A stretch of 64,000 nucleotides of DNA. Origin: an uncultured Phycisphaerales bacterium (GTDB lineage Bacteria; Planctomycetota; Phycisphaerae; Tepidisphaerales; Tepidisphaeraceae). The notes beneath the pieces are model-generated. The model saw only the letters and a list, made by a program, of their open reading frames with translations, did no database searches and had not been told where the DNA came from. Position numbers and translations under genes: made by a program. Below are positions 1 to 64,000 of the stretch, in pieces. Numbering within the stretch: position 1 is the stretch's first letter; the number at the start of each line of letters is the position of its first letter. The stretch spans positions 3,584,001 through 3,648,000 of the forward strand of contig CAVWVQ010000003.1 in the NCBI GenBank assembly GCA_963758525.1, written 5' to 3'.

Positions 1-2628
1 GCTACGAAGGCAATGAACCGGCCGGCATCCCCCGCGATCACGAAGCGGCGCACCTGTGGAAGGAAATCGCCGGGCTTCCCGACGATCACATTCATTATTT
101 CGGTAAGGACAATTTCTGGGAAATGGGCGAAACCGGCCCGTGCGGCCCCTGTACGGAAATCTATATCGACCGCACGCCCGACAAGACCGGCGGCAAAGAC
201 GTCAACGGCGAAGATCCGCGGGTCATGGAAATCTGGAACCTGGTGTTCATCCAGTTCAATCGCGATGCCGCCGGCAAGCTCACGCCGCTTCCTTCGCGGC
301 ATGTGGATACGGGAATGGGCCTGGAGCGCATCTGCCAGGTGATCCAAAACAAAACGGACAACTACGGCACCGATCTGTGGACGCCGCTGTTCGACGCGAT
401 ATCTCAAATCTCTAATTTGAAATACACCGGTCTGTTCCCCGCCACCAACGCCGCGGACCCGGTTGCGGAAGCCGCCAACGCGCAGCTGCGATACGACATT
501 GCCTTCCGCGTCGTAGCGGATCATCTGCGCTGCCTGACCTTTGCGCTGACCGACGGCGCCGTGCCCAGCAACGAAGGGCGCGGCTACGTCTTGCGGCGAA
601 TCCTCCGCCGGGCTGTGCGATTTGGTCGGCAGCAGCTTGGGCTCAATGAGCCGTTCATGCACCGACTGGTGCCGGTGATCGTCGATTCAATGGGCGAGAC
701 GTTCCCGGAGTTGAAGAAGAACCCGCAACGTGTAATCGAACTGATAAAGGATGAGGAGATCAGTTTCGGCAAGACACTCGATCGCGGCATCGAGCTCTTT
801 GAGGAGGCTGCGCAGAAGGGGAGCATCGTCGGCAGCGACGCATTCAAATTGCACGACACCTACGGTTTCCCCATCGATCTCACCCGCATCATGGCCGAAG
901 AACGCGGCATGAGCGTCGATATCGCCGGGTACGAAAGGCTCATGGAGGAGGCAAGAGAGCGCGCGCGCGCTGGCGGGAAAAGACAGGACACGCGGATCGA
1001 GTCATTGTCGCCGGCCGCGCTGGCTCAGCTTGCACAGAGTGGCGTTGGTTCCACCGACGACGCGGCCAAGTATGCGCACGACCTCATTGAGGCGCGCGTC
1101 GTGGCGATCTGGAACGGGACCGATCTGGGTCTCTCTCCTGCCAACGCGTTTGATGATGGAGAACTGGGCATTATTCTCGACCGCACCAATTTCTACGCCG
1201 AGATGGGCGGGCAAGCGGGCGACCGGGGCGAATTGCTCGGAAGCGGCTTCTCTACCCCCTCTCCCGGTACGCCGGGAGAGGGTCGGGGTGAGGGTGATTT
1301 CGAGCACCAACAGCGCTCGACCCTCGAAATCACCCTCACCCCAGCCCTCTCCCGGAGTACCGGGAGAGGGGGTAAGCGCCCGAACTTTTGCAACCGGCCC
1401 CTGGCGGCGCGGAAACGATTTTCGACGTCGAGACAACCCGCGCCGCTGGCGGATACGTGATGCACGTCGGTCGAGTGCGCTTCGGAAAACTCCGTGTCGG
1501 AGACATTGTCACGACGAGAGTCGTCGGCGACCGACTGCTAACCGAGAAGAATCACACATCCACGCACATCGCCAACTGGGCGCTCCGCGAAGTCCTCGGC
1601 GAGGATGTGCAACAGAAGGGATCGCTCGTCGATCCGGAAAAACTCCGATTCGATTTTTCGCACGGCAAGTCGCTGAGCGATGAAGAACTCGAACGCGTTG
1701 AGGAACTGGTCACGGAGCGGATCGAACAGAAGCTCCCGATTTTCGCCGAGGAAGCGCCGCAGGAACAGGCGTTGAAAATCAACGGACTTCGCGCGGTGTT
1801 CGGCGAGAAATATCCGCCGATGGTGCGCGTCGTGAGCGTCGGAGTTCCCGTCGATCAACTGCTCGCTGATCCCGCCAATGAGAAATGGCGTGAGTATTCG
1901 ATTGAATTCTGCGGCGGCACGCACCTGGGCAACAGTGCTGAGGCGGAGGCATTTGTCATCACGGGCGAGGAGTCCGTCAGCAAAGGCGTCCGACGGGTCG
2001 TCGCCCTCACGGGGCCAGCCGTGCGCCAGGCAAACGAGAACGCCCGGCAGATCGACTTGCTGGTGAACCAGGCCCGGGAAACGCAAGGCGATGAGTTGCC
2101 ACCGTTGATCGCCGCGCTCACCGCCGCAATCGGGGCCGGTCCGATTCCACTCCGCGCCAGCGCCGTGCGCAGCTCGTCATCAGTGAGTTGCAATCGAAGC
2201 TCAGGGCGTTCGAAAAATCGAAACCTTCCGGCTCGGGAAGCGCGAAAGTGGACGTGACCGCGTTGGCGCACAAGCTGCTGAGCGACGCCCGCGCGGAAGG
2301 AGTTGAGAAGCTGATCATCGGAGAACTTCCCGGAGCGTCCGACGATCAGCTCCGTTCATCCATGGACTGGCTGAAGAAACAAACCGCCAGTTACGCAATT
2401 CTTCTCGCCACGCGAGGCGAGGAAAAGGTGACCTTCATCGCCGCGGTAAGCGACGATCACATCGCCAACGGCCTCAAGGCCGGCGACTGGATTCGCGAAA
2501 CCGCGAAAGTCGCCGGAGGCGGAGGTGGCGGCCGACCGCAGATGGCGCAGGCGGGGGGGAAAGACCCGACGAAACTCGAAGCAGCTCTGAAGACTGCCCA
2601 CGAGTATGCTGCGAGGTTTGTGCGATAG
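1..2628 (+). CDS. alaS: Alanyl-tRNA synthetase (5' partial; two apparent frameshifts near 1380 and 2160; internal palindromic insertion)
   Basis: Motifs DNFWEMGETGPCGPCTEI, HVDTGMGLER, GRGYVLRRILRRAVR, editing-domain NHTSTH and EFCGGTH, and C-terminal GGGGGGRPQMAQAGG are spread over ORFs 123-1460, 1388-2257 and 2188-2628. The frame is open from position 3. Confidence 0.97.
1257..1371. repeat. Three-hairpin palindromic element (CCCTCTCCC...GGGAGAGGG family) inside alaS
   Basis: CCCTCTCCCGGTACGCCGGGAGAGGG, then GGGGTGAGGGTGATTTCGAG...CTCGAAATCACCCTCACCCC, then CCCTCTCCCGGAGTACCGGGAGAGGG. A related copy lies at 60648-60747. Confidence 0.9.
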
Positions 2629-2649
2629 GGGGGGGCAAGGGCGAATGTC

Positions 2650-2878
2650 GAAATCAGAATCCCCTGTGCCGAAACCAGAATGACGAAACCAGAATCCCCG
2701 AACGAAACCAGAATGACAAATGACCGAATGAAGAGGGGTCAAGACCAGTTCACGGGTCACGGCAGCTTCAGCGGTGTCATTGTTGGGGGGTGTTGGCAGT
2801 AGAACTTCCGTTTCGACATTCGGTCATTCGGGCTTCGGATTTGATTCGACATTCGCGTTTCGGAATTCTGGTTTCCGC
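2650..2878. repeat. ~230-bp foldback element with GAAACCAGAAT/CGAATG short repeats (copy 1)
   Basis: Reverse complement of 8784-9012 over almost the whole length; the arms are self-complementary. Confidence 0.9.
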
Positions 2879-2895
2879 TCCACGTGCGGCTTTGC

Positions 2896-2924
2896 TTGAC
2901 AGAACAAACCGCACCTTCTAACGT
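2896..2924 (+). promoter_or_regulatory. Putative sigma70 promoter for the rpmF-plsX-fab operon
   Basis: TTGACA-17 nt-TAACGT, ~110 nt upstream of rpmF. Confidence 0.55.
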
Positions 2925-3035
2925 AACCCTCTTTCTCAGCCCCGCGAGCGTGAAATACGCGGCTGGCGGTTTGATCTATTCAACAGGGTTCCGACGTTAG
3001 CTTCATCGCGGTCGGCCGAAAGAGAGTCGCTTCTC

Positions 3036-3221
3036 ATGCTTCCCGTACAGAAACACAGCAAGGCTCGGAAACGCAAACGCCGTGCACATCAGGCATTGCG
3101 GCCGATCCATTATGTTCGCTGCCCCCAATGCGGAAGCGCCAAGCTGCCTCATTGTGCGTGCGATAATTGCGGGTATGTGAACCCGAAACTGGCGTTGCAG
3201 ATGGGTCCGGAAACCGCCTGA
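3036..3221 (+). CDS. rpmF: 50S ribosomal protein L32
   Basis: MLPVQKHSKARKRKRRAH with a CPQC...CDNCGY zinc motif; lies upstream of plsX. Confidence 0.96.
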   Translation: MLPVQKHSKARKRKRRAHQALRPIHYVRCPQCGSAKLPHCACDNCGYVNPKLALQMGPETA

Positions 3222-3249
3222 GCCAGGCCTCGCCTGACGGAGGTTTTGC

Positions 3250-4268
3250 TTGCGAGCTGCGGTGGACGTGATGGGCGGCGATCGCGCGCCAGACGCGATT
3301 CTCAAGGGATGCTGGGAAGCCGCGCCCTGCTTGACGGCGACGACGCGGTGTATCTCGTCGGTGACGAAGTGATCGTCCGCGGCGCTTTGGACGCCTGCAC
3401 GCTCCCGCCCGAAGTCAAAGCCCGTTACAAACCGGTCTTCTCCACCGAAGTCGTCACCATGGACGAATCGCCGGTCGAGGCGGTTCGCTCCAAGCCGAAC
3501 AGCTCCATCGCCATCATGTGCAAGCTCGCCGCCAAGGGCGAGGCGGATGTCGTGATTTCCGCGGGAAACACCGGCGCCTGCGTGGCCGCGGCGCAATTGC
3601 GAATGCGAACCCTTCCCGGAGTCAGCCGGCCGGGGATCGCGGTCACGATGCCGACCTTTTACGGACCGGTCGTGATCTGCGACGTTGGCGCCAACATCGC
3701 TCCCCAGCCGCGGCATCTGATGCAATATGCATTGATGGCCAGCGCCTACGCGACGGCTGTTTGCAATATTCAAAACCCCCGCGTCGGGCTGCTCTCCATT
3801 GGCGAGGAAGACGGCAAGGGGACGACCATGGTCAAGGACGCCCGCAAGCTGATGCGCGACGAGCCGCAGATCAATTACATCGGCAACGTCGAGGGCCGCG
3901 ACCTGTTTAAGGGGACAGTCGACGTGGTCGTCTGCGACGGGTTCGTCGGCAACGTGGTGCTCAAGTGCTCCGAGGGGATGGCAGAGGGAATGTTTCAGAC
4001 CATTCTCGCGGCACTCAATGACGCCGATCCGGGCCTGATCGAGAAGTTCAAGCCGATCATGAAGCAGATTCACAAGAAGCACGACTGGCAGGAATACGGG
4101 GGAGCGCCGCTGCTGGGAGTGGGGGGATATTGCCTGATCTGTCACGGCCGGTCGGAGAGCCGCGCGATCATGAACGCCATTCGCGTCGGCAAGCAACTGG
4201 TCATCAGCGGGATCAATCAAAAGATCGTGAAGGAAATCGCCGCGAGCATCCCCGGTGGCGAAGAGTAA
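3250..4268 (+). CDS. plsX: Phosphate acyltransferase PlsX (frameshift near 3327)
   Basis: TTG 3250 gives MRAAVDVMGGDRAP, then a frame change into SAGNTGA, DVGAN, CDGFVGNVVLK, YGGAPLLG and CHGRS. Confidence 0.95.
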
Positions 4269-4271
4269 TCC

Positions 4272-5257
4272 ATGTCTCGATTCGGTTCCATCCTCGCTGG
4301 CACGGGCAGCTACGTTCCAGAGAAGCGTTTGACCAACGATGAACTCTCCGGAATGGTGGATACGAACGACGCATGGATCGTGCAGCGCACCGGTATTCGC
4401 GAGCGCCGGATTGCCGGGCCGGGCGAATCCACCGCCTCGATGGCGGTTTCCGCCGCGCAAAGGCGCTCGCCGCGGCGGGACTCGAGGCTGACGAACTCGA
4501 TCTGATTATCTGCGGCACGATCTCCCCGGAGATGCATTTCCCTTCGACCGCCTGCTTCGTCGCCGCGGAACTGGGGCTCAAGTCGACGCCGGCGTTCGAC
4601 ATTGCCGCGGCATGCAGCGGATTTATCTACACGTTGGAAACCGCTTCGAACTTCCTCAAGAGCGGAAGCTATCGCAACGTGCTGATCATTGGCGCCGAAA
4701 CGCTCAGCCGGATCACCGATTATCGCGATCGCGGCAGTTGCATCCTTTTTGGCGACGGCGCGGGCGCGGTGGTGCTGCGCCAGTCGCCCGATCCGAGGCG
4801 CGGCGTGATTTACAGCAGCCTGCATGCCGACGGTCACGGCTGGGAAATGCTCTACTGCCGGCCCGGCAGCCGCCATCCGTTGACGGCCGAAGGAATCGCC
4901 GCGGGCGATCAGTTCATGAAAATCAAGGGCCGCGAAGTATATAAATTTGCGGTGCAGCGATTCGAAGAGCTGATCGAAGACGCAATGCGAAAGTGTGAAT
5001 TGTCGAACGATGACGTGAAGCTGATCGTCCCGCACCAGGTGAATCAGCGCATCATCGACTCGGCGATGCACAAACTCGATCTTCCCATCGAGAAGGCGTT
5101 TGTGAATATCAGCAAATACGGCAACACCTCAGCCGCCTCCATCCCCATCGCGCTCGATGAAGCGACCCGCGAAGGTCGTATTTCTCCGGGCGATATTGTC
5201 ATCCTCGTGGCGTTTGGCGCCGGGCTCACCTGGGCGAACGCGGTCATCAGATTCTAA
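4272..5257 (+). CDS. fabH: 3-oxoacyl-ACP synthase III (frameshift near 4460)
   Basis: [28 protein letters not shown] and [10 protein letters not shown] motifs across ORFs 4272-4505 and 4373-5257. Confidence 0.96.
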
Positions 5258-5300
5258 TGCACCCGCAAGACGCAAAATCCGCTGTATGCGAGTTGCCTGC

Positions 5301-5415
5301 CGCGTGGCATGGGCGTCCCGCCCATGCGGACGACACAGGAGAAGGAAAACGCGCAATATTGAAGCTCTGTGTCAGTTTCCGCGTCGCTAACATGGGCGGG
5401 ACGCCCATGCCGCGG
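5301..5415. repeat. REP-like doublet, family A (GTGGCAYGGGC...GCCCRTG inverted pair)
   Basis: GTGGCATGGGCGTCCCGCCCATG ... CATGGGCGGGACGCCCATGCCGC; related copies at 11871, 18234, 34851 and 57019-57569. Confidence 0.85.
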
Positions 5416-5428
5416 GGAAGGCGGTAAC

Positions 5429-6379
5429 ATGGCCAAGCGAACCTACATTCTTTGCCCGGGGCAGGGTGCGCAGGCCGTCGGCATGGCGAAGGAACTTTAC
5501 GATGCGGCGCCGGTCGCGCGGGAAGTGTTCGATTCGGCCCGGCAGATTCTCGACTGGGATCTCGCATCGATCTGCTTCAACGGGCCCGAAGACCGTCTGA
5601 ATCAAACGGACGTGAGCCAGCCGGCGATTTATGCGGCAAGCGTCGCCAGCTTCCGCGCGGCACGCGCGGCTGGCGTCATCGATCCGTCAGCGGTCGTGGC
5701 CTATGCAGGCCTCAGCCTCGGCGAATACACAGCGCTGCACCTGGCGGGAGTCTTCAGCTTCGAGGACGGCCTGAAGCTGGTCGCGGCGCGGGGTCGCTAC
5801 ATGCAGCAGGCGGCTGTCGCGTCGCCCAGCGGCATGGTTGCCGTGCTCGGCGCGGATGAAGAAGCAGTCGCCAGGCTTTGTCAGGAAGCGGCCGGTGGAG
5901 AAGTGCTGGTTCCTGCCAATATCAACGCGCCAGGCCAGATCATCATCAGCGGGAGCAACGGCGCGTGTGCGCGAGCCCTGGCGGTCGCGGAGGCGGCCGG
6001 GTTGAAGGTGACGATGCTCAAGGTCGCCGGCGCGTTTCACAGCCCGCTGATGCAATCGGCGGCCGACAAGATGCGGGCCGAATTGGAGCGCGTGCGGTTT
6101 GCTTCGCCGGCGACGGCTGTGTATTCAAACGTGACCGCAACACCGCATACGGACCCTGAAGGGATCAAAAGGCTGCTGGTTGATCAGATCGTCTCGCCGG
6201 TGCAGTGGGAACGGACGATGAAGACGATCCTGGCTGACGCGGAAGGTCGGTATGTTGAGTTGAGCCCCGGCCGGACCCTTGCGGGATTGGCCAAGCGGAT
6301 CAACCGCAGGCTTGCGGTCGAGAGCGTGGCAACGGCGGAATCCATCGCGCAACTTGCCGGAATTGAGAGGCTGACATGA
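5429..6379 (+). CDS. fabD: Malonyl-CoA:ACP transacylase
   Basis: CPGQGAQ, GLSLGEY and VAGAFHS motifs; ATG 5429 follows the repeat. Confidence 0.96.
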   Translation: MAKRTYILCPGQGAQAVGMAKELYDAAPVAREVFDSARQILDWDLASICFNGPEDRLNQTDVSQPAIYAASVASFRAARAAGVIDPSAVVAYAGLSLGEYTALHLAGVFSFEDGLKLVAARGRYMQQAAVASPSGMVAVLGADEEAVARLCQEAAGGEVLVPANINAPGQIIISGSNGACARALAVAEAAGLKVTMLKVAGAFHSPLMQSAADKMRAELERVRFASPATAVYSNVTATPHTDPEGIKRLLVDQIVSPVQWERTMKTILADAEGRYVELSPGRTLAGLAKRINRRLAVESVATAESIAQLAGIERLT

Positions 6380-7113
6380 CAGAACAGCGCGTGGCATTCG
6401 TGACCGGTGGCTCCCGGGGAATCGGCGCGGCCATCGTCAAGCGTCTGGCGAAGGATGGATTGCATGTGGTGGCGGTGGCGCGTCAGATGGACAAGCTGCA
6501 GGAAGTCTGCCAGGCCGTCGCTCAGGCGGAGGGCCTCGCCGAAGCGGTGGTCTGCGACGTAGCCGATCCGAAGGCGCTCGCCGCTGCCATCGAGCAGGTC
6601 GCCGACAGGCATGGGCGTCTTGACGTGCTGGTGAACAACGCCGGAATCACCAAAGACGGGCTGATCCTGCGGATGGACGACGAGGACTTCGATACCGTGA
6701 TTGCGACCAATCTCAAGAGCGCGTTCGTGGCGATTCGCGCCGCGGCCCGCCCGATGATGCGCTCCAGGAGCGGCCGGATCATCAACATCAGCAGCGTCTC
6801 GGGCGTTGCGGGAAACGCCGGGCAGGCCAACTACGCCGCCAGCAAGGCGGGCCTGATCGGTCTGTCGAAGAGCGTGGCGCGGGAGCTGGCGGGCAAGGGG
6901 ATCACGTCGAACGTGGTGGCCCCGGGTTTCATCACGACTGACATGACCAGCGCGTTGAACGACAAGTTGAAGGAAACCGTCAAAGGGGCGATCCCGCTGC
7001 GCCGCTTCGGCGAGGCGGACGAAGTGGCGGCCGCCGTGGCGTTTTTCGCCAGCGAAGCGGCTGCTTATGTGACTGGTCAAGTGTTATGCGTAGACGGCGG
7101 CATGGTGATGTAG
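6376..7113 (+). CDS. fabG: 3-oxoacyl-ACP reductase
   Basis: TGGSRGIG, NNAGITKD and YAASK motifs; fab operon context. Confidence 0.96.
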   Translation: MTEQRVAFVTGGSRGIGAAIVKRLAKDGLHVVAVARQMDKLQEVCQAVAQAEGLAEAVVCDVADPKALAAAIEQVADRHGRLDVLVNNAGITKDGLILRMDDEDFDTVIATNLKSAFVAIRAAARPMMRSRSGRIINISSVSGVAGNAGQANYAASKAGLIGLSKSVARELAGKGITSNVVAPGFITTDMTSALNDKLKETVKGAIPLRRFGEADEVAAAVAFFASEAAAYVTGQVLCVDGGMVM

Positions 7114-7114
7114 T

Positions 7115-7142
7115 TTGCAAATGCATTGCCCACCGCTATATT
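7115..7142 (+). promoter_or_regulatory. Putative internal sigma70 promoter for acpP
   Basis: TTGCAA-16 nt-TATATT in the fabG-acpP gap. Confidence 0.45.
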
Positions 7143-7202
7143 TTTTCAACCTCCGGCCGCGCGGTCTGAGCGAACGGTCTGCACAGGGAAGGTGGAATTT
7201 CT

Positions 7203-7442
7203 ATGGAAGATTTGGAACAGAAAGTCATTGAGATCGTCAGCGAGCAAATGGGCGTTGATAAGAGCGAGATCACTCGCGAAACCCATTTCATCAACGATCT
7301 GAATGCTGACTCCCTCGATACCGTCGAGCTGGTCATGGAATTTGAAGACGAATTCGAGCTCTCCATTCCGGATGAAGAGGCGGAGAAGATTCAAACCGTT
7401 GGCCAGGCCATCGACTACATCAAGGGTCATTCCAGCAAGTAG
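7203..7442 (+). CDS. acpP: Acyl carrier protein
   Basis: Acidic 79-aa protein with the [14 protein letters not shown] phosphopantetheine site. Confidence 0.98.
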
Positions 7443-7511
7443 ACAACTCGAGCCCCAGCGACGGCGCCTGGCGGAGGCGCCGGCTGCGGCTCTGACTCTT
7501 TCCGCGTCCAA

Positions 7512-8756
7512 ATGATGTCACAACGCCGCGTCGTGGTCACTGGCCTGGGGGTTGTCACCTCGCTTGGCGAATTAGCCGACGAGATGTGGGAGAAGGTCTG
7601 CGCCGGGCAATGCGGCATTGGGCCGGTGCGCAGATGGGATGTCAGCAAATTCCCCATCCGCATCGGCGGGGAGTGCCTTTCGTTTGACGTCACCAGCTAC
7701 GGCGTCGACAGCCGCGAGGCAAAGCGCATGGACCGCTTCGCTCAGATGGGGCTGGCCGCGTCCATCAGCGCGGTAAAGGATGCCGGTATCGATTTCGAGA
7801 AGGAAGACCGCGACCGCTGCGGCGTCGTGATTGGGTCGGGCATCGGCGGGATTGAGACGATCCAGGAGCAGAACGCCATCCTCATTTCCCGCGGCGTCGG
7901 AAGAGTCAGCCCTTTCACGGTCCCCCGGCTGATGGCGAACGCGGCCAGCGGCAATGTCTCGATCCGGTATCAACTGCACGGCCCCAATACCTGCGTCGCG
8001 ACCGCCTGTGCCACCGGCTCCAACGCCATCGGCGACGGCGGGCGTTTCATTCAATACAACCTCGCCGACGTGGTGATAGCCGGCGGCAGCGAAGCTGCCC
8101 TGTGCGAGATGGGAATGGGAAGCTTCATCGCTTCGCGGGCTCTCTCGGCCCGCAACGATGATCCGCAGCATTCCAGCCGGCCATGGGATAAGGACCGCGA
8201 CGGTTTTGTCATGTCCGAAGGCGCCGGCATCGTCATCCTTGAAGAGTACGAACACGCCAAAAAACGCGGCGCGCGGATCTATTCTGAATTGATCGGATAC
8301 GGGATGAGCGGCGACGGCTCTCACATCACTGCCCCCGAGCCCGAAGGCCGCGGGGCGGCGCTGGCGATGAAGCTGGCCCTGAAAGACGCGGGCGTCAACG
8401 GCGACATCGTCGACTACATCAACGCCCACGGCACCAGCACTCCGCTCGGTGACCTGGCCGAAACCAAAGCCGTAAAGACCACCTTCGGCTCCCATGCCCG
8501 GAAAGTCGCGATCAGCTCGACCAAGAGCCAGCTCGGCCATCTCCTGGGCGCCAGCGGCGGCGTGGAAGCGGCCATCACGTCGCTGGCGATCTATCACAAT
8601 CTCATGCCGCCCACGATCAATCTGGAGCATCCCGACGAGGGGTGTGATCTGGATTACATTCCCAACAAGGCGCACGACAAGCACGTAATCCACGCCATGA
8701 GCAACAGCTTCGGATTCGGCGGGCATAACGCCTCATTGCTGTTTAAAAAAGTGTGA
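7512..8756 (+). CDS. fabF: 3-oxoacyl-ACP synthase II
   Basis: RRVVVTGLG, TACATG, NAHGTST, GHLLGA and SNSFGFGGHN motifs. Confidence 0.97.
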   Translation: MMSQRRVVVTGLGVVTSLGELADEMWEKVCAGQCGIGPVRRWDVSKFPIRIGGECLSFDVTSYGVDSREAKRMDRFAQMGLAASISAVKDAGIDFEKEDRDRCGVVIGSGIGGIETIQEQNAILISRGVGRVSPFTVPRLMANAASGNVSIRYQLHGPNTCVATACATGSNAIGDGGRFIQYNLADVVIAGGSEAALCEMGMGSFIASRALSARNDDPQHSSRPWDKDRDGFVMSEGAGIVILEEYEHAKKRGARIYSELIGYGMSGDGSHITAPEPEGRGAALAMKLALKDAGVNGDIVDYINAHGTSTPLGDLAETKAVKTTFGSHARKVAISSTKSQLGHLLGASGGVEAAITSLAIYHNLMPPTINLEHPDEGCDLDYIPNKAHDKHVIHAMSNSFGFGGHNASLLFKKV

Positions 8757-8783
8757 CGTGCTCGGATTCGGCCGCCACTGCGG

Positions 8784-9012
8784 GCGGAAACCAGAATTCC
8801 GAAACCCGAATGTCGAATCAAATCCGAAGCCCGAATGACCGAATGTCGAAACGGAAGTTCTACTGCCAACACTCTCCAACATGACACCGTTGAAGTTGCC
8901 GTGACCCGGTCTTGACCAGTCTTCATTCGGTCATCTGTCATTCTGGTTTCATTCTTTCATTCGGGGATTCTGGTTTCGTCATTCTGGTTTCGGCGCAGGC
9001 GATTCTGGTTTC
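8784..9012. repeat. ~230-bp foldback element (copy 2, inverted relative to 2650-2878)
   Basis: Shares the core GAAACGGAAGTTCTACTGCCAACAC...GTGACCCG and the flanking short-repeat arms with copy 1. Confidence 0.9.
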
Positions 9013-9106
9013 TCAAGCTTCGTCCTTCGAGCTTCCGCCCCCAGTGGCGTCCCGCCTGTTGCGTTGCCCGGCGAGTTGCCGATAATCCCCCGGACCGCTC
9101 TTCAGT

Positions 9107-9433
9107 TTGAAAGGATGCCGCTTGCCGGTGGTTCGCTCTGAGCGCAGGCCTCTCTTATCGCCCGGACGCGAGCTGGCGCACATTCTCAAGATGCAGGTGC
9201 CGGTGATCGTCAAGCTGGCGGACCGGAAGCTGGCGGTCTCGGAAGTGATGCGGCTGGGCACCGGCGCCATCATCGAATTCAGCAAGCGCAGCGACGAGCC
9301 GCTGGAGTTGCTCATCAACAACAAAACAATCGGGCTGGGCGAAACCGTGAAGGTGGGGGAAAACTTCGGCCTGCGTCTCACACAGATCGGCGAAGTGAAA
9401 CAGCTCATCCGGGCGCTGAGCGGAAAGCGGTGA
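9107..9433 (+). CDS. FliM/FliN C-terminal (SpoA-domain) switch protein; start uncertain
   Basis: VPVIVKLA...LGTGAIIEF...EPLELLINNKTIGLGETVKVGENFGLRLT is a typical FliMN_C pattern. Confidence 0.8.
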   Translation: MKGCRLPVVRSERRPLLSPGRELAHILKMQVPVIVKLADRKLAVSEVMRLGTGAIIEFSKRSDEPLELLINNKTIGLGETVKVGENFGLRLTQIGEVKQLIRALSGKR

Positions 9434-9479
9434 GATCCCGCCAACTCCTGAAATTGCTTCCGATCCATCCCAGGATGGC

Positions 9480-9833
9480 ATGAACATCGACTCGCTCCAT
9501 GAACTGACCGCCCGCGTCCTGCTCCACCGCGATGAGCGCGACTGGGCGCAGTTTCACACGCCAAAGGAGCTGGCCGTCTCGCTGGTCGTCGAAGCTTCGG
9601 AGTTGCTGGCCCTGATGCAGTGGAAGACCGGCGAGTCGCTCGACTCCGCCCTGGCGGCCCGTCGCCAGAGCGTCCGCGATGAGCTCGCAGACGTATTGCA
9701 TTCACTCCTGCTGCTCGGCAACGCTCTCGATGTGGACCTCGGAGCCGCACTCGAACAGAAGCTGCAGCGCGACGCGGTAAAATACCCGATTGAAAAAGCG
9801 AGGGGTCGCGCGGATAAGTACACCGAACTGTGA
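9480..9833 (+). CDS. MazG-like nucleotide pyrophosphohydrolase (dCTPP1-like)
   Basis: ERDWAQFHTPKELAVSLVVEASELL, DELADV and KYP motifs. Confidence 0.88.
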   Translation: MNIDSLHELTARVLLHRDERDWAQFHTPKELAVSLVVEASELLALMQWKTGESLDSALAARRQSVRDELADVLHSLLLLGNALDVDLGAALEQKLQRDAVKYPIEKARGRADKYTEL

Positions 9834-9848
9834 TTAGGCCCGGCAGAT

Positions 9849-10850
9849 TCAAGCCGGCGGATTCGCCGGCAGCGTCCGCAGAAAGAACTCGATCCAGTTT
9901 CCCCCAAGAATCGCGAGCACGTCCTGATCCGCGAAACCCGCACTGGCCAATGCATCCTCGATTCGAGGCAGATCCGCGGAAGTGCGGATTTCGATGGGGA
10001 TTTGATCGCGGCCCAGCCCGCCGTCCATGTCGGTGCCGATGCCGACATGGCGGGCGTTGCCGATCACATCGCACATATGCCGCAGGTGAGCGACGACGTC
10101 GCCGAGAGTGGCGCGGCGCTTGCCGTATTGGTCGGGCGGGACGAGAAACTTATCGAAGAAGTTGATGCCAATTACGCCCCTGCGCTGCGCGACGGCGCGA
10201 ATCATATCATCCGAGAGTTGCCGATCGGTCGGCACGATCGCCCGGCAGTTGGAATGCGACGCCATCATCGGGCCGCCGCTGGCGTCGAGAAGTTGCCAGA
10301 ATGATTCCTCCGCGAGATGGGAAAGATCGTGAATGATGTTGTGCCGATCGAGTGCTTTGACAAGCTCGCGTCCCGCTGGCGTGAGCGGACCGGGCATTCC
10401 AGTGCCGCCGGCATAACGCGTCTGCCGCCATGCGAGCCCGACGATTCGCAGGCCGGCGGCAACCCAGTCGGCGATTTCTTCAGGTGAGCGGAGAGGGTCG
10501 GCACCTTCCATCAACAGGATCGCGGCCTGGGCGGGATCGTTGCTCGCGAGGTCCGCGGGGCTGCGCACGAATCGCATGCGACCGGCTTGTTCCTGCCGCT
10601 GATACCAATGAAGGTGTTGCAAAGCCATCGCCCGCGCTTCGTCGGCGGTCCGATAGCCCTCGTGTTTCTCGTCAGCCGGAAGGCAAAAGATCGTTGCGCA
10701 AATCAGATCAACGCCTCCTGCGGACAAATCCGGCAAGCCGACGCTGGGAATATCATCCGGCTCGCCGATCTGCAGCGCCGCCGGCGCCAGCACGTCCCGG
10801 CCTCGCAGCGCGTTGTAGGAGAGATCGAGATGTGCGTCGACGATCCGCAT
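9849..10850 (-). CDS. Membrane/renal dipeptidase family (peptidase M19)
   Basis: IVDAHLD, LMEGAD, DLSHL, ASHSN and GIGTDMDG motifs. Confidence 0.9.
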   Translation of the reverse strand: MRIVDAHLDLSYNALRGRDVLAPAALQIGEPDDIPSVGLPDLSAGGVDLICATIFCLPADEKHEGYRTADEARAMALQHLHWYQRQEQAGRMRFVRSPADLASNDPAQAAILLMEGADPLRSPEEIADWVAAGLRIVGLAWRQTRYAGGTGMPGPLTPAGRELVKALDRHNIIHDLSHLAEESFWQLLDASGGPMMASHSNCRAIVPTDRQLSDDMIRAVAQRRGVIGINFFDKFLVPPDQYGKRRATLGDVVAHLRHMCDVIGNARHVGIGTDMDGGLGRDQIPIEIRTSADLPRIEDALASAGFADQDVLAILGGNWIEFFLRTLPANPPA

Positions 10851-10851
10851 C

Positions 10852-11859
10852 CTACGTCGAGCTCAGTCCGATCAGATGATCGACGACAGATCGCCCCAAT
10901 GCCCGCAGGTTGTAGCCCCCTTCGAGCACGCTGACGATCCTCCCATCGCAATGCCGGTTGGCGGATTCGACCAGCAGTTGAGTCATCCTCCAGAAACCGT
11001 CTTCGGTGAGATTGATTTGCGACAGCGGATCATCGCGATGGGCATCGAAACCGGCCGAAAGCAGCAGCACTTCCGGCTGAAAGCGGTCCAATGCGGGAAG
11101 AACGCTCTGTTCCATGACCCGAAGATAATCGCCGTCGTTGGAGCCCGGCTCGAATGGGAGATTGAGTGTGAATCCCTTGCCCGCGCCAACCCCGGTTTCT
11201 GATGCGTACCCGGTGCCGGGATAGCACGTTCGCGGATCCTGATGAAGGCTGATGAACAGCACGCTGTCGTCGGCCGCGAGCGCCGCCTGCGTCCCGTTGC
11301 CGTGATGCACGTCGAAATCGACGATCGCGACCCGGCCCGCGTCATGTTTCTGCCGCAGATATCGCGCGCCGATCGCCACGTTGGCGAAGAGACAGAATCC
11401 CATTGCCCGCTCCGGCTCGGCATGATGTCCAGGCGGCCGCACCGCGCAGAACGCCCGCCCGGCACTGCCTTCCATGACTGCGTCGCATCCGGCGAGTACG
11501 GCGCCGACCGCCAGGAGCGCGATCTCGAAACTGTCCTCGCACACGGGCGTGTCGCCTTCATCCAGCACCGAGTTGAGCGCGCAGGCATGCCGCACTCTCT
11601 CGATGTGCTCGGATGTGTGTACGGTGCGCAGCCAGGTTTCGTCGGCCGGCGCAGGCAGCGGCAGCTCGGTGAGCTTTTCCACGGCGCTGGGGAGTGTGCC
11701 AAAATCGAGATCGAGCCTGGCCAATGGATTGGGCGAATCGAGAAGCCCGGCCTCGCGCACCGCGGTTGCAATGGCCCGGATGCGATCGGGCCGCTCGGGA
11801 TGGCCGGGGCCAGTGAGGTGATCGACAAAACGAGGATGCGTGACAAAAGCGACCGACAT
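10852..11859 (-). CDS. Histone deacetylase family protein
   Basis: HPERPDR, RPPGHHA, GFCLF, DFDVHHGNGT, SAGFDAH and LEGGY motifs. The start is set at the ATG downstream of the REP. Confidence 0.93.
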   Translation of the reverse strand: MSVAFVTHPRFVDHLTGPGHPERPDRIRAIATAVREAGLLDSPNPLARLDLDFGTLPSAVEKLTELPLPAPADETWLRTVHTSEHIERVRHACALNSVLDEGDTPVCEDSFEIALLAVGAVLAGCDAVMEGSAGRAFCAVRPPGHHAEPERAMGFCLFANVAIGARYLRQKHDAGRVAIVDFDVHHGNGTQAALAADDSVLFISLHQDPRTCYPGTGYASETGVGAGKGFTLNLPFEPGSNDGDYLRVMEQSVLPALDRFQPEVLLLSAGFDAHRDDPLSQINLTEDGFWRMTQLLVESANRHCDGRIVSVLEGGYNLRALGRSVVDHLIGLSST

Positions 11860-11870
11860 CTTGTTTTGTT

Positions 11871-11985
11871 CCCGTGGCACGGGCGTCACGCCCGTGTTGA
11901 GTGCGCGGAACAGAGAAAATCGCGATAGCCAGTCTCGTTTTCTGCTTTGCGCCGTTAGCACGGGCAGGATGCCCGTGACACGCGG
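11871..11985. repeat. REP-like doublet, family A
   Basis: GTGGCACGGGCGTCACGCCCGTG ... CACGGGCAGGATGCCCGTGACAC. Confidence 0.85.
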
Positions 11986-12012
11986 AGCGATTCAACAGAC
12001 CGCGCCAGCCTC

Positions 12013-13560
12013 TTATCGAGCAAGTCGATCTTCCATCACTTTCCGCATGGTGTCCAGCGGAGCGACTTGATCTGTCCACGCTTGGAATTGACTGGCCGCC
12101 TGGCGCAGAAACATTTCGACTCCGGAAATCGTCTTGGCGCCCGCGGCCTCGGCCTGCCGCAGGAACTTGGTGCGCTGCGGATTGTACACCGCGTCGAAGA
12201 CGAGCGTCTCGGCCGTAAAGTTGGCCGGCGATGTCCCCAGAGGGCTCGCGTTCACGTTCGGGTGCATTCCGACTGACGTTGTATTGATGTAAATGTGACA
12301 GCAACTGTCGCAGAGTTTGTCCATCGGCCCGGCAACAACCTTGCCGCTGCGCCCGGTGAATTCCGCTGCCAGTGCTTCGGAGCGTTCGTGCGTGCGGTTG
12401 TAGATGACGACCGTGGCGCCGTAATGAGCCAGGGCGGCGACGGCCGTGCGTCCGGTGCCTCCGGCTCCGATCACCGCAATGCGATAGTCCGCCAGTCGCT
12501 CGCGGGTGATTTGCAGCGCGGAGGTGATGCTGTCGAGGATGGCGGCATAGTCGGTATTCAGCCCGCGCAGGACGCCGGCGCTGTCGATCAGAATAGTGTT
12601 TACCGCCCCGATCCGGTGCGCCAGCTCCTCGACATCCGCATCGCGCTCCTTCAGATAGCGCAGAGCGTTTTCCTTGTGCGGAATCGTGATCGAAAGCCCG
12701 GAAAGGTGCAGCGGCTTAAACGCGAGGAACGATTCCATGAAAGCTTTGAAGCTTTCGTATCCTTCGTTGACGAGCAACGGGAGATAGACACCGTCGTAAC
12801 TGATGCGGTCAAACGCGGCGTTGTGGATGGCGGGGGACATTGAATGTGCGATGGGCGAACCAACGACGCCAAAGACTTTGGTCCTGGGTCCAAGTGCGTC
12901 CCAACGATAGAGGCGCTTCATGTCGGCGATGGTGATCTGTCCCGGAGCGCTTTCGTGGCCGCGATCGAACGACGCGAACGTGAGAAACGCACCGAATTTT
13001 TTTGCCAGCACCCGGCTGATCAGCCCTGCCTCGCCCATGCACAGGGCGATCGTCGGCTTCTGTTTTTGCTCGAGCAGCTCGAACGCTTCGATGTTGTCAC
13101 GAATCGTGCGAGCTTTCCACGCGATTTTGATGATCGGAGCGGGATGCGCGTTCATCTCCAGAATGCAGTTGCCCAGCCGATCCGGCCGGCCGTCAAAATC
13201 GTGGGAGCTGAGAATGACGGGCAGGTTCAGTGATCCCAGATCAACCGCCGAAGCGGCGGCCAGTTCAAAATCGACGTAAGCGGCTTGACCCTGGCTGAGA
13301 AGGGCGAGGAAGTCGAATCGCTCGCGATCATCGAGCCGGGAGCGGCCGCCTTCCCATGCTGGCCGGCATGTGAGAATGCACGGCAGCGGCGCCGTCCGAA
13401 GAAAGCCGCGAAGCGCGGTCAATGCCACGTCGTCGTCCCTGGGGAATTCGTCCAGCCTCAACTCGAGAACGTCGGCGCCGGCCTCGCTGGCGAGCAGCGC
13501 AGTGCGCTGGACCGCAACAATATCCGAAGTGACAAAGATAGGAACGCAGAGCCGTGTCAT
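12013..13560 (-). CDS. aroDE: Bifunctional type I 3-dehydroquinate dehydratase / shikimate dehydrogenase
   Basis: N-terminal ELRLD, SSHDF and APGQ (AroD); C-terminal HSMSPAIHN, TIPHK, GAVNT, NTD and GAGG (AroE). Confidence 0.93.
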   Translation of the reverse strand: MTRLCVPIFVTSDIVAVQRTALLASEAGADVLELRLDEFPRDDDVALTALRGFLRTAPLPCILTCRPAWEGGRSRLDDRERFDFLALLSQGQAAYVDFELAAASAVDLGSLNLPVILSSHDFDGRPDRLGNCILEMNAHPAPIIKIAWKARTIRDNIEAFELLEQKQKPTIALCMGEAGLISRVLAKKFGAFLTFASFDRGHESAPGQITIADMKRLYRWDALGPRTKVFGVVGSPIAHSMSPAIHNAAFDRISYDGVYLPLLVNEGYESFKAFMESFLAFKPLHLSGLSITIPHKENALRYLKERDADVEELAHRIGAVNTILIDSAGVLRGLNTDYAAILDSITSALQITRERLADYRIAVIGAGGTGRTAVAALAHYGATVVIYNRTHERSEALAAEFTGRSGKVVAGPMDKLCDSCCHIYINTTSVGMHPNVNASPLGTSPANFTAETLVFDAVYNPQRTKFLRQAEAAGAKTISGVEMFLRQAASQFQAWTDQVAPLDTMRKVMEDRLAR

Positions 13561-13586
13561 GCAATCGTCGCTGTTCAGGCACCAAC

Positions 13587-13652
13587 GTAGGGCGGGATTC
13601 ATCCCGCCGGCTCATCGCGGCAGACCGGTCGGCTGCACGAATCCCGCCCTGC
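13587..13652. repeat. GTAG-type REP doublet, family C (degenerate second half)
   Basis: GTAGGGCGGGATTCATCCCGCC ... GAATCCCGCCCTGC; full copies at 56893, 57105 and 57332. Confidence 0.8.
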
Positions 13653-13688
13653 ACAATCGCCGCCGCATGGCGACAACTCAGGGCGACT

Positions 13689-14543
13689 TCACGCTCCTAC
13701 CAGCGATTCGATCAATGCTTTAGTCGATTCGCTCGCTTCACACAGCGGCAGACGCAGCTCGCCGGAGTCGCGGCCGACGACTTTCATCGCGTGCTTGATC
13801 CCGACGGGATTGCCGTCGATGAACAACGAGCGAATCAGCGGGAAGAGTCGGTGATGGACGGAAGCGGCCTTCTTCAAATCGCCCGCCAATGCGGAGGCGG
13901 TCAGTGCTTTCACATCGGCCGGCAGCAGATTCGACACGACGCTGATCACTCCCTTGGCGCCGATCGACATGAGCGGAAGCGTCAGCGAATCATCGCCGCT
14001 GATGATGGCGATGTCGCAGAGCGACGCGATTTCGCTGGCCATGTCGAGCGATCCGGTGGCTTCCTTGATTGCGACGATGTTCGGGTGTTTTGCAAGCCGC
14101 GCGACGGTTTGGGCGGCCATCGTGATCCCGGTTCGGCCGGGAATATTGTAAAGCACGATCGGAAGATCGACCCGGTCGGCCAGCGTCATGAAGTGACGGT
14201 AGAGCCCTTCCTGCGACGGTTTGTTGTAATACGGATTAACGGACAATCCGGCGGTCGCACCAGTCTTGCGTGCGAAGGAATGAAGCTCAATCGCCTCGCT
14301 GGTGGCATTGGCGCCGACGCCGGCAATCACGGGAACGCGCCCCTTTACGGTCTGCACCGTGATTTCAATGACGCGTTCGTGTTCCTGGAACCCGAGCGTG
14401 GGGGATTCGCCGGTGGTGCCGACCGGGATCAGGCCGTCAATGCCTCCCTTGATCTGATATTCGATCTGCTCGCGCAGGCGAGCCTCGTCGAGGCGCCCTT
14501 CGTTGAAGGGGGTGATCATTGCCGTCATCGCGCCGCTGAACAT
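13689..14543 (-). CDS. dapA: 4-hydroxy-tetrahydrodipicolinate synthase
   Basis: GTTGES, PYYNKP, LYNIPGRT, IKEA and SGDD motifs. Confidence 0.96.
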   Translation of the reverse strand: MFSGAMTAMITPFNEGRLDEARLREQIEYQIKGGIDGLIPVGTTGESPTLGFQEHERVIEITVQTVKGRVPVIAGVGANATSEAIELHSFARKTGATAGLSVNPYYNKPSQEGLYRHFMTLADRVDLPIVLYNIPGRTGITMAAQTVARLAKHPNIVAIKEATGSLDMASEIASLCDIAIISGDDSLTLPLMSIGAKGVISVVSNLLPADVKALTASALAGDLKKAASVHHRLFPLIRSLFIDGNPVGIKHAMKVVGRDSGELRLPLCEASESTKALIESLVGA

Positions 14544-14590
14544 CGTTGATCCTTTCCGGAAGCCAAAGCATGACTATACGTGGCCGCAAG

Positions 14591-14752
14591 CGAGAAGCCA
14601 GAAGTCAGGGGGAAGGAGCCAGAAGCCAGGAGTCAGAAGTCAGGAGTCAGGAGTCAGTGTCCCGAAGATTCCTTCAGTCTTCTGTCTTTCACTCCTTGCT
14701 TCTGGCTCCTGGCTTCTGACTCCTGGCTTCTTGCCCCTGACTCCTGACTTCT
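14591..14752. repeat. Heptamer foldback array (AGRAGYC)n ... (GRCTYCT)n
   Basis: Tandem AGAAGCC/AGGAGTC/AGAAGTC units followed by their reverse complements. Confidence 0.85.
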
Positions 14753-14757
14753 TCCCT

Positions 14758-15471
14758 TCACTTGTTGATCAGCACCTTCATTTCCCGAACCGCTTCGCGC
14801 AAGCCGATGAAAACCGCCCGACTGACGATGGCGTGCCCGATGTTCAGCTCCGTCATGTCGGGAAGCGAGGCGATCGGGCCGACGTTGTGATAATTGAGAC
14901 CATGCCCGGCGTGAAGGCGCAGCCCGCGATCGCGAACAAGTTGGGCTCCGTTTGCGAGGCGGGCTAGTTCATCGATGATGCGAGCCGCATCGGCGTTGGC
15001 GTATTCGCCGGTGTGCAGCTCGATCGCGTCATACCCCTGGTCGGCGGCCGCGTCGATCTGCCTTTCGTCGGGGCCGATGAAAGCCGAAACAAATACGCCC
15101 GCGTCCTTGAGGCGCTTGACTGCGTCCCCGGATCGCTCGGCATGCGCGAGCAGATCGAGACCCCCTTCGGTGGTAATCTCCTCGCGGCGCTCCGGCACGA
15201 TCGTCGCCTGGTCAGGGAGCGTGCGCACGGCGATATCAACGATCTCCGGCACAAGGCTCATTTCCAGGTTGAGCTTGCAATGCACCGATCGGCGCAGCAG
15301 TTCCACGTCGCGATCATTGATATGCCGGCGATCTTCGCGGAGGTGCACAGTGATGCCGTCGGCTCCGCCGAGTTCCGCTTCAACGGCGGCCCAGACCGGA
15401 TCAGGTTCGTAAGTTTTCCGCGCCTGACGCAGTGTGGCAATGTGGTCGATGTTGACGCCAAGTTCGATCAT
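14758..15471 (-). CDS. pdxJ: Pyridoxine 5'-phosphate synthase
   Basis: LGVNIDHIATLRQAR, HLREDRRHI, TTEGG, ELHTG, AGHGL and ELNIGH motifs. Confidence 0.97.
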   Translation of the reverse strand: MIELGVNIDHIATLRQARKTYEPDPVWAAVEAELGGADGITVHLREDRRHINDRDVELLRRSVHCKLNLEMSLVPEIVDIAVRTLPDQATIVPERREEITTEGGLDLLAHAERSGDAVKRLKDAGVFVSAFIGPDERQIDAAADQGYDAIELHTGEYANADAARIIDELARLANGAQLVRDRGLRLHAGHGLNYHNVGPIASLPDMTELNIGHAIVSRAVFIGLREAVREMKVLINK

Positions 15472-15535
15472 TGCGGGGGATTGTAATGCGGGGATTGGGG
15501 GATGCCAGAAGGGGGGGAGAGGCAGGAAAAGACAA

Positions 15536-15657
15536 AGGAACGAAGGCACGGAGGCACGAAGGCACGAAGGGGAGGACGCTGCGCGGCGGCGGAGTGTATG
15601 TACTTCTTCCTGCCTTCCTTACCCTTCGTGCCTTCGTGCCTATGTGCCTTCGTGCCT
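15536..15657. repeat. Octamer foldback array (GGCACGAA)n ... (TTCGTGCC)n
   Basis: Tandem octamers with an inverted second arm; a second copy lies at 50846-51011. Confidence 0.85.
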
Positions 15658-15683
15658 TTCTCATTCTTCCCTCAATTTTGTTC

Positions 15684-15712
15684 TTGCAATTTCATGATTG
15701 GTTGGCAATAAT
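15684..15712 (+). promoter_or_regulatory. Putative sigma70 promoter of the leader-tRNA-rtcB transcript
   Basis: TTGCAA-17 nt-AATAAT in an AT-rich patch. Confidence 0.6.
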
Positions 15713-15747
15713 TCAACCTTAGCTTCGTTTGTGTCGAAAGAGGTAAC

Positions 15748-15837
15748 GTGCAACACTTGAGAATAACTATTAGCAGGGCCTGCCGGAAATCGCTTCAAGA
15801 GCGATTCGTCGGCATGGATCGACGCCCAGCGCACTGA
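15748..15837 (+). CDS. Putative leader peptide (29 aa, MQHLRITISRACRKSLQERFVGMDRRPAH)
   Basis: AAAGAGG SD 4 nt before GTG; six Arg codons of five kinds plus ATA, ATT, AAA, ATG and GAT; the stop overlaps alternative hairpins. Confidence 0.6.
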   Translation: MQHLRITISRACRKSLQERFVGMDRRPAH

Positions 15838-15940
15838 CTCCTCGCCTTTTCGGCCGGGAGTTCTTCCCGGCTGCCTGACACTTTTTTTTGTGATGCCCGG
15901 GAAGAATTGAATCGCAGCCGCGATCGCGCTGGCGGGCGTT
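15836..15940 (+). promoter_or_regulatory. Attenuator-like alternative hairpins with a T8 tract
   Basis: 15836-15846/15852-15862 competes with 15851-15859/15865-15873; T8 at 15882-15889. Confidence 0.5.
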
Positions 15941-15998
15941 CTTCGTTTTGTGGCTCGAAATGTCGGGGAAACAGGCGTTTCCCATTCGGAGATACTGC

Positions 15999-16070
15999 GC
16001 GCTGTTAGCTCAGAGGAAGAGCATTCCGTTGATAACGGAAAGGCCGGAGCGTCGAGAACTCCACGGCGCA
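15999..16070 (+). tRNA. tRNA-Ile(GAU) with an aberrant T arm (possibly pseudo or tRNA-like)
   Basis: Acceptor GCGCTGT/ACGGCGC, D stem GCTC/GAGC, anticodon arm TTCCG-TTGATAA-CGGAA. The T arm GGAGC-GTCGAGA-ACTCC lacks GTTCR. Confidence 0.8.
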
Positions 16071-16073
16071 TAC

Positions 16074-16147
16074 GCATCGATGGTCCAAATGGATAGGGCG
16101 CCGGACTACGAATCCGGACGATGGAGGTTCGACTCCTCCTCGATGCA
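16074..16147 (+). tRNA. tRNA-Arg(ACG)
   Basis: GCATCGA/TCGATGC acceptor, CCGGA-CTACGAA-TCCGG, GGAGG-TTCGACT-CCTCC, A20 present; no encoded CCA. Confidence 0.95.
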
Positions 16148-16164
16148 TTAGGTTGAGGCGAACT

Positions 16165-16200
16165 ATGGAACTCAGACGAAAACGGTGCTTCTGCAACTAG
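16165..16200 (+). CDS. Putative micro-ORF MELRRKRCFCN between the two tRNA-Arg genes
   Basis: GAGG SD 6 nt before ATG; run AGA CGA AAA CGG; TAG ends 1 nt before tRNA-Arg(UCU). Confidence 0.45.
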   Translation: MELRRKRCFCN

Positions 16201-16201
16201 A

Positions 16202-16275
16202 GCACCGGTAGCTCAACGGAACAGAGCAGCTCTCTTCTAAAGAGCTTGATGGGGGTTCGAATCCCTCCCGGTGCA
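16202..16275 (+). tRNA. tRNA-Arg(UCU)
   Basis: GCACCGG/CCGGTGC acceptor, GCTCT-CTTCTAA-AGAGC, GGGGG-TTCGAAT-CCCTC; no CCA. Confidence 0.95.
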
Positions 16276-16296
16276 TCGCAGCCTGCGGGCTGCCGC

Positions 16297-16369
16297 GCAC
16301 CGATAGCTCAACCGGCAGAGCTGCCGGCTTTTAACCGGAAGGTTGCGGGTTCGACTCCTGCTCGGTGCA
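16297..16369 (+). tRNA. tRNA-Lys(UUU)
   Basis: GCACCGA/TCGGTGC acceptor, CCGG-CTTTTAA-CCGG, GCGGG-TTCGACT-CCTGC; no CCA. Confidence 0.95.
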
Positions 16370-16371
16370 AA

Positions 16372-16445
16372 GGTTCGTTAGCTCAGATGGACAGAGCGCC
16401 GGCTTGTCACGCCGAAGGTCACGGGTTCGATCCCCGTACGGACCG
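16372..16445 (+). tRNA. tRNA-Asp(GUC)
   Basis: GGTTCGT/ACGGACC acceptor, G73 discriminator, CGGC-TTGTCAC-GCCG, ACGGG-TTCGATC-CCCGT. Confidence 0.95.
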
Positions 16446-16456
16446 CTGAAGAAAAC

Positions 16457-16530
16457 GGGAGCGTAGCTCAGCAGGCAGAGCGGGGGCCTCATAAGCCCCA
16501 GGCCGTTGGTTCGAATCCAACCGACTCCCA
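16457..16530 (+). tRNA. tRNA with CAU anticodon (Ile2 or elongator Met), bulged acceptor stem
   Basis: GGGAGCG/CG(A)CTCCC acceptor, GGGGC-CTCATAA-GCCCC, GTTGG-TTCGAAT-CCAAC. Confidence 0.88.
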
Positions 16531-16553
16531 TGTGCGCATGCGAAGAACGTCCC

Positions 16554-16658
16554 GTACCACGGGTTTCCAACCCGTGCGAGCAGCGCCAGAAGAAAGAAAT
16601 TAGTATTACCGGGCATTGGTCTACCACGCCAACTGCACGGGTTGGAAACCCGTGGTAC
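16554..16658. repeat. REP-like doublet, family B
   Basis: GTACCACGGGTTTCCAACCCGTG ... CACGGGTTGGAAACCCGTGGTAC; copies at 21765 and 52222. Confidence 0.9.
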
Positions 16659-16676
16659 GGTGTGTACGGGTGAATC

Positions 16677-18188
16677 ATGGCAGACGAATCGGAAAACTCC
16701 TCATCGGCGATCATCCCCACGGGCGAAGCGACGGGATTTCTGCCGGTGCGCAACGGCGCCGGCGGGAAGCCGATCACCGTCATTGGAACGCAGGCAATCC
16801 GCGACACGTTCGATTCGGTCTGTCTTCAACAGGCGATCAACTCGCGTCTGGCCCCGGGCGTCACGGATGTCGTGCTGAATCCCGATGCTCACCGCGGATA
16901 CGGCGCTCCGGTCGGGTCGGTGATCGTTTCGCCCACGCATATTTACCCGGGGCCGGTCGGAGTCGACATCAAATGTTCGATGAGCCTGTTGCAGTTCGAT
17001 CTTCCGGCCGAGGCAGTGGCGGGAGAGAAGATTCGCCGTGCGCTGATCAATGCGATTTTGGAGCGGACGCCGACCGGCGCGGGCAAGGGACTGCGCGACG
17101 CGCGCAAGGCGCGCCGCGTGAGTCCGCAAATCGGCAAGATGGCGGTGGTGGAAGGGGCTTCGCCGGCGGTCTGCGCTGCGCTGGGAGTTCCCGCGGAGTG
17201 GGCGTCGCGCTGCGAAGACGCGGCTCACGTCGGACACGACGACACGCCTGACGCTTTGGCGATGCGCCTTGATCGCATGCTTGCCAATGAACCGCGTGGC
17301 AAGTTCGAGTCGAGAATGAGCCAGATCGGAAGCTATGGCGGAGGGAATCACTTTGGCGAATGTGAGATCGTGCAGGTTGCCGACGACGACAGCATGCGCG
17401 CGGTGGCGGATGTGTTTGGCCTGCGCGACGGGCACGTCGCGTTTCTCTCGCATTGCGGGTCGCGCGGTTTCGGACATCAACTGGCAAGCGGTCAGTTCCG
17501 CTCGTTGCAGGAACGGTTTGCCAAGTGGTCCATCCCGCTGCCGGGAAATGATCGCGAGCTGGTCTACGCGCCGCTGGGAACTCCCGAGGCCGATGCGTAC
17601 ATTGACGACATGAGCCTGGGGGCGAACTTCGCAACGGTCAACCACATGGTGATCAATGCGCTGGTGCTCGAAGCATTCCAGGAAGTGATTCCGGGTGTGA
17701 CGGGCCGGCTCGTCTATTTCATCAGCCACAACATTGCGCGAAAGGAAGTCGTCGACAACCGGATTGCGTGGGTTCATCGCAAGGGAGCGACGCGCGCGTT
17801 CCCGGCGGGGCATCACGCGCTGAAGAACACGCCGTTCGCCCAGAGCGGGCATCCGATCCTGCTGCCGGGGAATCCGCGCGAAGGGTCGATCGTGATGGTT
17901 GCGCGCCCCGAGGCGGCCAAGAGCGTCTACAGCGTCAACCACGGCGCCGGCCGGCGTCTGGGCCGGCGCGATGCGATTCGCAAGCTGGATCAGGCCGAGG
18001 TGGACGCGGGCCTTGCCGAGTGCGATGTGATGAGCAATTGCCGGCAATATCCGAAGGACAAAGCGCCGGATGCGTATAAGGATTTTGGCGAAGTCGTGCG
18101 GTCGGTAGAGCTCGCAAAGCTGGCGCGCGGCGTCGCGCGGCTCAAGGCGCGGTTTGTCATTAAGGATTCATCGGACGCTGATGATTGA
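16677..18188 (+). CDS. rtcB: RtcB-family RNA ligase
   Basis: PDAHRGYGAPVG, VGVDIKC, GSYGGGNHFGE, HCGSRG, HNI, HRKGAT and NHGAGR motifs. Confidence 0.95.
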   Translation: MADESENSSSAIIPTGEATGFLPVRNGAGGKPITVIGTQAIRDTFDSVCLQQAINSRLAPGVTDVVLNPDAHRGYGAPVGSVIVSPTHIYPGPVGVDIKCSMSLLQFDLPAEAVAGEKIRRALINAILERTPTGAGKGLRDARKARRVSPQIGKMAVVEGASPAVCAALGVPAEWASRCEDAAHVGHDDTPDALAMRLDRMLANEPRGKFESRMSQIGSYGGGNHFGECEIVQVADDDSMRAVADVFGLRDGHVAFLSHCGSRGFGHQLASGQFRSLQERFAKWSIPLPGNDRELVYAPLGTPEADAYIDDMSLGANFATVNHMVINALVLEAFQEVIPGVTGRLVYFISHNIARKEVVDNRIAWVHRKGATRAFPAGHHALKNTPFAQSGHPILLPGNPREGSIVMVARPEAAKSVYSVNHGAGRRLGRRDAIRKLDQAEVDAGLAECDVMSNCRQYPKDKAPDAYKDFGEVVRSVELAKLARGVARLKARFVIKDSSDADD

Positions 18189-18233
18189 CACGGAGCCGAG
18201 GATTCGGTTTCATGCTTTTCTGGCGGTATTCTT

Positions 18234-18343
18234 GTGGCACGGGCATCCTGCCCGTGTTAAAGGCGTGGTGCAGAAGAAAAAATCTGATATCAGCGTCTCT
18301 CTTCTGAACCACGCGGCTAACACGGGCAGGATGCCCGTGCCAC
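18234..18343. repeat. REP-like doublet, family A
   Basis: GTGGCACGGGCATCCTGCCCGTG ... CACGGGCAGGATGCCCGTGCCAC. Confidence 0.9.
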
Positions 18344-18382
18344 GACGATGACAAAATCAGCTTTTCGGCGAAGGAGCTTGCA

Positions 18383-19408
18383 ATGGGTCGGCCGGTCACA
18401 TTATTCACGGGTCAGTGGGCGGATCTCTCGTTTGAGACGGTTTGCGAAAAGGCGAAGAAATTTGGCTATGACGGAATCGAACTGCCGTGTTGGGGCGATC
18501 ATTTCGAGGTCGACAAAGCGCTGAAAGACAAAGGCTACTGCAAGGGACGCTGGGACATTCTGCGTTCACATGGCCTCAAGGCGTTTGCCGTTTCAAATCA
18601 TCTCGTCGGACAGGCGGTGTGCGACAATATTGATGAACGGCATCAACTGATTTTGCCTCCTGATGTCTGGGGCGATGGCGATCCGGAGGGCGTTCGCAAA
18701 CGCGCGGCGCTGAAGATGATTGACACCGGTAAGGCGATCCGCGCGTTCATCGACGCCGCGCCGGAGCCGACCGGATTCCCGGCGGTGATGAATGGGTTCA
18801 CCGGCTCGAGCATCTGGCATTCTATCTACGCGTTTCCGCCGACCGATCAGAAATACTGGCAGAAGGGCTTTGACGATTTTGCCGCGCGATTCACGCCCAT
18901 TCTCAACGAGCTGGACAAGGTCAACGTCAACTTCGGTCTGGAAGTGCATCCGACGGAAATTGCGTTCGACATCAGCTCCGCCCAGCGGGCGATCGACGCG
19001 GTGAAAGGTCACAAGCGCTTCGGGTTTAATTACGACCCCTCGCACCTGGGCTACCAGCACGTCGATTACGTGAAATTCATCCGGACGTTCGGCAAGCGGA
19101 TTTTCCACGTCCACATGAAGGACGCCTGGTGGGGCCATGGCGACGGGACGACGGGCGTATTCGGCGGTCACACGAGCTTTGCCGATCCATCCCGCTATTG
19201 GGATTTCCGCAGCCCCGGTCGCGGCGACGTCAATTTTGAAGACATCATCGTCGCGCTCAACGATGTGGGCTATCAGGGACCGCTATCGGTTGAATGGGAA
19301 GACAGCCGGATGGATCGCGAGCATGGGGCGACCGAGGCTGCCGCACTGGTGCGCCGCCTTGACTTCAAGCCGTCGGCAATTGCGTTTGACGCGCAATTTG
19401 ACCGGTAG
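18383..19408 (+). CDS. Sugar phosphate isomerase/epimerase (xylose-isomerase-like TIM barrel)
   Basis: [37 protein letters not shown] and SVEWED motifs. Confidence 0.88.
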
Positions 19409-19624
19409 GCGGGAAGCATCCCGCAGATTTGCAATAAGGATTTGCGATCGCGTGACACGGACATCTTGTCCGTGTTAACGGATCGCAATGGAATAATCGC
19501 TCGATGCGGCGATTTTGGCGGCTCCGCGTCGTCAACATGGGCGGGTCAACCATGCCGCGGGGGGCAGATGATCCCCTGCCGTCTGTTTTACACTCCGCGC
19601 AAAAAGAGGACAATTGACCCCCAT

Positions 19625-21661
19625 ATGACGGAAACCAAATCGCAAGCGGGAACGGCACTGGTCGACCTGGATCCGTGGCTCGAGCCGCATCGCGGAAGAC
19701 TGGCCGATCGACACGCGCACTATAAGGCGGCCCTGGGCAAATTTGACGCGACCGGCGGCCTGCTGGGCCAGATCAGCAAAGGGCATCATTATTTCGGCTT
19801 CAACCGTGGCGAGCTATTTGGAAAACAGGGAGTGTGGTACCGCGAATGGGCGCCGGGCGCGCTGCAGCTTCGCGTCGTGGGCGACTTCAATAACTGGGAT
19901 CGCTGGGCGAATCCGCTGGTGCGCGACGAGTTTGGCGTCTGGAGCTTGTTTCTGCCGGATGAGAAATTCGCCGGCAAGCTTGTGCATGGCAGCAAGGTGA
20001 AGGTGCATGTCATCGGCCATGACAGCAGCGGCACGGATCGGATTCCGGTTTATATCCGCCGCGTGTTGCAGGATTCCTCAAACGATTGGGCGGGCGTCTA
20101 CTGGGATCCGCCGGAGCGTTTCATTTTCAAAAACGATATCCCGCGGATGCGCGGCGGTTTGCGAATTTATGAAGCGCACGTCGGGATGGCGCGCGAGGAG
20201 CAGCGGCTGGGCACGTACGCGGAGTTCACTCGCGACGTGCTGCCAAGAATTGCGAAGCTTGGATACAACGCGGTGCAGTTGATGGCGGTGATGGAGCATC
20301 CCTATTACGGCTCGTTCGGATATCACGTCAGCAGCTTCTTCGCTCCCTCCTCCCGATTCGGCACGCCGGAAGATTTAAAATTGCTCGTTGATGCGGCTCA
20401 TGGGATGGGCGTGCGCGTGGTGATGGACATCGTGCACAGCCACGCGGTCAAGAACATCCGCGAGGGGCTCAACATGTTTGACGGGACCGATCATCAGTAT
20501 TTTCACGCCGGTCCGCGCGGGCAGCACCCGGCGTGGGATTCACTGCTTTTCGATTACACGAAATACGAAGTGCAGCGCATGCTGCTGAGCAATATCCGAT
20601 ACTGGCTCGAAGACTACCGCTTCGACGGATTTCGTTTTGACGGCGTTACGAGCATGATCTACCGCGATCATGGCCTGGGGACGGGGTTCGGCAGCTATGA
20701 CGACTATTTCAGCGGCAACGTCGACGAAGACGCGCTGATCTATCTCAAGATGGCCAACGAACTGGCGCACACGATTCGCCCGGACGCGATCACCATCTCC
20801 GAAGACGTCTCGGGAATGGTCGGCATGGCCCGGCCCGTCGCCGAAGGGGGGCTGGGCTTCGATTATCGTCTGGCGATGGGCGTGCCGGATAACTGGATCA
20901 AACTGCTCAAAGAGAGACGCGATGAGGACTGGAATCTGGGCCAGCTCTATTCAACGCTGTTGAACCGCCGGCATGCGGAGAAGCATATCGGCTACGCCGA
21001 GAGTCACGACCAGGCGCTGGTCGGCGATAAGACGATCGCCTTCTGGCTGATGGACAAGGAAATGTACTGGCACATGAACAAAGCCAGCCACAGTCTGGTC
21101 ATCGATCGCGGCCTGTCACTTCACAAGATGATCCGTCTCATCACCTTCAGCCTTGCCGGCGAAGGCTATCTCAACTTCATGGGCAATGAGTTCGGCCACC
21201 CCGAATGGGTCGATTTCCCGCGCGAGGGGAACAATTGGTCGCTTTATTACGCCCGCCGGCAGTGGTCTCTCTCAGATCATCCTGACCTGCATTACCAGGG
21301 ACTCAACCAGTTTGACCACGCGATGCTTGCGCTGGACGAGCCTTATGGCTTGCTCAACTCGACGCTTATCGAGCAGTTGATGGTGCATGAAGACATGAAG
21401 GTGTTGGTCTACCGGCGTGGGCCGTTGGTTTTCGCGATGAACTTCCACCCGACCGAGTCATACCCCGATCTGCGGATCGGCGTCCCCGATCCGGCGAATT
21501 ACGCGCTGGTGCTCAATTCCGATGACGCGAAGTTCAGCGGTTTTGGGCGGGTCGCCGAGGGGATGGTGTATCCCCGGGAGACGGTGCCGATGCACGGGCG
21601 CGAGCAGAGCGTGCGGCTGTATCTGCCGAGCCGCAGCGCGCAGGTGTTGGCGCCGAAGTAA
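19625..21661 (+). CDS. glgB: 1,4-alpha-glucan branching enzyme (GH13_8-like)
   Basis: IYEAHVGM, YYGSFGYHV, FDGFRFDGVTSM, EDVSGM, YAESHDQALVGDKT and NFMGNEFGHPEW motifs. Confidence 0.95.
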   Translation: MTETKSQAGTALVDLDPWLEPHRGRLADRHAHYKAALGKFDATGGLLGQISKGHHYFGFNRGELFGKQGVWYREWAPGALQLRVVGDFNNWDRWANPLVRDEFGVWSLFLPDEKFAGKLVHGSKVKVHVIGHDSSGTDRIPVYIRRVLQDSSNDWAGVYWDPPERFIFKNDIPRMRGGLRIYEAHVGMAREEQRLGTYAEFTRDVLPRIAKLGYNAVQLMAVMEHPYYGSFGYHVSSFFAPSSRFGTPEDLKLLVDAAHGMGVRVVMDIVHSHAVKNIREGLNMFDGTDHQYFHAGPRGQHPAWDSLLFDYTKYEVQRMLLSNIRYWLEDYRFDGFRFDGVTSMIYRDHGLGTGFGSYDDYFSGNVDEDALIYLKMANELAHTIRPDAITISEDVSGMVGMARPVAEGGLGFDYRLAMGVPDNWIKLLKERRDEDWNLGQLYSTLLNRRHAEKHIGYAESHDQALVGDKTIAFWLMDKEMYWHMNKASHSLVIDRGLSLHKMIRLITFSLAGEGYLNFMGNEFGHPEWVDFPREGNNWSLYYARRQWSLSDHPDLHYQGLNQFDHAMLALDEPYGLLNSTLIEQLMVHEDMKVLVYRRGPLVFAMNFHPTESYPDLRIGVPDPANYALVLNSDDAKFSGFGRVAEGMVYPRETVPMHGREQSVRLYLPSRSAQVLAPK

Positions 21662-21764
21662 TTCTCAGTTTAGCCGCCGGGCTTGCCCGGCGTGTCGCGC
21701 CAGCGAACTCGGTTGATCGCGGGCACGATTTGCGAAAGACAAAATGTAGCGGAGTTTTCTTTGA

Positions 21765-21860
21765 GTATCACGGGTTTCCAACCCGTGTGGAGAGCATATT
21801 CTCGATAATGCGCCCATTCCTTCTTCGATGCCATGAGCACGGGTTGGAAACCCGTGGTAC
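21765..21860. repeat. REP-like doublet, family B
   Basis: GTATCACGGGTTTCCAACCCGTG ... CACGGGTTGGAAACCCGTGGTAC between convergent genes. Confidence 0.9.
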
Positions 21861-21862
21861 GG

Positions 21863-22842
21863 TTAGATAATGCGATCTGCCAGCGGCTCGCCGCGCTCGA
21901 ATCTCCGCAGATTATCGAGAAAATGGCGCACGAGCCGGTCGAATTCGTCGGCGTGGCCGCCGGCGGTGTGAGGCGTGATGAAGCAATTGGGCGCGGACCA
22001 GAGCGGATGGTTGATTGGCAGCGGCTCGGGATCAGTCACATCCAGATACGCGCCGGCGAGATGATTCTGCGCGAGTGACGCAACCAGCGCCTCCTGGTCG
22101 ACCGTTGCGCCCCGGCCGATGTTGTAAAAGTAAGCCGAGGTTTTCATCTTGCTGATGCGTTCCGCGTTCACGAAGTTGCGCGTGGCGGGGCTGTCGGGCA
22201 GTATGTTGATGACATGATCGCAGTCTGCCAGGACGTCGTCGAGCTGGCTCTCCTGGATGATCGGGATCGGTTCGCTGCCGGTGCGGGAGCGGCGCATTGC
22301 GATGAGTTTCATTTCGAAAGGGCGGAGCAATTGCTCAATGCGTCGGCCGATGGCGCCGAAGCCAAGCAGGAGGGCAGTCTGCCCGCGCAGCAAACGGGTG
22401 CGCTCGCGGTGGCTGGCGGTATGCCATCCGCGGTCGCCCTGTTGTTCCAAGACACATTGCGGCAGTTGGCGCGCCTGGCTGAGAAGCATCGCGACCAGAT
22501 GCTCGGCGCACGGCTCAGCGTAGACCGTCGAGCTGTTCGTCAACGCGGCGCCCGGCTTCTCAGTGCGGCGCGCACGTCGTCGCGGTCGTAACGGGTGTAG
22601 CCGGCGGTGGTCAGTTGAATCCATTGCAATCGGGTGACCCGGCAAATCTGCTCAGCATCGGGCTGGCCAAAGGCGATGTCCGCCGACTCGAGCGCGGGGT
22701 CGCTGCCGCCGGCGGAGAGAATCGACTTTTGAACCGCCTCGGGAAAAATCAGGCGATGCGACCCGATTCCGCTGCGCAACAATTGATGAGCGGATTGCGG
22801 GAAGGCGGCGTTGCAAAAAATGGTCAGGTTTTGATCGGGCAT
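21863..22842 (-). CDS. D-2-hydroxyacid dehydrogenase (frameshift near 22550)
   Basis: WIQLTTAGY in ORF 22540-22842; GFGAIG, NIGRG, LDVTDPEPL and ITPHTAG in ORF 21863-22645. Confidence 0.9.
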
Positions 22843-22893
22843 TCCGGTAGATTACCGCCGGATCGCGGAAGGGGAGGGGGACGGGGAGGGGGG

Positions 22894-22970
22894 ATCTCAA
22901 ATCTCAAATATCAGATCTCAGATCTCAGATATCTCAAATCTGAAATATCTCAAATCTCAGATTATTTCAG
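22894..22970. repeat. Heptamer tandem array (ATCTCAR)n
   Basis: ATCTCAA ATCTCAA ATATCAG ATCTCAG ATCTCAG... in a divergent intergenic region. Confidence 0.8.
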
Positions 22971-23160
22971 GTCCGCGTGTTTTTTCCGAACCCGTCCTAC
23001 GGCGCTTGCGTTTAGAGTGACGGAGTTTATGATCGGCCCGGTTGATCGGATAACCGGCGGAAGTCCGAACGGGTTGATCGGATTCACGGTTCACCGCGGG
23101 TGGCGAAGGAACGCCTCCGGGTAGCGCGAAGAATGGTTGTCGCGCTGAGTTTAGAAAGGC

Positions 23161-25566
23161 ATGGATGCCATGGCGTCAAGCGGCGCTGCCAATCGCTTCG
23201 GGGTCAATCGTCTGGGGCGACTCTGGCAATTTCCCCTCCTTCTCGCGGCTCTGGGCCTGTTCGGTTACGCGGCATATCTGTTTGTCGACCCCAAGCCCGG
23301 TCTCACGGTTCGCCAGCGAATCAATCTTGCCGAAGACCTCACCAAGCACGATCGGCCCGAAGCGGCCATCGAGGAGCTGAACAATCTCCTGAACACGCAA
23401 AAGCTCGTCGTGGATGATGAAGGCCGCGTCCACTTGCTGATGGCCGAGGCGCTGGACGCCGGGCAGAGACTGAATCACATCGAGTCAAAATACAACTACG
23501 AGCAGATGGTCGACCAGACGCGGATCGCACTGGCGGAGGGAGCGCGGGCGGGGGGCGACGCGTATCGCCGTTTGGGCCAGGCTTATGAATATCTCGGTCG
23601 GCCGCTGGAGGCGCTGGAAAACTACCGCCGGTCGATGGCGCTGGATGCCACGCGGGATCTGTCGCTGCAGCGGAAGGTGATCAACCTGCAACTGGCGCAG
23701 ACGGACACCGGTCCGGCCGAGGCATCGATCGATGAATATTTGAAGGATGCCCGGCTGTCGAACACCGAGCGCGGCTGGGCTATGGAGCAGAAGGCGGAAC
23801 TGGAAGCCAAACGCGGCGAGGTCGTCGAGGCGCAGGCGATGCTCAATTCGGTGCTGCATCTGACGCCGGACATCGTCGCGCAGGGCGAAGCACACTATCA
23901 CCTCGGATACATCGCATATAAATCGGGCGACTCGCCTGAAGCGGAGCGATTGCTGCGCGTGGCGCGCGATCAATTAAAGGTGGGTAATCCGCTGGATGCC
24001 GAGGCGGCGTGGCTGCTGGGAAAAATCCGCGAGAACGCGAATCAGCCGCGGGAGGCCATCAGCTTCTATCAGTCGGTGCTGGAGAGCCATCCAGAGTCTC
24101 ATGCGGCGCCGCTGGCGCTGCTGGGGCGGGGCGCCTGCCGGATCGCGCTAGGGGAGGATGCTCCCGGCCTCTCCGATCTGCATGACGTGACAGATCGGAT
24201 TATTGGCAAACCTGCCGAAGACTATCGCGCGGCAGCGCTCACGGGTCTGCGCACTGCGTCCGCGGCGCTCTCAGGCAAAGGGGATTTCCAGGGCGCGCTG
24301 GAACTGCTCTCCTATGAACAGCAACTCATGCCCGAGCCGCCGCCGGAATTCTTCGCCCGGCTCGCCAGCGTATATGAGCGGCGCGCCGATCAGATGGACG
24401 CATCCAAGGACGACCCGGCCACCGAAGCAGATGGAATCCGTCGCTCGCAGAGCATTGCCGACCTTCGCACGCATGCGGGCGACGCTTACATCGCCTATTC
24501 ACGCGCGTTGACGCTCGCGGATGATCGGGCGCATGCCGAGGCCATGTGGAAAGGCGTCGATCTGTACGACGCGGCGGGGAACACGCAGCGGGCGATCTCC
24601 GCATTGCAACTGTTCGTTGCCGAACGGCCCGACGACGGCCAGACGCCCGAGGCGCTGCTGCGGCTTGGCCGAACGTATCAGTCGGCTGGGCAGTTCGACA
24701 AGGCAATCGACGCGTTTCAACATAATCAGTTTCGCTATCCGCAGAGCCTGGCCGCATCGCAATCCGGCGTTCCGTTGGCGCAGGCATACATCGCCAAAGG
24801 GGCTGACGAATATCCCAAGGCGGAAAAAGTACTGCTGGGCGTGATCGACAGTCCGCTCATCCGGCCTGACGCGAAGGAATTTCGTCAGGCGCTGTTCGAA
24901 CTGTCGCAACTCTTCTATCACACCGGCCGTTATGAAGAAGCCGTAGCTCGTCTGGAAGAGATGACCGAGCGATATCCCAACGACGAGCACATGGGGCAAC
25001 TGCTGTTCCTGATGGGTGACAGCTACCGCAAGAGCGCGTCGCTGCTGGTGAAGCTGGCGTCGAACAATCCCGCGGATGGCGCGGCCAGCGTTGCGGCTGA
25101 TCTTGCCGAAGCCGCTGCCGCCAAGAAAGACCGGCTCAACAAAGCCAAAAACCTGTTCGACCGCGTCGTGGAGGTTTACCGGCAGTCGCCGCCGCAGGCG
25201 GATCTCGACAAGCTGTATCTGAAGCTCGGCCACTTCTATCGAGCCGATTGCCTGTTCGATCTGGGGCAATACGAAGAGGCCATCAAGCTCTACGACGCCG
25301 CGACGCTGCGCTACCAGGACGATCCGGCAGCATTGGCGGCGTACGTGCAGATCGTCAACGCGTACTGCGCGCTTGGCAAAACGGAAGAGGCGCGCACCGC
25401 CAACGAGCGCGCGAAATGGCTGCTGCGCCGCATGCCTCCCGAGGCGTTCAGTGACGGGTCGTTTTCAATGCCGAAGGAATATTGGGAGCAATGGCTGAAG
25501 TGGACGAGCGACTCGGGGATCTGGCCCAAGCCGGGGCCGCCGGTGGCATCGCTGGGAATGAAATAG
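23161..25566 (+). CDS. Membrane-anchored tetratricopeptide-repeat protein (801 aa)
   Basis: N-terminal hydrophobic helix followed by many TPR-like repeats (e.g. EALLRLGRTYQSAGQFDKAIDAF). Confidence 0.85.
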   Translation: MDAMASSGAANRFGVNRLGRLWQFPLLLAALGLFGYAAYLFVDPKPGLTVRQRINLAEDLTKHDRPEAAIEELNNLLNTQKLVVDDEGRVHLLMAEALDAGQRLNHIESKYNYEQMVDQTRIALAEGARAGGDAYRRLGQAYEYLGRPLEALENYRRSMALDATRDLSLQRKVINLQLAQTDTGPAEASIDEYLKDARLSNTERGWAMEQKAELEAKRGEVVEAQAMLNSVLHLTPDIVAQGEAHYHLGYIAYKSGDSPEAERLLRVARDQLKVGNPLDAEAAWLLGKIRENANQPREAISFYQSVLESHPESHAAPLALLGRGACRIALGEDAPGLSDLHDVTDRIIGKPAEDYRAAALTGLRTASAALSGKGDFQGALELLSYEQQLMPEPPPEFFARLASVYERRADQMDASKDDPATEADGIRRSQSIADLRTHAGDAYIAYSRALTLADDRAHAEAMWKGVDLYDAAGNTQRAISALQLFVAERPDDGQTPEALLRLGRTYQSAGQFDKAIDAFQHNQFRYPQSLAASQSGVPLAQAYIAKGADEYPKAEKVLLGVIDSPLIRPDAKEFRQALFELSQLFYHTGRYEEAVARLEEMTERYPNDEHMGQLLFLMGDSYRKSASLLVKLASNNPADGAASVAADLAEAAAAKKDRLNKAKNLFDRVVEVYRQSPPQADLDKLYLKLGHFYRADCLFDLGQYEEAIKLYDAATLRYQDDPAALAAYVQIVNAYCALGKTEEARTANERAKWLLRRMPPEAFSDGSFSMPKEYWEQWLKWTSDSGIWPKPGPPVASLGMK

Positions 25567-25574
25567 GGAATTGC

Positions 25575-26018
25575 ATGAGCGACCAACCGGTTATTGCAGC
25601 GCTGATCGAGCAGGTTGAGTGCTACCGCCAGCTTGCCCGCCTTGCGGGCCAGCAGCACCTGCACGTGCAGCAGGGTCAGACCGAGCAGTTGCTGGATGTG
25701 CTGCGACGCCGTCAGGAAGTGCTCGACCTTGCCGCGACGCATGAGTCGGTGATCGTCCCGGCCAAACGGCGCTGGCAGGAATTTACAACGGGGCTCAGCG
25801 CCGATCTCCGCGCCAAGGCTGAAGCGCTGCTCGGCGAGACACGCCGGCTGCTCGAACAGATTACCGCCGCCGATCGCAACGACGCATTGGTGCTGCAGCA
25901 GCGAAAATTGAATCTGGGCAGGCAGATCAATATGGCCGCCACCGCCCGGCAGGTGAATCGCAAATACTCCGCCGCCGCGTATGGGACGCGCCGGCCGAAC
26001 ATGGACATTCAACGTTGA
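25575..26018 (+). CDS. FlgN-like flagellar export chaperone
   Basis: Helical 147-aa protein (EQVECYRQLARL...EQLLDVLRRRQEVL) with a C-terminal AAYG; flagellar context. Confidence 0.55.
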   Translation: MSDQPVIAALIEQVECYRQLARLAGQQHLHVQQGQTEQLLDVLRRRQEVLDLAATHESVIVPAKRRWQEFTTGLSADLRAKAEALLGETRRLLEQITAADRNDALVLQQRKLNLGRQINMAATARQVNRKYSAAAYGTRRPNMDIQR

Positions 26019-26029
26019 TTCGAAGCTCG

Positions 26030-26871
26030 ATGGGCGCACTGACCGAAACATCTTCTTTCAACGCCGCACAGCGGATGGAGGAGCTGGGCCGGATCATCCT
26101 CGCCTACAGCGACGTGACGGAGAAGCTGCAGCGGTCGCAGGAGCAGCTCACGCGGACCGTGCAGTCGCTCCGCGCCGAGCTCAGCGAAAAGAACCGGCAG
26201 TTGGAGCGGCGGAACCGTCTGGCGGCGCTGGGCGAAATGGCTGCCGGGCTTGCACATGAAATTCGCAATCCGCTGGGCGCGATTCAGCTCTACGCGTCGG
26301 TGCTGACCCGGGACCTGCAAGGCAAAGACGAGTCGCTGGCGACGGTTCGGAAAATTTCCGGCGGCGTCAGACGGCTCGAGGCGCTGGTCACGCAGGTCCT
26401 GCAATTCACGCGCGAGATTCGAACGACTGTCGCCCGCTGCGATCTTGCCGCGGTCGTCGAGCAGGCCGTTGATTTTGCGCAGGGCGTGTTTCACGATCGC
26501 GGCGTGCAATGCAGCGTCGAAGGCCCGCAGCCCATGCCTGTGGAGATCGATCCGCTGCTCATTGGACAGGCGCTGTTGAATCTCCTGCGCAACGCCGCCG
26601 AGGCGTCAAGCACGGGGGCGTGGTGCAACTGCGGTTTGCTCCGCCGCCAGCGGATTCGGAAGCCCGGCAGTTTCATCTGATCGTGCGCGACGCGGGGGCG
26701 GGAATCGCAACGGACGCGCTGGATCGCATTTTTAATCCGTTCTTCACGACGAAGGACGATGGAACCGGCTTGGGGCTGGCGATTGTTCACCGCGTGGTTG
26801 AAGCGCACGACGGCACCATCATCGTTACAAATCCGCCCGATGGCGGCGCAAAATTTGAGATCAGGATATGA
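26030..26871 (+). CDS. Cytoplasmic sensor histidine kinase (frameshift near 26617)
   Basis: LAHEIRNPL H-box and NLLRNA N-box, then DAGAGI, FNPFFTTK and GTGLGL in the next frame. Confidence 0.92.
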
Positions 26872-27072
26872 AGCAAAACGAACCAGTTGCGGCGGCGATC
26901 TTGCGAGGCGGACCTGACGTGCGCGCGTGGGACGAACGCCCGGCTCGCGCCAGCTCCGTCGGGAGTTATTTGCAGCAGTTCGTACAGGTTCGCTCCTGTC
27001 TGCATCAGGCGGGAGCGCATTCCGACGGGACGTCATATCGGGCGCTGGGGGTCTTGAAGCAAGGGAGTGCAC

Positions 27073-28445
27073 ATGGCACGGATTCTGATTGTCGATGACC
27101 AGGAAATGATGAGAGATTCGCTTGCCGCCACGCTGGCGCACGATGGTCACGAGGTCGTCGCCGCCGGGGACGGACCGGCGGCTGTCGCGCGGCTGAGCTC
27201 GGCGCGCGGATCGATCTGCTCATCTCCGATCTCAAAATGCCGAAGATGACGGGGATCGAGCTGCTCGCCGAGGCCCGGCGGATTCGCCCCGACATGCCGG
27301 TCGTGCTGATGACGGCATTTGCGACGGTGGCGACTGCCGTCGAGGCCATGAAGCTCGGCGCCTACGACTATATTCAAAAGCCTTTTGACGGCGACGAGAT
27401 CAAGCTGCTCGTCGACCGGACTCTGGAACATACCCGCCTGGTGCGTGAAAATCAGGCGCTGCGGGCGATGGCGGAGTTGTCCGCCCCCAGGCCGTTGATC
27501 GGGTCTGGCGAAGTGATGGCGGAAGTGCGCAAGAAAATAGAGTTGGTCGCCCGCAGCGCCGCAACCGTTCTGATTCGCGGGGAGAGCGGCACTGGCAAGG
27601 AAGTCGTCGCCCGCGCGATTCATCAGGCGTCGCCGCGCAACGAGCGCCCGATGCTTGCCGTCAACTGCGCGGCGCTCTCGGAGTCGCTGCTGGAGTCGGA
27701 GCTGTTCGGCCATGAGAAAGGGGCCTTCACCGGCGCCGACAAGATCCGCCGGGGCCGATTTGAGCTGGCCGATGGCGGCTCGCTGCTGCTGGACGAAATC
27801 AGCGAGATTGCTCCGGCGTTGCAGGCGAAGCTGCTTCGGGTTTTGCAGGAGAGCCAGTTCGAGCGAGTGGGCAGCAGCATCAGCCAGCAGGTCGATGTTC
27901 GCGTGATTGCGACGAGCAATCGCGATCTCGAAACGGAAGTCGAAGCCGGACGTTTTCGCCAGGACCTCTTCTACCGTCTGAATGTGGTGCCGATCGATCT
28001 GCCGCCGCTTCGGCAGCGGAGCGAGGACATTCCCGAGCTCTGCCGGCATTTTCTCCATCAGATCGCGAAGCGGGAAAACTCGCCGTTCCGGCACGTCGAG
28101 AACGAAGCGATCCGCGCGATGCAGCGGTACAACTGGCCGGGTAACGTGCGCGAATTGCAGAATATTGTCGAGCGTGCCGCCGTCCTGGAAACCGAGCCAG
28201 GCGTCGTGCGGGCGGTGACGATCGAACCCTGGCTGCGCCAGCGGGGCGCGAACACGACCGCCGTCGACGACCTGGCGGGCAAGCCGCTGGCGGACATCGA
28301 AAAGCAGATCATTCTCAGCACATTGAATCAGTTCAAGGGCCATCGCGTGAAGACCGCGGGGGCACTTGGAATTGGCGTGAGAACGCTGGGAATGAAGCTC
28401 AAGCGATGGAAAGAAGAAGACGCGCCCGTTGGCGCGGCATACTGA
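27073..28445 (+). CDS. Sigma54-dependent response regulator (NtrC family, FlrC/FleR-like; frameshift near 27203)
   Basis: Receiver domain ILIVDD, GESGTGKE, GAFTGA, LLDEI, WPGNVREL and a C-terminal HTH. Confidence 0.93.
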
Positions 28446-28557
28446 TCGAGGCGTGTGGTTCGCGCAGCTTGTGCGCGTGACGCGCAGCAGTTGCGGCTTC
28501 GGCCCGGCACGGCCCCATAATTGGGCAGCTTTCCAGCGGCGCAAGCGAGCGGGCGCG

Positions 28558-28573
28558 TGGCACGGGGTTTGAT
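28558..28573 (+). promoter_or_regulatory. Possible sigma54 -24/-12 promoter for flgB
   Basis: TGGCAC-GGGGT-TTGAT (the -12 GC is GA), 26 nt before flgB and downstream of a sigma54 activator gene. Confidence 0.45.
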
Positions 28574-28599
28574 TTGGATGGTCTGATCTGGAGTCTGCG

Positions 28600-29001
28600 A
28601 TGTTCGTCGAACGGATGCTCAATCAGGGAAGCACGCCGCTGCTGGAGCAGATGGTGCGTTTCACCGCGGCCCGTCACGAGTTGATTGCCTCGGATGTGGT
28701 GAACATCAGCACCCCGGGCTACAAGCAGAAGGATCTGGACCTTGGGGCGTTTCAGCACATGCTCGCGGAGCACGCCGGGCAGCGGGACGCCAACGGGCCG
28801 GAAAACGTCGACTTCTCTGATATCGACGAAGAGATCGAGGAGCCGCACCGAGGGTTGCTGTTTCATGACGGGGCCAATCGGTCGATGGAGCAGCTCATGA
28901 GCGACCAGGCCAAAAACGCGCTGATGCACAACGTTGCGATCGAACTGCTCCGCCAGCAGTTTCAGACGCTGGAATTGGCGTTGAAAGAACGCGTTTCTTA
29001 A
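28600..29001 (+). CDS. flgB: Flagellar basal-body rod protein FlgB
   Basis: RHELIASDVVNISTPGYKQKDL, DGANRSMEQLM. Confidence 0.9.
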   Translation: MFVERMLNQGSTPLLEQMVRFTAARHELIASDVVNISTPGYKQKDLDLGAFQHMLAEHAGQRDANGPENVDFSDIDEEIEEPHRGLLFHDGANRSMEQLMSDQAKNALMHNVAIELLRQQFQTLELALKERVS

Positions 29002-29032
29002 AGGTGAGATTTAAAAGGTCAGGACGGGACAC

Positions 29033-29436
29033 ATGTTTGATGCACTCGATATCGGCGCCAGCGGGCTGACGGCCCAGCGCACGCGCATGGACACGATCGC
29101 CAATAATATTCTCAACGCGAAGACCACGCGCAACGCCGCGGGCGGCAAGGAAACATATCGGCGGAAGTTCGTGGTCTTTGCGCCGGGCAGGCGAACGATC
29201 CGTCGAAGCCGGGCGTACATGTTCAGGAGATCGATGCCGATCAGTCTCCGCTCCGCAAGGAATTTGATCCGGGTCACCCTGACGCCGACGAGAAAGGATA
29301 CGTTTCGTATCCGAACGTGGACACGGCCGTGGAATATGTGAACGCCATGGAAGCATCGCGTGCCTATGAGGCGAACGTCACCATGATGGATGTCACCAAG
29401 GCGATGATCAATGCGAGTCTGCGGCTGATTGCATAG
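29033..29436 (+). CDS. flgC: Flagellar basal-body rod protein FlgC (frameshift near 29188)
   Basis: ASGLTAQRTRMDTIANNI, then DPGHPDAD, PNVD and ASRAYEAN in the shifted frame. Confidence 0.93.
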
Positions 29437-29445
29437 TGGAAGCTC

Positions 29446-29754
29446 ATGATCGATCCGACGAGCAGTCTGTCCGTCACCCGCGCGTCGATGCCGACTGCGC
29501 CCAGCAGCCCCGCCGGCGCCGGTGCAACTGCTGGGACGAGCTTCGCCGACACGCTCAAAAGCAGTATCGATGAGGTATCGCGGCTGCAGCAGGATGCGAG
29601 CAGTGCCGTGGAAAACCTCGCCGAAGGAAAGACCGACAACATGAGCGGTGTGATGACCGCCGTGGAGAAATCAGATCTCGCGTTCAAGACGCTGCTGGCG
29701 ATTCGCGCCAAGCTGATGGACGCCTACGACGAAATAAAGGGAATCTCCGTGTAA
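29446..29754 (+). CDS. fliE: Flagellar hook-basal body protein FliE
   Basis: SFADTLK...VMTAVEKSDLAF...IRAKLMDAYDEI. Confidence 0.92.
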   Translation: MIDPTSSLSVTRASMPTAPSSPAGAGATAGTSFADTLKSSIDEVSRLQQDASSAVENLAEGKTDNMSGVMTAVEKSDLAFKTLLAIRAKLMDAYDEIKGISV

Positions 29755-29811
29755 CAACATCAACGCGGGCGGAGCCCGCGCGGCGTTCCATCAGCCAAGG
29801 AGGGCTGATCC

Positions 29812-31474
29812 ATGGATTTGCTCAAAGCACAATTCGATCGCATTTCCAAGCAACTTTCCGAACTGAGTTCATCGCAGAAGATGCTGACCGCGGCGCTCGT
29901 GGCCATCATGGTCATGACCCTGATCTGGTGGGGGCGCTGCCGGCGATCCTGAAATGGAGCCGGTGCTCGATCAGGCCTTCTCCGCGCAGGACGTCAGCCG
30001 CATCACCGCCAATCTCGCCTCCCGCGGAATTCACTACACCGTCTCGGGCGATCGCATCCTCGTTCCCGCCGATCGGAAATTCGAGGTGATCGCCGCGCTG
30101 AGTTACGCGAAGCTGATGCCGCGTGACACCGCCAGCGGGTTCGACGAGATGATGAAGAATCTCAGCAACCCGTTCAATGCCGAAACGATGAACGAGAAGC
30201 TTTTCAATCACGGCAAAGAGGTGATGCTTTCGCAGATCATCCAGAATTTTCCCAACGTCGCCAAGGCGGACGTGATGATCGATCCGACGCGGGAAGTGCA
30301 CGTGTCGGCGTCGGTTGAGCCGTCGGCGACCGTCACGCTGACAATGCAGGACGGAGCGCAGGCGCCCGACCAACTCGTGGACGCCGCCGCGGACGTGGTG
30401 CAGGGCGCGCAATCCGGACTGGCGCGTTCGCAGATCAAGGTGGTCGTCGGCGGCGTTCCGCGGCGGCTGCACGACACGGAGGACGGCAATGATATCAGCG
30501 GCGCCGGCAGCGACGCCCTGGAGCTGGAGCAGAAAGCGGAAGTAAATGCCGAAAAAGAGATCAAGGATTACTTCAGCTACATTCCCGATCTGAAGGTGTT
30601 TGTGAAGGTAAAGGTCAACTCCACGTCAACCGAACAGACCCAGCAGGAATATGACCCGAAGAAAGTCGTGCAGAAAGAGGTCGAAACCAACAACGACACC
30701 GTGGAAAGCAGCAATCCCAACCCCGCATCGGGCGAGCCGGGTGTCTCCACAAATGCGGGGCTCGCGGTCAACGGCCCAAGCGCAGGCAGCGCTTCAACAA
30801 ATAGCGAAACCAAGGAAAACACCAAGTTCCAGAACTTCGTGACCAGCACTGAATCACACACGAAGACCCCGCCGGGTCTGACCAGCGTTGTCGCCGCGAC
30901 AGTGCGGGTTCCGATGGCATATTTCGAGGCGATCTACACGAAACGGAACCCCGACGCCAAAGCGCCCACCGACGCCCAGCTTCAGCCGCTGCTGGAGGCG
31001 GAGCTGCCGAAGATTCGCACCGATGTGTTGAAGTGCACCGGACTGCTGACCGCGACGGATGTCGCCGTGGAAACCTATCTGGACGCCGCCCCGGTCGTGG
31101 CAACCGCGCCGGCGACCGCGTCGGCCTTATCCGTCAGCACGCTGATCGGCGGCCACAGCCGCGACCTGATGCTAGGCGGGCTGGCAGTCATGAGCTTGTT
31201 CATGGTGTCAATGATGGTTCGCAAGGGAACTCCGGTTCTGGTAGCGCCCGCCGCCGCGACGGGCGGAGCTGTGGCGATGGGACCCGGCGGGACATTGAGC
31301 ACCGAAGAGGCGGTAGCCGGCGAAGTGAGCGGCGGGGGTTCAATGCTCAACGGAATGGAGCTCGATGAAGCAGCCGTCCGCAGTCAACAAATGCTGGAGC
31401 AGGTTTCCAGCATGGTGAAGGAAAACCCCGAAGCCGCCGCGAATCTGGTGAAGCGGTGGATGAGCCATGCGTAA
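29812..31474 (+). CDS. fliF: Flagellar M-ring protein FliF (frameshift near 29937)
   Basis: ATG 29812 with a first TM helix, ring domain, GEPGVSTN, second TM and C-terminal ENPEAAANLVKRWM; lies between fliE and fliG. Confidence 0.88.
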
Positions 31475-31477
31475 GAG

Positions 31478-31536
31478 GGTTCAGGGTGTCAGTGTTCAGG
31501 GTGTCAGGGTTCAGGGTGTCAGGGTTGAGGGTTCAG
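31478..31536. repeat. GGGTTCA/GGGTGTCA short tandem array
   Basis: Same unit as the large array at 54303-54541. Confidence 0.75.
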
Positions 31537-31592
31537 GAGGCGACTTGGCTGCTGAACCGCGAGCGTTTGTTGGGAGTTTGGAACAGTAGCGT

Positions 31593-32597
31593 ATGGCAGA
31601 TCTTACCGGTGTCAGAAAGTCCGCGATTCTGCTTCTCTCGCTGAGCCAGGACGAGGCGGCGGAGATTCTCAAGCGCCTTCCGGCCGAAGCCGTCGAAGAG
31701 GTCAGCCGGGAAATCGCCTCGATGGGCGACGTGCCGGTGGCGGCTCGCGGAGATGTCTTCGGAGAGTTCTACAACCTGGCGCTGGCGAACTCCTATCTGG
31801 GCGAAGGAGGGCTGGAGTACGCCAAAACCCTTCTGCGGAAATCGCTGAGCGAGGATGAAGCGTCGCGCGTCATCAAGCAGGTGACGCAGCAGGTGCAGAC
31901 GACTCCCTTCTCATTTTTGCAGAAGGCCGAAAGCGAAAATCTGCTGACGTTTATTCAGGATGAGCATCCGCAGACGATTGCGCTGATTCTGGCCCATCTC
32001 CCGTCGCAGAAGGCCAGCGAAATCCTCGTCGGGCTCCCGGCTCAGAAGCAGATCGAGGTCGTCAAGCGCGTCGCGAATATGGAGCAGACGAACCCTGAAG
32101 TGATCAAGGAAGTCGAGCGCGGCCTGGAACACCGGCTGTCGGACATCGTCAGCCAGACGTTCGAAAAGGCCGGCGGCGTGGATACCGTGGCGGAAATTCT
32201 GAATCTTGCCGATCGCTCGACGGAAAAAGGAATCATGGAGGGGCTCGAAGCCGAGGATCCCGATCTCGTCGAGCAGATCCGCCGGCTCATGTTCGTCTTC
32301 GAGGACATTCTGCTGGTCAACGACAAGGGGATTCAGTCGGTGCTGAAAGAGGTCGACAACGAGGAGCTGTCGCTGGCTCTGAAAACCGCAAGCCAGGACC
32401 TCAAAGACAAGATCTTCAAAAACATGTCGGAACGCGCGGCGCAGCTGATCGCCGAGGACATGCAGTACATGGGTCCGGTGCGCGTCAGCGATGTGGAGGC
32501 GGCACAGCAGAAAATCGTGGACGTTGTGCGGCGCCTGGAAGACGCGGGGGAAATCATCATCGCCGGCCGCGGCGGGGAGAAGGAAATGGTTGTGTGA
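31593..32597 (+). CDS. fliG: Flagellar motor switch protein FliG
   Basis: KSAILLLSL, EHPQTIALIL, MFVFEDI, NMSERAA and GPVRVSDVEAAQ motifs. Confidence 0.97.
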   Translation: MADLTGVRKSAILLLSLSQDEAAEILKRLPAEAVEEVSREIASMGDVPVAARGDVFGEFYNLALANSYLGEGGLEYAKTLLRKSLSEDEASRVIKQVTQQVQTTPFSFLQKAESENLLTFIQDEHPQTIALILAHLPSQKASEILVGLPAQKQIEVVKRVANMEQTNPEVIKEVERGLEHRLSDIVSQTFEKAGGVDTVAEILNLADRSTEKGIMEGLEAEDPDLVEQIRRLMFVFEDILLVNDKGIQSVLKEVDNEELSLALKTASQDLKDKIFKNMSERAAQLIAEDMQYMGPVRVSDVEAAQQKIVDVVRRLEDAGEIIIAGRGGEKEMVV

Positions 32598-32616
32598 CCA
32601 TGTGCCAAATGAACGT

Positions 32617-32695
32617 GCACGATTACGCGCACGTGCGACGAGTATGTTGCCCTTAGGGCAGCCGCTAAACGGTTTTTGGAAGCGCGTAATCGCGC
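32617..32695. repeat. Inverted repeat between fliG and fliH
   Basis: GCACGATTACGCGC ... GCGCGTAATCGCGC. Confidence 0.6.
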
Positions 32696-32737
32696 AAGGT
32701 CATATAGAAATATTTCCGAGTCTGCAGACGTGAACGC

Positions 32738-33442
32738 ATGGGTGTCATCAAAGCTGAAAACCTGCCGGCATCCGTGAGTCCTTTCTCCATGCGCGACGTG
32801 GAGAATGAGGCGCGCGGCATCCTTGCGCGTGCCCGGAGACAGGCGGAGCAACTGCTGGCCGCGGCGCAAATCGAAAGCGAAAGGCTGAAGAAGGAGTCGC
32901 ACGCGCTGGGACTGGCGGAGGGCCGGCGCGAAGGGAACGCGGCGGGGTTGGAGGCCGGCAGGGCAGCGGGGCGCAGCGAGGCACTGGCGGCGCAAAGCGA
33001 CTCACTGCGCCACGTCCTGGGTGCATTGACCGTTTCCGTCGCGGCGCTGGAGGCCCAGCGCACGGCGCTGGAGGCGGCGGCACTCGCTGATGTGGTGAAG
33101 CTCTCGGTGGCAATCGCGCGGCGAGTGACCAAACGTCAGGGGCTGATCGAGCCGGACGTTCTGGCGGCAAATCTTGCCGAGTTGATGAGCCTCGTCGCTC
33201 ATGCATCGGATATCCGTATCGCGATCCATCCCCGGCAAAACCAGGCACTCAAAGAGATTCTCCCGCAACTGCAGGTGCAGTGGCCGAACCTCAGGCACGT
33301 GGAAGTGATCGACGACCCGACAATCGCCCCCGGAGGCTGCAAGGTCTACACGCAACAGGGATTTGTCGATGCGGACCTGGATGCGCAGCTGACCCGCATC
33401 GTGGATGATTTATTGCCGCGCCCTGCCGGGACGACGACATGA
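32738..33442 (+). CDS. fliH: Flagellar assembly protein FliH
   Basis: AxxxGxxxG repeats, IAIHP, DPTIAPGGC and VDA motifs. Confidence 0.9.
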   Translation: MGVIKAENLPASVSPFSMRDVENEARGILARARRQAEQLLAAAQIESERLKKESHALGLAEGRREGNAAGLEAGRAAGRSEALAAQSDSLRHVLGALTVSVAALEAQRTALEAAALADVVKLSVAIARRVTKRQGLIEPDVLAANLAELMSLVAHASDIRIAIHPRQNQALKEILPQLQVQWPNLRHVEVIDDPTIAPGGCKVYTQQGFVDADLDAQLTRIVDDLLPRPAGTTT

Positions 33443-34812
33443 GCTCGCAGCTTCTGGCCCAACTCGACGCAGTGGAGAACGCAATGCCGTTTGGCGTCGT
33501 CGGGCAGGTGCAGGCCGTCAGCGGGATGACCATCGAGGCGGCGGACCTCACGCTGCCGCTGGGCAGTCTCTGCAAAATCAGCAGTTTTGGCGGGAAGACC
33601 TGCACGGCGGAAGTGATCGGATTCGCGCACAACCGCACGATCCTGATGCCGCTTGGCGCCACGGCCGGGGTATCGCGCGGGGATCGAATCGCCAATCAGT
33701 GCGCTTCGCCCCGGATCTGGTGCTCCGAGCAATTGCTGGGCCGCGTGATCAACGGGCTCGGCGAGCCGATCGATGGCAAAGGCCCGCTGCACTTTTGCGA
33801 ATCCCGGCGGATTGACGGTCGCGCGATTGCGCCGATGGACCGGGAACCCATCCGCCAGCCAATTTCGACCGGGGTCCGCGCCATCGACGGATTGCTTACC
33901 TGCGGGCTTGGGCAGCGCGTCGGCATCTTCTCGGGGCCGGGGGTTGGAAAGAGCACGCTGCTGGCGTCGATCGCGCGGCACACCAGCGCGGATATCAGCG
34001 TCGTCGTGCTGATCGGCGAACGCGGACGCGAGGTGCAGGAATTCATCGAGCATGGGCTGGGCCCGCAAGGGCTGCGGCGATGCGTGGTGATCGTGAGCAC
34101 CAGCGACGAGCCGCCGCTCTTGCGCGTGCGGGCCGCGAAGGTGGCCTGCACGGTGTCAGAGTATTTCCGCGACGCCGGCAAAAATGTGCTGCTGATGATG
34201 GATTCGCTGACGCGCTTGTGCCACGGGCAGCGTCAGATCGGTCTGGCGGCGCGCGAGCCGCCGGCGACGAAGGGGTTTCCGCCCAGCGTCTTTGCGCTGC
34301 TTCCCGAAATTCTCGAGCGGGCGGGCAAGACGCCGCGCGGATCGATCACGGGTTTTTACACGGTGCTGGTGGAGGGTGACGACTTTAACGAACCGATTCC
34401 TGACGCCGTGAAAGGGATCGCGGACGGTCACTTCTGGCTCAGCCGATCGCTGGCAAATCGCGGACATTTCCCGGCGCTGGACGTGCTGCAGAGCATCAGC
34501 CGGGTGCGCAGCGATGTGATCGACGGCGAGCAGACCAAGGCATGCCGAAGGGTGCTTGCGCTCACGGCGGTTTATGCCGACATCGAGGATCTGGTCAACA
34601 TCGGCGCCTACGTGCCCGGGGCAAGTCTGGAATATGACGTCGCGGTGCAGGCACGGCCCAAGATCATCGAGTTTCTCCGGCAGGAGGCGTTTGCCCCCAT
34701 GGAGTTCGACAAGTCGCGCCGGCAGGCAATCGAGCTGGCGAATTGGACCGAGGCGCTGGAAAAGACGCTTCGCATGCAAGCCGCCAAGGCGGCCTCGAAG
34801 GGAAAGGCCTGA
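33439..34812 (+). CDS. fliI: Flagellum-specific export ATPase FliI
   Basis: GPGVGKST, LIGERGREV, MDSLTR, LERAG and GSITGFYTVLVEGDD motifs. Confidence 0.96.
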   Translation: MSSQLLAQLDAVENAMPFGVVGQVQAVSGMTIEAADLTLPLGSLCKISSFGGKTCTAEVIGFAHNRTILMPLGATAGVSRGDRIANQCASPRIWCSEQLLGRVINGLGEPIDGKGPLHFCESRRIDGRAIAPMDREPIRQPISTGVRAIDGLLTCGLGQRVGIFSGPGVGKSTLLASIARHTSADISVVVLIGERGREVQEFIEHGLGPQGLRRCVVIVSTSDEPPLLRVRAAKVACTVSEYFRDAGKNVLLMMDSLTRLCHGQRQIGLAAREPPATKGFPPSVFALLPEILERAGKTPRGSITGFYTVLVEGDDFNEPIPDAVKGIADGHFWLSRSLANRGHFPALDVLQSISRVRSDVIDGEQTKACRRVLALTAVYADIEDLVNIGAYVPGASLEYDVAVQARPKIIEFLRQEAFAPMEFDKSRRQAIELANWTEALEKTLRMQAAKAASKGKA

Positions 34813-34850
34813 GCGAAAACAACCGACGTGCATCTTTGAGCGCTTTCCCC

Positions 34851-34956
34851 GTGGCACGGGCATCCTGCCCGTGTTAGCGACGCCGAAGTAAGACAAATGT
34901 GGTATCCGGGTTTTGTTCATCCCACGCACCTAACACGGGCAGGATGCCCGTGCCAC
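34851..34956. repeat. REP-like doublet, family A
   Basis: GTGGCACGGGCATCCTGCCCGTG ... CACGGGCAGGATGCCCGTGCCAC. Confidence 0.9.
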
Positions 34957-35014
34957 AGGGAAGCGGGATGCGGAGCAACGATCAAACGGCCGCGGTGCAA
35001 CACGCGAGAGATTG

Positions 35015-35485
35015 ATGGCGAGATTTTTGTTTCATCTTGACGGTCTTTTGCGGCATCGCAAAAGCCAGGAACGGGAGCGGCAGCGCGACGTGGCGGTGAT
35101 CGCGGCCGAGATGTCGGTGCTCCAGGCTGAGCTCGGATCGCTCAACGGGACGCTTCAACAAACGCTCGACGATCTGCGTAGCAATCACCTGGTGGGCAGG
35201 CTCGACTTACAGTTTCTTGCGGCGCACCGTCGCTACATTCTTTCCGTGCAGCGCAAAACCGGCTCGATCGCGCAGAAAATGGCGCTGGTGCAAAAGCAGA
35301 TCGACAACGCCCGCGCGCAGCTCATCGAGGCAGCACGTCAGCGGAAAATGCTGGAAAAGCTTCGGGAAAAGCATCATCAGGAGTGGGTGGCGCGGCAGAA
35401 TCACAGCGAGTTTCTCGAAGCCGACGACATCGGCACGCGACTTGCCTTGGCTGATCGTGCGAACGTCGGGGAGGATGCCCCGTGA
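35015..35485 (+). CDS. fliJ: Flagellar export protein FliJ
   Basis: MARFLFHLDGLL N-terminus, coiled coil, RKMLEKLREK...EADDI. Confidence 0.85.
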   Translation: MARFLFHLDGLLRHRKSQERERQRDVAVIAAEMSVLQAELGSLNGTLQQTLDDLRSNHLVGRLDLQFLAAHRRYILSVQRKTGSIAQKMALVQKQIDNARAQLIEAARQRKMLEKLREKHHQEWVARQNHSEFLEADDIGTRLALADRANVGEDAP

Positions 35486-36168
35486 AGACCATCGGAACCG
35501 TGTTCCTCATGATTTTGGCCGTTAACTTCCTGGCACTGGCCGGAGGCGCGGGCTGGCTGTTTCAAAGCGGACACTTGAATAAGGATCGCGTGAAGGCGAT
35601 TCGAGAAGTCATGTTTCCGGCAGCGACGCAGCCAACGACGCAGCCGACCGACGCCGGTGTTCCTCCAGAGCCAACCGCGTCATCGCGACTGGAAGAACTG
35701 CTGGCGAAGCGCACCGGTGCGCGATCGGCCGCGGAGCAGACGGAATTTCTGCAGCACACTTTCGACGCGCAGATGAGTCAGCTCGATCAGCGTCAGCGGC
35801 AGTTGGAAGATTTGCAGCGGCTGGTCGCGGCTGGACAGGCGCAGGTGCGGGCCGACCGAGCCCAATTGGATGCCGACCGGCAGAAGCTGACCGACGATCA
35901 GCAGCAGTCGGCGCGTCTCGCGGACGATCAGGGATTCCAGGACAGCCTGAATCTCTACAACTCGATGCCGGCCAAGCAGGTGAAGGACATTTTCCTGTCG
36001 ATCGACGACAAGACGGTTGTGAACTATCTGCGTGCGATGACGCCGCGGACCGCGGCAAAGGTGCTGAAGGAGTTCAAGACGCCCGATGAAGCGGTTCGCG
36101 TTCAAAAGCTCATGGATCGCATGCGGGAATCCGCCCCCGCGACCAACCCGGTGAAGGAACAGCAGTAA
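35482..36168 (+). CDS. MotE/FlbB-like flagellar protein (TM, coiled coil, MgtE-N-like domain)
   Basis: N-terminal TM, coiled coil, LYNSMPAKQVK...LRAMTPRTAAKVL; lies between fliJ and fliK. Confidence 0.7.
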   Translation: MKTIGTVFLMILAVNFLALAGGAGWLFQSGHLNKDRVKAIREVMFPAATQPTTQPTDAGVPPEPTASSRLEELLAKRTGARSAAEQTEFLQHTFDAQMSQLDQRQRQLEDLQRLVAAGQAQVRADRAQLDADRQKLTDDQQQSARLADDQGFQDSLNLYNSMPAKQVKDIFLSIDDKTVVNYLRAMTPRTAAKVLKEFKTPDEAVRVQKLMDRMRESAPATNPVKEQQ

Positions 36169-37614
36169 TGTCTCCCACGTCGCTGACATCGTCTTTCCCA
36201 GCACCTCCCGCGCCCGGCGCCGCCGAATGATGCGAACGCCGCCGGCACTGCCGATACCGCGAATCAACCCGGACGAAGCTTTCGTCAGGTGTTGGATGAC
36301 CAGTCCAACCGGACCGAAGCTCAGCCAGCGAATTCGAGCGACAGCGCGAGCAAGAGCGACACCGCGAAAAAGTCGGACGACTCAAAGGATGACAACTCGG
36401 GCGATACGCAAGCAACGAATAATGCTGCCGGAGGCGCGGACAGCGAGAACGGCGCGGTCAGCGCCAACCCTGCCGGCGACGCGGGAACCGCTGCTGCTCC
36501 AGACGCGGCCAAGGGGCCGGCGGCGAAGCGAGCTGGCAAGGCAGCGGTCGGCGGTGCAAAGACGACGCCATCGGGAGATGCCGCGGCATCGAACGAGAAT
36601 GCCGTGAACGCTTCGGTGGAGGTGGACCCATCGGCGGCTGCGGAGCAGGGCGTGACGCCAGTCGACGAAAAGCAGGGGGGCGACGGAAAATCGAAAGCGC
36701 AAAAGGCCGCGACCACAGCGAAGCCGACCGACGGGTCCGAATCGGCCGTTCTCACGGTGGCCGCGTGCAGCGCGGCCCCCGCGGCGTCTGCTCCAGAGAC
36801 TCCCGCGGAATTGACTGTTTCGCAGCAAGCCTCCAAGACCGGCGACGGGTCCCACCCGACTGACGCGATCACTGGGAAAGCGACGGCAAAGTCAACGCTC
36901 CGGGCGGAGGACTCCATTCAGCCTGGCAAGACCGACAAGCAAGCCGCCAAGCAGTCGGCGACCGTTGCCGCGGGCCCGGCCGATGCGTCATCTCCGTCGA
37001 CTGACGCAACGCCTGATGCGGTGGCCAGCGCCGATGCGGATGTCGCGCCCGTGGAGCATCCGGCTGCGAAGGGGGATCTCGCGACGTTTGCGCAGCAATT
37101 AACGGACGCCACCGCCCAGAAAACAAACGATGTGCAAAAGATCACGACGGCACAGCCCGCGGCGCCGCCCGCGCCCACCGTCGCGGATTTTGCGGCAGCG
37201 AATCACGCTCAGATCGTCAGCTCCGTGCATACCCAGTTGCTTCCCAACGGCGGATCGATGCAGATCCGTCTCGATCCGCCGGACCTCGGGGCCATGCAGA
37301 TTACCGTTCATATGCGGGACGGTGTCATGAGCGCGGAATTTCAGGCGTCGAACGACCAGACGGCAAAGTTGCTCAGCCACAGCCTCGGCGACCTCAAGAC
37401 GCAGCTCGAAACGCAGGGGGTGACCGTGGAAAAGCTGCACGTGACGGCTGCGCCGCGGGAATCGCGCGGCGGCAGCAACGGTTCCGATGCGCGAAAGCAT
37501 CGCGAGCAGGCGCCCAGCGACGACCAGCGGCGGGAACAGCAGCGCAAGGAAATGCTGCGTCGAATGTGGAGCAAGCTTGCCAAGGGAGACGCGCCGCTGG
37601 ACATGGTGGCGTAG
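36168..37614 (+). CDS. fliK: Flagellar hook-length control protein FliK (probable frameshift near 36220)
   Basis: Low-complexity A/D/S/T-rich region and C-terminal IRLDPPDLGAMQITV...LKTQLETQG; ATG 36168 is coupled to the upstream stop. Confidence 0.88.
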
Positions 37615-37623
37615 AGTCGACCC

Positions 37624-37704
37624 CACGCCGAGTCTGAGGTACGCCGAAGGCTCGAATTCCCGCGCGGTCGATACGAGCCTTCGGATTACCTCAGACTCGG
37701 CGTG
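37624..37704. repeat. Long hairpin (palindromic element) between fliK and flgD
   Basis: CACGCCGAGTCTGAGGTA-CG-CCGAAGGCTCG ... CGAGCCTTCGG-AT-TACCTCAGACTCGGCGTG. Confidence 0.8.
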
Positions 37705-37851
37705 ATGGGAAATTTGGATTTCGAACCGGCTCTGAACCACTGGCTGCTGGCGCGGATTTGGCGCGTTGGATCGCGCAGAGTTCTGCTTCGACAGATTACC
37801 GCGTCAGATTATTCATCGGACAGCTGTCCCGCCGCCGAAAGGTAAAGCGAT

Positions 37852-38316
37852 ATGACGACGACATCCGTTCAACCAACCGGGCAGGTTTCGACCGATCAGT
37901 TGCAGGCACCCGCCTCGACGGGACTGTCGGCACTCACGCCCAGCGACTTTATCAATCTGATGGTCACCGAGCTGCAGAACCAGGATCCGACGCAGCCTGA
38001 ATCCAGCGATCAGTTGCTCTCTCAGATGAGTCAGATCGGGCAGCTTCAATCGTCGAATTCCCTGCAGTCGACTCTCTCTGGCCTGGCACAGCAGAATCAG
38101 ATCGGAGCCGCATCCTCGTTGATCGGCAAGAGTGTCCAGGGGCTCAGTTCCAGCAACAATCAGGTGAGCGGAATTGTCAGCTCGGTCAACGTCGCCAGCA
38201 GCGGCGTTACGCTGGAGCTGGACAACGGCAACAGTCTGTCGCTCGCGAACGTGACGAGCATCGCCCCGGCCTCCACAACAACGTCTGCGACTTCGACTTC
38301 GACGCCAGCTTCATGA
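37852..38316 (+). CDS. flgD: Flagellar hook capping protein FlgD
   Basis: DFINLMVTELQNQDPTQP and ASSLIGKSV motifs. Confidence 0.93.
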   Translation: MTTTSVQPTGQVSTDQLQAPASTGLSALTPSDFINLMVTELQNQDPTQPESSDQLLSQMSQIGQLQSSNSLQSTLSGLAQQNQIGAASSLIGKSVQGLSSSNNQVSGIVSSVNVASSGVTLELDNGNSLSLANVTSIAPASTTTSATSTSTPAS

Positions 38317-38393
38317 GCATTGGATTTGAAAGCGTGGCTCCGCGCGGAGCATCAGTTTGATCAGGCGGCCCTCGCCGGCAATGGGTTTGCACT

Positions 38394-40109
38394 ATGTCTT
38401 TAACCAGCACGCTCTACACGGGACTCTCCGGGCTGAACGTCAATCAGACGCAGCTCAACGTCGTCGGCAATAACATCGCCAATGCCAACACCGTTGGTTT
38501 CAAGGCGAGCCGCGCCTTGTTCAAGTCGCAGTTTTACGTGACGACGGCGGCGGGAACCGCGCCCACGTCAGATGATGGCGGAAGCAACCCGAGCCAGTTG
38601 GGGTTGGGCGCGCAGGTATCCTCGATCGAAGAGGATTACAGCGCCGGGACAATCGAACCGACCGGGGTGAACACTGACATGGCTGTCGACGGCGACGGAT
38701 TTTTCGTGGTCAAGACCAGCGGCGGTCAGCAATATACGCGCGATGGGTCCTTTACGCTGAACTCCGCGGATCAATTGGTGAACACCAGCGGCGGTTTTGT
38801 GCAGGGGTTTGGAGTCGACGCCGAAAATAATATCATACCAGGCCAGCTCCAGAACGTCACGGTTCCGCTTGGCGCCACCACGACCGCCAAAGCGACCACG
38901 TCGGTCAAGCTCCAGGGAAATCTCAACGCCGCGGGCGACGTCGCCACCGGGCAAAGCATTTTAAACAGCCAGCCGATCACCACCGTCGGGGGCCTTGCGG
39001 TGCCGACGGGCACCACGCTGCTGACAAGCCTTGCATCGCAATCCGCACCCGGAACTGCTCTGATCGCCGTCGGCGACGTCTATACGCTGAAGGGGCAAAA
39101 AGACGGACGCGACCAGACGCCGCAGACCTTCACCGTGACCGCGACCAGCACCGTTAACGATCTGACCACGTTCTACAATCAGGGCCTGGGTATAGACACA
39201 ACGGTTGGCGGAACTCCGCCGCCCGGTGCAACCATCGAAACCAGCACGACCACGCCCACCGCCGCCAATCTGGTGATTACCGGCAACCTGGGAACCCAAA
39301 ACTCTCTCTCGCTGGCGGGATCGGACTTTATCAGCCAGGCGGGCAATACTCCGTTTACGTTCGTCGACGGGACCGACAACGCGGGCTTCACCAGCAATCC
39401 CAACGGCGAGAGCGTGCACACCACGTTCACCGCGTTTGACTCGCTGGGAAATCCCGTCAATGTCGACGTGACCGCCGTGCTTCAATCGAAAGCCGACACC
39501 GGCAACACCTGGCAATTTTATGCAACGTCCGGCGACAACAAGGGCGGCGCCGGCACGGTGCTCGGTGACGGCACGCTGACCTTCGACGGCAGCGGCGCGC
39601 TGAAGACGGTGACGGGCAACACGATCAACATCGATCGCACGGGGACGGGCGCTACCACGCCACTAACACTGACCATGGACTTCAGCGGAGTCTCGCAACT
39701 CGCCGGCACCAACTCCGATCTGGTCATGAGCCAGCAGGACGGCTCGGGAATCGGCTCGCTGCAAACCTTTTCCGTTGGCAACGATGGAACCATCGTCGGC
39801 TCCTATTCCAACGGGTTGACCAAGACGCTGGGGCAGGTCGCACTTGCGACATTCAAGAATAATGACGGTCTGATCGACAACGGAGGCAACACCTATTCGC
39901 AATCCGCCAACAGCGGAGTCGCGATTGTCTCCGCTCCCCAGGCGTTGGGCGCCGGGGCTGTTCGATCGGGCGCACTGGAATTGAGCAACGTCGATCTTTC
40001 CAAGGAGTTTACGAATCTGATCGTCGCGTCCACCGGCTATTCCGCCGCCAGCAAGGTCATCACCACCAGCGACCAACTGTTGACGGATCTGCTGAACACG
40101 ACGCGGTAG
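38394..40109 (+). CDS. flgE: Flagellar hook protein FlgE
   Basis: VVGNNIANANTVGFK, GDGFF, YTRDGSF and GALELSNVDLSKEFTNLI motifs. Confidence 0.96.
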   Translation: MSLTSTLYTGLSGLNVNQTQLNVVGNNIANANTVGFKASRALFKSQFYVTTAAGTAPTSDDGGSNPSQLGLGAQVSSIEEDYSAGTIEPTGVNTDMAVDGDGFFVVKTSGGQQYTRDGSFTLNSADQLVNTSGGFVQGFGVDAENNIIPGQLQNVTVPLGATTTAKATTSVKLQGNLNAAGDVATGQSILNSQPITTVGGLAVPTGTTLLTSLASQSAPGTALIAVGDVYTLKGQKDGRDQTPQTFTVTATSTVNDLTTFYNQGLGIDTTVGGTPPPGATIETSTTTPTAANLVITGNLGTQNSLSLAGSDFISQAGNTPFTFVDGTDNAGFTSNPNGESVHTTFTAFDSLGNPVNVDVTAVLQSKADTGNTWQFYATSGDNKGGAGTVLGDGTLTFDGSGALKTVTGNTINIDRTGTGATTPLTLTMDFSGVSQLAGTNSDLVMSQQDGSGIGSLQTFSVGNDGTIVGSYSNGLTKTLGQVALATFKNNDGLIDNGGNTYSQSANSGVAIVSAPQALGAGAVRSGALELSNVDLSKEFTNLIVASTGYSAASKVITTSDQLLTDLLNTTR

Positions 40110-40185
40110 GCGATCGAACAATACAGCGGGTCGCGCCCAACACCGGCGCGGCCGATCGCACCGGGCGGAGCCCGGACGAATGATA

Positions 40186-40233
40186 GCCCCTCGCGGCAGG
40201 GTGTTTATTCTGCTGTCGCGGGGGGCATTTTTT
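40186..40233 (+). terminator. Putative intrinsic terminator after flgE
   Basis: GCCCCTCGCGGCAG...CTGC(TGT)CGCGGGGGGC followed by ATTTTTT. Confidence 0.5.
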
Positions 40234-40354
40234 ATACGGGGTTGTCGCAGCGGACGATGCCCTTCGGAAACGATCTTGGCTGCTGCCCGCAGGGCAGCTT
40301 ACTGTTCGCCCCAGCGCCTCTTCGCGCGGGTTTCACTCAGACGGCGGAGCCGGC

Positions 40355-40549
40355 ATGATCCTTCTCACACGCCTCAACGGTCAGCAGTTTGTCATCAACG
40401 CGGAAAAAATCCGCTACATCGAGTCCACGCCAGATACCATCGTCTGCTGCGACACCGGCGACAAAGTGATGGTAAAGGAGACGTTGCAGGAGGTCACCCG
40501 AAGGGCAATCGATTACGCCAGGGTCATTCGGCGGCCGATCACGGACTGA
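40355..40549 (+). CDS. flbD: Flagellar FlbD family protein
   Basis: MILLTRLNG...INAEKIRYIESTPDT...VKET. Confidence 0.92.
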   Translation: MILLTRLNGQQFVINAEKIRYIESTPDTIVCCDTGDKVMVKETLQEVTRRAIDYARVIRRPITD

Positions 40550-40577
40550 GCTGGAGGTTGGGGCTCAGAGCCTGGCG

Positions 40578-41201
40578 TCATGGAAGGGTATCGCGCACGG
40601 CGATCCCGCCCACTTCTTCACCACCAATTAGCACGGGAAGCAATTCGTCCTGGCCGAATGGTTCAATGGACGCGTATTCGGGCTGCTCGGCTGGTCCGCT
40701 GGGTCGCGTGCAGATTTCAACGCGGCCTGCGGTGACGTCCACAATCCAATAGACCGAAACCCCGGCACGCGCATAGATGCGGCGCTTGATGCCCCTGTCG
40801 CGGCTGAGGCTGGAATCGGCAATTTCCAGCACCATCGCAAGCTGCTCCGGCCCGGGATGGCGATCAATATAATCACGCGGCTGACCGTGAACCACGGATA
40901 CATCAGGCTCCGGCTCGCTGGTGTCAGTCGTCACCGGCTCCTGAGTCCTAACATACCATCCGGTCGGGACGACGGACCGGAGCGCGGCGGCGGCAAGTTC
41001 AGTTGCCACGCAATGGGGTGGGTTTTTCGACATTTTTGGCACCAGCCAGCCTTCAAGTAGTTCGACCCGATCATCTTTGGTCAGGATGCCCGACCGAATC
41101 ATTTCATGATATTGGCCGACGCTGAGGCGCAAGATCGGATCGGTGGGCACGGTTAAGTCGTGCCCTCGACTCTCCGAGGGAGGATGGATAGCAGTTGACA
41201 T
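40578..41201 (-). CDS. Uma2-family putative endonuclease (DUF820)
   Basis: RVELLEG, SEPEPDVSV, LEIADSSL.RDRGIKRRIYARAG and YWIVD motifs. Confidence 0.9.
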   Translation of the reverse strand: MSTAIHPPSESRGHDLTVPTDPILRLSVGQYHEMIRSGILTKDDRVELLEGWLVPKMSKNPPHCVATELAAAALRSVVPTGWYVRTQEPVTTDTSEPEPDVSVVHGQPRDYIDRHPGPEQLAMVLEIADSSLSRDRGIKRRIYARAGVSVYWIVDVTAGRVEICTRPSGPAEQPEYASIEPFGQDELLPVLIGGEEVGGIAVRDTLP

Positions 41202-41415
41202 CTCATTCTCCTTAGAGGCCAGCTAGCTTGCCCTTAGTTATTCTATGCGGGAATACCTTCAACTCATACCGCGTGCCGAGCCTCTGTCCTTTAACATCCG
41301 CCCTTGCATTTTCCTGAACCCTGAACCCCCAGCCCGTCTTTGCCGATATCTCCAATAGCCCGTCCGCCCTGTCCGCGCAATATCGGACCTGTCGGCACGT
41401 ACCGGGCCGGGACAC

Positions 41416-42020
41416 ATGCCTGAAAAAACGGAAAAGAAGAACGAAGCCGCTGCCCCAGCGGAGAAGGGGAAGGAAGCCGCGCACACCGAGAAGAAGGGGG
41501 GCGGCGGATTTCTGACCACGGTGCCGGTCATGCTCGGGGGCGTGATGATGCTTGAGGCGGCGGTTCTCTTTGCCGGTTTCAAATTTCTGGGGGGGCGCCC
41601 AAGACAGTGGTGGGGGCGGAACTGGTCAATCCTGACAAGCCCGGCGAAGGGAAAGACGGCGTAAAGTCCGATTCGCCCACCGATGCAAACAAGGCTTGTG
41701 AACTTGAAGTGGTCGATTTTCGCTCGCCGAACAAGATCAGCGGCCGGGAATATCTCTATGACGTCAGCATCTACGTTGTGACAAAGTTCTCTCACCAGGA
41801 CAAGGTGAAGAGCATTATTGCTGACCGCGAGGCCTTGATTAAAGATCGGATACGCACCATCATAGCGCAGAGCGATCCGGAAAAACTGGGAGGCGGCTCC
41901 GAACCTGGGCTGGAGACGTTTCGTAGGCAAGTCAAGTACCAGCTCGATGAGATCGTCGGTGATGGGCTGATCGACGATGTCTTGGTTCCGAAGTGCATTC
42001 CCATGCGGGCTGACTTCTGA
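41416..42020 (+). CDS. fliL: Flagellar basal-body-associated protein FliL (frameshift in the G run near 41590)
   Basis: Charged N-terminus, KKGGG plus TM helix, then IKDRIRTII...EPGLETFRRQVK; lies before fliN. Confidence 0.7.
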
Positions 42021-42082
42021 GTCTGGCCCGCATGAAGCTCCGATCTGGAAGATCGGTTACGAATCGCCAAGGATGGTGAATC

Positions 42083-42610
42083 ATGCCAGAAGACCAGCCG
42101 GTCGATCCGGCGTCTCAATCCGCTCCGCAGGATATTACTCCCGTCGCTACCGCTGACGACATCGCGGCACAGTCCGCCGATTTCCCCGCCTCGATCGACA
42201 CGCTGGATGCCGCTTCAATCGAAGAGCTTCTCAAAGCCGCCAATTTTGAAGATCCCGCGGCAGTTCACGCGCAGGCCAGCGCCGATGATCGTCCGACGCC
42301 GGCAGGCGAAGAATTCAAGCTTCCCAATCTGACGCAGGTGCTTCAGGATGCGCAGGTTTCCAGCATCGAGCTGTTGCGCGATGTCGAGTTGAACGTGAAG
42401 ATCGAGCTTGGACGAGCGCGCATGCTCGTGGAAGACGTCCTGAAGTTGTGCGAGGGATCGGTGGTCGAATTGGACAAACTGGCGGGGGATCCGGTGGATG
42501 TATTCGTCAACGACCGTCTGGTCGCCCGCGGCGAAGTGCTGGTGCTGAACGACAACTTCTGCGTACGCGTCAACGAAATTATCGCCGGTGTGAAGGACGA
42601 AGGGCAGTGA
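42083..42610 (+). CDS. fliN: Flagellar motor switch protein FliN
   Basis: [30 protein letters not shown] and [16 protein letters not shown] motifs. Confidence 0.95.
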
Positions 42611-43368
42611 TTTTCCCGCACCGCTCAATTCGATGTCGGACGCTGCCGCGATGCGTGCATGCAATTTTGCCGGTCGTGATCTGTTGCAGCTTTCTGCCAT
42701 TGATTGCACGCGCGGCTTCGGGAGAGCCGGCCGCCAACAGTCCGCTGGTTGCCGACCCACCGCCGCCCCCCTCCCCCCGTATCACCGACACCTTCGATAA
42801 GCAGCCGATCCGTCGGGAAGATGCACCGTCGCACGGTGACCGCCAAGCGAGCGCAGCCGACACGACATCGTCAGCCCTCGAACTGCCCCGGCTGCTGGCG
42901 GCAATGGCGTTGGTCGTCGGATTGATCTTCATGTTGCGCTGGTTCGGCCGGCGGTTTTTCGGCGCGACGCCGGTCGCGGGTGGAACGCGAGCCGTCCAGG
43001 TGCTCTCGCGATCCCTGGTCGCGCCGCGGCAGAGCGTGATGTTGATGCAGATCGGACGACGGCTTTTGGTAATCGCTGACAATGGTTCTCAGCTTGCGCC
43101 GCTCAGCGAGATTACCGATCCTGACGAAGTGGCGTCGCTTGTCGGCCAATTGCGCGGTGAAAAGCTGGATATTGCAGGGAGAACGTTTGGAGCGCTGTTC
43201 GGACGGCTGAAGAAGGATGAAGCCATCGATCCGCCGCCCGCTGACGGAGCGGTTTCCACCAGTGAGTCGGCGATGGCGGATCAGCCGGACGTGTCGAACG
43301 CCCGCGCGGAGTTGAGCGGTTTGATGGAACAGGTGCGTTTGGCCTCAAGCCAATTCAGCCGGACGTAG
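42607..43368 (+). CDS. fliO: Flagellar biosynthesis protein FliO
   Basis: [15 protein letters not shown], then [27 protein letters not shown]; lies between fliN and fliP; start uncertain. Confidence 0.82.
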
Positions 43369-43404
43369 GACGCGTCCGCAGAGAAGTCGGCAGCAATTGG
43401 GCCG

Positions 43405-44268
43405 GTGTTGAGAAAGGATGCTCGCGTGAGCCCGCGGATGGTTTTTGTTGCGATGATGGGTCTCCTGGCCCTCATTCCGCTTCGTTCGGCGCGCGCCGAC
43501 GATAAATTTTCCGCGCCCACCGCCCCCTCTGTCGCTACCACTCCCAACAATGCTGCTTCCGATGCGCCTTCTCCGGGCACGAGTCCGCTGAACCCTCCGA
43601 TACAGCTTCCCGACCTGGGCAAGCGCGAAAATCTCTCCTCTGCAATGCAGATCATCATGCTGCTCACGGTGCTGTCGCTGGCGCCGGCCATTCTCATCAT
43701 GATGACCAGCTTTACGCGGATGATCATTGTCCTTTCGCTGCTGCGTCAGGCATTGGGCACCCAGCAGCTTCCGCCGAATCAAATTCTCATCGGCCTTTCG
43801 CTGTTCATGACGTTTCTGGTCATGCGTCCGACGTGGCAGCAGGTGAACAACGACGCGCTGCGGCCTTATATGAGCGGGAACATCGATCAGCAGACGGCGC
43901 TCTCCAACGCGCAGGTTCCCCTTCGCCAGTTCATGATCGGGCAAATCCGCAAAAGCGGAAATGACAAGGACGTTTTTCTCTTCGCCGATTTCGCTCACGA
44001 AAAGGTGACCAACTGGGGGGACGTGAGCACCCTGACGCTGATCCCGGCTTATATCCTCAGCGAACTGAAGACGGCTTTTCTTCTGGGTTTCAAGGTCTAT
44101 CTGCCGTTCTTAATTATCGACATGGTGATCTCGACCGTTTTGATCAGCATGGGAATGATGATGCTGCCGCCGGTCTTGATTTCCATGCCATTTAAGCTGC
44201 TGTTATTCGTTCTTGTCGACGGATGGCGCTTGATTACTGCGGGTCTGATGGGTAGCTTCATAGCCTGA
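43405..44268 (+). CDS. fliP: Flagellar export gate protein FliP (start may be 43438)
   Basis: [36 protein letters not shown] and LFVLVDGW motifs. Confidence 0.97.
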
Positions 44269-44389
44269 TCGAAATGCCGCTCGCGTTATCCGCATGGATG
44301 CGGCAATTGCGGGCGTGGGACAATCAACTCGCTCGCCGCGGCGCGAATCCTCATCGCTCCGAGGCAACACTCAAGGAAGGGTGTGCCGG

Positions 44390-44647
44390 ATGAATCTCGA
44401 TACTGCCACGCAAATCGTTCGCCAGACGCTGGTGCTCGCGATGGTCGTCTCCGCGCCGATGCTCATCATCGGCCTGGTGGTTGGCATCGTCATTTCTCTC
44501 CTGCAGGCCATCACTCAAATTCAGGAGCAGACGCTCACGTTCATCCCCAAGATCGTTTCGATGATCGCAGCGGCCATCGTGCTGATGCCCTGGATCGGGC
44601 ATCGCCTTCTTGAGTACACGACGATGATGTTTCAACTTTCGTACTGA
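44390..44647 (+). CDS. fliQ: Flagellar export protein FliQ
   Basis: LQAITQIQEQTLTFIPK motif. Confidence 0.96.
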   Translation: MNLDTATQIVRQTLVLAMVVSAPMLIIGLVVGIVISLLQAITQIQEQTLTFIPKIVSMIAAAIVLMPWIGHRLLEYTTMMFQLSY

Positions 44648-44676
44648 ACCGACGGTCGTCTTCGGAACGTGGGCGC

Positions 44677-45440
44677 ATGCTTTCCGCAGCACTGAAATTC
44701 GTCCCGGTCTTCCTGCTGGTCTTCTTCCGCCTCGCGGGAATGGCTCTGTTTGCGCCCTGTTTGGCAGGCGCAGATTCCCAAGCGCGTCCGGCTCATGCTC
44801 ATTCTGGTAATCGCACTGGGAATGGTCGGAAGCGTCAAGCCGCCGCTGCGGCTCCCGGACAATACGTGGGACACCGCCATCGCCATTGCCGGGGAAATGT
44901 TCTTCGGCCTGGCGATGGGGATGATCATGAGCTTTATCTTCGTCGCCTGTCAGTGGGCCGGGGAAATCATCGGTCAGCAGATGGGATTCAATCTTGGGGA
45001 GATCGTTGACCCCGCATACGGCGCAAGCGTCCGTCGTTGGCGATCTCTACTTCATGCTGACGCTGGTGATCTTTCTGGCCGTTGGCGGGCATCGCTCGAT
45101 GTTGCAGGGCGTGCATGACAGCTTCGAGAAGCTGCCGCTTCTGTCGCTGGGCATCAACGAGTCGCTGCTGCATTTGCTGGCCGGCTTGCTCGAAGGGGCG
45201 ACGATCCTGGCCGTGCGAATGGCTGCCCCGATGCTCATCACCATGCTCGTCGTCGACTTGGTTTTAGGACTCATCGGGAAAACGGTCCCGCAGATGAACG
45301 TGATGGCGGCCGGGCTGAGCCTGCGATCGGGCGTCGGAATGCTCGTGATCATCGTCGGGCTTGCCCTCACGACCCGCGTGATGCGCGAATCAGTCGTGCA
45401 GTCGATGCAAACCGTGTGGGACGGCTGGACGACTCAATAG
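44677..45440 (+). CDS. fliR: Flagellar export protein FliR (two frameshifts near 44757 and 45025)
   Basis: FLLVFFRLAG, AGEIIGQQMGF and GLIGKTVPQMNV across three frames. Confidence 0.9.
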
Positions 45441-45455
45441 AGAGCTGCAGAGAAC

Positions 45456-46544
45456 ATGGCAGAAGAATTCGGGGAAAAAACCGAAGCCCCCACGCCGCGG
45501 CGGCGCACCGAGGCCCGCGAGCAGGGAAACATTCCCCGCTCACAGGACCTGACGTCGGCGGTGCTGCTGCTCGCTTCGCTGCTCCTGCTGGGCGCGTGCG
45601 GGCCGCGGATGATGATGGCGCTGCGGGTGCTGGTGGGCGAGATGCTCGGGACCGCGTCAATGGCGGATTCTTCGCTCGAAGGCGCAACGCGCGGAACGCT
45701 TCGGGCGTTTATCCTCATATCCGAGGCGCTGGCCCCTTTTCTTGGAGGAATTGCGTTCGCGGCAATCGTCGCCAATGTCGGGCAGGTCGGATTTGTCTTC
45801 AGTGCCCAACGCCTCACGCCGAATCTCGCCGCCCTGAATCCATTCGGCGGCTTCGGCCGGATCTTCTCGGGAGGACGCGGATGGATGCGCCTTCTTCTCG
45901 ACACACTGAAAATATTCCTGCTCGGCGCGGTCGGCTATTCCGCCGTGCACGGGCGGTTGATCCAGATCATCAATTCCCAGCAACTCGAGTTCGTGCAGAT
46001 CTTCCTGCTGGGCGCGCAGGTGGTCTACTCCATCGGCTTGCGCATTGGCATCACGCTGCTGATCCTGGCCATCATCGACTATGCCTATCAGCGTTACCGC
46101 ATCGAGCACGAGCTGATGATGAGCAAGCAGGAGGTGAAGGAGGAGATGCGGCGGATGGAAGGGGATCCGAAGATCAAGATGCGCCGCCGTCAGCTTGGAA
46201 TGCAGGCCGCCGCCCAACGGCTCAAGAAGGACGTTCCAACGGCCGACGTGGTGGTGACCAATCCGACCGAATACGCAATCGCGCTGAAATACGACCCGGA
46301 GACGATGAACGCTCCCAAAGTCATCGCCAAGGGGCGCGATTTGATGGCGCAGCGCATCCGTGAGCTGGCGATCGAAAACGGCATTCCGATTTTGGAGCGC
46401 AAGCCGCTCGCCCGCGCGCTCTTCAAGCTCGTCGACGTCGGCCACGAGATTCCTGAGCAATTTTATTCAGCCGTCGCGGAAATCCTGGCGTATGTCTACG
46501 ACCTGGGCGGCAAGATCAAACTCAAACGAGCCATAACGACCTGA
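45456..46544 (+). CDS. flhB: Flagellar export switch protein FlhB
   Basis: EKTEAPTPRR, EGDPKIK and VVVTNPTE (NPT autocleavage site) motifs. Confidence 0.97.
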   Translation: MAEEFGEKTEAPTPRRRTEAREQGNIPRSQDLTSAVLLLASLLLLGACGPRMMMALRVLVGEMLGTASMADSSLEGATRGTLRAFILISEALAPFLGGIAFAAIVANVGQVGFVFSAQRLTPNLAALNPFGGFGRIFSGGRGWMRLLLDTLKIFLLGAVGYSAVHGRLIQIINSQQLEFVQIFLLGAQVVYSIGLRIGITLLILAIIDYAYQRYRIEHELMMSKQEVKEEMRRMEGDPKIKMRRRQLGMQAAAQRLKKDVPTADVVVTNPTEYAIALKYDPETMNAPKVIAKGRDLMAQRIRELAIENGIPILERKPLARALFKLVDVGHEIPEQFYSAVAEILAYVYDLGGKIKLKRAITT

Positions 46545-46560
46545 TCCTGGCGCAAGACCC

Positions 46561-48657
46561 ATGAGTACGCTGGCAGCCAATCCGATTTTCACCAAGCTTC
46601 ACGAGAACCGTGGGATGATCTTCCCCATGGGATTCATCAGCCTGCTGCTGGTGATTCTGATTCCGCTGCCGCAGTTCATGCTCGATCTTCTGCTGGTCAG
46701 CAACATTACGCTCTCGGTCATCGTGCTCGTCACCACGATTTACGTGCAAAGCCCGCTCGATTTCGCGATTTTCCCGTCGCTTCTCCTGTCGATCACGCTC
46801 TTCCGCCTCGTGCTCAACGTGGCGACGACCCGGCTGATTCTCACCGCCTCGGGCGATCCGCAGACGGCGCTCCACGCCGCCGGCGAAGTCGTTCTCACCT
46901 TCAGCCAGTTTGTCACCAAAGGGTCGCTGGCCGTGGGAATCATCATCTTCATCATCATTTTCATCATTCAGTTCGTCGTGATCACCAAGGGCGGCGGGCG
47001 CATCTCGGAAGTCGCCGCCAGGTTCACCCTCGATGCGATGCCCGGCAAGCAAATGGCAATCGACGCGGACTTGAACGCCGGCAATATTAACGAGGCCCAG
47101 GCCCGCGAGCGGCGCGAGTCCATTTCCCGCGAGGCGGATTTCTACGGTGCCATGGACGGTGCCAGCCGGTTTGTCCGCGGCGACGCCATCGCGGGGATCA
47201 TCATCACCTGCGTGAACGTGGTGGGCGGCCTCTACGTCGGCATGGTCGAGCACAACTGGGGGCTGATGGACTGTCTTCAGCTCTATACCAAGCTGACCAT
47301 CGGCGACGGCCTGGTCAGCCAGTTGCCGGCGTTCATCGTTTCGCTGGGGGCCGGCCTGATCGTCACCCGTTCGAGCACCAAGAAGAATCTCGGCGACGAG
47401 ATGCTCAATCAGCTCTTCTCCAAGCCCAAGGCGCTGATCGTCGCTGCCATGTTTCTCCTGCTGCTGGCGCTCACCGGCCTTCCCAAGGGGCCGCTTTTTG
47501 TGCTCGGCTCCTGCTGCAGCGGGCTGGCCTGGACGATTACCAAGAACGACAAACGCGTTGCGAAGGTCGCCGCGGCAAAAGAGCGGGAGAAAATCGGGAA
47601 GAAAGAGCCGGAAAAAGTCGAGAAGCTGCTCGATCTGGACGCGATGGAACTGGAAGTCGGCTACGGGCTGGTCCGGCTGGTGGATGCCGCCAAAGGCGGG
47701 GATCTGCTCGACCGCGTCAGCATGATCCGCCGGCAGATCGCGACGGATCTTGGCATCATCGTCCCGCCGGTCCGTATCCGCGACAACATGCAGATCGGCG
47801 CCAACGACTACGTCGTCAAGCTCCGCGGCCAGCCGATCGCGCGCGGCGTCGCGTATCCGGATCAGTTTCTCGCCATGGATAATGGCGCCGCCTCCGGCCC
47901 GATTCGCGGCGGGACGCTGACGACCGAGCCGGCGTTTGGTCTGCCGGCCTATTGGATTACCGAGTCAGAGCGAGCGCATGCGGAGTTGCTCAATTACACC
48001 GTCGTCGAAGCGACCGCGGTCCTGGCAACGCATCTCACCGAGGTCATCAAGGGGCACGCCCATGAGCTGCTGACCCGTCAGGAATTAAAGAACCTCGTCG
48101 ACAATCTCAAGACGCGCTTCCCGGCGCTGGTCGAAGAAGTGTTGCCGGCACAGGTGAAGCCCGGCGAGCTGCAGAAGGTGATGCAAAATTTGTTGCGCGA
48201 GCGCGTTCCCGTCCGCGACCTGGAGACGATCGTCGAAACGCTTGGCGACTACTCCTCGCGCACGAAGGACATCGAGGTCCTCAGCGAATATGTTCGCAAT
48301 GCGCTGGCCCGCACCATCTGCAAGCAATATGTCGACGAGCGCGATCGCCTTTGGTGTCTCACGCTCGATCCGACGCTGGAAGAATTAATCAACGGTCATC
48401 TGGAGCGTTCGGAGCGCGGCACGACCAACACGATGCCGCCGCAGACGGCGCAGCAGATCACCAAGCAGATATCGGCAAAGATGAACGAGCTGACACAGGC
48501 CGGGCGGAACGCGGTGCTGCTTTGCACCCCGCAGATTCGTCTTGCCGTGCGGCGAATGATCGAGACGGCGCTGCCGCAGGTGGCAGTGCTTGCTTACAAC
48601 GAGCTGGCATCCGACGTTTCTGTCGAGGCGATCGGACTCGTCGGTTTGAACGGATGA
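46561..48657 (+). CDS. flhA: Flagellar export protein FlhA
   Basis: EVAARFTLDAMPGKQMAIDADL and FYGAMDGASRFVRGDA motifs. Confidence 0.98.
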   Translation: MSTLAANPIFTKLHENRGMIFPMGFISLLLVILIPLPQFMLDLLLVSNITLSVIVLVTTIYVQSPLDFAIFPSLLLSITLFRLVLNVATTRLILTASGDPQTALHAAGEVVLTFSQFVTKGSLAVGIIIFIIIFIIQFVVITKGGGRISEVAARFTLDAMPGKQMAIDADLNAGNINEAQARERRESISREADFYGAMDGASRFVRGDAIAGIIITCVNVVGGLYVGMVEHNWGLMDCLQLYTKLTIGDGLVSQLPAFIVSLGAGLIVTRSSTKKNLGDEMLNQLFSKPKALIVAAMFLLLLALTGLPKGPLFVLGSCCSGLAWTITKNDKRVAKVAAAKEREKIGKKEPEKVEKLLDLDAMELEVGYGLVRLVDAAKGGDLLDRVSMIRRQIATDLGIIVPPVRIRDNMQIGANDYVVKLRGQPIARGVAYPDQFLAMDNGAASGPIRGGTLTTEPAFGLPAYWITESERAHAELLNYTVVEATAVLATHLTEVIKGHAHELLTRQELKNLVDNLKTRFPALVEEVLPAQVKPGELQKVMQNLLRERVPVRDLETIVETLGDYSSRTKDIEVLSEYVRNALARTICKQYVDERDRLWCLTLDPTLEELINGHLERSERGTTNTMPPQTAQQITKQISAKMNELTQAGRNAVLLCTPQIRLAVRRMIETALPQVAVLAYNELASDVSVEAIGLVGLNG

Positions 48658-48691
48658 CCGAAAACGCGGACTAAACAACGCGCAGGGATTT

Positions 48692-49906
48692 ATGCAATTG
48701 CAGACCTTCAAGGCGGCAACGATGGGCGAAGCGCTGTCCCAGGTGAAAAGCGCGATGGGCTCCGAGGCAGTGATTCTGCATACGCGCACGCTGCAGACGC
48801 GGCGCTGGCTTGGGCTCCGGCGCCACGAGATGGTGGAGATCACTGCCGGGCGAGGACTGAATGTGGGCCCGCGTTCGCTCCGTCGTCCCTCGACGGAGAG
48901 CCGGGCGGCCCCCACCGGGCTCTACGCGCGTTCGGGCCGTTCCGATGTTCCGGCGCTGCGTCCCGCTGCCGGAGCCGCGTGTGCAACCGGGCTGCTCCAG
49001 ACGCCCGCCGGCGGCGCCGCGGCCATGCTCGCGATTACGCATGACATCAATGCGCTCAAGGCAATGGTCGGCGATCTCCTCAATGAAAACCGCCGGGCGG
49101 TCGCACCCCAGATCCCCGACGAGATGTTCCCTTATTTCACACAACTGCGCAATAACGAAGTCTGCGACGAGCTGGCTGGCGAGATCGTGAAAACGATCCA
49201 TCGCCAGGTCCGTCCCGAGCATTTGCAGCAGGCGGACTTCGTGAAGGACAAAATCGCCGAGCAGATTGAAAAAATGCTCCCGACATCGGGCGCCATCGTC
49301 CGACAGGCTAAGGGCCGGCCGCATGTTGTAGCGCTGATCGGGCCGACCGGCGTCGGGAAGACGACAACCGTCGCCAAGCTCGCCGCAAACCTCAAGCTTC
49401 GCGAGAAGCATCGCGTCGGCCTCATCACGCTGGATACCTACCGCATTGCCGCCGTCGATCAGCTCAAGCGCTATGCCGACATCATCGGTGCGCCCTTGCG
49501 CGTGGTTTCCGGGGTGGACGATCTTCGCGACGCCGAGCGGGCAATGTCCGATTGCGACTTCATCCTGATTGATACTGCGGGCCGCAGCCCGACAGACGCG
49601 CTCAAGCTCAGTGAGCTCAAAGGACTGCTCGCCGCGGCCGAGCCCGACGAGGTGCATCTGGTGCTGTCCACTGTCGCCAGCCCCGAGTGCCTGCACCTGG
49701 CAATCAATCGGTTCAACGACGTGCGCGTCGACCGGCTGATTTTTACCAAGCTCGATGAGGCTGCGCACATCGGCGTCGTGCTCAACGTGGTTCGCAAAGT
49801 AAATAAATCGCTCTCGTACGTCACCACCGGACAGGACGTTCCCGACGACATCGAAGTAGGCCGCGGCAGACTGCTGGCGCGGCGGATTCTGGACAACGTT
49901 CTCTGA
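48692..49906 (+). CDS. flhF: SRP-family GTPase FlhF
   Basis: GPTGVGKTTT, DTYRIAA, DTAGR, TKLDE and GQDVPDDI motifs. Confidence 0.96.
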   Translation: MQLQTFKAATMGEALSQVKSAMGSEAVILHTRTLQTRRWLGLRRHEMVEITAGRGLNVGPRSLRRPSTESRAAPTGLYARSGRSDVPALRPAAGAACATGLLQTPAGGAAAMLAITHDINALKAMVGDLLNENRRAVAPQIPDEMFPYFTQLRNNEVCDELAGEIVKTIHRQVRPEHLQQADFVKDKIAEQIEKMLPTSGAIVRQAKGRPHVVALIGPTGVGKTTTVAKLAANLKLREKHRVGLITLDTYRIAAVDQLKRYADIIGAPLRVVSGVDDLRDAERAMSDCDFILIDTAGRSPTDALKLSELKGLLAAAEPDEVHLVLSTVASPECLHLAINRFNDVRVDRLIFTKLDEAAHIGVVLNVVRKVNKSLSYVTTGQDVPDDIEVGRGRLLARRILDNVL

Positions 49907-49933
49907 AGATGAAATTTGTGCAGAGGTACGCTT

Positions 49934-50788
49934 ATGACTGTTCTCATTGATCAGGCCACATCCTTGCGAACGCTGGTTCGCGAGCGACGCCGTGCAACTG
50001 TCGTCGCCATCACCAGCGGCAAAGGTGGCGTCGGCAAGAGCAATATCGCCGTGAATCTTGCCATTCAGCTTGCCGGCGCCGGAAAGAGCGTTGTGCTGCT
50101 CGACGCCGACCTCGGGCTTGCCAACGCCGACGTGCTCTGCAATATCGATCTTCCCTACAACCTGTCCCACGTGATTGCCCGCAAGCGAGAACTGTCTGAT
50201 GTGATGGTCAAAGCCCCAGGCGGCTTCGAGCTGATCGGCGGAGCTTCCGGCCTGGCACGCATGGCCGACCTCAGCGATCACGATCGCCAGCGGCTCATTT
50301 CCGCCCTGGCCGAGCTGGAGGAGCGGGCCGACATCATTCTGATCGACACCGGGGCGGGCATCAGCCCCAACGTGCTCTCGTTTACGCGTGCCGCGGATGA
50401 AGTGCTGGTGGTGACCACTCCCGAGCCGACCGCGATTACCGACGCCTACGCGGTCGTCAAGGTCATTACCCGCGAGCAGAGCCAGCGCAGAATCAGCCTG
50501 CTGGTGAATCAGGTGCGCAGCGCCGCCGAGGCAAGCGTCGTCCACGACCGGATTGCGAAAGTCGCCAGACAGTTTCTCGGCGTCAGCGTGCTCGATGCCG
50601 GATTTGTGATGGCAGACGATCAAGTGCCCGCCGCCGTCCGCAGACGCACGCCGTTCGTCATCGCCTCGCCGAAATCGCCCGCGAGCCAGTGCATCGCGCA
50701 GCTTGCCATCCGGCTTCAGCAAGGCGTTGCGATGAACGTCGCCAACGGCGGGTTCTTTAACCGCATGAGCAAGTGGTTCAGGCGGTGA
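49934..50788 (+). CDS. flhG: MinD-like ATPase FlhG/FleN
   Basis: DQATSLR, SGKGGVGKS, DADLGLAN and PEPTAITDAY motifs. Confidence 0.94.
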   Translation: MTVLIDQATSLRTLVRERRRATVVAITSGKGGVGKSNIAVNLAIQLAGAGKSVVLLDADLGLANADVLCNIDLPYNLSHVIARKRELSDVMVKAPGGFELIGGASGLARMADLSDHDRQRLISALAELEERADIILIDTGAGISPNVLSFTRAADEVLVVTTPEPTAITDAYAVVKVITREQSQRRISLLVNQVRSAAEASVVHDRIAKVARQFLGVSVLDAGFVMADDQVPAAVRRRTPFVIASPKSPASQCIAQLAIRLQQGVAMNVANGGFFNRMSKWFRR

Positions 50789-50845
50789 AAATGCGAACAA
50801 ACCTTGACAGCGGAGATAACGTCCTCGGCGCGGCCCGGGCTCATG

Positions 50846-51011
50846 CCACGAAGGCACGAAGGCACGGAGGCACGAAGGCACGAAGGGAAGGAAGCAGAAT
50901 TTTTGTACGAAGATCCGGATTTCTCTCCACAAAAATCTTACTTCCTTCCCTTCGTGCCTCCGTGCCTTCGTGCCTTCGTGCCTTGGCTTCCACAAGGTGC
51001 CTTCGTGCCTT
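50846..51011. repeat. Octamer foldback array (GGCACGAA)n ... (TTCGTGCC)n
   Basis: Same units and layout as 15536-15657. Confidence 0.88.
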
Positions 51012-51059
51012 GGTCCTGCACCTCCGTGCCAAATCATTCTTCACTTGCGAGGCATGTTG

Positions 51060-51296
51060 ATGCCTAAACGTCTAGCCGCCGCGATGGCTTTGCTCGCGTT
51101 TGCCGCGTGCCTGATTTCGGGCATGCGGGCGCAGAACACGTTCGACACGACGGTCGTACGTGCTCTGGAAGCGTTGATCGTCACGCTGGTCATCGGGCTG
51201 ATCGTCGGGGCGATGGCGCAAAAAATGCTGGATGAAAATGCCGATTCGGCAAAAAAGTCGGAAATTGCGGCGAAACCAACAAAAGAAGACCGATAA
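51060..51296 (+). CDS. Small two-TM hypothetical membrane protein
   Basis: MPKRLAAAMALLAFAACLISG...ALEALIVTLVIGLIVGAMA; GAGG SD; lies between flhG and fliA. Confidence 0.7.
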   Translation: MPKRLAAAMALLAFAACLISGMRAQNTFDTTVVRALEALIVTLVIGLIVGAMAQKMLDENADSAKKSEIAAKPTKEDR

Positions 51297-51431
51297 CGGA
51301 CTGTGGGACAAAAAACATTTCAGCGTGGATCGCGCCGCGGCATTGTATTTCGCGAACTGGGCCGTAGAAATATCGTGAACGCGGGTCAACCCGCGCACGA
51401 ACCAAGAACCCCCAACGGATTGGGAGCCATC

Positions 51432-52220
51432 ATGGCAAAGACTGCCAAACGGGATATCAAGGAAGTCTGGATTGAGTATCGGAAATCCAAGACCGAAGCG
51501 TTGCGAAACATTCTGATGGAGAATTATCTCCATCTGGTGCGCTACAACGCCGAACGAATTCACGTCAAACTGCCTGACGAAGTCGAACTAGACGATCTCA
51601 TGTCGGCCGGAATCTTCGGCCTGATGGATGCGATCGCGGCGTTTGACCTGGATCGGGGCGTTAAGTTTGAAACCTATTGCGCCCCGCGTATTCGCGGCGC
51701 CATCCTCGACGAGTTGCGTTCGATGGACTGGGTGCCGCGGCTCGTCCGGTCCCGCGCTCACAAGCTCGACAACGCGAGCAAGCAGCTCGAAGTCGAATTG
51801 GGCCGCGCGCCCTCCAACGACGAGATTGCCAGGCGCCTGAAGGTTCCGATGGCCGAGTTCGAGAAGATGGCCAAGGACGCCAGCGCCGTCGGACTCGTCT
51901 CGCTGTCGCGCAAGTGGTTTGAAACCGACAGCAACAAGGACGTGCGCGAGATCGACGTGCTGGAAGACAAGCGCGGCGCGGATCCCGTTCGCGAGATCCA
52001 GCGCAAGGATCTCAAGGAGCTGATCACCAAGGGCCTCAGCCGCGCCGAACGGCTCATCATCATTCTCTACTATTTTGAAGAGATGACGATGAAGGAGATT
52101 GGCGCCACGCTCGATCTCTCCGAGTCGCGCGTCAGCCAGATGCACAGCTCGATTCTCGCCCGCCTCAAGGCCCAGATGGCCGACCGGCGCAAGGAATTCC
52201 AGCAGGCAACCGCCGTCTGA
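51432..52220 (+). CDS. fliA: FliA/WhiG (sigma28) RNA polymerase sigma factor
   Basis: DDLMSAGIFGL, RIRGAILDELRSMDWVPR and EIGATLDLSESRVSQMH motifs. Confidence 0.96.
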   Translation: MAKTAKRDIKEVWIEYRKSKTEALRNILMENYLHLVRYNAERIHVKLPDEVELDDLMSAGIFGLMDAIAAFDLDRGVKFETYCAPRIRGAILDELRSMDWVPRLVRSRAHKLDNASKQLEVELGRAPSNDEIARRLKVPMAEFEKMAKDASAVGLVSLSRKWFETDSNKDVREIDVLEDKRGADPVREIQRKDLKELITKGLSRAERLIIILYYFEEMTMKEIGATLDLSESRVSQMHSSILARLKAQMADRRKEFQQATAV

Positions 52221-52221
52221 C

Positions 52222-52390
52222 GTACCACGGGTTTCCAACCCGTGCGAGCTGCATGGCAGTCGAACCAATCGGGTTCTTGGACTTTTGCGCCGCCTGCGCG
52301 GCATGGGAACCCGTGGGAGTTGCATGGCAGTCGAATCAAACGGGTCCTTGGACTCTTACGTCCCCTGCACGGGTTGGAAACCCGTGTTAC
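52222..52390. repeat. REP-like element, family B, with an internally duplicated spacer
   Basis: Terminal GTACCACGGGTTTCCAACCCGTG / CACGGGTTGGAAACCCGTGTTAC; TGCATGGCAGTCGAA...CTTGGACT occurs twice. Confidence 0.88.
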
Positions 52391-54282
52391 GAAGATAATG
52401 CCTGGTGATACTCATTCATCAGCGCCCGGCGGCTGATCAGTCCCACGACCCTTCCGGGCTGTCCTTTTAAACAGACGGGAAGTCTTCCCACTTCAAATTT
52501 CGAGAACGTCTCCATCACACTCGCCAGGTCGTCGGTGATCTGCACGCAGGGGAGTTCCGCCCGGACGAGATCGCGCACCAGCAGCAGCGGTATGGCATCG
52601 CGCTGCAGCAGCGTTGTCTGAATATCCCCGGCGATCACCATTCCCGCATAGTCGCCATCCTTGTCGGTGACAACGAAATCGGTCGCCCCGGTCGAATCCT
52701 CCAGCTCGACGAGCCGCTCAAACGGGGATGAGATCGAAACCGCCGTTACTGGCTCCAACGGAACCTGCTCGACGATGAGCCGGCGCAAAATCGACAGGTC
52801 GCTTCCCGACCCGACGCGCACACCGCGCTGGCGAAGGGTGAGCGTGTAGACGGAGTCGGGAAAGATCAGCCGGGCCGTGCCTGTCGCGGCAATGGTCGCG
52901 AGCATCGCCGGGAGAATGATGTTGTGACGGTCGGTCACTTCGACCAGGATCAGAATTGACGCCAGAGGCGCATGGACGACCGCCGCCAGCACCGCACCCA
53001 TTCCGATCAGCGCATACAAGGATGGAGAAACGTCCGCGGCGATGTGAAGATGCTCGAGCAGCACGCCAACCAGTGCGCCAGCCGTTCCTCCCAAAAACAG
53101 GGAAGGCGCGATGACTCCGCCGCTGCCTCCGCTGGCGAGCGTCAGGCAGCTTCCGACGATCTTCGCCAGGCACAGAAACGTCAGCAGCAGGACCAGTTGC
53201 CAGAAGTGAGCCTGAAATGGCACGTAGAAATCCGGCACGAAGAGCTGCTGCACCGCCCCATATCCGTCGCCATAGAACGCCGGCATCGGATAGTGCCTGA
53301 AATCGATCGGCTTGGCGGAGCCCAGGAAGTACCAGCCGAAAACCATCACGTACACGACGCCGATGATTCCCAGCGCCGCGCCGCCGGCGGCGGGCCGCAG
53401 CGCCCGATGGATGGGCCGGCGATGGAAAAATGCGTCCATTCCGTACATCAGCCTGGTCAGCGCGACGCCCGTCAGGCCGCAGATCACGCCGAGCACCAGA
53501 AAGTTTGGAATGCTCCCCCAGCCCAGAAGAGAGATATCGTCCGCCAGCTTTGATGGCACCTGGAAAATGGCTGCATTGCTCAGCGGACTCAGATGGTGCA
53601 GATGCACGAGCAACGCGCGGGCCGTCACGTTGGAGATCACGCTCGCCAGCACGACCGGGGCGAACGCGCTGATTGAAAAATCGAGCAGGATGATTTCGAG
53701 CGTGAAGAGCACGCCGCCGATTGGCGCATCGAAGATCGCGCTGATGCCCGCCGCGCATCCGCAGCCGATCAGCACCGGAAACTGAGGCCGCGCCACCTGA
53801 AACAGCAGTCCAACGCCCGACGCGATTGCCGCTCCGATCTGGACGATCGGCCCTTCGGCGCCGGCAGATCCTCCGCTGCCGATCGTGATGGCGCTGGTCA
53901 GAATCTTTTCGATCGCGGAGCCGGGTTTGATGACGCCGTTATTCCGCATGACCGATTCCATCACGTCAACAACGCCATGTCCCTCCCGGCTCCTGGAGAT
54001 GTAGACGACGATCACGCCGACGAGCAGTCCGCCCAGCGCGGGAAACAGGATGAGCAGCGGAATCCCTCTGCCATACAGGAATTCGGGAGTGAAGTGGCGA
54101 TAGAGCAGATCGCGCAGCAGGTTGATTAATTCGTGGAAGCCGACCGCCGCTGCCCCAGTCACGATGCCCACAATCAGCGCCAGCGGCAGCAGAATTGAAT
54201 TTTCCCCCAGACCCAGGCGCACCATGGCACGCGTCATCAGCAGACGAAACCGAAGGCCAACCGCGGGAATCACTGCGGGCAT
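52387..54282 (-). CDS. ClC chloride channel/antiporter with CBS domains (start may be 54237)
   Basis: GHGV, GGSAGAEGP and GGSGGVIAP signature motifs, many TM helices, C-terminal CBS pair. Confidence 0.93.
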   Translation of the reverse strand: MPAVIPAVGLRFRLLMTRAMVRLGLGENSILLPLALIVGIVTGAAAVGFHELINLLRDLLYRHFTPEFLYGRGIPLLILFPALGGLLVGVIVVYISRSREGHGVVDVMESVMRNNGVIKPGSAIEKILTSAITIGSGGSAGAEGPIVQIGAAIASGVGLLFQVARPQFPVLIGCGCAAGISAIFDAPIGGVLFTLEIILLDFSISAFAPVVLASVISNVTARALLVHLHHLSPLSNAAIFQVPSKLADDISLLGWGSIPNFLVLGVICGLTGVALTRLMYGMDAFFHRRPIHRALRPAAGGAALGIIGVVYVMVFGWYFLGSAKPIDFRHYPMPAFYGDGYGAVQQLFVPDFYVPFQAHFWQLVLLLTFLCLAKIVGSCLTLASGGSGGVIAPSLFLGGTAGALVGVLLEHLHIAADVSPSLYALIGMGAVLAAVVHAPLASILILVEVTDRHNIILPAMLATIAATGTARLIFPDSVYTLTLRQRGVRVGSGSDLSILRRLIVEQVPLEPVTAVSISSPFERLVELEDSTGATDFVVTDKDGDYAGMVIAGDIQTTLLQRDAIPLLLVRDLVRAELPCVQITDDLASVMETFSKFEVGRLPVCLKGQPGRVVGLISRRALMNEYHQALSS

Positions 54283-54302
54283 GGCGGGAGGATAAGGGAA
54301 AG

Positions 54303-54541
54303 GGTTCAGGGTGTCAGGGTCTAGGAGGGTTCAGGGTTCAGGGTTCAGGGTTCAAGGTTCAGGGTTCAGGGTTCAGGGTTCAGGGTTCAGGGTTCAGGGT
54401 TCAGGGTTCAGGGTTCAGGGTTCAGGGTTCAAGGTTCAAGGTTCAAGGTTCAAGGTTCAAAGGACAGGGCATCCCGTCCTGAACCCTGAACCCTGACACC
54501 CTGAACCTGACACACCCTGAACCCTCCTGGACCCTGAACCC
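54303..54541. repeat. Heptamer tandem array (RGGTTCA)x19 plus an inverted CCTGAAC arm
   Basis: 19 consecutive units at 54327-54459; complementary units at 54478-54541. Confidence 0.95.
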
Positions 54542-54594
54542 TTCTGAAGCTCCTTCGGTTTGACTCCGCCGTACACCACGATTAGCGTGAACGC

Positions 54595-55713
54595 GTGCCC
54601 GCATCGGCAAAAAAAGTGATTGTTGCGATGAGCGGCGGAGTCGATAGCTCCGTCGCGGCGGCGTTGCTGCGCCAACAGGGGTACGACGTGATTGGCGTCT
54701 TCATGCGGCTCGGATCGCCCAAAGGCGTCGAGCAGGCTGAAACCTGTGACACCGGCACCGAGAAGTCGAACAAGCAGGGGTGCTGCTCCGTGCTCGACGC
54801 CGACGATGCGCGGCGCGTGGCTGCGGCGCTGGATATTCCTTTCTATGTTCTCAATTTCGAGGAGGATTTCGGCCGGGTCATCGATTATTTCGTCGACGAA
54901 TACAATCGCGGCCGCACGCCCAATCCCTGTGTGCGGTGCAACGACTGGCTGAAGTTCGGCAAGCTCTTTCAATACGCCCAGGCGGTTGGCGCGGATTTCG
55001 TCGCCAGCGGACATTATGCGCGCATCGGCTCCATCAACTGCCGACCCCGTCTGCTGCGCGGTCTCGATACGCGCAAGGACCAGAGTTATGTCCTGTTTGG
55101 GATGCGACGCGAGGCGATCGCGCACACGCTGCTGCCGATTGGGGAATTCGAAAAACATGACGTGCGCGCAATCGCTCGGGAAATGAATCTCCCCGTCTAC
55201 AACAAGCCGGATTCGCAGGAGATTTGTTTCGTTCCGAATCAGGATTACGCCGGACTGGTGCGCCGTCGGACGCCACAGCGCTTTCGCGAAGGACAGTTCG
55301 TGACCACCGCCGGCAAGGTCGTTGGCCAGCATGAGGGGCACCAGCAGTTCACCATCGGGCAGCGCAAGGGGCTGGGCGTGGCGCTCGGATATCCCGTATA
55401 CGTCGTGGATATCGATCCCGCCGCGAACCGGGTGACACTGGGAGGCTCTGAATCGCTGGTGCACCGATCGCTGGTGGCCGGGCAATTGAATTTGCACGAT
55501 GAGCGCCTGGGGGCCGGCGAGACGGTCTCCTGCACCGCGAAGATTCGCTATGGTCATCTGCCGCAGCCAGCGACGGCGACGCTGCGAGGCGCGGACGAGT
55601 TATTCGTCCGGTTCGAACAACCGCAAAGCGCCATCACGCCGGGGCAGGCCGTTGTGTTGTATGACGGCGATATGGTGCTCGGCGGCGGGTGGATCGATTC
55701 GAGCAGCGACTGA
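54595..55713 (+). CDS. mnmA: tRNA-specific 2-thiouridylase
   Basis: AMSGGVDSS, TPNPCVRCN, KDQSY, DSQEICF, TIGQRKGL and TPGQ motifs. Confidence 0.97.
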   Translation: MPASAKKVIVAMSGGVDSSVAAALLRQQGYDVIGVFMRLGSPKGVEQAETCDTGTEKSNKQGCCSVLDADDARRVAAALDIPFYVLNFEEDFGRVIDYFVDEYNRGRTPNPCVRCNDWLKFGKLFQYAQAVGADFVASGHYARIGSINCRPRLLRGLDTRKDQSYVLFGMRREAIAHTLLPIGEFEKHDVRAIAREMNLPVYNKPDSQEICFVPNQDYAGLVRRRTPQRFREGQFVTTAGKVVGQHEGHQQFTIGQRKGLGVALGYPVYVVDIDPAANRVTLGGSESLVHRSLVAGQLNLHDERLGAGETVSCTAKIRYGHLPQPATATLRGADELFVRFEQPQSAITPGQAVVLYDGDMVLGGGWIDSSSD

Positions 55714-55823
55714 CGCTTGCTGAATGAAGGTGCGCGAGCACGCGCCCAGGCCGGAACAACGCTCCCATCCGGGCGGCCGATGCGTGGTATTTGGAGGGCG
55801 CGAGACCGCGCAGGTTTTTCAGC

Positions 55824-56744
55824 ATGCTTCGTCGTAACGTCCTCATCTTTCATTCCGGCGCGCTGGGAGATTTCATCGTGACCTGGCCGCTGGCGTTGGC
55901 GCTGGCCCGACTCTTCCCGCAAAGCCGAATTTATTACGTCGCCGCGAGTCAGAAAGGCGCTTTGGCGGAGCGCGTTCTGCGACTGGAATCCGCCGACGCC
56001 GAATCGGGATGGCATGCGCTCTTTTCCCAGACGCCGGCGCTGCCCGAACCGGCGATGAAGCTTCTCACCAACGCGCACACCGTCCTGAGTTTCATTGCCG
56101 CGCCGCACGACCGTTGGACGGAAAATGTGCGATCGCTGGCTCCCGGCGCCAATCTGATCTGCGTCAACACGATCGTCCCGGCAAATTTCACCGGCCACGT
56201 CACCGACTGGCTCGTCGAGCAGTGGGGTGGCTGGGCCGCGGGACAGGCCGCCGCCAGCCAGATCCTCCAATCGCTCGCATCGCGCGCACTCCCGCTGGCG
56301 CGCACCGGACGGAACATCATCCTGATCCATCCAGGCGCAGGCTCGGAAGCCAAGTGCTGGCCTGCGGCTCATTTTCTGGCGCTGGCGCGTCGGCTCGCCG
56401 GGGACGGTCGCCGCGTCCGACTTCTGCTGGGTGAAGCCGAGATCGAACGCTGGCCGGCCGACCGCGTCGCGGAGTTTCAGGCTGTTTGCGACGTCGTGCG
56501 CCCCGCGAGCTACGTCGAGCTGTTGAACCACCTTGCCGACGCCGCAACTTTCGTGGGCAACGACAGCGGCCCCGGCCATCTCGCGGGCATCGTCGGCATT
56601 CGCGCCATTTCGCTCTTCGCCGGAACCGATCCCAACCGCTGGAAGCCCCTGGGACCGGATGTGCACGTACTTCCCGGCGTGCCGGATCAATTGTCAGTCG
56701 ATACCGTCTGTGAAGCCGTGCTCGCGACCCATCGAGGATCGTAA
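55824..56744 (+). CDS. Glycosyltransferase family 9 (heptosyltransferase-like)
   Basis: GALGDF, IHPGAG..AKCWP and FVGNDSGPGHLA motifs. Confidence 0.88.
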   Translation: MLRRNVLIFHSGALGDFIVTWPLALALARLFPQSRIYYVAASQKGALAERVLRLESADAESGWHALFSQTPALPEPAMKLLTNAHTVLSFIAAPHDRWTENVRSLAPGANLICVNTIVPANFTGHVTDWLVEQWGGWAAGQAAASQILQSLASRALPLARTGRNIILIHPGAGSEAKCWPAAHFLALARRLAGDGRRVRLLLGEAEIERWPADRVAEFQAVCDVVRPASYVELLNHLADAATFVGNDSGPGHLAGIVGIRAISLFAGTDPNRWKPLGPDVHVLPGVPDQLSVDTVCEAVLATHRGS

Positions 56745-56892
56745 ACTGTGCGATCAATGCTCCTCAGCGGAAGCGTTTTCACAGCAAATCGCAGACAGCG
56801 CCGGTGTCCCTCGCACCCGTCAGACTTCCCCATCACAAATTCCCTGTGACAGGCTGCAACTTTAAATCGCGGCAATTGTGGATCGTGCGTTC

Positions 56893-57569
56893 GTAGGGCG
56901 GGATTCATCCCGCCGTTCCTCGGCCGGGCCGACAAATCGGCGGGATGAATCCCGCCCTACTCGGAGCTGATCGCCACTTTCGAGCGCCATACTCAGTGAC
57001 ATTCCTCGCGGCACTTTCCCGTGGCACGGGCGTCCCGCCCGTGTTAGCGACGTGGGAGTCAGAAGATCTTGGTTATCGATGGTTTCCGACTCGCAGCGCA
57101 GTTTGTAGGGCGGGATTCATCCCGCCGTTCCTCGGCTGGGCCGACAAATCGGCGGGATGAATCCCGCCCTACTCGGAGCTGATCGCCACTTCCGAGCGCC
57201 ACACTCAGTGACATTCCGCGCGGCACTTTCCCGTGGCACGGGCTTCCAGCGCGTCCCGCCCGTGTTAGCGACGCGGGAGTGAGAAGATCTTGGCATCGAT
57301 GGTTTCCGACGCTCAGCGCAGTTTGTAGTTTGTAGGGCGGGATTCATCCCGCCGTTCCTCGGCTGGGCCACCAATCGGCGGGATGAATCCCGCCCTACTC
57401 GGAGCTGATCGCCACTTCCGAGCGTCACACTCTGTGACATTCCGCGCGGCACTTTCCCGTGGCACGGGCGTCCCGCCCGTGTTAGCGACGCGGGAGTCAG
57501 AAGATCTTGGTATCGATGGTTTCTTACGCTCAGCGCAGCTAACACGGGCAAGATGCCCGTGCCACGGGG
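56893..57569. repeat. Tandem mosaic REP array: three ~212-227-bp units (family C doublet plus family A half)
   Basis: Units start at 56893, 57105 and 57332 with near-identical spacers; closed by a final family A arm. Confidence 0.95.
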
Positions 57570-57673
57570 AAGACGAACTTCCGAGGTCGACTCGTGCGGA
57601 AAATGCGCCGCAACTGGATATAATTTCCCGCGGTGTCCATGCGATCATCGAACGTTGAAACGGCGCCGGAGCA

Positions 57674-59091
57674 ATGATGAGTTCGATCACCCGACGGGAA
57701 ATGTTACGGCGCGCGACGCTGGGATTCGGCAGCGTGGCGCTCATGGATTTGTTGTCGCCGTCGGCGCTGGCCGGCCCGCTCACCGCCAGGGCGCCCGACT
57801 TCGCTCCAAAAGCGCGACGCATCATCTACATCTTCCTCGACGGCGGCCTCTCCTCAATCGATTCTTACGACTACAAGCCGCTGCTGCAGCGCGACGACGG
57901 CAAGCCGCTCCCGGCGTCGATCGCCAGGCCGCGGTTCGCGTTCGCGCCGACGGGGCAGCTTCTGCGCAGCCCATTCGAGTGGAAGCGGTGGGGCAATCGC
58001 GGGATGTGGGCTTCGGACCTCTTCCCTCAGATCAACTCCCAGATCGACGACCTCTGCTTCGTGCATTCACTGCACCATGACAATGAAGATCATTTCACTG
58101 CGAAAAATATGATGGCCACTGGCTCCGGCCGCGAGCCTCGCCCGGCCATTGGATCGTGGGTTGCGTACGGCTTGGGGACGGAAAACGAGAATCTCCCCGC
58201 GTTTGTCGAGATCATGCCCGGAACGCCAAAGAGCACGCCGTCTGCCTTCCTGCCGGCAAGGTACGCGAGCACGCCGATCGGGCGGCCCGATGATCGCGCC
58301 CCCGATCGCGCTGGGAAAATCTTCCGCCCAGCGCATCGGCCTCCGCCCGCGCGGGAGATCGGCTCAACCTGGTTCGCATGATGGATCGCGACCGCGCGGC
58401 CCGTGCCGGGTTGGATCGCGCCCTTGAAGGGGAAATTCAGAACATGGAGCTGGCGTTTCGCATGCAGACCGAAGCGCCGCGGATCATGTCGATGGACGGA
58501 GAATCCCAGGCGACGCGCGCGCTCTACGGCATCGGTGAATCGATGACCGACGATTTCGGCCGCGCGTGTTTGATGGCCCGCAGATTTGCCGAGGGTGGCG
58601 TGCGATACATCACGCTGATGCACTCCACCCGCCAATTCGGAAACCTCTGGGATCAGCACAAAAACCTGTACGAGGGCCATCGAAGCAACGCCATGGCAGT
58701 TGATGTTCCGATCGCGGGCCTTCTTCGCGATCTCAAGAGCCGGGGATTGCTCGACGACACGCTGGTGATGTGCGGGAGCGAATTCGGCCGTACTCCCGTT
58801 TTCGAGTTTCAGGATGGCAACGAAGGCCGCCTGCGCAACGGCCGGGACCACAATCCGCACGGATTCACGATGTGGTTTGCCGGCGGCGGCACGCGGCCAG
58901 GATTGAATTACGGGGCTACCGACGACTACGGCTACTACGCTGCCGTCGACAAAGTGACGGTTCCCGATCTCCACGCGACGATTCTGCACGCCATGGGGCT
59001 GAACCACGAGAAGCTCACGTACCGTTACGGAGGCCGCGACTATCGGCTGACCGACGTGTCGGGGGAAGTGAAGCCGATCTTCCAGACGTGA
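57674..59091 (+). CDS. DUF1501 domain protein with a Tat-like N-terminus (frameshift near 58308)
   Basis: [38 protein letters not shown] and DLHATILH motifs. Confidence 0.9.
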
Positions 59092-59131
59092 CTGCCGCGA
59101 GGGGCAAATTCAGCGGCACGCGTCGCACCTG

Positions 59132-60853
59132 TCATCGTGGAACGATGAGCTGGCACACATCGTACGCAGACAACTCAACGCGACGATCTGCAAGAGGTTC
59201 AGATTTGTCACCTGCTGCTGGGTGACTCACTCTGATGGAAGCGCCGGCGGCAAGTCCGTCGATTATCACAACGCGGGCCTGATCGGATCGATTCACGAGC
59301 CAGAGCGTCGTGGTTCCGATGTCGTTCATGGCAAACGCATCGACATCGCGATTCGGCATCACCGTCACATCGACCAACGGCTTGCCTGCCAATTCTTTGA
59401 ACAGCGCGATAATCCTGCTCGCTTGCGGCGTTGAATCCCGGAACGCGGCTTCGTCGATTTCCCCGAGCGACAGCGATTTGATTGCGCCAGCCGTCCAGGC
59501 AGCACCGAAGTCGAGCGGCCGGGCAATTGCCGGCCACGCGCCATCAGGCCAGATTGGACCGACCCGAAGCAGCGCCCGCGGAGCAAAGGTGCGCACGGTC
59601 CGCGCCTGGGCGATGATCGCCGAGAGATTCTCCATCGCCGTGTCGTTATCCGGCAGATGTGTGCCGGTCGTCCATTTCCAGGTGACGGCCGTTGCATCCT
59701 TGAAACGGTCGCGATGCCCGTTCAAAGCGAGAAAGCTCGCTGCCTCGCTGAAGCGGTCAGGTGAGCTGATCGCGCACAGACGCGCGCCGGGGATTGGGGA
59801 ACCGATTCGGACGTGCACGGCCTCGTCCGTCGGCGCGGTCGTCGCCGGCGGCGCCGATTCGACACGCAGCGTCAATGTCTGCGTGAGAGCCTGGCCCTTT
59901 TCAATCCTGGGATAGGCATACGGCATCGGATTGTACGCTTTGAACGAAGAGTCGCCGTAGTTGCGCTGATCTTCCATGTCGAAGGTCGACTCGGCGATGC
60001 CGCAGGAAACGTGAAGGGCGTCGATCGCGTACCGCAACGTGTGAAAGCGCAACGCGACCAGCGCCGGCGACACCAGTTCAGGAAACTGGCCTGGCGCGGC
60101 ATGGCCCTGCTCGTCGAGAGTTTCGAATTTCTGTCCCGCCAATGAGTCGCTGCCGTAGAGAACGCACAGTCCGATGCGGGCGGACGTGCCGTCCGCGGGA
60201 GCCGATCCGGTGACACGGAACTCGATTGTGCCATCCGCGGATCCCGTAACGTCTGCCGTCCAGTTGTACGAAATCGTCTTTCCCTGACACGACGCCGAAA
60301 GATGAATCGCAAAATGATCCTCTGCCGCCTCGACTCTCGCCGCACTAAAGCTAGGCATATCGGTGGCGGCAAACTTCGCCTCGCGGACGCCGAAGTAAAT
60401 TCGCCGGACGATCTCGCGGCCGCCCACGCGCAGGTAGCGCAGCTCTCCATCCTGATACTTGAGCGTAATGGGGCCGGCACGCAGCGTCATGGCAGCAGTG
60501 TCGATAGGCTTGGACGCGGGTTGGGTGCTATCAGCAGCAAGGGCACACACAGTCGATGCTAGGCACACGCATAGCGTGCTGAAAAACGTGGCCCACGCGT
60601 TCGCGCTCCGCGCGCGTGGAGGGCAGATTCTCGGGATGCGGTCTTCCCCCTCCCCTGGTACTCCGGGGGAGGGCTGGGGTGGGGGCCGAACTTGCGATCG
60701 GCGCGGTCTGCCCCCATCTCCATCCTCCCCCGGAGTACCAGGGGAGGAAAGAGGAACTGCATTCCCGAAAATCTCCTCACGCCTTGAATCTGAAACAATT
60801 CGACCTCCTGCTGGCGTGAGCATAACCGAGCCGTGTATAAACAGCGGAGCCAA
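59132..60853 (-). CDS. Secreted protein resembling the D-apionate lactonase family (true start uncertain, likely nearer 60620)
   Basis: Signal-like FFSTLCVCLASTVCALA; GELRYLRVGGREIVRRIY and FDMEDQRNYGDSSFKAY motifs. Confidence 0.6.
   Translation of the reverse strand: MAPLFIHGSVMLTPAGGRIVSDSRREEIFGNAVPLSSPGTPGEDGDGGRPRRSQVRPPPQPSPGVPGEGEDRIPRICPPRARSANAWATFFSTLCVCLASTVCALAADSTQPASKPIDTAAMTLRAGPITLKYQDGELRYLRVGGREIVRRIYFGVREAKFAATDMPSFSAARVEAAEDHFAIHLSASCQGKTISYNWTADVTGSADGTIEFRVTGSAPADGTSARIGLCVLYGSDSLAGQKFETLDEQGHAAPGQFPELVSPALVALRFHTLRYAIDALHVSCGIAESTFDMEDQRNYGDSSFKAYNPMPYAYPRIEKGQALTQTLTLRVESAPPATTAPTDEAVHVRIGSPIPGARLCAISSPDRFSEAASFLALNGHRDRFKDATAVTWKWTTGTHLPDNDTAMENLSAIIAQARTVRTFAPRALLRVGPIWPDGAWPAIARPLDFGAAWTAGAIKSLSLGEIDEAAFRDSTPQASRIIALFKELAGKPLVDVTVMPNRDVDAFAMNDIGTTTLWLVNRSDQARVVIIDGLAAGASIRVSHPAAGDKSEPLADRRVELSAYDVCQLIVPR
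60648..60747. repeat. Palindromic element related to the alaS insertion
   Basis: CCCTCCCCTGGTACTCCGGGGGAGGG ... CCTCCCCCGGAGTACCAGGGGAGG. Confidence 0.85.
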
Positions 60854-60887
60854 CGTTGCGAATTTGCGAGCGCTGGCCGGAGGTCGA

Positions 60888-63587
60888 ATGGGATCAGATG
60901 CGGAGCAGTTGCGACTCAGCCAGCCAGTCCAGTGGCGAAAATGGGGCCCGTATCTGAGCGAGCGGCAGTGGGGAACGGTGCGTGAGGATTACAGCCCCGA
61001 CGGCTCCGCCTGGAATTTTTTCCCGCATGATCATGCCCGCAGCCGCGTCTATCGCTGGGGAGAAGACGGCATCGGCGGATTCTGCGACGATTTGCAAAGA
61101 CTCTGCTTCTCCGTCGCGCTCTGGAACGGGAAAGATCCGATTCTTAAGGAGCGCATTTTCGGCCTGACCAACAGCGAAGGAAATCACGGCGAAGATCCCA
61201 AGGAGCTTTACTATTACCTGGATGCCACGCCGACCCATTCGTATCTCAAAATGCTCTACAAGTATCCGCAGGCAGAATTCCCCTACGCGCGAATCGTTGA
61301 CGAGAACCGCCGGGCCGGCCGACTCAAGCCGGAATTCGAACTGCTGGACACCGGAATTTTTGACCAGGATCGGTACTTTGATGTCTTCATCGAATACGCC
61401 AAGGCCGGGCCGGATGATATTCTGATCGTTATCACTGCCCACAACCGCGGCCCGGACGCCGCGCCGCTGCACCTGCTCCCGCAGATATGGTTCCGCAATA
61501 CCTGGAGCTGGGTCCCCGGCAGCAGCAAGCCTCTGCTGCTTGCCGACGACCGCGGCGCGATTGAAGCCAGGCACGAGACACTCGGCGCCTACTTTCTCTA
61601 TGCGGAGGATGTGTCCGAGCTGCTCTTTTGCGACAATGAAACCAACAACGCCCGCGTTTTTGGCGCTCCTCCTTCAGAGGGATATTGGAAGGACGGCTTC
61701 AACGACTTCATCATTCAAAAAGCGGTGACGGCCATCAACCCGCAAAGGGTGGGGACCAAGGCCGGGGCGCATTATCCGGCGGTCATTCCCGCCCAGCAGA
61801 GCCGGCAAATCCGTCTGCGTCTCACTTCGCAGTACAACAACAACCCTTTTGATCAATTCGATTCCACCTTCGCGCAGCGCCGCCATGAGGCCGACCAATT
61901 TTACGAATCGTTGCCCGCCGCGGCCAAAGCCCCCGAATCGCGCCATATTCAACGCCAGGCGTTTGCCGGAATGATCTGGAGCAAGCAGTTTTACTGTTAC
62001 GACGTTCCCAGGTGGTTGCACGGCGATCCCGCATTCCCGCCACCCCCCGAGCAGCGGCTGCACGGCCGCAATTCCGACTGGATGCATCTCAACAATGCCG
62101 ACGTCATTTCCATGCCCGACAAATGGGAATATCCATGGTATGCGTCGTGGGACCTGGCGTTTCATTGCGTGCCCCTGGCAATGATCGATTCCGAATTTGC
62201 CAAGCGGCAACTGCTGCTGTTGACCAGGGAATGGTACATGCATCCCAATGGCCAACTTCCCGCTTATGAATGGGCGTTTGGAGACGTGAATCCGCCGGTT
62301 CATGCCTGGTCGACTTGGCGCGTCTACCAGATCGATCGCGATCATCATAATGGCGGAAAGGGAGATCTTCTTTTCTTGAAACGGGTTTTTCACAAGCTGC
62401 TGCTCAACTTCACCTGGTGGGTCAATCGCAAAGACGTCCAGGGCCGAAACATCTTTCAAGGCGGGTTCCTCGGCCTGGACAACATCGGCGTCTTCGACCG
62501 CAGCGCGCGCCTGCCGACCGGTGGCTACATCAGCCAGTGCGACGGCACCGGCTGGATGGCGATGTATTGCCTTAATCTGATGCGCATCGCGCTGGAGCTC
62601 TCTGTTTTCGACAAGTCCTACCAGGACCTGGCGACGAAATTCTTCGAGCACTTCCTCTACATTGCTGCCGCGATGACTGCCATGGGTCAGGAGGGGATCG
62701 ACCTCTGGTCGCAGGAGGATGAGTTTTTTTACGACGTGCTTTGCCTGCCCGACGGGCACTGCATCCCGATGAAGGTCCGCTCCATGGTGGGGCTGATTCC
62801 ATTATTTGCCGTCGAGGTGCTCGATCCGGAACTGCTGAACGACGCGCCGGATTTCAAACGGCATCTCGAATGGTTTCTCAGCTATCGTCCGGACCTGGCA
62901 AGCCTGGTGTCGCGCTGGAAAGATGCCGGGCGCGGCGAGAGCCGGCTCCTCTCGCTCCTCCGCGGTCACCGCATGAAGGCGCTCTTGAAGCGCATGCTCG
63001 ATACGACGGAATTTCTTTCCGATTACGGCGTGCGTGCCCTGTCCCGCTGGCACCTGGACCATCCCTACGTATTCGGGGCCGAGGGAAAAGAATTTGTCGT
63101 CCAATACGAACCCGCGGAATCGACCACCGGGCTGTTCGGCGGTAATTCCAATTGGCGCGGGCCAATCTGGATGCCGACGAATTTTCTCATCATCGAATCG
63201 TTGCGACGGTTCCACTCCTATTACGGTGACGATTTTAAAATCGAATGTCCGACGGGGTCGGGAACATTTCTGACGATCTGTCAAATTGCCGACGAGCTGT
63301 CACACAGGCTGGCAAAGCTGTTTCTGCCCGGGCCCGATGGCAAGCGCCCGTCGATGGCCGTCAGCCCCAAGCAACAGAACGATCCGCACTTCCGCGATCA
63401 CATTCAGTTCTACGAATATTTTCATGGCGACAGCGGCCGCGGGGTTGGCGCGAATCACCAGACCGGCTGGACCGGTCTCATCGCGGCCCTGCTCGCGCCG
63501 ACCGACCTCAAAATGAACGCCTGCACGCTGTCGCTCGCGGAGCGCACCGTTCCGTCGCCGTCCCATCCAGTTCCGTCCAACGCGTGA
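60888..63587 (+). CDS. GH63/MGH1-like glycoside hydrolase
   Basis: WGPYLSERQWGTVREDYS, SMPDKWEYPW, NWRGPIW, EYFHGD.GRG.GA.HQTGWT; GGAGG SD before ATG 60888. Confidence 0.9.
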   Translation: MGSDAEQLRLSQPVQWRKWGPYLSERQWGTVREDYSPDGSAWNFFPHDHARSRVYRWGEDGIGGFCDDLQRLCFSVALWNGKDPILKERIFGLTNSEGNHGEDPKELYYYLDATPTHSYLKMLYKYPQAEFPYARIVDENRRAGRLKPEFELLDTGIFDQDRYFDVFIEYAKAGPDDILIVITAHNRGPDAAPLHLLPQIWFRNTWSWVPGSSKPLLLADDRGAIEARHETLGAYFLYAEDVSELLFCDNETNNARVFGAPPSEGYWKDGFNDFIIQKAVTAINPQRVGTKAGAHYPAVIPAQQSRQIRLRLTSQYNNNPFDQFDSTFAQRRHEADQFYESLPAAAKAPESRHIQRQAFAGMIWSKQFYCYDVPRWLHGDPAFPPPPEQRLHGRNSDWMHLNNADVISMPDKWEYPWYASWDLAFHCVPLAMIDSEFAKRQLLLLTREWYMHPNGQLPAYEWAFGDVNPPVHAWSTWRVYQIDRDHHNGGKGDLLFLKRVFHKLLLNFTWWVNRKDVQGRNIFQGGFLGLDNIGVFDRSARLPTGGYISQCDGTGWMAMYCLNLMRIALELSVFDKSYQDLATKFFEHFLYIAAAMTAMGQEGIDLWSQEDEFFYDVLCLPDGHCIPMKVRSMVGLIPLFAVEVLDPELLNDAPDFKRHLEWFLSYRPDLASLVSRWKDAGRGESRLLSLLRGHRMKALLKRMLDTTEFLSDYGVRALSRWHLDHPYVFGAEGKEFVVQYEPAESTTGLFGGNSNWRGPIWMPTNFLIIESLRRFHSYYGDDFKIECPTGSGTFLTICQIADELSHRLAKLFLPGPDGKRPSMAVSPKQQNDPHFRDHIQFYEYFHGDSGRGVGANHQTGWTGLIAALLAPTDLKMNACTLSLAERTVPSPSHPVPSNA

Positions 63588-63618
63588 ATCGAACCGCACA
63601 ATACCCCAGGAGCTTCTC

Positions 63619-64000
63619 ATGCCCAACCAAACAGATACAACCGCATTGCCGGCCGTCGTGATGCCCGAAGTCAGCGTGAATCAGATCCTCAAGGGTCAAA
63701 AGGCGCTGGTCACCGGCGCGAACTCCGGCATCGGCAAGGCCGTGGCGATCGCGCTGGGACACGCGGGCGCGGATGTGGTCATTAACTATGTTCGCGGCGA
63801 CGACGAAGCCAACGCCGTCGCGGCCGAAGCTTCCAAGAATGGAACGAAGGCTTACGCACACAAAGCCGACGTCTCCAACGAGGATGACGTGCATGGGATG
63901 TTCGAAAAGATGAAAGCCGAGTTCGGCACCATCGACATTCTCGTTGCCAACGCCGGGCTGCAGATGGATTCGCCGATCGATCAGATGACCCTCAAGCAAT
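63619..64000 (+). CDS. SDR oxidoreductase, glucose 1-dehydrogenase-like (3' partial)
   Basis: My translation gives KALVTGANSGIGKAVA...VVINY...ADVS...IDILVANAGLQ. Confidence 0.85.
   Translation, partial: MPNQTDTTALPAVVMPEVSVNQILKGQKALVTGANSGIGKAVAIALGHAGADVVINYVRGDDEANAVAAEASKNGTKAYAHKADVSNEDDVHGMFEKMKAEFGTIDILVANAGLQMDSPIDQMTLKQ

Follow-up and report, generated by a model that had tools for sequence, protein, structure and literature searches.

In the 64,000-nucleotide stretch of an uncultured Phycisphaerales genome analysed here (the window), six tRNA genes and rtcB stand on one strand behind a short leader frame. The six tRNAs are diverged duplicates and belong to an array family with conserved gene order. 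At the head of these arrays, the positions of the promoter, Shine-Dalgarno (SD) site, start, stop and a 19-nt core are conserved. The leaders of full arrays contain a near-complete amino-acid alphabet, and leader and array covary. On balance, the head is likely to be a ribosome-speed sensor: when cognate decoding slows, it would raise the output from the spare tRNA genes and possibly that from rtcB. The array pieces of this genome complement one another.

A divided array of spare tRNA genes

The six tRNA genes all lie on the plus strand: tRNA-Ile(GAU), with an aberrant T-arm (15999..16070), tRNA-Arg(ACG) (16074..16147), tRNA-Arg(UCU) (16202..16275), tRNA-Lys(UUU) (16297..16369), tRNA-Asp(GUC) (16372..16446), and a tRNA(CAU) that is either Met or Ile2 (16457..16529). 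All were matched by Rfam at 55.6-66.5 bits, with Ile-GAU at 55.6 bits, and ARAGORN called five of the six, missing Ile-GAU. None of the six has an encoded CCA after its 3' end, as the sequence-only reading had noted. Two of them (Ile-GAU and CAU) look non-standard. Four positions in the T-arm of Ile-GAU depart from the consensus of 17 array orthologues. The acceptor stem of tRNA(CAU) carries two mismatches, or a bulge, and the extra base or bases in its 3' acceptor strand also occur in array orthologues. At approximately 15910..15985 (plus strand), alignment with the T-arm region of the relatives' Val tRNA points to a probable remnant of the first tRNA gene of the array; Rfam gave no tRNA match for this interval at E ≤ 1.

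Another, diverged genomic copy exists for each of the six anticodons, which makes the window tRNAs extras. The idea that they are spare, and not the sole housekeeping copies, is thereby borne out. Identity to the copies elsewhere in the genome is about 65-77%, and the five second copies aligned at tRNA length range from 50/75 to 57/74 positions. Array copy and other genomic copy are identical at 56/74 positions for Arg(ACG), 51/75 for Arg(UCU), 50/75 for Lys(UUU), 51/77 for Asp(GUC), and 49/77 for Ile-GAU.

A spare-tRNA array of roughly 28 genes was found across Tepidisphaeraceae, with one gene order in the 20 loci fetched. The arrays of relatives hold 20-29 same-strand tRNA genes within 3-4.5 kb. 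In this genome, the array is split into three pieces, one of which is formed by the six window tRNAs; the pieces carry 24 anticodons in total and share none (random-draw P = 4.9e-5). L-arrays are recognized by a long same-strand tRNA run at short spacing and by redundant isoacceptors rather than new anticodons (Santamaria-Gomez 2021); the former is seen in the relatives' arrays and the latter in the window tRNAs. The available part of PMC4758250 defines a tRNA array unit as at least 20 tRNA genes at a density of at least 2 per kb. The full arrays of relatives fall within this definition, and the window piece alone, with six genes, falls outside it.

The leader frame and the predicted hairpin switch

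At the head of every array or array piece stand a promoter at constant spacing, an SD site, a frame of 27-43 codons and a near-invariant 19-nt core. In the window, a sigma-70-like promoter (TTGCAA-17-AATAAT, 9/12) is predicted at 15684..15712 on the plus strand. This site is weak on its own, since 3 promoter-like sites occur in 5 kb versus 1.3 ± 0.9 in shuffles; 27 of 37 related units have a comparable site that ends 34-41 nt upstream of the leader start. An SD-like AGAGG (15739..15743, plus strand) lies 4 nt upstream of a GTG start and aligns with the conserved GGAGA/AGAGG block of relatives. The leader ORF (15748..15837, plus strand) has 29 codons, ends in TGA and encodes the peptide VQHLRITISRACRKSLQERFVGMDRRPAH. 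Promoter, SD-led 29-codon ORF, hairpins, T8 tract, six tRNAs and rtcB had all been listed in the sequence-only reading, and all were recovered at the coordinates given here.

That reading had also proposed, beforehand, that homologous loci be tested for a conserved upstream ORF. A leader frame with conserved SD, start and stop was present in 19 of 20 array loci collected independently of the leader motif, and a core-like hairpin in 20/20. In the exception, L058, the fetched upstream sequence ends short of the leader position. A motif scan covered 82 segments, each reaching from 400 nt upstream of the core to 5 kb downstream of it, and leader ORFs were found in 32/34 segments with tRNAs versus 2/48 without. 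The stop codon lies 8-18 nt upstream of the core. SD, start and stop keep their positions while the peptide sequence drifts among relatives. An SD-led leader ORF conserved in position, as in attenuators, is therefore present, and we infer that it is translated.

Leader composition follows the array. The window leader contains 6 Arg, 2 Ile, 1 Lys, 1 Asp and 1 Met; its cognate fraction, counted after the start codon as in the other leaders of this genome, is 0.39 versus 0.24 ± 0.04 in 15 reference leaders, none of which reaches 0.39. Cognate residues make up 96% (25/26) of leader 2 of this genome, from which I, D, T, Y and W are absent. Leader 3, which heads Thr, Tyr and Trp tRNAs, contains T seven times, Y three times and W once. 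L044, left out of the statistics, has 25/29 cognate residues. Full-array leaders use 16-20 different amino acids in 27-43 residues versus a null mean of 13-15 (nucleotide-shuffle null, 13 units, Fisher combined P = 7e-13), and leader diversity correlates with the number of amino-acid types in the array (Spearman rho 0.75, n = 31). In 13 of 14 reduced arrays, the leader holds an excess of the amino acids that its own tRNAs carry (Wilcoxon P = 1.2e-4; pairing permutation P = 5e-5). These P values are optimistic, since they treat related units as independent.

Leader and array match in amino acids and not in codons. In eight multi-isoacceptor families, 222/363 leader codons (0.61) are readable by the anticodons of their own array versus 0.66 expected from genome codon usage, and 4 of the 7 Thr codons of leader 3 are not ACG. 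The proposal that ORF codons covary with the anticodons present thus holds for amino acids and fails for codons. The attenuator feature of regulatory codons tied to the product is likewise found at the amino-acid level (P = 5e-5), and not at the codon level (0.61 vs 0.66).

The core, GGCCGGGAGTTCTTCCCGG (15852..15870, plus strand), is self-complementary (2:3 hairpin) and is predicted to pair in three ways: in P1, in P2, or as its own hairpin. In P1 (15837..15861, plus strand), the 5' half of the core forms a helix with the C-rich strand that directly follows the stop codon; in P2 (15862..15905, plus strand), the 3' half pairs with CCGGGAAGA. P1+P2 and the core hairpin are alternative predicted folds. 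P1 belongs to the minimum free energy fold of the free RNA, and free-RNA folds of related sequences contain P1 in 34/36 and P2 in 36/36. When the 16 nt from the stop were masked, the core hairpin replaced P2 in 20/36, and P2 still won in 14/36. At the level of prediction, these are mutually exclusive helices chosen by ribosome position, as in an attenuator.

The core is exact in 14/20 independently collected loci, with one mismatch in 2 and indel variants in 4, and exactly three exact copies occur in this genome, one before each array piece. Its invariance among the motif-scan loci is circular, because that pattern was used to find them; the CCGGGAAG strand of P2, which the search pattern did not include, reaches at least 90% conservation. 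The invariant core hairpin was the sole structure returned by RNAalifold, and it shows no compensatory changes. The core sequence is kept loop included, and its DNA form is a palindrome. The fold of the window leader is not unusual against shuffles (z = -1.63).

The T8 tract (15882..15889, plus strand) had been listed with the alternative hairpins of a proposed attenuator. The terminator scan reported no canonical terminator (GC hairpin directly followed by a U tract) at the switch, and T8 was rejected as one: the U tract lies in the P2 loop, about 10-20 nt, and at least 10 nt, past the core hairpin.

We propose the following mechanism. A ribosome that reaches the stop would melt P1 and favour the core hairpin; a ribosome stalled further upstream, or absent, would leave P1+P2. 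The enrichment in cognate codons, read as in the his and ilv leaders, suggests that P1+P2 is the ON state. Candidate output steps are termination, pausing, Rho and processing. In the simple form of this model, a stall close to the 3' end of the frame would affect the structure in the opposite way to one close to its 5' end. The idea that the ribosome itself is the sensor gains support because the upstream ORF is conserved and its content covaries with the tRNAs present; the lack of a codon match and of a canonical terminator qualify it.

The rtcB gene and rival readings of the locus

The rtcB gene (16677..18188, plus strand) encodes a 503-aa protein of the RNA 3'-phosphate/5'-OH ligase family. 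It matches Pfam RtcB (3.1e-100, residues 52-496) and Pyrococcus RtcB 4dwr (1.6e-57), with the His/Cys-rich motifs aligned. We take the blocks aligned with 4dwr to be PDxHxGYG, DIxC, GNHF, GSRGxGHQ, HRKGAT and HGAGR. A full-length profile match with metal- and GMP-binding motifs is thus present, and the NCBIfam equivalog cut-offs were not reached. A single copy of rtcB was found in the genome. The locus is flanked by pdxJ (minus strand) and a xylose-isomerase-like TIM-barrel gene.

The link of the array to rtcB is weak. rtcB follows the last tRNA on the same strand after 147 nt, and the gap is filled by a perfect 26-nt inverted repeat (I4; 16552..16660, 57 nt between arms) whose arm sequence recurs in loci of a congener. 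No T tract follows this hairpin, and the promoter scan reported no promoter-like site in the gap. rtcB is absent from the array flanks of 20 relatives (about 2 kb upstream and 2-6 kb downstream) and from all 82 motif-scan segments. Six orthologues of rtcB in relatives (68-73% identity) have no array upstream, and the neighbours of rtcB are not syntenic with those of relatives. Four of the six have YrlA Y-RNA genes upstream, Ro-like genes lie near the relatives' rtcB (weak TROVE matches), and a long perfect hairpin also separates their YrlA genes from rtcB. A Ro-like TROVE gene lies downstream of at least seven arrays on the same strand. In this 91%-complete genome, RtcR, RtcA and TROVE were not found and no YrlA was above threshold, so that none of the four companions of rtcB in a Ro/Y-RNA/RtcB operon was detected. 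The sequence-only reading had noted no adjacent rtcR, rtcA or Ro60/TROVE, which agrees with this genome-wide result. It had also treated leader, tRNAs and rtcB as a unit; leader and array are conserved together, and rtcB does not share in this (0/20 loci, 0/82 segments).

The chances are about even that the leader gates the tRNA array only, with rtcB a separate transcription unit brought alongside by an accident of rearrangement. The rtcB-free loci and segments of relatives, their array-free and mostly YrlA-preceded rtcB orthologues, the flanking genes not common to relatives and the perfect 26-bp-arm hairpin in the gap all fit such an accident, while the shared strand, the short gap, and the lack in it of a reported promoter-like site and of a T tract past the hairpin argue for one transcript. 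The hairpin need not end the unit, because relatives have one between the YrlA genes and rtcB, and transcription may run through it into rtcB. Arrays also recur beside RNA-repair genes, namely TROVE (seven units) and, in the available parts of the literature on cyanobacteria, rtcB. More tentative is the fuller model in which damage to these tRNAs stalls the leader ribosome and one transcript yields both replacement tRNAs and the re-joining ligase. It draws on all the evidence for the leader as sensor, on the enrichment of the window leader in Arg, Ile, Lys, Asp and Met, and on the alignment of RtcB motifs with a solved RtcB. RtcR was not found in this genome, and therefore some other control is needed; Anabaena co-induces array and rtcB under translational stress, according to the available part of PMC8421152. 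Against this model, the array-rtcB adjacency is unique to this genome among the loci examined, and the leader does not use the codons that the array anticodons read, so that the spare tRNAs would often fail to relieve the inducing stall. Equally doubtful is the joint reading that a pangram leader meters the tRNA supply of each amino acid and that one such meter has captured rtcB here. The frame would then spell nearly the whole amino-acid alphabet and be rewritten whenever the array behind it loses genes. Every array piece would be an independently inducible, isotype-specific back-up tRNA set, and one stalled ribosome would switch on both the supply of new Arg, Lys, Asp, Ile and Met tRNAs and the re-ligation of damaged ones.

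The leader might instead be a general translation-capacity meter for any ribosome slowdown, such as by antibiotics or global starvation, with no tRNA or amino-acid specificity. We regard this as unlikely. Nearly all 20 amino acids do occur in full-array leaders, a ribosome that is absent and one that stalls early leave the same P1+P2 fold, and several ribosome-targeting antibiotics induce the Anabaena L-array (PMC8421152 and PMC10272220, available parts). However, the composition of such a meter need not track the array, yet in nearly all reduced arrays the leader favours the amino acids of its own tRNAs, and leaders become less diverse as arrays hold fewer amino-acid types. Still less probable is a static role for core and hairpins, as a processing or stability signal or a protein operator, with the frame incidental or encoding a peptide of its own function. 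The conservation of the core loop included without compensatory changes, as for a specific binding site, its palindromic DNA form and the failure to find a terminator at the switch suit a static element. The constant placement of stop, SD and start around a drifting peptide, and the excess of open frames in array-linked segments over controls, do not, and a peptide composition that tracks array content is unexplained by it.

Relation to known systems

The common view of bacterial tRNA genes is that they are housekeeping genes under growth-rate control, and, to our knowledge, Anabaena has the one studied spare array, which is repressor-controlled. If the head senses ribosome speed as proposed, the leader would give a direct read-out of decoding speed, encoded in cis, with feedback on tRNA supply. 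This would account for supernumerary arrays that stay silent and are still useful, would connect spare tRNAs with adjacent Ro, Y-RNA and RtcB repair genes, and would give a testable rule: changed leader codons, changed inducer. The three-way complementary split, with a re-tuned leader per piece, is also a clean natural experiment in regulator-cargo co-evolution.

The trp, his, thr and ilvGMEDA amino-acid operons of enterobacteria are controlled by multivalent leader-peptide transcription attenuators. The arrays resemble them in the short SD-led frame rich in product-tied residues, the stop beside mutually exclusive RNA helices and the constitutive-looking promoter. They differ in that they yield tRNA in place of enzymes for biosynthesis, all 20 amino acids can occur in the frame, the frame ends before the first helix strand without overlap, and a GC hairpin with a U-tract terminator was not found at the switch. 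The antibiotic-resistance genes ermB, bmrCD and mef/mel are under ribosome-mediated attenuation. There, too, a leader peptide and RNA rearrangement sense a slowed ribosome, but what is sensed there is a drug-bound ribosome at a particular peptide motif, whereas here composition tracks tRNA isotypes.

The Salmonella RNA repair operon rsr-yrlBA-rtcBA is controlled by the sigma-54 activator RtcR. As in that operon, rtcB in the window lies downstream of small structured tRNA-like RNA genes, and relatives have YrlA directly upstream of rtcB with Ro-like genes nearby. Unlike in Salmonella, complete cloverleaf tRNA genes (55.6-66.5 bits) occupy the Y-RNA position, and this genome yielded neither RtcR, RtcA and TROVE nor YrlA above threshold. 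The operon is cited in the available part of PMC10272220.

According to the available parts of PMC8421152 and PMC10272220, the trn L-array of Anabaena sp. PCC 7120 is a long array of supernumerary tRNA genes of a horizontally spread kind, stays silent as long as translation is unimpaired and shares its regulation with rtcB; in some cyanobacteria, L-arrays adjoin rtcB, and Planctomycetes are among the phyla listed with L-arrays. Supernumerary tRNAs are common to Anabaena and the Tepidisphaeraceae arrays, the latter known here from sequence, and in this genome one array piece lies beside rtcB. In Anabaena, the RHH repressor TrcR binds direct repeats at the promoter, and those parts of the two papers mention no leader peptide or RNA switch, in contrast to the leader-peptide head described here. 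The sequence-only reading knew of no description of this architecture. Spare L-arrays co-regulated with rtcB are in print (PMC8421152; PMC10272220), and leader-peptide control of tRNA arrays was not found in the literature searched on tRNA genes. What is already known is thus the co-regulation of spare arrays with rtcB in Anabaena, and the amino-acid-mirroring leader may be new.

Between pdxJ and the array promoter lies a palindromic repeat element (15508..15671, inverted repeats I1-I3), which is outside the switch. Its miRNA-like Rfam matches were rejected, as they are below threshold and merely reflect the long hairpin. The element belongs to a high-copy family in this genome, with many copies found by blastn (contig C3).

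The locus and its spare tRNA genes

The elements of the sequence-only reading (promoter, SD-led frame, helices, six CCA-less tRNA genes, and rtcB) are present at the locus on the plus strand. A promoter-like site, TTGCAA-17-AATAAT, belongs to a class found three times in 5 kb against 1.3 expected. The sequence also holds the SD-like AGAGG (15739-15743), a leader frame of 29 codons with a GTG start (15748-15837, by ORF reading), and a 19-nt self-complementary element, the core (GGCCGGGAGTTCTTCCCGG, 15852-15870), identified by blastn as part of a head shared by tRNA arrays. RNA folding gives overlapping helices downstream of the leader frame. Six tRNA genes (Rfam, 55.6-66.5 bits) lie between the leader and rtcB, and CCA is absent after each of them (6/6); ARAGORN called five and missed Ile-GAU. 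The rtcB gene (16677-18188; Pfam, 3.1e-100) aligns lengthwise with Pyrococcus RtcB (4dwr, 1.6e-57), with the conserved His/Cys blocks present. The locus neighbours are pdxJ, on the opposite strand, and a TIM-barrel gene. The absence of rtcR, rtcA, and TROVE genes, noticed at the locus, extends to the genome: RtcR, RtcA, and TROVE were not found in the assembly (90.9% complete, 6% contamination). A search of sequencing runs for this stretch gave no RNA run and only two DNA runs sharing 5% of its words.

The position of the T8 tract is not that of a terminator tail. It sits in a hairpin loop, and a terminator scan gives nothing there, so a canonical terminator at this tract was rejected. The segment 15910-15985 corresponds in alignment to the Val tRNA that opens other arrays, its tRNA score being lost. 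By eye, 15888-15955 resembled a decayed YrlA Y RNA; this assignment was dropped, since the segment aligns with the decayed Val tRNA and has no Rfam YrlA match. Long palindromic repeats at 15508-15671, 16552-16660 (a perfect 26-nt inverted repeat by inverted-repeat analysis), and 18235-18342 border the array and rtcB, and the family of the first has dozens of copies on the same contig. Sub-threshold Rfam matches to plant and animal miRNAs in these repeats are artefacts of long hairpins.

The spare status claimed for the six tRNAs holds. The genome has 74 Rfam tRNA matches and 82 ARAGORN calls, and every one of the six anticodons occurs in at least one further copy elsewhere; this removes the objection that the window genes are the only housekeeping copies. 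Identity to the nearest second copy is 50/75 to 57/74 for Arg-ACG, Arg-UCU, Lys-UUU, Asp-GUC, and CAU, and 49/77 for Ile-GAU. Some second copies lie on smaller contigs, which also carry tRNA types absent from the rest of the assembly and therefore appear to be part of the same genome. Five close, partly overlapping ARAGORN calls of tRNA-Ser(GGA) on the minus strand (G000:C3:4444824-4445528) have no Rfam tRNA match and are probably a repeat artefact. In the CAU tRNA (16457-16530; Met or Ile2), the 3' strand of the acceptor stem is longer by one or two bases. The extra base or bases are also in the consensus of 21 array orthologues, and the anomaly looks like a conserved oddity rather than decay.

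A conserved head of tRNA arrays

When the six tRNAs were used as DNA queries against 121 genomes from the family, many gave multi-tRNA matches, a tally that includes the unpublished genome G004, on which no result rests. Twenty array loci were retrieved, with up to 29 tRNA genes in one common order: (Val)-Ile GAU-Arg ACG-Lys CUU-Arg UCU-Lys UUU-Leu CAG-Arg CCG-Ala UGC-Leu GAG-Leu CAA-Ser CGA-Ser GCU-Asp GUC-Phe-Gly GCC-Gly UCC-Thr CGU-Met CAU-Gln CUG-Gln UUG-Asn-Glu CUC-Glu UUC-Pro CGG-Tyr-Trp-Cys-His. Planctomycetes are among the phyla carrying the L-arrays of Santamaria-Gomez et al., 2021 (PMC8421152), and the Tepidisphaeraceae arrays fit that description.

In the source genome, the array is split. 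Besides the window piece, a second piece (L139, C3:3763803-3766477) has 15 array-type tRNAs at C3:3764011-3766477, and a third (L140, C3:43672-44282) has Thr CGU, Tyr, and Trp at C3:43672-44047; each has its own leader and exact core. The three pieces hold 24 anticodons with none in common, for which the chance is P = 4.9e-5 when sets of 6, 15, and 3 are drawn from 28 types. An origin of the split by duplication and decay found no support: a search of the gaps in the three pieces for remnants of lost tRNA genes gave only two weak matches, none recognisable. On one contig of a relative (L089:5001-9922), a full array lies 4 kb from a piece of six genes (Glu, Pro, Tyr, Trp, Cys, and His). Both have leaders of their own; that of the small piece has four Pro, against one in its sibling.

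When 15560-15998 was compared with all loci by blastn, a stretch of 20-35 nt, 94-100% identical, was found upstream of almost every array. The core is exact in 14 of the 20 loci found independently of the motif and has one mismatch in 2/20; the remaining four have variants 1-2 nt shorter, one with a further substitution, the hairpin being retained in all four. There are three exact copies in the source genome, one ahead of each array piece. An alignment of 17 array heads shows a TTGNNN-16/18-AATAAT-like promoter and a GACGTT-ATGTCGATGGAGA block, the source of the SD, followed by ATG or GTG. In 27 of 37 units, 34-41 nt separate the end of the promoter from the start of the leader. The stop codon is conserved as well: it immediately precedes CTCCC and lies 8-15 nt ahead of the core, with distances of up to 18 nt among the scan units. 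From start to stop the frame is 27-43 codons long, and its sequence is poorly conserved.

An exact-pattern scan for the core over 185,579 species genomes gave at least 80 loci, or 82 segments after orientation. Invariance of the core within these loci is circular because they were found with that pattern; the partner strand CCGGGAAG, outside the search pattern, is at least 90% conserved. Among the matches listed, a plus-strand tRNA follows the core within 1.5 kb in 34 segments; the other 48, most of them from unrelated phyla, have none there. A leader was scored as an SD-led frame of 20-48 codons ending no more than 25 nt before the core. Occurrence of the upstream frame at homologous loci, which the sequence-only reading left to comparison, is borne out: the frame was found in 32/34 array-linked segments, against 2/48 tRNA-less controls (L098 and L122), among the matches listed. 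The two array-linked segments without it are L080 and L104, and L104 shows a leader frame under a looser SD list. On a Tepidisphaeraceae contig, L098:4800-5600 is an orphan leader, with frame, core, and partner strand and no plus-strand tRNA in the next 3.9 kb. By this comparison, the putative leader heads the array rather than rtcB.

Leader composition and a predicted RNA switch

Leader composition was compared with array content in 37 units with distinct leader peptides (three from the source genome, 30 from the scan, and four from earlier loci). Units with identical peptides or without a frame by the criterion were dropped, and six units cut by contig ends were left out of tests using array content. 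Manual corrections concerned three points. The window unit was given its Ile tRNA, which Rfam alone had called; array contents cut by the gap rule were filled in for L089_0 and L055; and L089_1 was taken as complete on the basis of L090.

Where arrays serve at least 17 amino-acid types, the leaders hold 16-20 different amino acids in 27-43 residues, against an average of 13-15 in equal-length windows of the source genome's long ORFs. In four leaders, 32 residues suffice for all 20 amino acids, the start being read as Met (P ≤ 1.2e-4 each). A nucleotide-shuffle null gave a Fisher combined P of 7e-13 for 13 units, which is optimistic because the units are related. Leader diversity rises with the number of array amino-acid types (Spearman 0.75, n=31).

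For 14 reduced arrays (no more than 13 types), residues cognate to the array were expressed as a share of its leader, the start codon being skipped, and the share that this residue set makes up in 15 reference leaders served for comparison. The array's own leader had the higher share in 13/14 (Wilcoxon one-sided P = 1.2e-4), the exception being L135, an array with a single Ala tRNA; shuffled leader-array pairings gave P = 5e-5. The window leader VQHLRITISRACRKSLQERFVGMDRRPAH, ahead of Ile, Arg, Arg, Lys, Asp, and CAU tRNAs, has a cognate share of 0.39 vs 0.24 in the reference. The values are 0.96 vs 0.74 for the leader of the 15-tRNA piece (MRHLSSSKFNGCQPERLASNRAELVNL) and 0.39 vs 0.12 for that of the Thr, Tyr, and Trp piece (MRQYWYTSTSNTFAEGRFVYTTLGVTTRS). 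The residues missing from the second leader (I, D, T, Y, and W) are exactly those served by the other two pieces alone. Outside the data set, the array of L044 (Val, Ile, Arg, Lys, Ser, Asp, Phe, Thr, and Trp) is preceded by a leader with 25/29 cognate residues.

Codon-anticodon matching was sought in eight families with partial isoacceptor sets. A codon counted as readable if plain wobble rules allowed an anticodon of the unit's array to decode it; the predicted fraction came from genome codon usage. Of 363 leader codons, 222 (0.61) were readable vs 0.66 predicted, so the match between leader and array is by amino acid; Arg was the only family clearly above codon expectation (85 vs 75). GC3 is 0.56 in leaders vs 0.73 in long ORFs, indicating that leaders use rarer codons. 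The array tRNAs would often fail to read the leader codons that report shortage. Covariation of leader with array, raised by the sequence-only reading, is thus seen for amino acids and not for codons.

Its central proposal, a ribosome-sensed leader and attenuator controlling the six tRNAs and rtcB together, stands in part. Comparative evidence strongly supports a ribosome-read leader, a putative sensor, tied to the spare tRNAs; this leader would belong to the array family rather than to rtcB and correspond to it by amino acid rather than by codon. In the literature searched, which covered few subscription journals, leader-peptide control of tRNA arrays was not found, nor, among the 15 of 555 matches listed, was attenuation of such arrays, nor, judged by title or abstract, was any account of the regulation of Planctomycetes tRNA arrays.

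Folds from the stop codon to the fourth strand were predicted for 36 sequences. The free RNA is predicted to form two adjacent hairpins: P1, in which the 5' half of the core is paired with a C-rich strand that immediately follows the stop (34/36), and P2, in which the 3' half pairs with CCGGGAAG (36/36). When 16 nt from the stop were masked to mimic a terminating ribosome, the core was predicted to fold on itself in 20/36, and P2 stayed in 14/36. RNAalifold on the 36 sequences gave the invariant core hairpin only, with zero compensatory pairs. The inner P2 stem seems by eye to covary, in a poorly aligned region. The fold stability of the window leader is not notable against shuffles (z = -1.63). 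The P2 loop repeatedly contains U-rich runs, 10-20 nt beyond the core hairpin; we conjecture that this spacing fits a hairpin-dependent pause better than a terminator.

rtcB and neighbouring repair genes

The genome has one rtcB copy, with orthologues of 68-73% identity in six relatives. No tRNA array lies within 1.5 kb of these orthologues, and none of their rtcB neighbour genes is shared with the source genome; a scan of 19 rtcB loci gave zero arrays and three single tRNAs. Conversely, the flanks of the 20 array loci, covered from about 2 kb before the array start to 2-6 kb beyond it, gave no rtcB, and neither, among the matches listed, did the 82 segments over a span running from 400 nt ahead of the core to 5 kb past it. 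Adjacency of array and rtcB is therefore unique to the source genome among those examined.

Directly upstream of rtcB, four of the six relatives carry one or two YrlA (Y RNA-like) genes (L021:5741-6028; L022:5786-6043; L005:2999-3272; L007:62-207). The seven matches score 48.9-77 bits, and two exceed the gathering score. In some relatives a long perfect hairpin lies between the YrlA genes and rtcB, and three relatives have weak TROVE matches. No YrlA above threshold was found in the source genome, where tRNA genes occupy that position before rtcB; YrlA matches in the window are artefacts spanning tRNA junctions.

A gene of 500-573 aa lies downstream of at least seven distinct arrays on the same strand (including L066:4289-6007 and L115:2493-3992), a count that may be exceeded, the segments reaching only 5 kb past the core. 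Neither Pfam nor NCBIfam recognises this gene; a PDB sequence search alone linked it, distantly, to solved TROVE-domain proteins (9l5y_A, E = 4.7e-5). In the source genome, tblastn gave no homologue. With the TROVE-like genes after arrays and the rtcB adjacency, members of the Ro/Y-RNA/RtcB repair set are repeatedly found next to arrays.

The tRNA-rtcB gap in the window is 147 nt, with both sides on the same strand, no promoter-like site given, and no T tract. The shared strand and short gap, the hairpins in relatives, and the TROVE-like neighbours favour a functional link between array and rtcB; co-control of rtcB with the array, resting on one genome, is possible. Published work on RtcB in combination with tRNA arrays includes, in the literature searched, the Anabaena studies PMC8421152 and PMC10272220. 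According to the former, rtcB is co-induced with the trn operon in Anabaena and occurs near cyanobacterial L-arrays, a likeness to the window locus. Control of the Anabaena trn array and rtcB is there attributed to the repressor TrcR (PMC8421152, PMC10272220).

Follow-up and report, generated by a model that had tools for sequence, protein, structure and literature searches.

A conserved leader ORF ahead of spare tRNA arrays in Tepidisphaeraceae, a candidate ribosome-mediated transcription attenuator

The open reading frame (ORF) that runs from GTG 15748 to 15837 on the window, by which we mean the whole 64,000-nucleotide stretch of DNA analyzed here, is one member of a leader family that is conserved among Tepidisphaeraceae (Planctomycetota), to which this soil bacterium belongs. 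With slightly better than even confidence, we take it to be part of an attenuator that acts through the ribosome on transcription of the spare tRNA genes downstream. The leader likely senses ribosome speed and would thereby tune tRNA output; the polarity of the attenuator and its termination step, as proposed below, are putative and were read from sequence. The elements of the locus and the two other copies of the switch in this genome are the following.

15684 to 15712, + strand: putative sigma-70-like promoter, TTGCAA-17 nt-AATAAT (promoter scan; kept in alignment A1)
15724 to 15738, + strand: 5′ hairpin TTCG..CGAA, directly 5′ of the Shine-Dalgarno (SD) motif (sequence inspection; family folding)
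15737 to 15743, + strand: SD-like AAAGAGG, 4 nt from the start codon (sequence inspection)
15748 to 15837, + strand: leader ORF of 29 codons, GTG start, TGA stop at 15835-15837, peptide MQHLRITISRACRKSLQERFVGMDRRPAH (ORF with the same end in 112/119 instances)
15779 to 15817, + strand: hairpin in the 3′ half of the ORF (MFE fold)
15834 to 15906, + strand: match to covariance model R1, the conserved switch (66.7 bits, E 3e-13)
15838 to 15860, + strand: hairpin P1, formed by strand A (CTCCTCGCC, 15838-15846), loop TTTTC and strand A′ (GGCCGGGAG, 15852-15860), -10.6 kcal/mol, beginning one base past the stop codon
15851 to 15873, + strand: hairpin H23, formed by A′ and B (CGGCCGGGA / TCCCGGCTG), -16.9 kcal/mol with A left out
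15861 to 15906, + strand: hairpin P2, formed by strand B (TTCTTCCCGG, 15861-15870) and strand B′ (CCGGGAAGAA, 15897-15906), an inverted repeat of 10 nt, 100% complementary
15999 to 16070, + strand: tRNA-Ile(GAU)-like gene with an atypical T arm (Rfam tRNA, 55.6 bits)
16074 to 16529, + strand: tRNA-Arg(ACG), Arg(TCT), Lys(TTT), Asp(GTC) and a CAT gene (ARAGORN and Rfam)
16677 to 18188, + strand: rtcB, RNA repair ligase (Pfam RtcB, E 3e-100), 147 nt past the last tRNA
C3:3763784-3763853, + strand, and C3:44230-44301, - strand: other copies of the switch in this genome (covariance model R1)

The leader sequence quoted in the first-pass annotation, together with its AAAGAGG motif, 4-nt spacing, GTG start and length, was found as described, and so were the five of six Arg codons said to be used in it (AGA, AGG, CGG, CGA twice, and CGC). 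Upstream lies the divergent gene pdxJ, and a scan of the region returned three promoter-like sites where 0.4 were expected, TTGCAA-17-AATAAT among them. Short ORFs are plentiful in the vicinity, 105 of at least 25 amino acids overlapping positions 12000-20000. Downstream, the six tRNA genes of the window represent a reduced form of an array that has a fixed gene order throughout the family. The first of them, at 15999-16070, was missed by ARAGORN even at relaxed thresholds of 85-95%. The tRNAs of this array share just 60-78% identity with those that carry the same anticodon elsewhere in the genome and are therefore taken to be supernumerary. A search of sequence archives with positions 15560-16700 listed no RNA data set, its only matches being DNA metagenome contigs with at most 12% of the words of the query.

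BLAST of positions 15660-15998 against 61 related genomes returned matches over only ~34 nt, beginning at the stop codon. Eight further matches, from six relatives and one more site in this genome, had 89-94% identity over these bases, and all but one of them lay upstream of tRNA genes; matches L006, L009 and L010, from other families, had no tRNAs nearby. Exact-pattern scans of species genomes then yielded 80 loci and those of metagenomes 109; 46 of the 80 were chance matches in unrelated taxa and were left out. The true species-genome loci were titled Tepidisphaeraceae, Tepidisphaerales, Phycisphaerales or Planctomycetota. De-duplication left 119 unique instances, of which 112 have an ORF ending at the switch, and five of the seven remaining instances have less than 60 nt of upstream sequence.

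The layout is shared across the family: a sigma-70-like promoter, a 5′ hairpin, an SD motif, an ORF of ~30 codons (median, 30) and a stop codon that borders directly on a nearly invariant core of 19 nt, GGCCGGGAGTTCTTCCCGG. In alignment A1, a conserved -10 box is followed by the 5′ hairpin, TGTCGATGGAG, an ATG or GTG 5-7 nt further on, the variable ORF and the stop, directly after which comes CTCC..GCC..GGCCGGGAGTTCTTCCCGG..CCGGGAA. The gap from stop to CTCC is 0 nt in 76/111 leaders and 1 nt in 19/111. Over the last 24 codons ahead of the stop, the frame of the ORF is open in all 111 leaders, which is so partly by construction; the two alternative frames are open in 53/111 and 35/111. Start codons are ATG (96/111) or GTG (15/111), and an SD-like motif precedes 98/111 leaders, its end lying 6 nt from the start codon in 56 of these 98 and 4 nt, as in the window, in five. 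The promoter consensus, CTTGC..17..GGAATAAT, stands at a fixed distance from the start codon; among 100 unique upstream regions, a -10-like motif was found at -42 from the start codon in 35 and at -45 to -41 in 51. The peptides themselves vary too much across loci for a conserved protein product. The closest homologue of the window leader, L120, has an ORF of identical length in which ATA, ATT, AAA, CGA, ATG, GAT, CGA and CGC are unchanged, so that 8/8 shared cognate codons are kept while most other codons differ.

Model R1 has three matches in this genome, one ahead of each of its three tRNA arrays, and is matched in 53/141 genomes of the family, including 23/72 high-quality genomes. In a class-wide sample of 151 genomes, the 130 belonging to other families gave a single weak match (28.6 bits). 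Leaders are at times duplicated before sub-arrays, as in the L043/L044 pair on one contig and the three copies of this genome. Eight leaders (L007, L028, L033, L122, L138, L139, L142 and L146) have no tRNA in reach and are followed by unrelated or transposase genes.

Nearly all instances with enough downstream sequence precede tRNA arrays of fixed gene order. That order begins Val, Ile, Arg-ACG, Lys-CTT, Arg-TCT, Lys-TTT, Leu-CAG, Arg-CCG, Ala, Leu-GAG, Leu-CAA, Ser-CGA, Ser-GCT and continues Asp, Phe, Gly-GCC, Gly-TCC, Thr-CGT, Met, Gln-CTG, Gln-TTG, Asn, Glu, Pro, Tyr, Trp, Cys, His. The arrays hold up to 28 genes, many being reduced versions, and the family as a whole carries dense arrays of many extra tRNA genes duplicating the housekeeping set. 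Long arrays of supernumerary tRNAs comparable to these are described in the portions of PMC8421152 and PMC4758250 available to us. The three arrays of this genome comprise 6, 15 and 3 tRNAs and share no anticodon. As to neighbors, RtcB adjoins the array in the window, L120, L123, L164 and L125, an RNA ligase (PF09414) follows the arrays of L085 and L112, and a gene for EF-Tu lies inside those of L150, L022 and L155.

The composition of a leader follows the content of its own array. In the 40 complete loci that remained after de-duplication, leader residues were cognate to the downstream tRNAs at a fraction of 0.480, compared to 0.398±0.010 when leaders and arrays were paired by shuffling (z 8.5). 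In arrays of at most 8 tRNAs (n = 21), the values were 0.270 and 0.185 (z 6.5). Permutation p-values overstate independence here, the loci being related. Truncated arrays were excluded from the leader-array tests; ARAGORN misses some tRNAs, and some arrays run on past inserted genes. L144 and L022, the arrays of which resume after an IS66 transposase or EF-Tu insert, were kept in the shuffling test and left out of the position and synonymous-codon tests described below.

Individual loci were assessed by binomial tests against the pooled leader composition. In L168, 21 of 32 residues are cognate to a Val, Ser, Gly, His, Cys array (background 0.24, p 8e-7). L011, from this genome, has 11/28 residues cognate to its Thr, Tyr, Trp array (p 1.7e-4), L034 has 9 Gln of 39 before two tRNA-Gln genes (p 1.3e-4), and L127 has 9 Ala of 27 before an array of tRNA-Ala only (p 2.5e-4). 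Smaller departures were seen in L012 (p 0.007), L044 (p 0.009), L020 (p 0.03) and L120, the array of which is that of the window (p 0.033). Fisher combination over 15 loci gave 4e-13. Seven of 15 reduced arrays were unenriched, most of them led by Arg-ACG, and Arg makes up 12% of all leader residues. Loci with variant cores served as a hold-out set: the leader of L246, MTFVQSQRQQQQQQQSLLQR, carries a run of Gln before tRNA-Gln (p 1e-8) and that of L256 also matched its array (p 0.005), while no leader-array match was found in L238 and L241. Within this genome, each array finds more of its codons in its own leader than in the other two (9 against 3 and 2, 14 against 11 and 9, and 7 against 0 and 0). 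Since leader composition tracks the leader's own array across the family, reading the leader as a sensor is well founded.

The first-pass annotation had seen in the window ORF a mirror of the downstream anticodons and, from this, a sensor of multiple tRNAs rather than of amino acids. A codon cognate to each of the six array anticodons is indeed present (6/6), and such coverage is uncommon by chance: among 8626 random ORFs of 27-31 codons in this genome, 2.3% cover all six anticodons, or 0.8% under strict decoding. The leaders of other loci do so in 25 of 106 cases, however, and the coverage is thus a trait of the family rather than of the window copy. The mirroring itself stands family-wide at the level of amino acids (z 6-8.5). 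It is weak in the window copy, where 11/28 residues are cognate to the six genes against a leader background of 0.25 (p 0.074), and was not found at the level of anticodons. Synonymous choice is unbiased toward array anticodons, 240 cognate codons being used where 242.8 of 444 were expected (z -0.29), which leaves a sensor of tRNAs as distinct from amino acids unsupported; codon-level sets gave z values similar to those of amino-acid sets in the shuffling test. The leader-array match is one of amino acids, not of anticodons. For this reason, tRNA supply is inseparable from charging as the quantity to which a leader responds.

Cognate residues are not spread evenly along the leaders. Their enrichment was 1.91-fold at codons -4 to -8 from the stop and 1.25-fold at codons -1 to -3.

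Past the stop codon, three pairings can form. P1 (A:A′) and P2 (B:B′) can form together, with a joint energy of -31.4 kcal/mol in the window (z -4.5), and H23 (A′:B) is exclusive with both. P2 encloses an AU-rich inner hairpin or a T8 tract (15882-15889). Across 96 aligned copies, P1 is 99% and P2 87% paired, the pairs being almost invariant, and covariation is therefore uninformative for P1, P2 and H23. The three complementarities are conserved, with the stop abutting P1, in pairs too invariant to offer proof by covariation. The invariance of the core would suit strands held under the double constraint of a two-state switch; a binding site for a protein or a site in the DNA would account for it just as well. 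The inner hairpin of P2 does covary, none of 5000 permutations reaching the observed value. An extension of H23, by pairing of the P1 loop with the GAAAG after B, showed no covariation (cognate, -17.35 kcal/mol; permuted, -17.30 kcal/mol; p 0.35).

In the variant cores that R1 detected, A′:B and B:B′ are both retained. Their H23 loops differ (GGGAGCATCCCGG, GGGAGCCCCCGG), the sequence between A′ and B reading GCTTT, GTTAT, AGCAT or AGC, and one of them carries the compensatory change ATCCCGG/CCGGGAT. In L243, which precedes a 16-tRNA array, and in L245, the U-rich stretch after P1 is replaced by CAT or CC with both A′:B and B:B′ kept.

Structure extends into the leader as well, where the hairpins of the ORF and the 5′ hairpin covary. 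Family-wide, the 3′ half of the ORF folded at -19.6 kcal/mol with its own partner and at -16.9 kcal/mol with permuted partners (z -12.7), and its hairpin is a possible site of polymerase pausing or a helix that the ribosome would unwind. The 5′ hairpin folded at -7.4 kcal/mol with cognate and -5.56 kcal/mol with permuted halves (z -8.7; 104 leaders). By eye, no partner for the 3′ end of the ORF was seen in the core of the kind that a trp-like (1:2/2:3) arrangement would have.

A terminator-site scan revealed no canonical terminator at the switch of the window, and no GC hairpin followed by a U tract, the mark of an intrinsic terminator in attenuators, was found there. The 10 nt after H23 are A-rich (consensus GAAAGUAAUC, AU 63%). 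A U tract serving H23 at a distance was considered and rejected, a T4 run occurring in only 51/119 P2 loops and usually 6-14 nt away. P1 is directly followed by TTCTT. In this genome, canonical terminators are rare and U-tract terminators little enriched, only 2.3% of the hairpins downstream of long ORFs having at least four T in the next 5 nt. In at least seven loci, a mere 2-7 nt separate the end of P2 from the first tRNA (Val), which leaves no room there for a further terminator.

In the mechanism we favor, H23 would be the off state and P1 with P2 the on state. Going by the dimensions of its footprint, a ribosome with the stop codon or one of the last two to three codons in its A site covers strand A, and one held at codon -4 or earlier leaves it uncovered. 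A ribosome reaching the last codons or the stop would thus cover strand A, the first base of which comes right after the stop; A′ would then be left to pair with B in H23, and transcription is predicted to end ahead of the tRNAs. Slow decoding of codons for the array's amino acids would hold the ribosome back and leave A free, so that P1 could form, P2 would lock and the polymerase would read on. The array would in this way constitute a back-up supply, activated when its own amino acids are no longer decoded smoothly. If the leader were not translated at all, the default fold, P1 plus P2, would equal the stalled state. The peak of enrichment at codons -4 to -8 and its low at -1 to -3 fit such a race between the ribosome reaching the end of the ORF and the folding of P1, and a back-up role fits the presence of RtcB, RNA ligase and EF-Tu among the neighbors. 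We prefer this polarity because it uses all three conserved pairings, because the U-rich stretch after P1 is missing from L243 and L245, which retain H23 and P2, because homeostatic feedback would result, and because of both the RNA-repair and EF-Tu neighbors and the behavior of the Anabaena array, as far as the available text of PMC8421152 describes it.

Less probably, the same sensor may work with the opposite polarity. P1 followed by UUCUUCCC would then be the terminator, prevented only by a ribosome keeping pace on the stop codon; slow decoding would turn the array off, a form of amino-acid-specific stringent-like control. The TTCTT directly after P1 speaks for this arrangement, given that only 2.3% of comparable hairpins have at least four T in the next 5 nt, and a match between leader and array at the level of amino acids suits a sensor of charging. 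By the dimensions of the expressome, a ribosome touching the polymerase would have the stop codon in its A site with the polymerase ~33-35 nt past the stop. This geometry places the polymerase at the expected release point. Against it, L243 and L245 exchange the U-rich stretch for CAT or CC with A′:B and B:B′ intact, H23 and P2 would be conserved with no role left for them, and scarcity of tRNAs would meet with positive feedback. Long arrays elsewhere are, moreover, silent in growth and induced by translational stress, to the extent covered by the available text of PMC8421152.

We regard as more doubtful still that there is no transcriptional switch and that the core is a binding or processing site, whether a site close to the first tRNA for RNase P or RNase E, an operator bound by a protein, or a recombination sequence by which leaders spread, the ORF being translated to protect or stabilize the 5′ end or to yield a small peptide. 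In keeping with such a site, the core is invariant beyond the needs of pairing, the H23 loop GTTCT is fixed in most copies, the core forms an imperfect palindrome (CCGGGA-5 nt-TCCCGG), P2 ends just before the first tRNA in the loci noted above, leaders are duplicated before sub-arrays (L043/L044; the three copies of this genome) and a canonical terminator is lacking. Yet neither the tracking of array content by leader amino acids nor the fixed distance of 0-1 nt between stop and P1 would be explained, and the peptide sequences are too variable for a small-peptide product. To a chance short ORF in an intergenic spacer, a caveat of the first-pass annotation to which the abundance of short ORFs here (105 over 12000-20000) and the short SD spacing of 4 nt lend some color, we give almost no credence, as it is refuted by the common end point in 112/119 homologous loci despite near-random internal divergence, by the open frame (111/111 vs 53/111 and 35/111 off frame) and by L120, with its same length and 8/8 shared cognate codons kept.

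Taking H23 as the off state and P1 with P2 as the on state, these loci may be self-attenuating tRNA genes, a wider view that we hold with a little less than even confidence. The leader would be rewritten as the array gains or loses tRNAs, and the spare operon, along with the RtcB, RNA ligase or EF-Tu genes that accompany it, would be on exactly when its own decoding fails, making it a response to tRNA damage or depletion run by an RNA switch without a canonical terminator. How bacteria control individual tRNA genes and maintain silent spare arrays is largely an open question, the one studied case, that of Anabaena, using a promoter operator. If correct, our proposal would carry classical attenuation beyond the supply of amino acids to the pool of tRNAs and explain how spare arrays stay quiet until needed. 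Arrays cut down to Gln, Ala, Thr/Tyr/Trp and other sets, each with a matching leader, amount to a natural experiment. Such an element would, in addition, be a compact sensor of decoding speed that can be retargeted, and a case of regulated termination in a phylum scarce in canonical terminators.

Among the systems to which these loci may be compared is the long tRNA array of Anabaena sp. PCC 7120, which is silent, induced by translational stress and co-regulated with rtcB, according to the available text of PMC8421152. The same text ascribes its control to direct repeats over the -10 box and transcription start site and to a putative repressor. The two share a multitude of supernumerary tRNAs and links to translational stress and rtcB; they differ in that a translated leader and an RNA switch are predicted here, where Anabaena has repeats in the promoter region (PMC8421152, same portion). 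In the main text available for the array papers PMC8421152, PMC4758250 and PMC5966550, the words "leader" and "attenuat" do not occur, nor does "terminator" in that of PMC8421152. Attenuators responding to slowed translation, such as those of antibiotic-resistance leaders and the topAI uORF (PMC12121999, in the part available), resemble our loci in that a leader ORF reports the progress of the ribosome to a downstream RNA switch. Here, by contrast, there is no conserved arrest-peptide motif, composition is tied to the downstream tRNAs and the target is a stable RNA.

T-box riboswitches are likewise cis-acting RNAs that lie upstream of translation-related genes and read the status of tRNA. They have no ORF, however, and the core described here is constant whatever the content of the array, leaving no specifier. 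A search of positions 15720-15998 against Rfam at E≤1 found neither a T-box nor any other family, and no variable specifier loop was found. Matches of miRNA type on the upstream inverted repeat at this threshold were set aside as spurious, tRNAs being otherwise the sole matches, and Rfam holds no family for the leader switch. Judged from their listings, full-text literature searches turned up no published leader-peptide attenuation of tRNA genes, control of this kind being described there only for amino-acid genes.

Leader-peptide attenuators are known from amino-acid operons (trpL, hisL, thrL, ilvL, leuL and pheL) and also from pheST. Our loci resemble those of the amino-acid operons in their short, SD-led 5′ ORF with a start codon, here with a putative promoter at a fixed distance; in control codons that cluster a few positions ahead of the stop, clearly so across the family and weakly in the window alone (11/28, p 0.074); in overlapping hairpins, predicted to be mutually exclusive, that start at the stop; and in being multivalent, as the thr and ilv leaders are. 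They differ from them in the absence of a hairpin-plus-U terminator, in a polarity that is putative, and in what would be controlled, which is tRNAs and not enzymes, the Tepidisphaeraceae leader tracking the set of tRNAs retained in its array, from one to ~20 amino acids.

The array of the window is one of three leader-headed tRNA arrays in its genome (G000), the other two lying at the following positions of contig C3:

C3:3763784-3766477, leader-headed array L202, 15 tRNAs
C3:43672-44301, leader-headed array L011, 3 tRNAs

No anticodon was shared between any two of L202, L011 and the six-tRNA array of the window, and 24 genes of the complete 28-gene array were represented among the three. It looks as though they arose by duplication followed by reciprocal loss, each leader having been re-tuned.

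The array of the window includes one tRNA of unusual structure:

15999-16070, Ile-GAU-like tRNA with an atypical T arm

This arm reads GGAGC GTCGAGA ACTCC, such that position T54 is a G and the closing pair a C-A mismatch, and the tRNA was not called by ARAGORN. The same GTCGAGAACTCC form of the T arm was found in 15 of the 119 related loci. Separately, tRNA-Ser(GGA) was called five times in tandem, with partial overlap between the calls, outside the window on the minus strand of C3 (4444824-4445528).

Protein-coding genes were associated with the leaders or arrays of several related loci:

L150:2006-3208, minus strand, EF-Tu gene
L022:4234-5430, plus strand, EF-Tu gene
L155, after Arg-CCG, EF-Tu gene
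L085:305-1336, minus strand, RNA ligase (343 aa, PF09414 plus OB fold)
L112:263-1294, minus strand, RNA ligase (343 aa, PF09414 plus OB fold)
L044:4169-4402, small ORF behind terminal tRNA-His
L048:5485-5718, small ORF behind terminal tRNA-His
L070:6614-6874, small ORF behind terminal tRNA-His
L148:1262-1519, minus strand, small ORF behind terminal tRNA-His
L122:200-1423, minus strand, ISL3 transposase gene
L144:1840-3348, plus strand, IS66 transposase gene

The EF-Tu genes sit inside or directly behind their arrays on the same strand, and the RNA ligase genes start 24-25 nt past the last tRNA. The ORF following tRNA-His in several arrays is conserved (77-86 aa), with its own SD and the motif VRF(G/A)G.SFDVP; Pfam returned no match for it at L044, L048 and L070, nor for the 186-281 aa ORFs located 3′ of tRNA-Gln in L027, L081, L129 and L153. 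Both transposase genes were inserted just past the leader or within the array. No tRNA was found within 1.4-3.5 kb downstream of the intact leader-switch at L007, L028, L033, L138, L139, L142 and L146. At L138, a Gln-rich leader precedes a xylose-isomerase-like TIM-barrel gene of the same family as the gene at 18383-19408, 3′ of rtcB in the window.

Repeats flank the array of the window on either side:

15508-15671, tandem GGCACGAA-like octamers and their inverse, between pdxJ and the array promoter
16552-16660, perfect inverted repeat (26 nt, 57-nt loop), between the last tRNA and rtcB

The octamers and their inverse yield 44-nt arms that are 89% complementary, and Rfam gave only spurious miRNA-type matches to this region. 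The 18-nt core of the downstream repeat occurs 72 times in the genome, and its full arm 10 times, which makes this element a REP- or MITE-like repeat of the dispersed kind.

Follow-up and report, generated by a model that had tools for sequence, protein, structure and literature searches.

The element described here is a conserved leader that heads supernumerary tRNA arrays in the Tepidisphaeraceae. In the window, the 64,000-nt stretch of DNA that was analysed, a short open reading frame (ORF) ends on a series of alternative hairpins and is followed by six tRNA genes. That a switch of some kind is coupled to this upstream ORF (uORF) appears very probable. On balance, we lean towards an attenuator of transcription that senses ribosomes: in normal growth it would hold the array silent, probably via Rho, and when ribosomes stall it would let transcription proceed. 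The earlier note on this DNA had described the hairpins and the leader ORF; it did not name the target, a supernumerary tRNA array.

Organization of the leader

The leader in the window consists of the following parts.

15684..15712, + strand: sigma70-like promoter, -35 and -10 hexamers with a 17-nt spacer (sequence motif, predicted)
15739..15743, + strand: Shine-Dalgarno-like site of the leader ORF (from the sequence; a purine-rich site precedes most homologous starts)
15748..15837, + strand: leader ORF of 29 codons, GTG to TGA (predicted ORF; length and position conserved, peptide barely)
15781..15814, + strand: hairpin within the leader ORF (-16.2 kcal/mol; leader ORFs are generally structured)
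15838..15846, + strand: segment 2, C-rich, beginning directly after the stop (when free, its partner is segment 3)
15851..15860, + strand: segment 3 (alternative partners, segments 2 or 4)
15861..15873, + strand: segment 4 (alternative partners, segments 3 or 5)
15874..15896, + strand: spacer between segments 4 and 5, containing T8 at 15882-15889 (from the sequence)
15897..15906, + strand: segment 5, nearly a repeat of segment 3 and an alternative partner of segment 4, which it captures (from folding)
15901..15949, + strand: 5:6 hairpin followed by a short U-run, locus-specific (-15.5 kcal/mol)

The TGA stop codon of the ORF occupies 15835-15837. Hairpin 2:3 (15836-15846/15852-15862), hairpin 3:4 (15851-15859/15865-15873) and T8 lie exactly where the earlier note had placed them, and the 8-nt gap that it remarked on between the 3:4 stem and the U tract is confirmed. 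The pairing of 15859-15870 with 15897-15908, which it listed third and undervalued, is 4:5; it is present and is as conserved as 2:3 and 3:4. The hairpin proposed within the ORF was likewise recovered. A duplex between the leader 3' end and 15926-15940 can form in the window (-18.9 kcal/mol) but was rejected as a conserved feature, as the copy's own partner was better than a foreign one in 35/65 copies.

Helix energies in the window were -11.2 kcal/mol for 2:3, -16.4 kcal/mol for 3:4 and -19.7 kcal/mol for 4:5, and fold z-scores were -3.99 for 15845-15892 and -2.31 for 15830-15950. The leader had no Rfam match at the gathering score (best E 0.56 over 15600-16000), and there was accordingly no sign of the independent known ncRNA that the earlier note had considered. 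Across the curated set of 65 copies described below, a promoter-like motif was found upstream in 43, compared with 2.7% in shuffles. In homologues, the spacer between segments 4 and 5 is rich in A/U and poor in G and folds into a stem-loop inside the 4:5 hairpin.

A small 5' hairpin before the ribosome-binding site (window ~15718-15738) showed one- and two-sided changes in 31/65 copies and is degenerate in the window. Further upstream, between pdxJ and the promoter, positions 15535-15665 hold short repeats in an inverted arrangement, from which a 20-base unit has 135 matches genome-wide.

The downstream tRNA genes and rtcB

The following genes lie downstream of the leader.

15999..16070, + strand: tRNA-Ile (GAT) with an atypical T arm (Rfam; anticodon from the sequence; missed by ARAGORN)
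16074..16147, + strand: tRNA-Arg (ACG) (Rfam, ARAGORN)
16202..16275, + strand: tRNA-Arg (TCT) (Rfam, ARAGORN)
16297..16369, + strand: tRNA-Lys (TTT) (Rfam, ARAGORN)
16372..16446, + strand: tRNA-Asp (GTC) (Rfam, ARAGORN)
16457..16529, + strand: tRNA-Met (CAT) (Rfam, ARAGORN)
16677..18188, + strand: candidate RtcB-family RNA ligase gene (RtcB-family models, best E 1.6e-63, below curated cut-offs)

The rtcB-like gene is on the same strand as the tRNA array. A conserved link between rtcB and the leader was rejected, since six close orthologues of the window gene had neither leader nor tRNA array upstream. Upstream of four of these six there are, in place of tRNAs, YrlA-like Y RNAs, one or two per gene (L002:1045-1332, L003:3011-3268, L005:2999-3272 and L007:62-207; two above Rfam's gathering score). 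A palindromic REP-like repeat with 33 genome matches lies between tRNA-Met and rtcB (16554-16590 and 16635-16660), and REP-like tandem copies near C3:4444749-4445560 were mis-called as tRNA-Ser.

Three paralogous leaders in one genome

The leader core recurs twice in the genome of the window (G000), at C3:44297-44264 before a Thr/Tyr/Trp tRNA cluster and at C3:3763787-3763821 before a 15-tRNA array. The same leader type therefore precedes all three supernumerary tRNA arrays of this genome. Both paralogues retain the promoter motif, the ribosome-binding site and segments 2-5, and their ORFs of 29 or 27 codons have a stop touching segment 2; T8 is absent from both. In-frame read-through past the leader stop was rejected because the frames differ among the three paralogues.

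The arrays span C3:43672-44047, 3599999-3600529 and 3764011-3766477. They have no anticodon in common, and all 24 array anticodons are duplicated as stand-alone copies elsewhere in the genome. Arrays of relatives hold up to 29 tRNAs in conserved order over 4 kb; long, non-periodic and made up of supernumerary tRNAs, they have the features of an L-array. The window array is a six-gene remnant. With the exception of a displaced His gene, the three arrays preserve the gene order of the relatives' intact array of ~28 tRNAs, and on gene content and order they are likely to be complementary remnants of such a ~28-gene array, produced by duplication and then reciprocal loss.

Distribution of the leader

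A 19-base core, with one mismatch allowed, matched 43/141 family genomes, and the reversed control pattern had 0 matches in the same 141. This distribution, together with the recurrence before two more tRNA arrays in the window genome, places the stems of the earlier note beyond chance. There were 52 distinct 19-mer matches; L041, L042 and L055 were dropped as they are without segments 2 and 5, which left 49 copies (L082-L084 are repeats of L053, L035 and L058). Of a further 33 matches, found by a covariance model only, visual inspection retained 17; one of these, L115, nearly duplicates L162 and was removed, so that 16 remained. The curated set comprises these 49 core matches and 16 divergent copies. 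At E<=0.01, the covariance model matched 63/141 family genomes, a number that includes weak chance matches and the unpublished G004, a genome on which nothing stated here depends.

A tRNA gene lies on the same strand within 1.5 kb downstream of 56/65 curated copies, and at least five tRNAs follow in 34/65; nine copies have no tRNA within 1.5 kb. A search with array DNA, which could miss divergent arrays, matched 29/141 family genomes, and each of these also holds a leader match scoring at least 42 bits (compared by eye). A strict-pattern scan of named genomes gave three records, which are the same sequences as three family loci and belong to the Tepidisphaeraceae. Neither the 130 non-family genomes in the class sample nor the 149 in the phylum sample yielded a convincing copy; their best matches, of 34.5 and 29.4 bits respectively, were inspected. 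A search of 300 other Planctomycetota genomes at E<=1e-22 did not reveal this array type.

Other copies lead to genes for EF-Tu (L038, L070), RNA ligases (L163, L167), a ferritin-like protein (L175) and a GNAT protein (L044). Pfam gave no match for 71 of the 92 downstream ORFs scanned. At L038 and L070 the leader is followed by one to three tRNAs and then by the EF-Tu gene, an arrangement that suggests that the same control extends to a spare elongation factor. At L032, L034, L036 and L072-L075 the first array gene (tRNA-Val), just past segment 5, has apparently decayed while the leader is intact.

The leader ORF is part of the element

We examined the position of the stop codon in the 49 copies that had been found via segments 3-4 alone. 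An in-frame stop lies 0-3 nt before segment 2 in 47 of them, compared with 12% in a shifted-position control. In the remaining two, L049 and L072, the usual stop is lost and a TAG inside segment 2 ends the ORF; a stop within segment 2 also occurs in L232 and L235. The 16 model-found copies provide no independent evidence on stops, because the covariance model includes stop-codon columns. The homologous ORFs of the 49 copies mostly have a purine-rich site and an ATG or GTG start and are 27-35 codons long, and all three stop codons are used.

Metagenomic and viral sequences were searched with a pattern of segments 2-4 only, in which no stop was demanded. Among the matches listed (120 of ~210 stretches), at least 115 were distinct, 113 metagenomic and two viral. 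Of those listed, 57/79 matches with a stop lead to tRNAs, compared with 1/36 without, so that 57 of the 58 tRNA-linked matches have a stop at or in segment 2; in the single exception the stop sits 4 nt upstream. Some metagenome contigs duplicate genome loci, and related copies are not independent. The viral matches have neither segment 5 nor tRNAs.

Over 13 disjoint pairs, dN/dS was 0.64, a sign of weak constraint on the encoded peptide, which is also varied, with a mean of 17 different residues in 31 codons and no dominant residue. No regulatory codon run is conserved among the leader ORFs, Arg occurring at 1.09x the expected frequency and Met at 2.5x but scattered, and no conserved C-terminal arrest peptide was found among them. 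The RNA of the ORF is structured, with a median z of -2.0 over 65 copies. L045 and L170 have Gln-rich leader ORFs with Gln codon runs before arrays that start with tRNA-Gln, and are possibly a codon-specific variant.

Alternative folds of the leader RNA

Constrained folding with and without a ribosome bore out the stop-anchored switch of the earlier note: when segment 2 was covered the RNA formed 3:4, and otherwise 2:3. Free RNA comprising segments 2 to 5 adopted the 2:3+4:5 fold in 49/49 and 69/70 copies, and RNA lacking segment 5, with the first 10 nt past the stop blocked, adopted 3:4 in 49/49 and 70/70. For the window at length 15912, the probability of 3:4 was 0.96 with a ribosome at the stop and 0.00 for upstream stalls. 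The predicted folds are mutually exclusive, one stem against two, as in the corA/mgtA type. Before segment 5 is made, 3:4 is still the equilibrium fold in 42/49 and ~62/70 copies in the absence of a ribosome, and once segment 5 is made, 3:4 is retained under a covered segment 2 in just 27/49 and 52/70. The decision must therefore be kinetic, and the ON path needs kinetic persistence of 2:3.

We considered whether the polarity might be the reverse, with 2:3+4:5 as the OFF state and 3:4 as the ON state, the latter held by a ribosome that lingers at the stop because its release or recycling is slow, as happens in tnaC and speFL. The distance from the stop to segment 2 stays within a few nucleotides, as in stop-stalling leaders reported in PMC12360218, and the RNA returns to its 2:3+4:5 equilibrium after ribosome release. 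Against this, 2:3+4:5 has no evident termination route, as 4:5 is without a U tail (3/65) and hides pyrimidine tracts; stalling at the stop is also at odds with the use of all three stop codons and with the absence of a conserved arrest peptide from the C-terminus. We regard the reverse polarity as distinctly unlikely.

A covariation check of the kind proposed by the earlier note did not support the core stems, conserved as they are across copies: none of the 15 core pairs showed two-sided covariation, and the score equalled that of shuffles, the core pairs being near-invariant. Structural support comes from the variable inner 4:5 stem and the variable 3:4 loop. The inner 4:5 stem varies in sequence yet pairs better than shuffles in 60/65 copies and better than swapped halves in 57/65. 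Segment 5 is paired in 61-65 of 65 copies at each of its six core positions. A 1:2 pairing was rejected, its probability exceeding 0.5 in 4/65 copies.

A bound protein could be another cause of the near-invariant core. In its strongest form this would make the inverted repeat a DNA operator or protein-binding site to which the ORF is incidental, and a near-invariant dyad free of two-sided covariation is what such a site would show; a cyanobacterial L-array is reported to be run by a DNA repressor, TrcR (PMC10272220). We consider an operator highly improbable here. Among the 16 model-found copies the half-sites are 1 to 5 nt apart, the promoter lies ~140 nt before the site, and segment 5, as a third repeat, is conserved along with the pairing spacer. 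Loss of the stop has also been compensated twice by a stop inside segment 2, and again in L232 and L235.

Output of the proposed switch

With tRNA genes as targets, the control has to be exerted on transcription or on processing. If the switch governed processing or decay of the primary transcript, for instance through nuclease access to the A/U-rich spacer or the long 4:5 hairpin, this would suit products that must be cut from a precursor and a long hairpin that directly precedes the first tRNA in some copies. A single cleavage on the 5' side could scarcely control as many as 29 tRNAs spread over 4 kb, however, and the architecture is unchanged in copies before protein genes, which makes this explanation very unlikely in our judgement.

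Intrinsic termination at 3:4 followed by the U8 tract, as in the trp attenuator, was the output favoured by the earlier note. The U-run is neither adjacent to the stem nor conserved: at least five T in 8 nt within 0-5 nt of segment 4 were found in only 3/65 and 1/70 copies. The U-rich stretch is located 10-19 nt past 3:4, where T frequency reaches 52-66% at 14-18 nt past segment 4, and the U-run in copies is usually the 3' arm of the inner 4:5 stem, paired with a conserved A-rich arm.

The same switch, with the same polarity, might instead act through 3:4 freeing segment 5 for a 5:6 terminator. In the window the 5:6 hairpin, followed by a short U-run, forms solely with a ribosome at the stop (probability 0.75, compared with 0 without). 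It is a possible intrinsic terminator at this locus only; its 3' arm is lost in the closest relative, L243. Terminator-like hairpins of <=-10 kcal/mol overlapping segment 5 occur in 12/65 copies, the window included, compared with 8% of shuffles, a weak enrichment on which a general, family-wide 5:6 pairing was rejected. A conserved terminator after segment 5 was also rejected, any terminator <=85 nt from segment 5 being found in 28/65 copies and in 45% of shuffles. Several copies have no room for a terminator, because their first tRNA begins 14-28 nt from the start of segment 5. The genome does have canonical hairpin-plus-U terminators after stand-alone tRNAs (14/54, compared with 13%). Intrinsic termination, at 3:4 or at 5:6, therefore seems an unlikely output for the switch.

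We favour Rho as the terminating factor because the tracts beside 3:4 are C-rich and G-poor, freed by 3:4 and hidden by 2:3+4:5, as in the corA leader. In that leader, the OFF stem is reported to prevail when the uORF is translated efficiently; pyrimidine-rich rut regions lie on both sides of it, and the two stems of the ON state sequester them (PMC11552253, PMC12360218). The C/G ratio is 6.0 in segment 2, 2.8 in the linker and 1.6-1.8 in the spacer, compared with ~1 in the flanks; these C>G tracts beside the OFF stem are short, and their C-richness is partly forced by pairing with the G-rich segment 3. The genome encodes rho (TIGR00767 over the cut-off in G000). The exposed tracts total ~40 nt, with a spacer more A/U- than C-rich, and the optimum length of a Rho site is given as 60-90 nt (PMC12360218); by that comparison, the shortfall would count against Rho.

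In the proposed Rho-dependent mechanism, a ribosome that keeps pace with RNA polymerase and arrives at the stop would force 3:4 and then leave. On either side of 3:4, the C/U-rich segment 2 with its linker and the G-poor spacer would now serve as the two halves of a Rho loading site. Release of polymerase, perhaps after a pause in the U-rich spacer, would follow before or among the first tRNAs; at the window locus the 5:6 hairpin may add intrinsic termination. If the ribosome stalled upstream or failed to load, 2:3 would form first and 4:5 would lock the fold. Both pyrimidine tracts would be hidden, the structured ORF would offer no Rho entry, and the tRNAs would be transcribed. The signal is likely to be general translation trouble and not a single amino acid.

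In its fullest form, this proposal makes the leader a peptide-independent sensor of ribosome speed that gates, across the family, a complete spare set of tRNAs by hiding or exposing a Rho site. We hold that version tentatively, with slightly less than even confidence. If it is true, some copies also gate spare EF-Tu or RNA ligases, and loss of working tRNAs would feed back directly, through stalling of the leader ribosome, to turn replacement tRNAs on. It would also be a riboregulatory counterpart to cyanobacterial TrcR, and a Rho-dependent attenuator with a non-coding RNA output.

Comparison with known systems

The closest match in topology, 3:4 against 2:3+4:5, is with the corL-corA and mgtL-mgtA leaders of Salmonella and E. 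coli; the likeness is one of topology. Those leaders are reported to respond to Mg2+ via Pro or acidic codons and to control transporters, whereas the leader described here precedes tRNAs and its use of Rho is predicted only. Like the PA5471.1 leader of armZ (RtcB-like)-PA5470 in Pseudomonas aeruginosa, for which leader-peptide attenuation sensing ribosome-targeting antibiotics has been proposed, our element may report on the ribosome; that leader has an intergenic region with predicted terminators and protein targets, as against a tRNA array and no conserved canonical terminator here (PMC12057347). The variable uORF of the actinobacterial whiB7/wblC attenuator is described as sensing broad translation stress, a stall leading to read-through, as proposed here. 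It differs in having a Rho-independent terminator, a longer and Ala-rich uORF and a transcription factor as target (PMC10274678).

Trp/his-type attenuators share a leader ORF that ends on a cascade of alternative hairpins (PMC10274678). Of the trp-attenuator-like logic in the earlier note, the stop-fused leader ORF switch stands, with a stop at or abutting segment 2; a regulatory codon run and a U tract directly after 3:4 are both absent. The element is not a member of the trp type, because these two defining features were tested and not found.

The tRNA arrays themselves resemble the L-array of Anabaena sp. PCC 7120, a long supernumerary array whose trn operon is reported to be silent until translation is impaired (PMC8421152). 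That array is co-regulated with rtcB, dpsA and GNAT genes (PMC8421152, PMC10272220), and control there is exerted at initiation by the DNA-binding repressor TrcR (PMC10272220), unlike the leader-based control proposed here. Direct repeats over the -10 box, to which TrcR binds, characterize the TrcR regulon. The words 'leader' and 'attenuat' are absent from the main texts of PMC8421152 and PMC10272220. Silence in normal growth and induction by stress have been demonstrated for Anabaena only; under the reading favoured here, the Tepidisphaeraceae arrays would behave likewise.

In the open-access literature searched, we found no description of a leader-ORF attenuator on a tRNA array or of this element. 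Attenuators controlled by a uORF are already known as a class. To our knowledge, the switching-on of silent tRNA arrays is known for cyanobacteria only, where it is achieved by a repressor. The leader would offer a different solution in the Planctomycetota, in which the ribosome itself reports translation failure and would release a full set of replacement tRNAs. With well over a hundred natural copies, including some in which the stop has moved and yet remained on segment 2, the element lends itself well to studying how a leader makes decisions without regulatory codons and without a U-tailed terminator.
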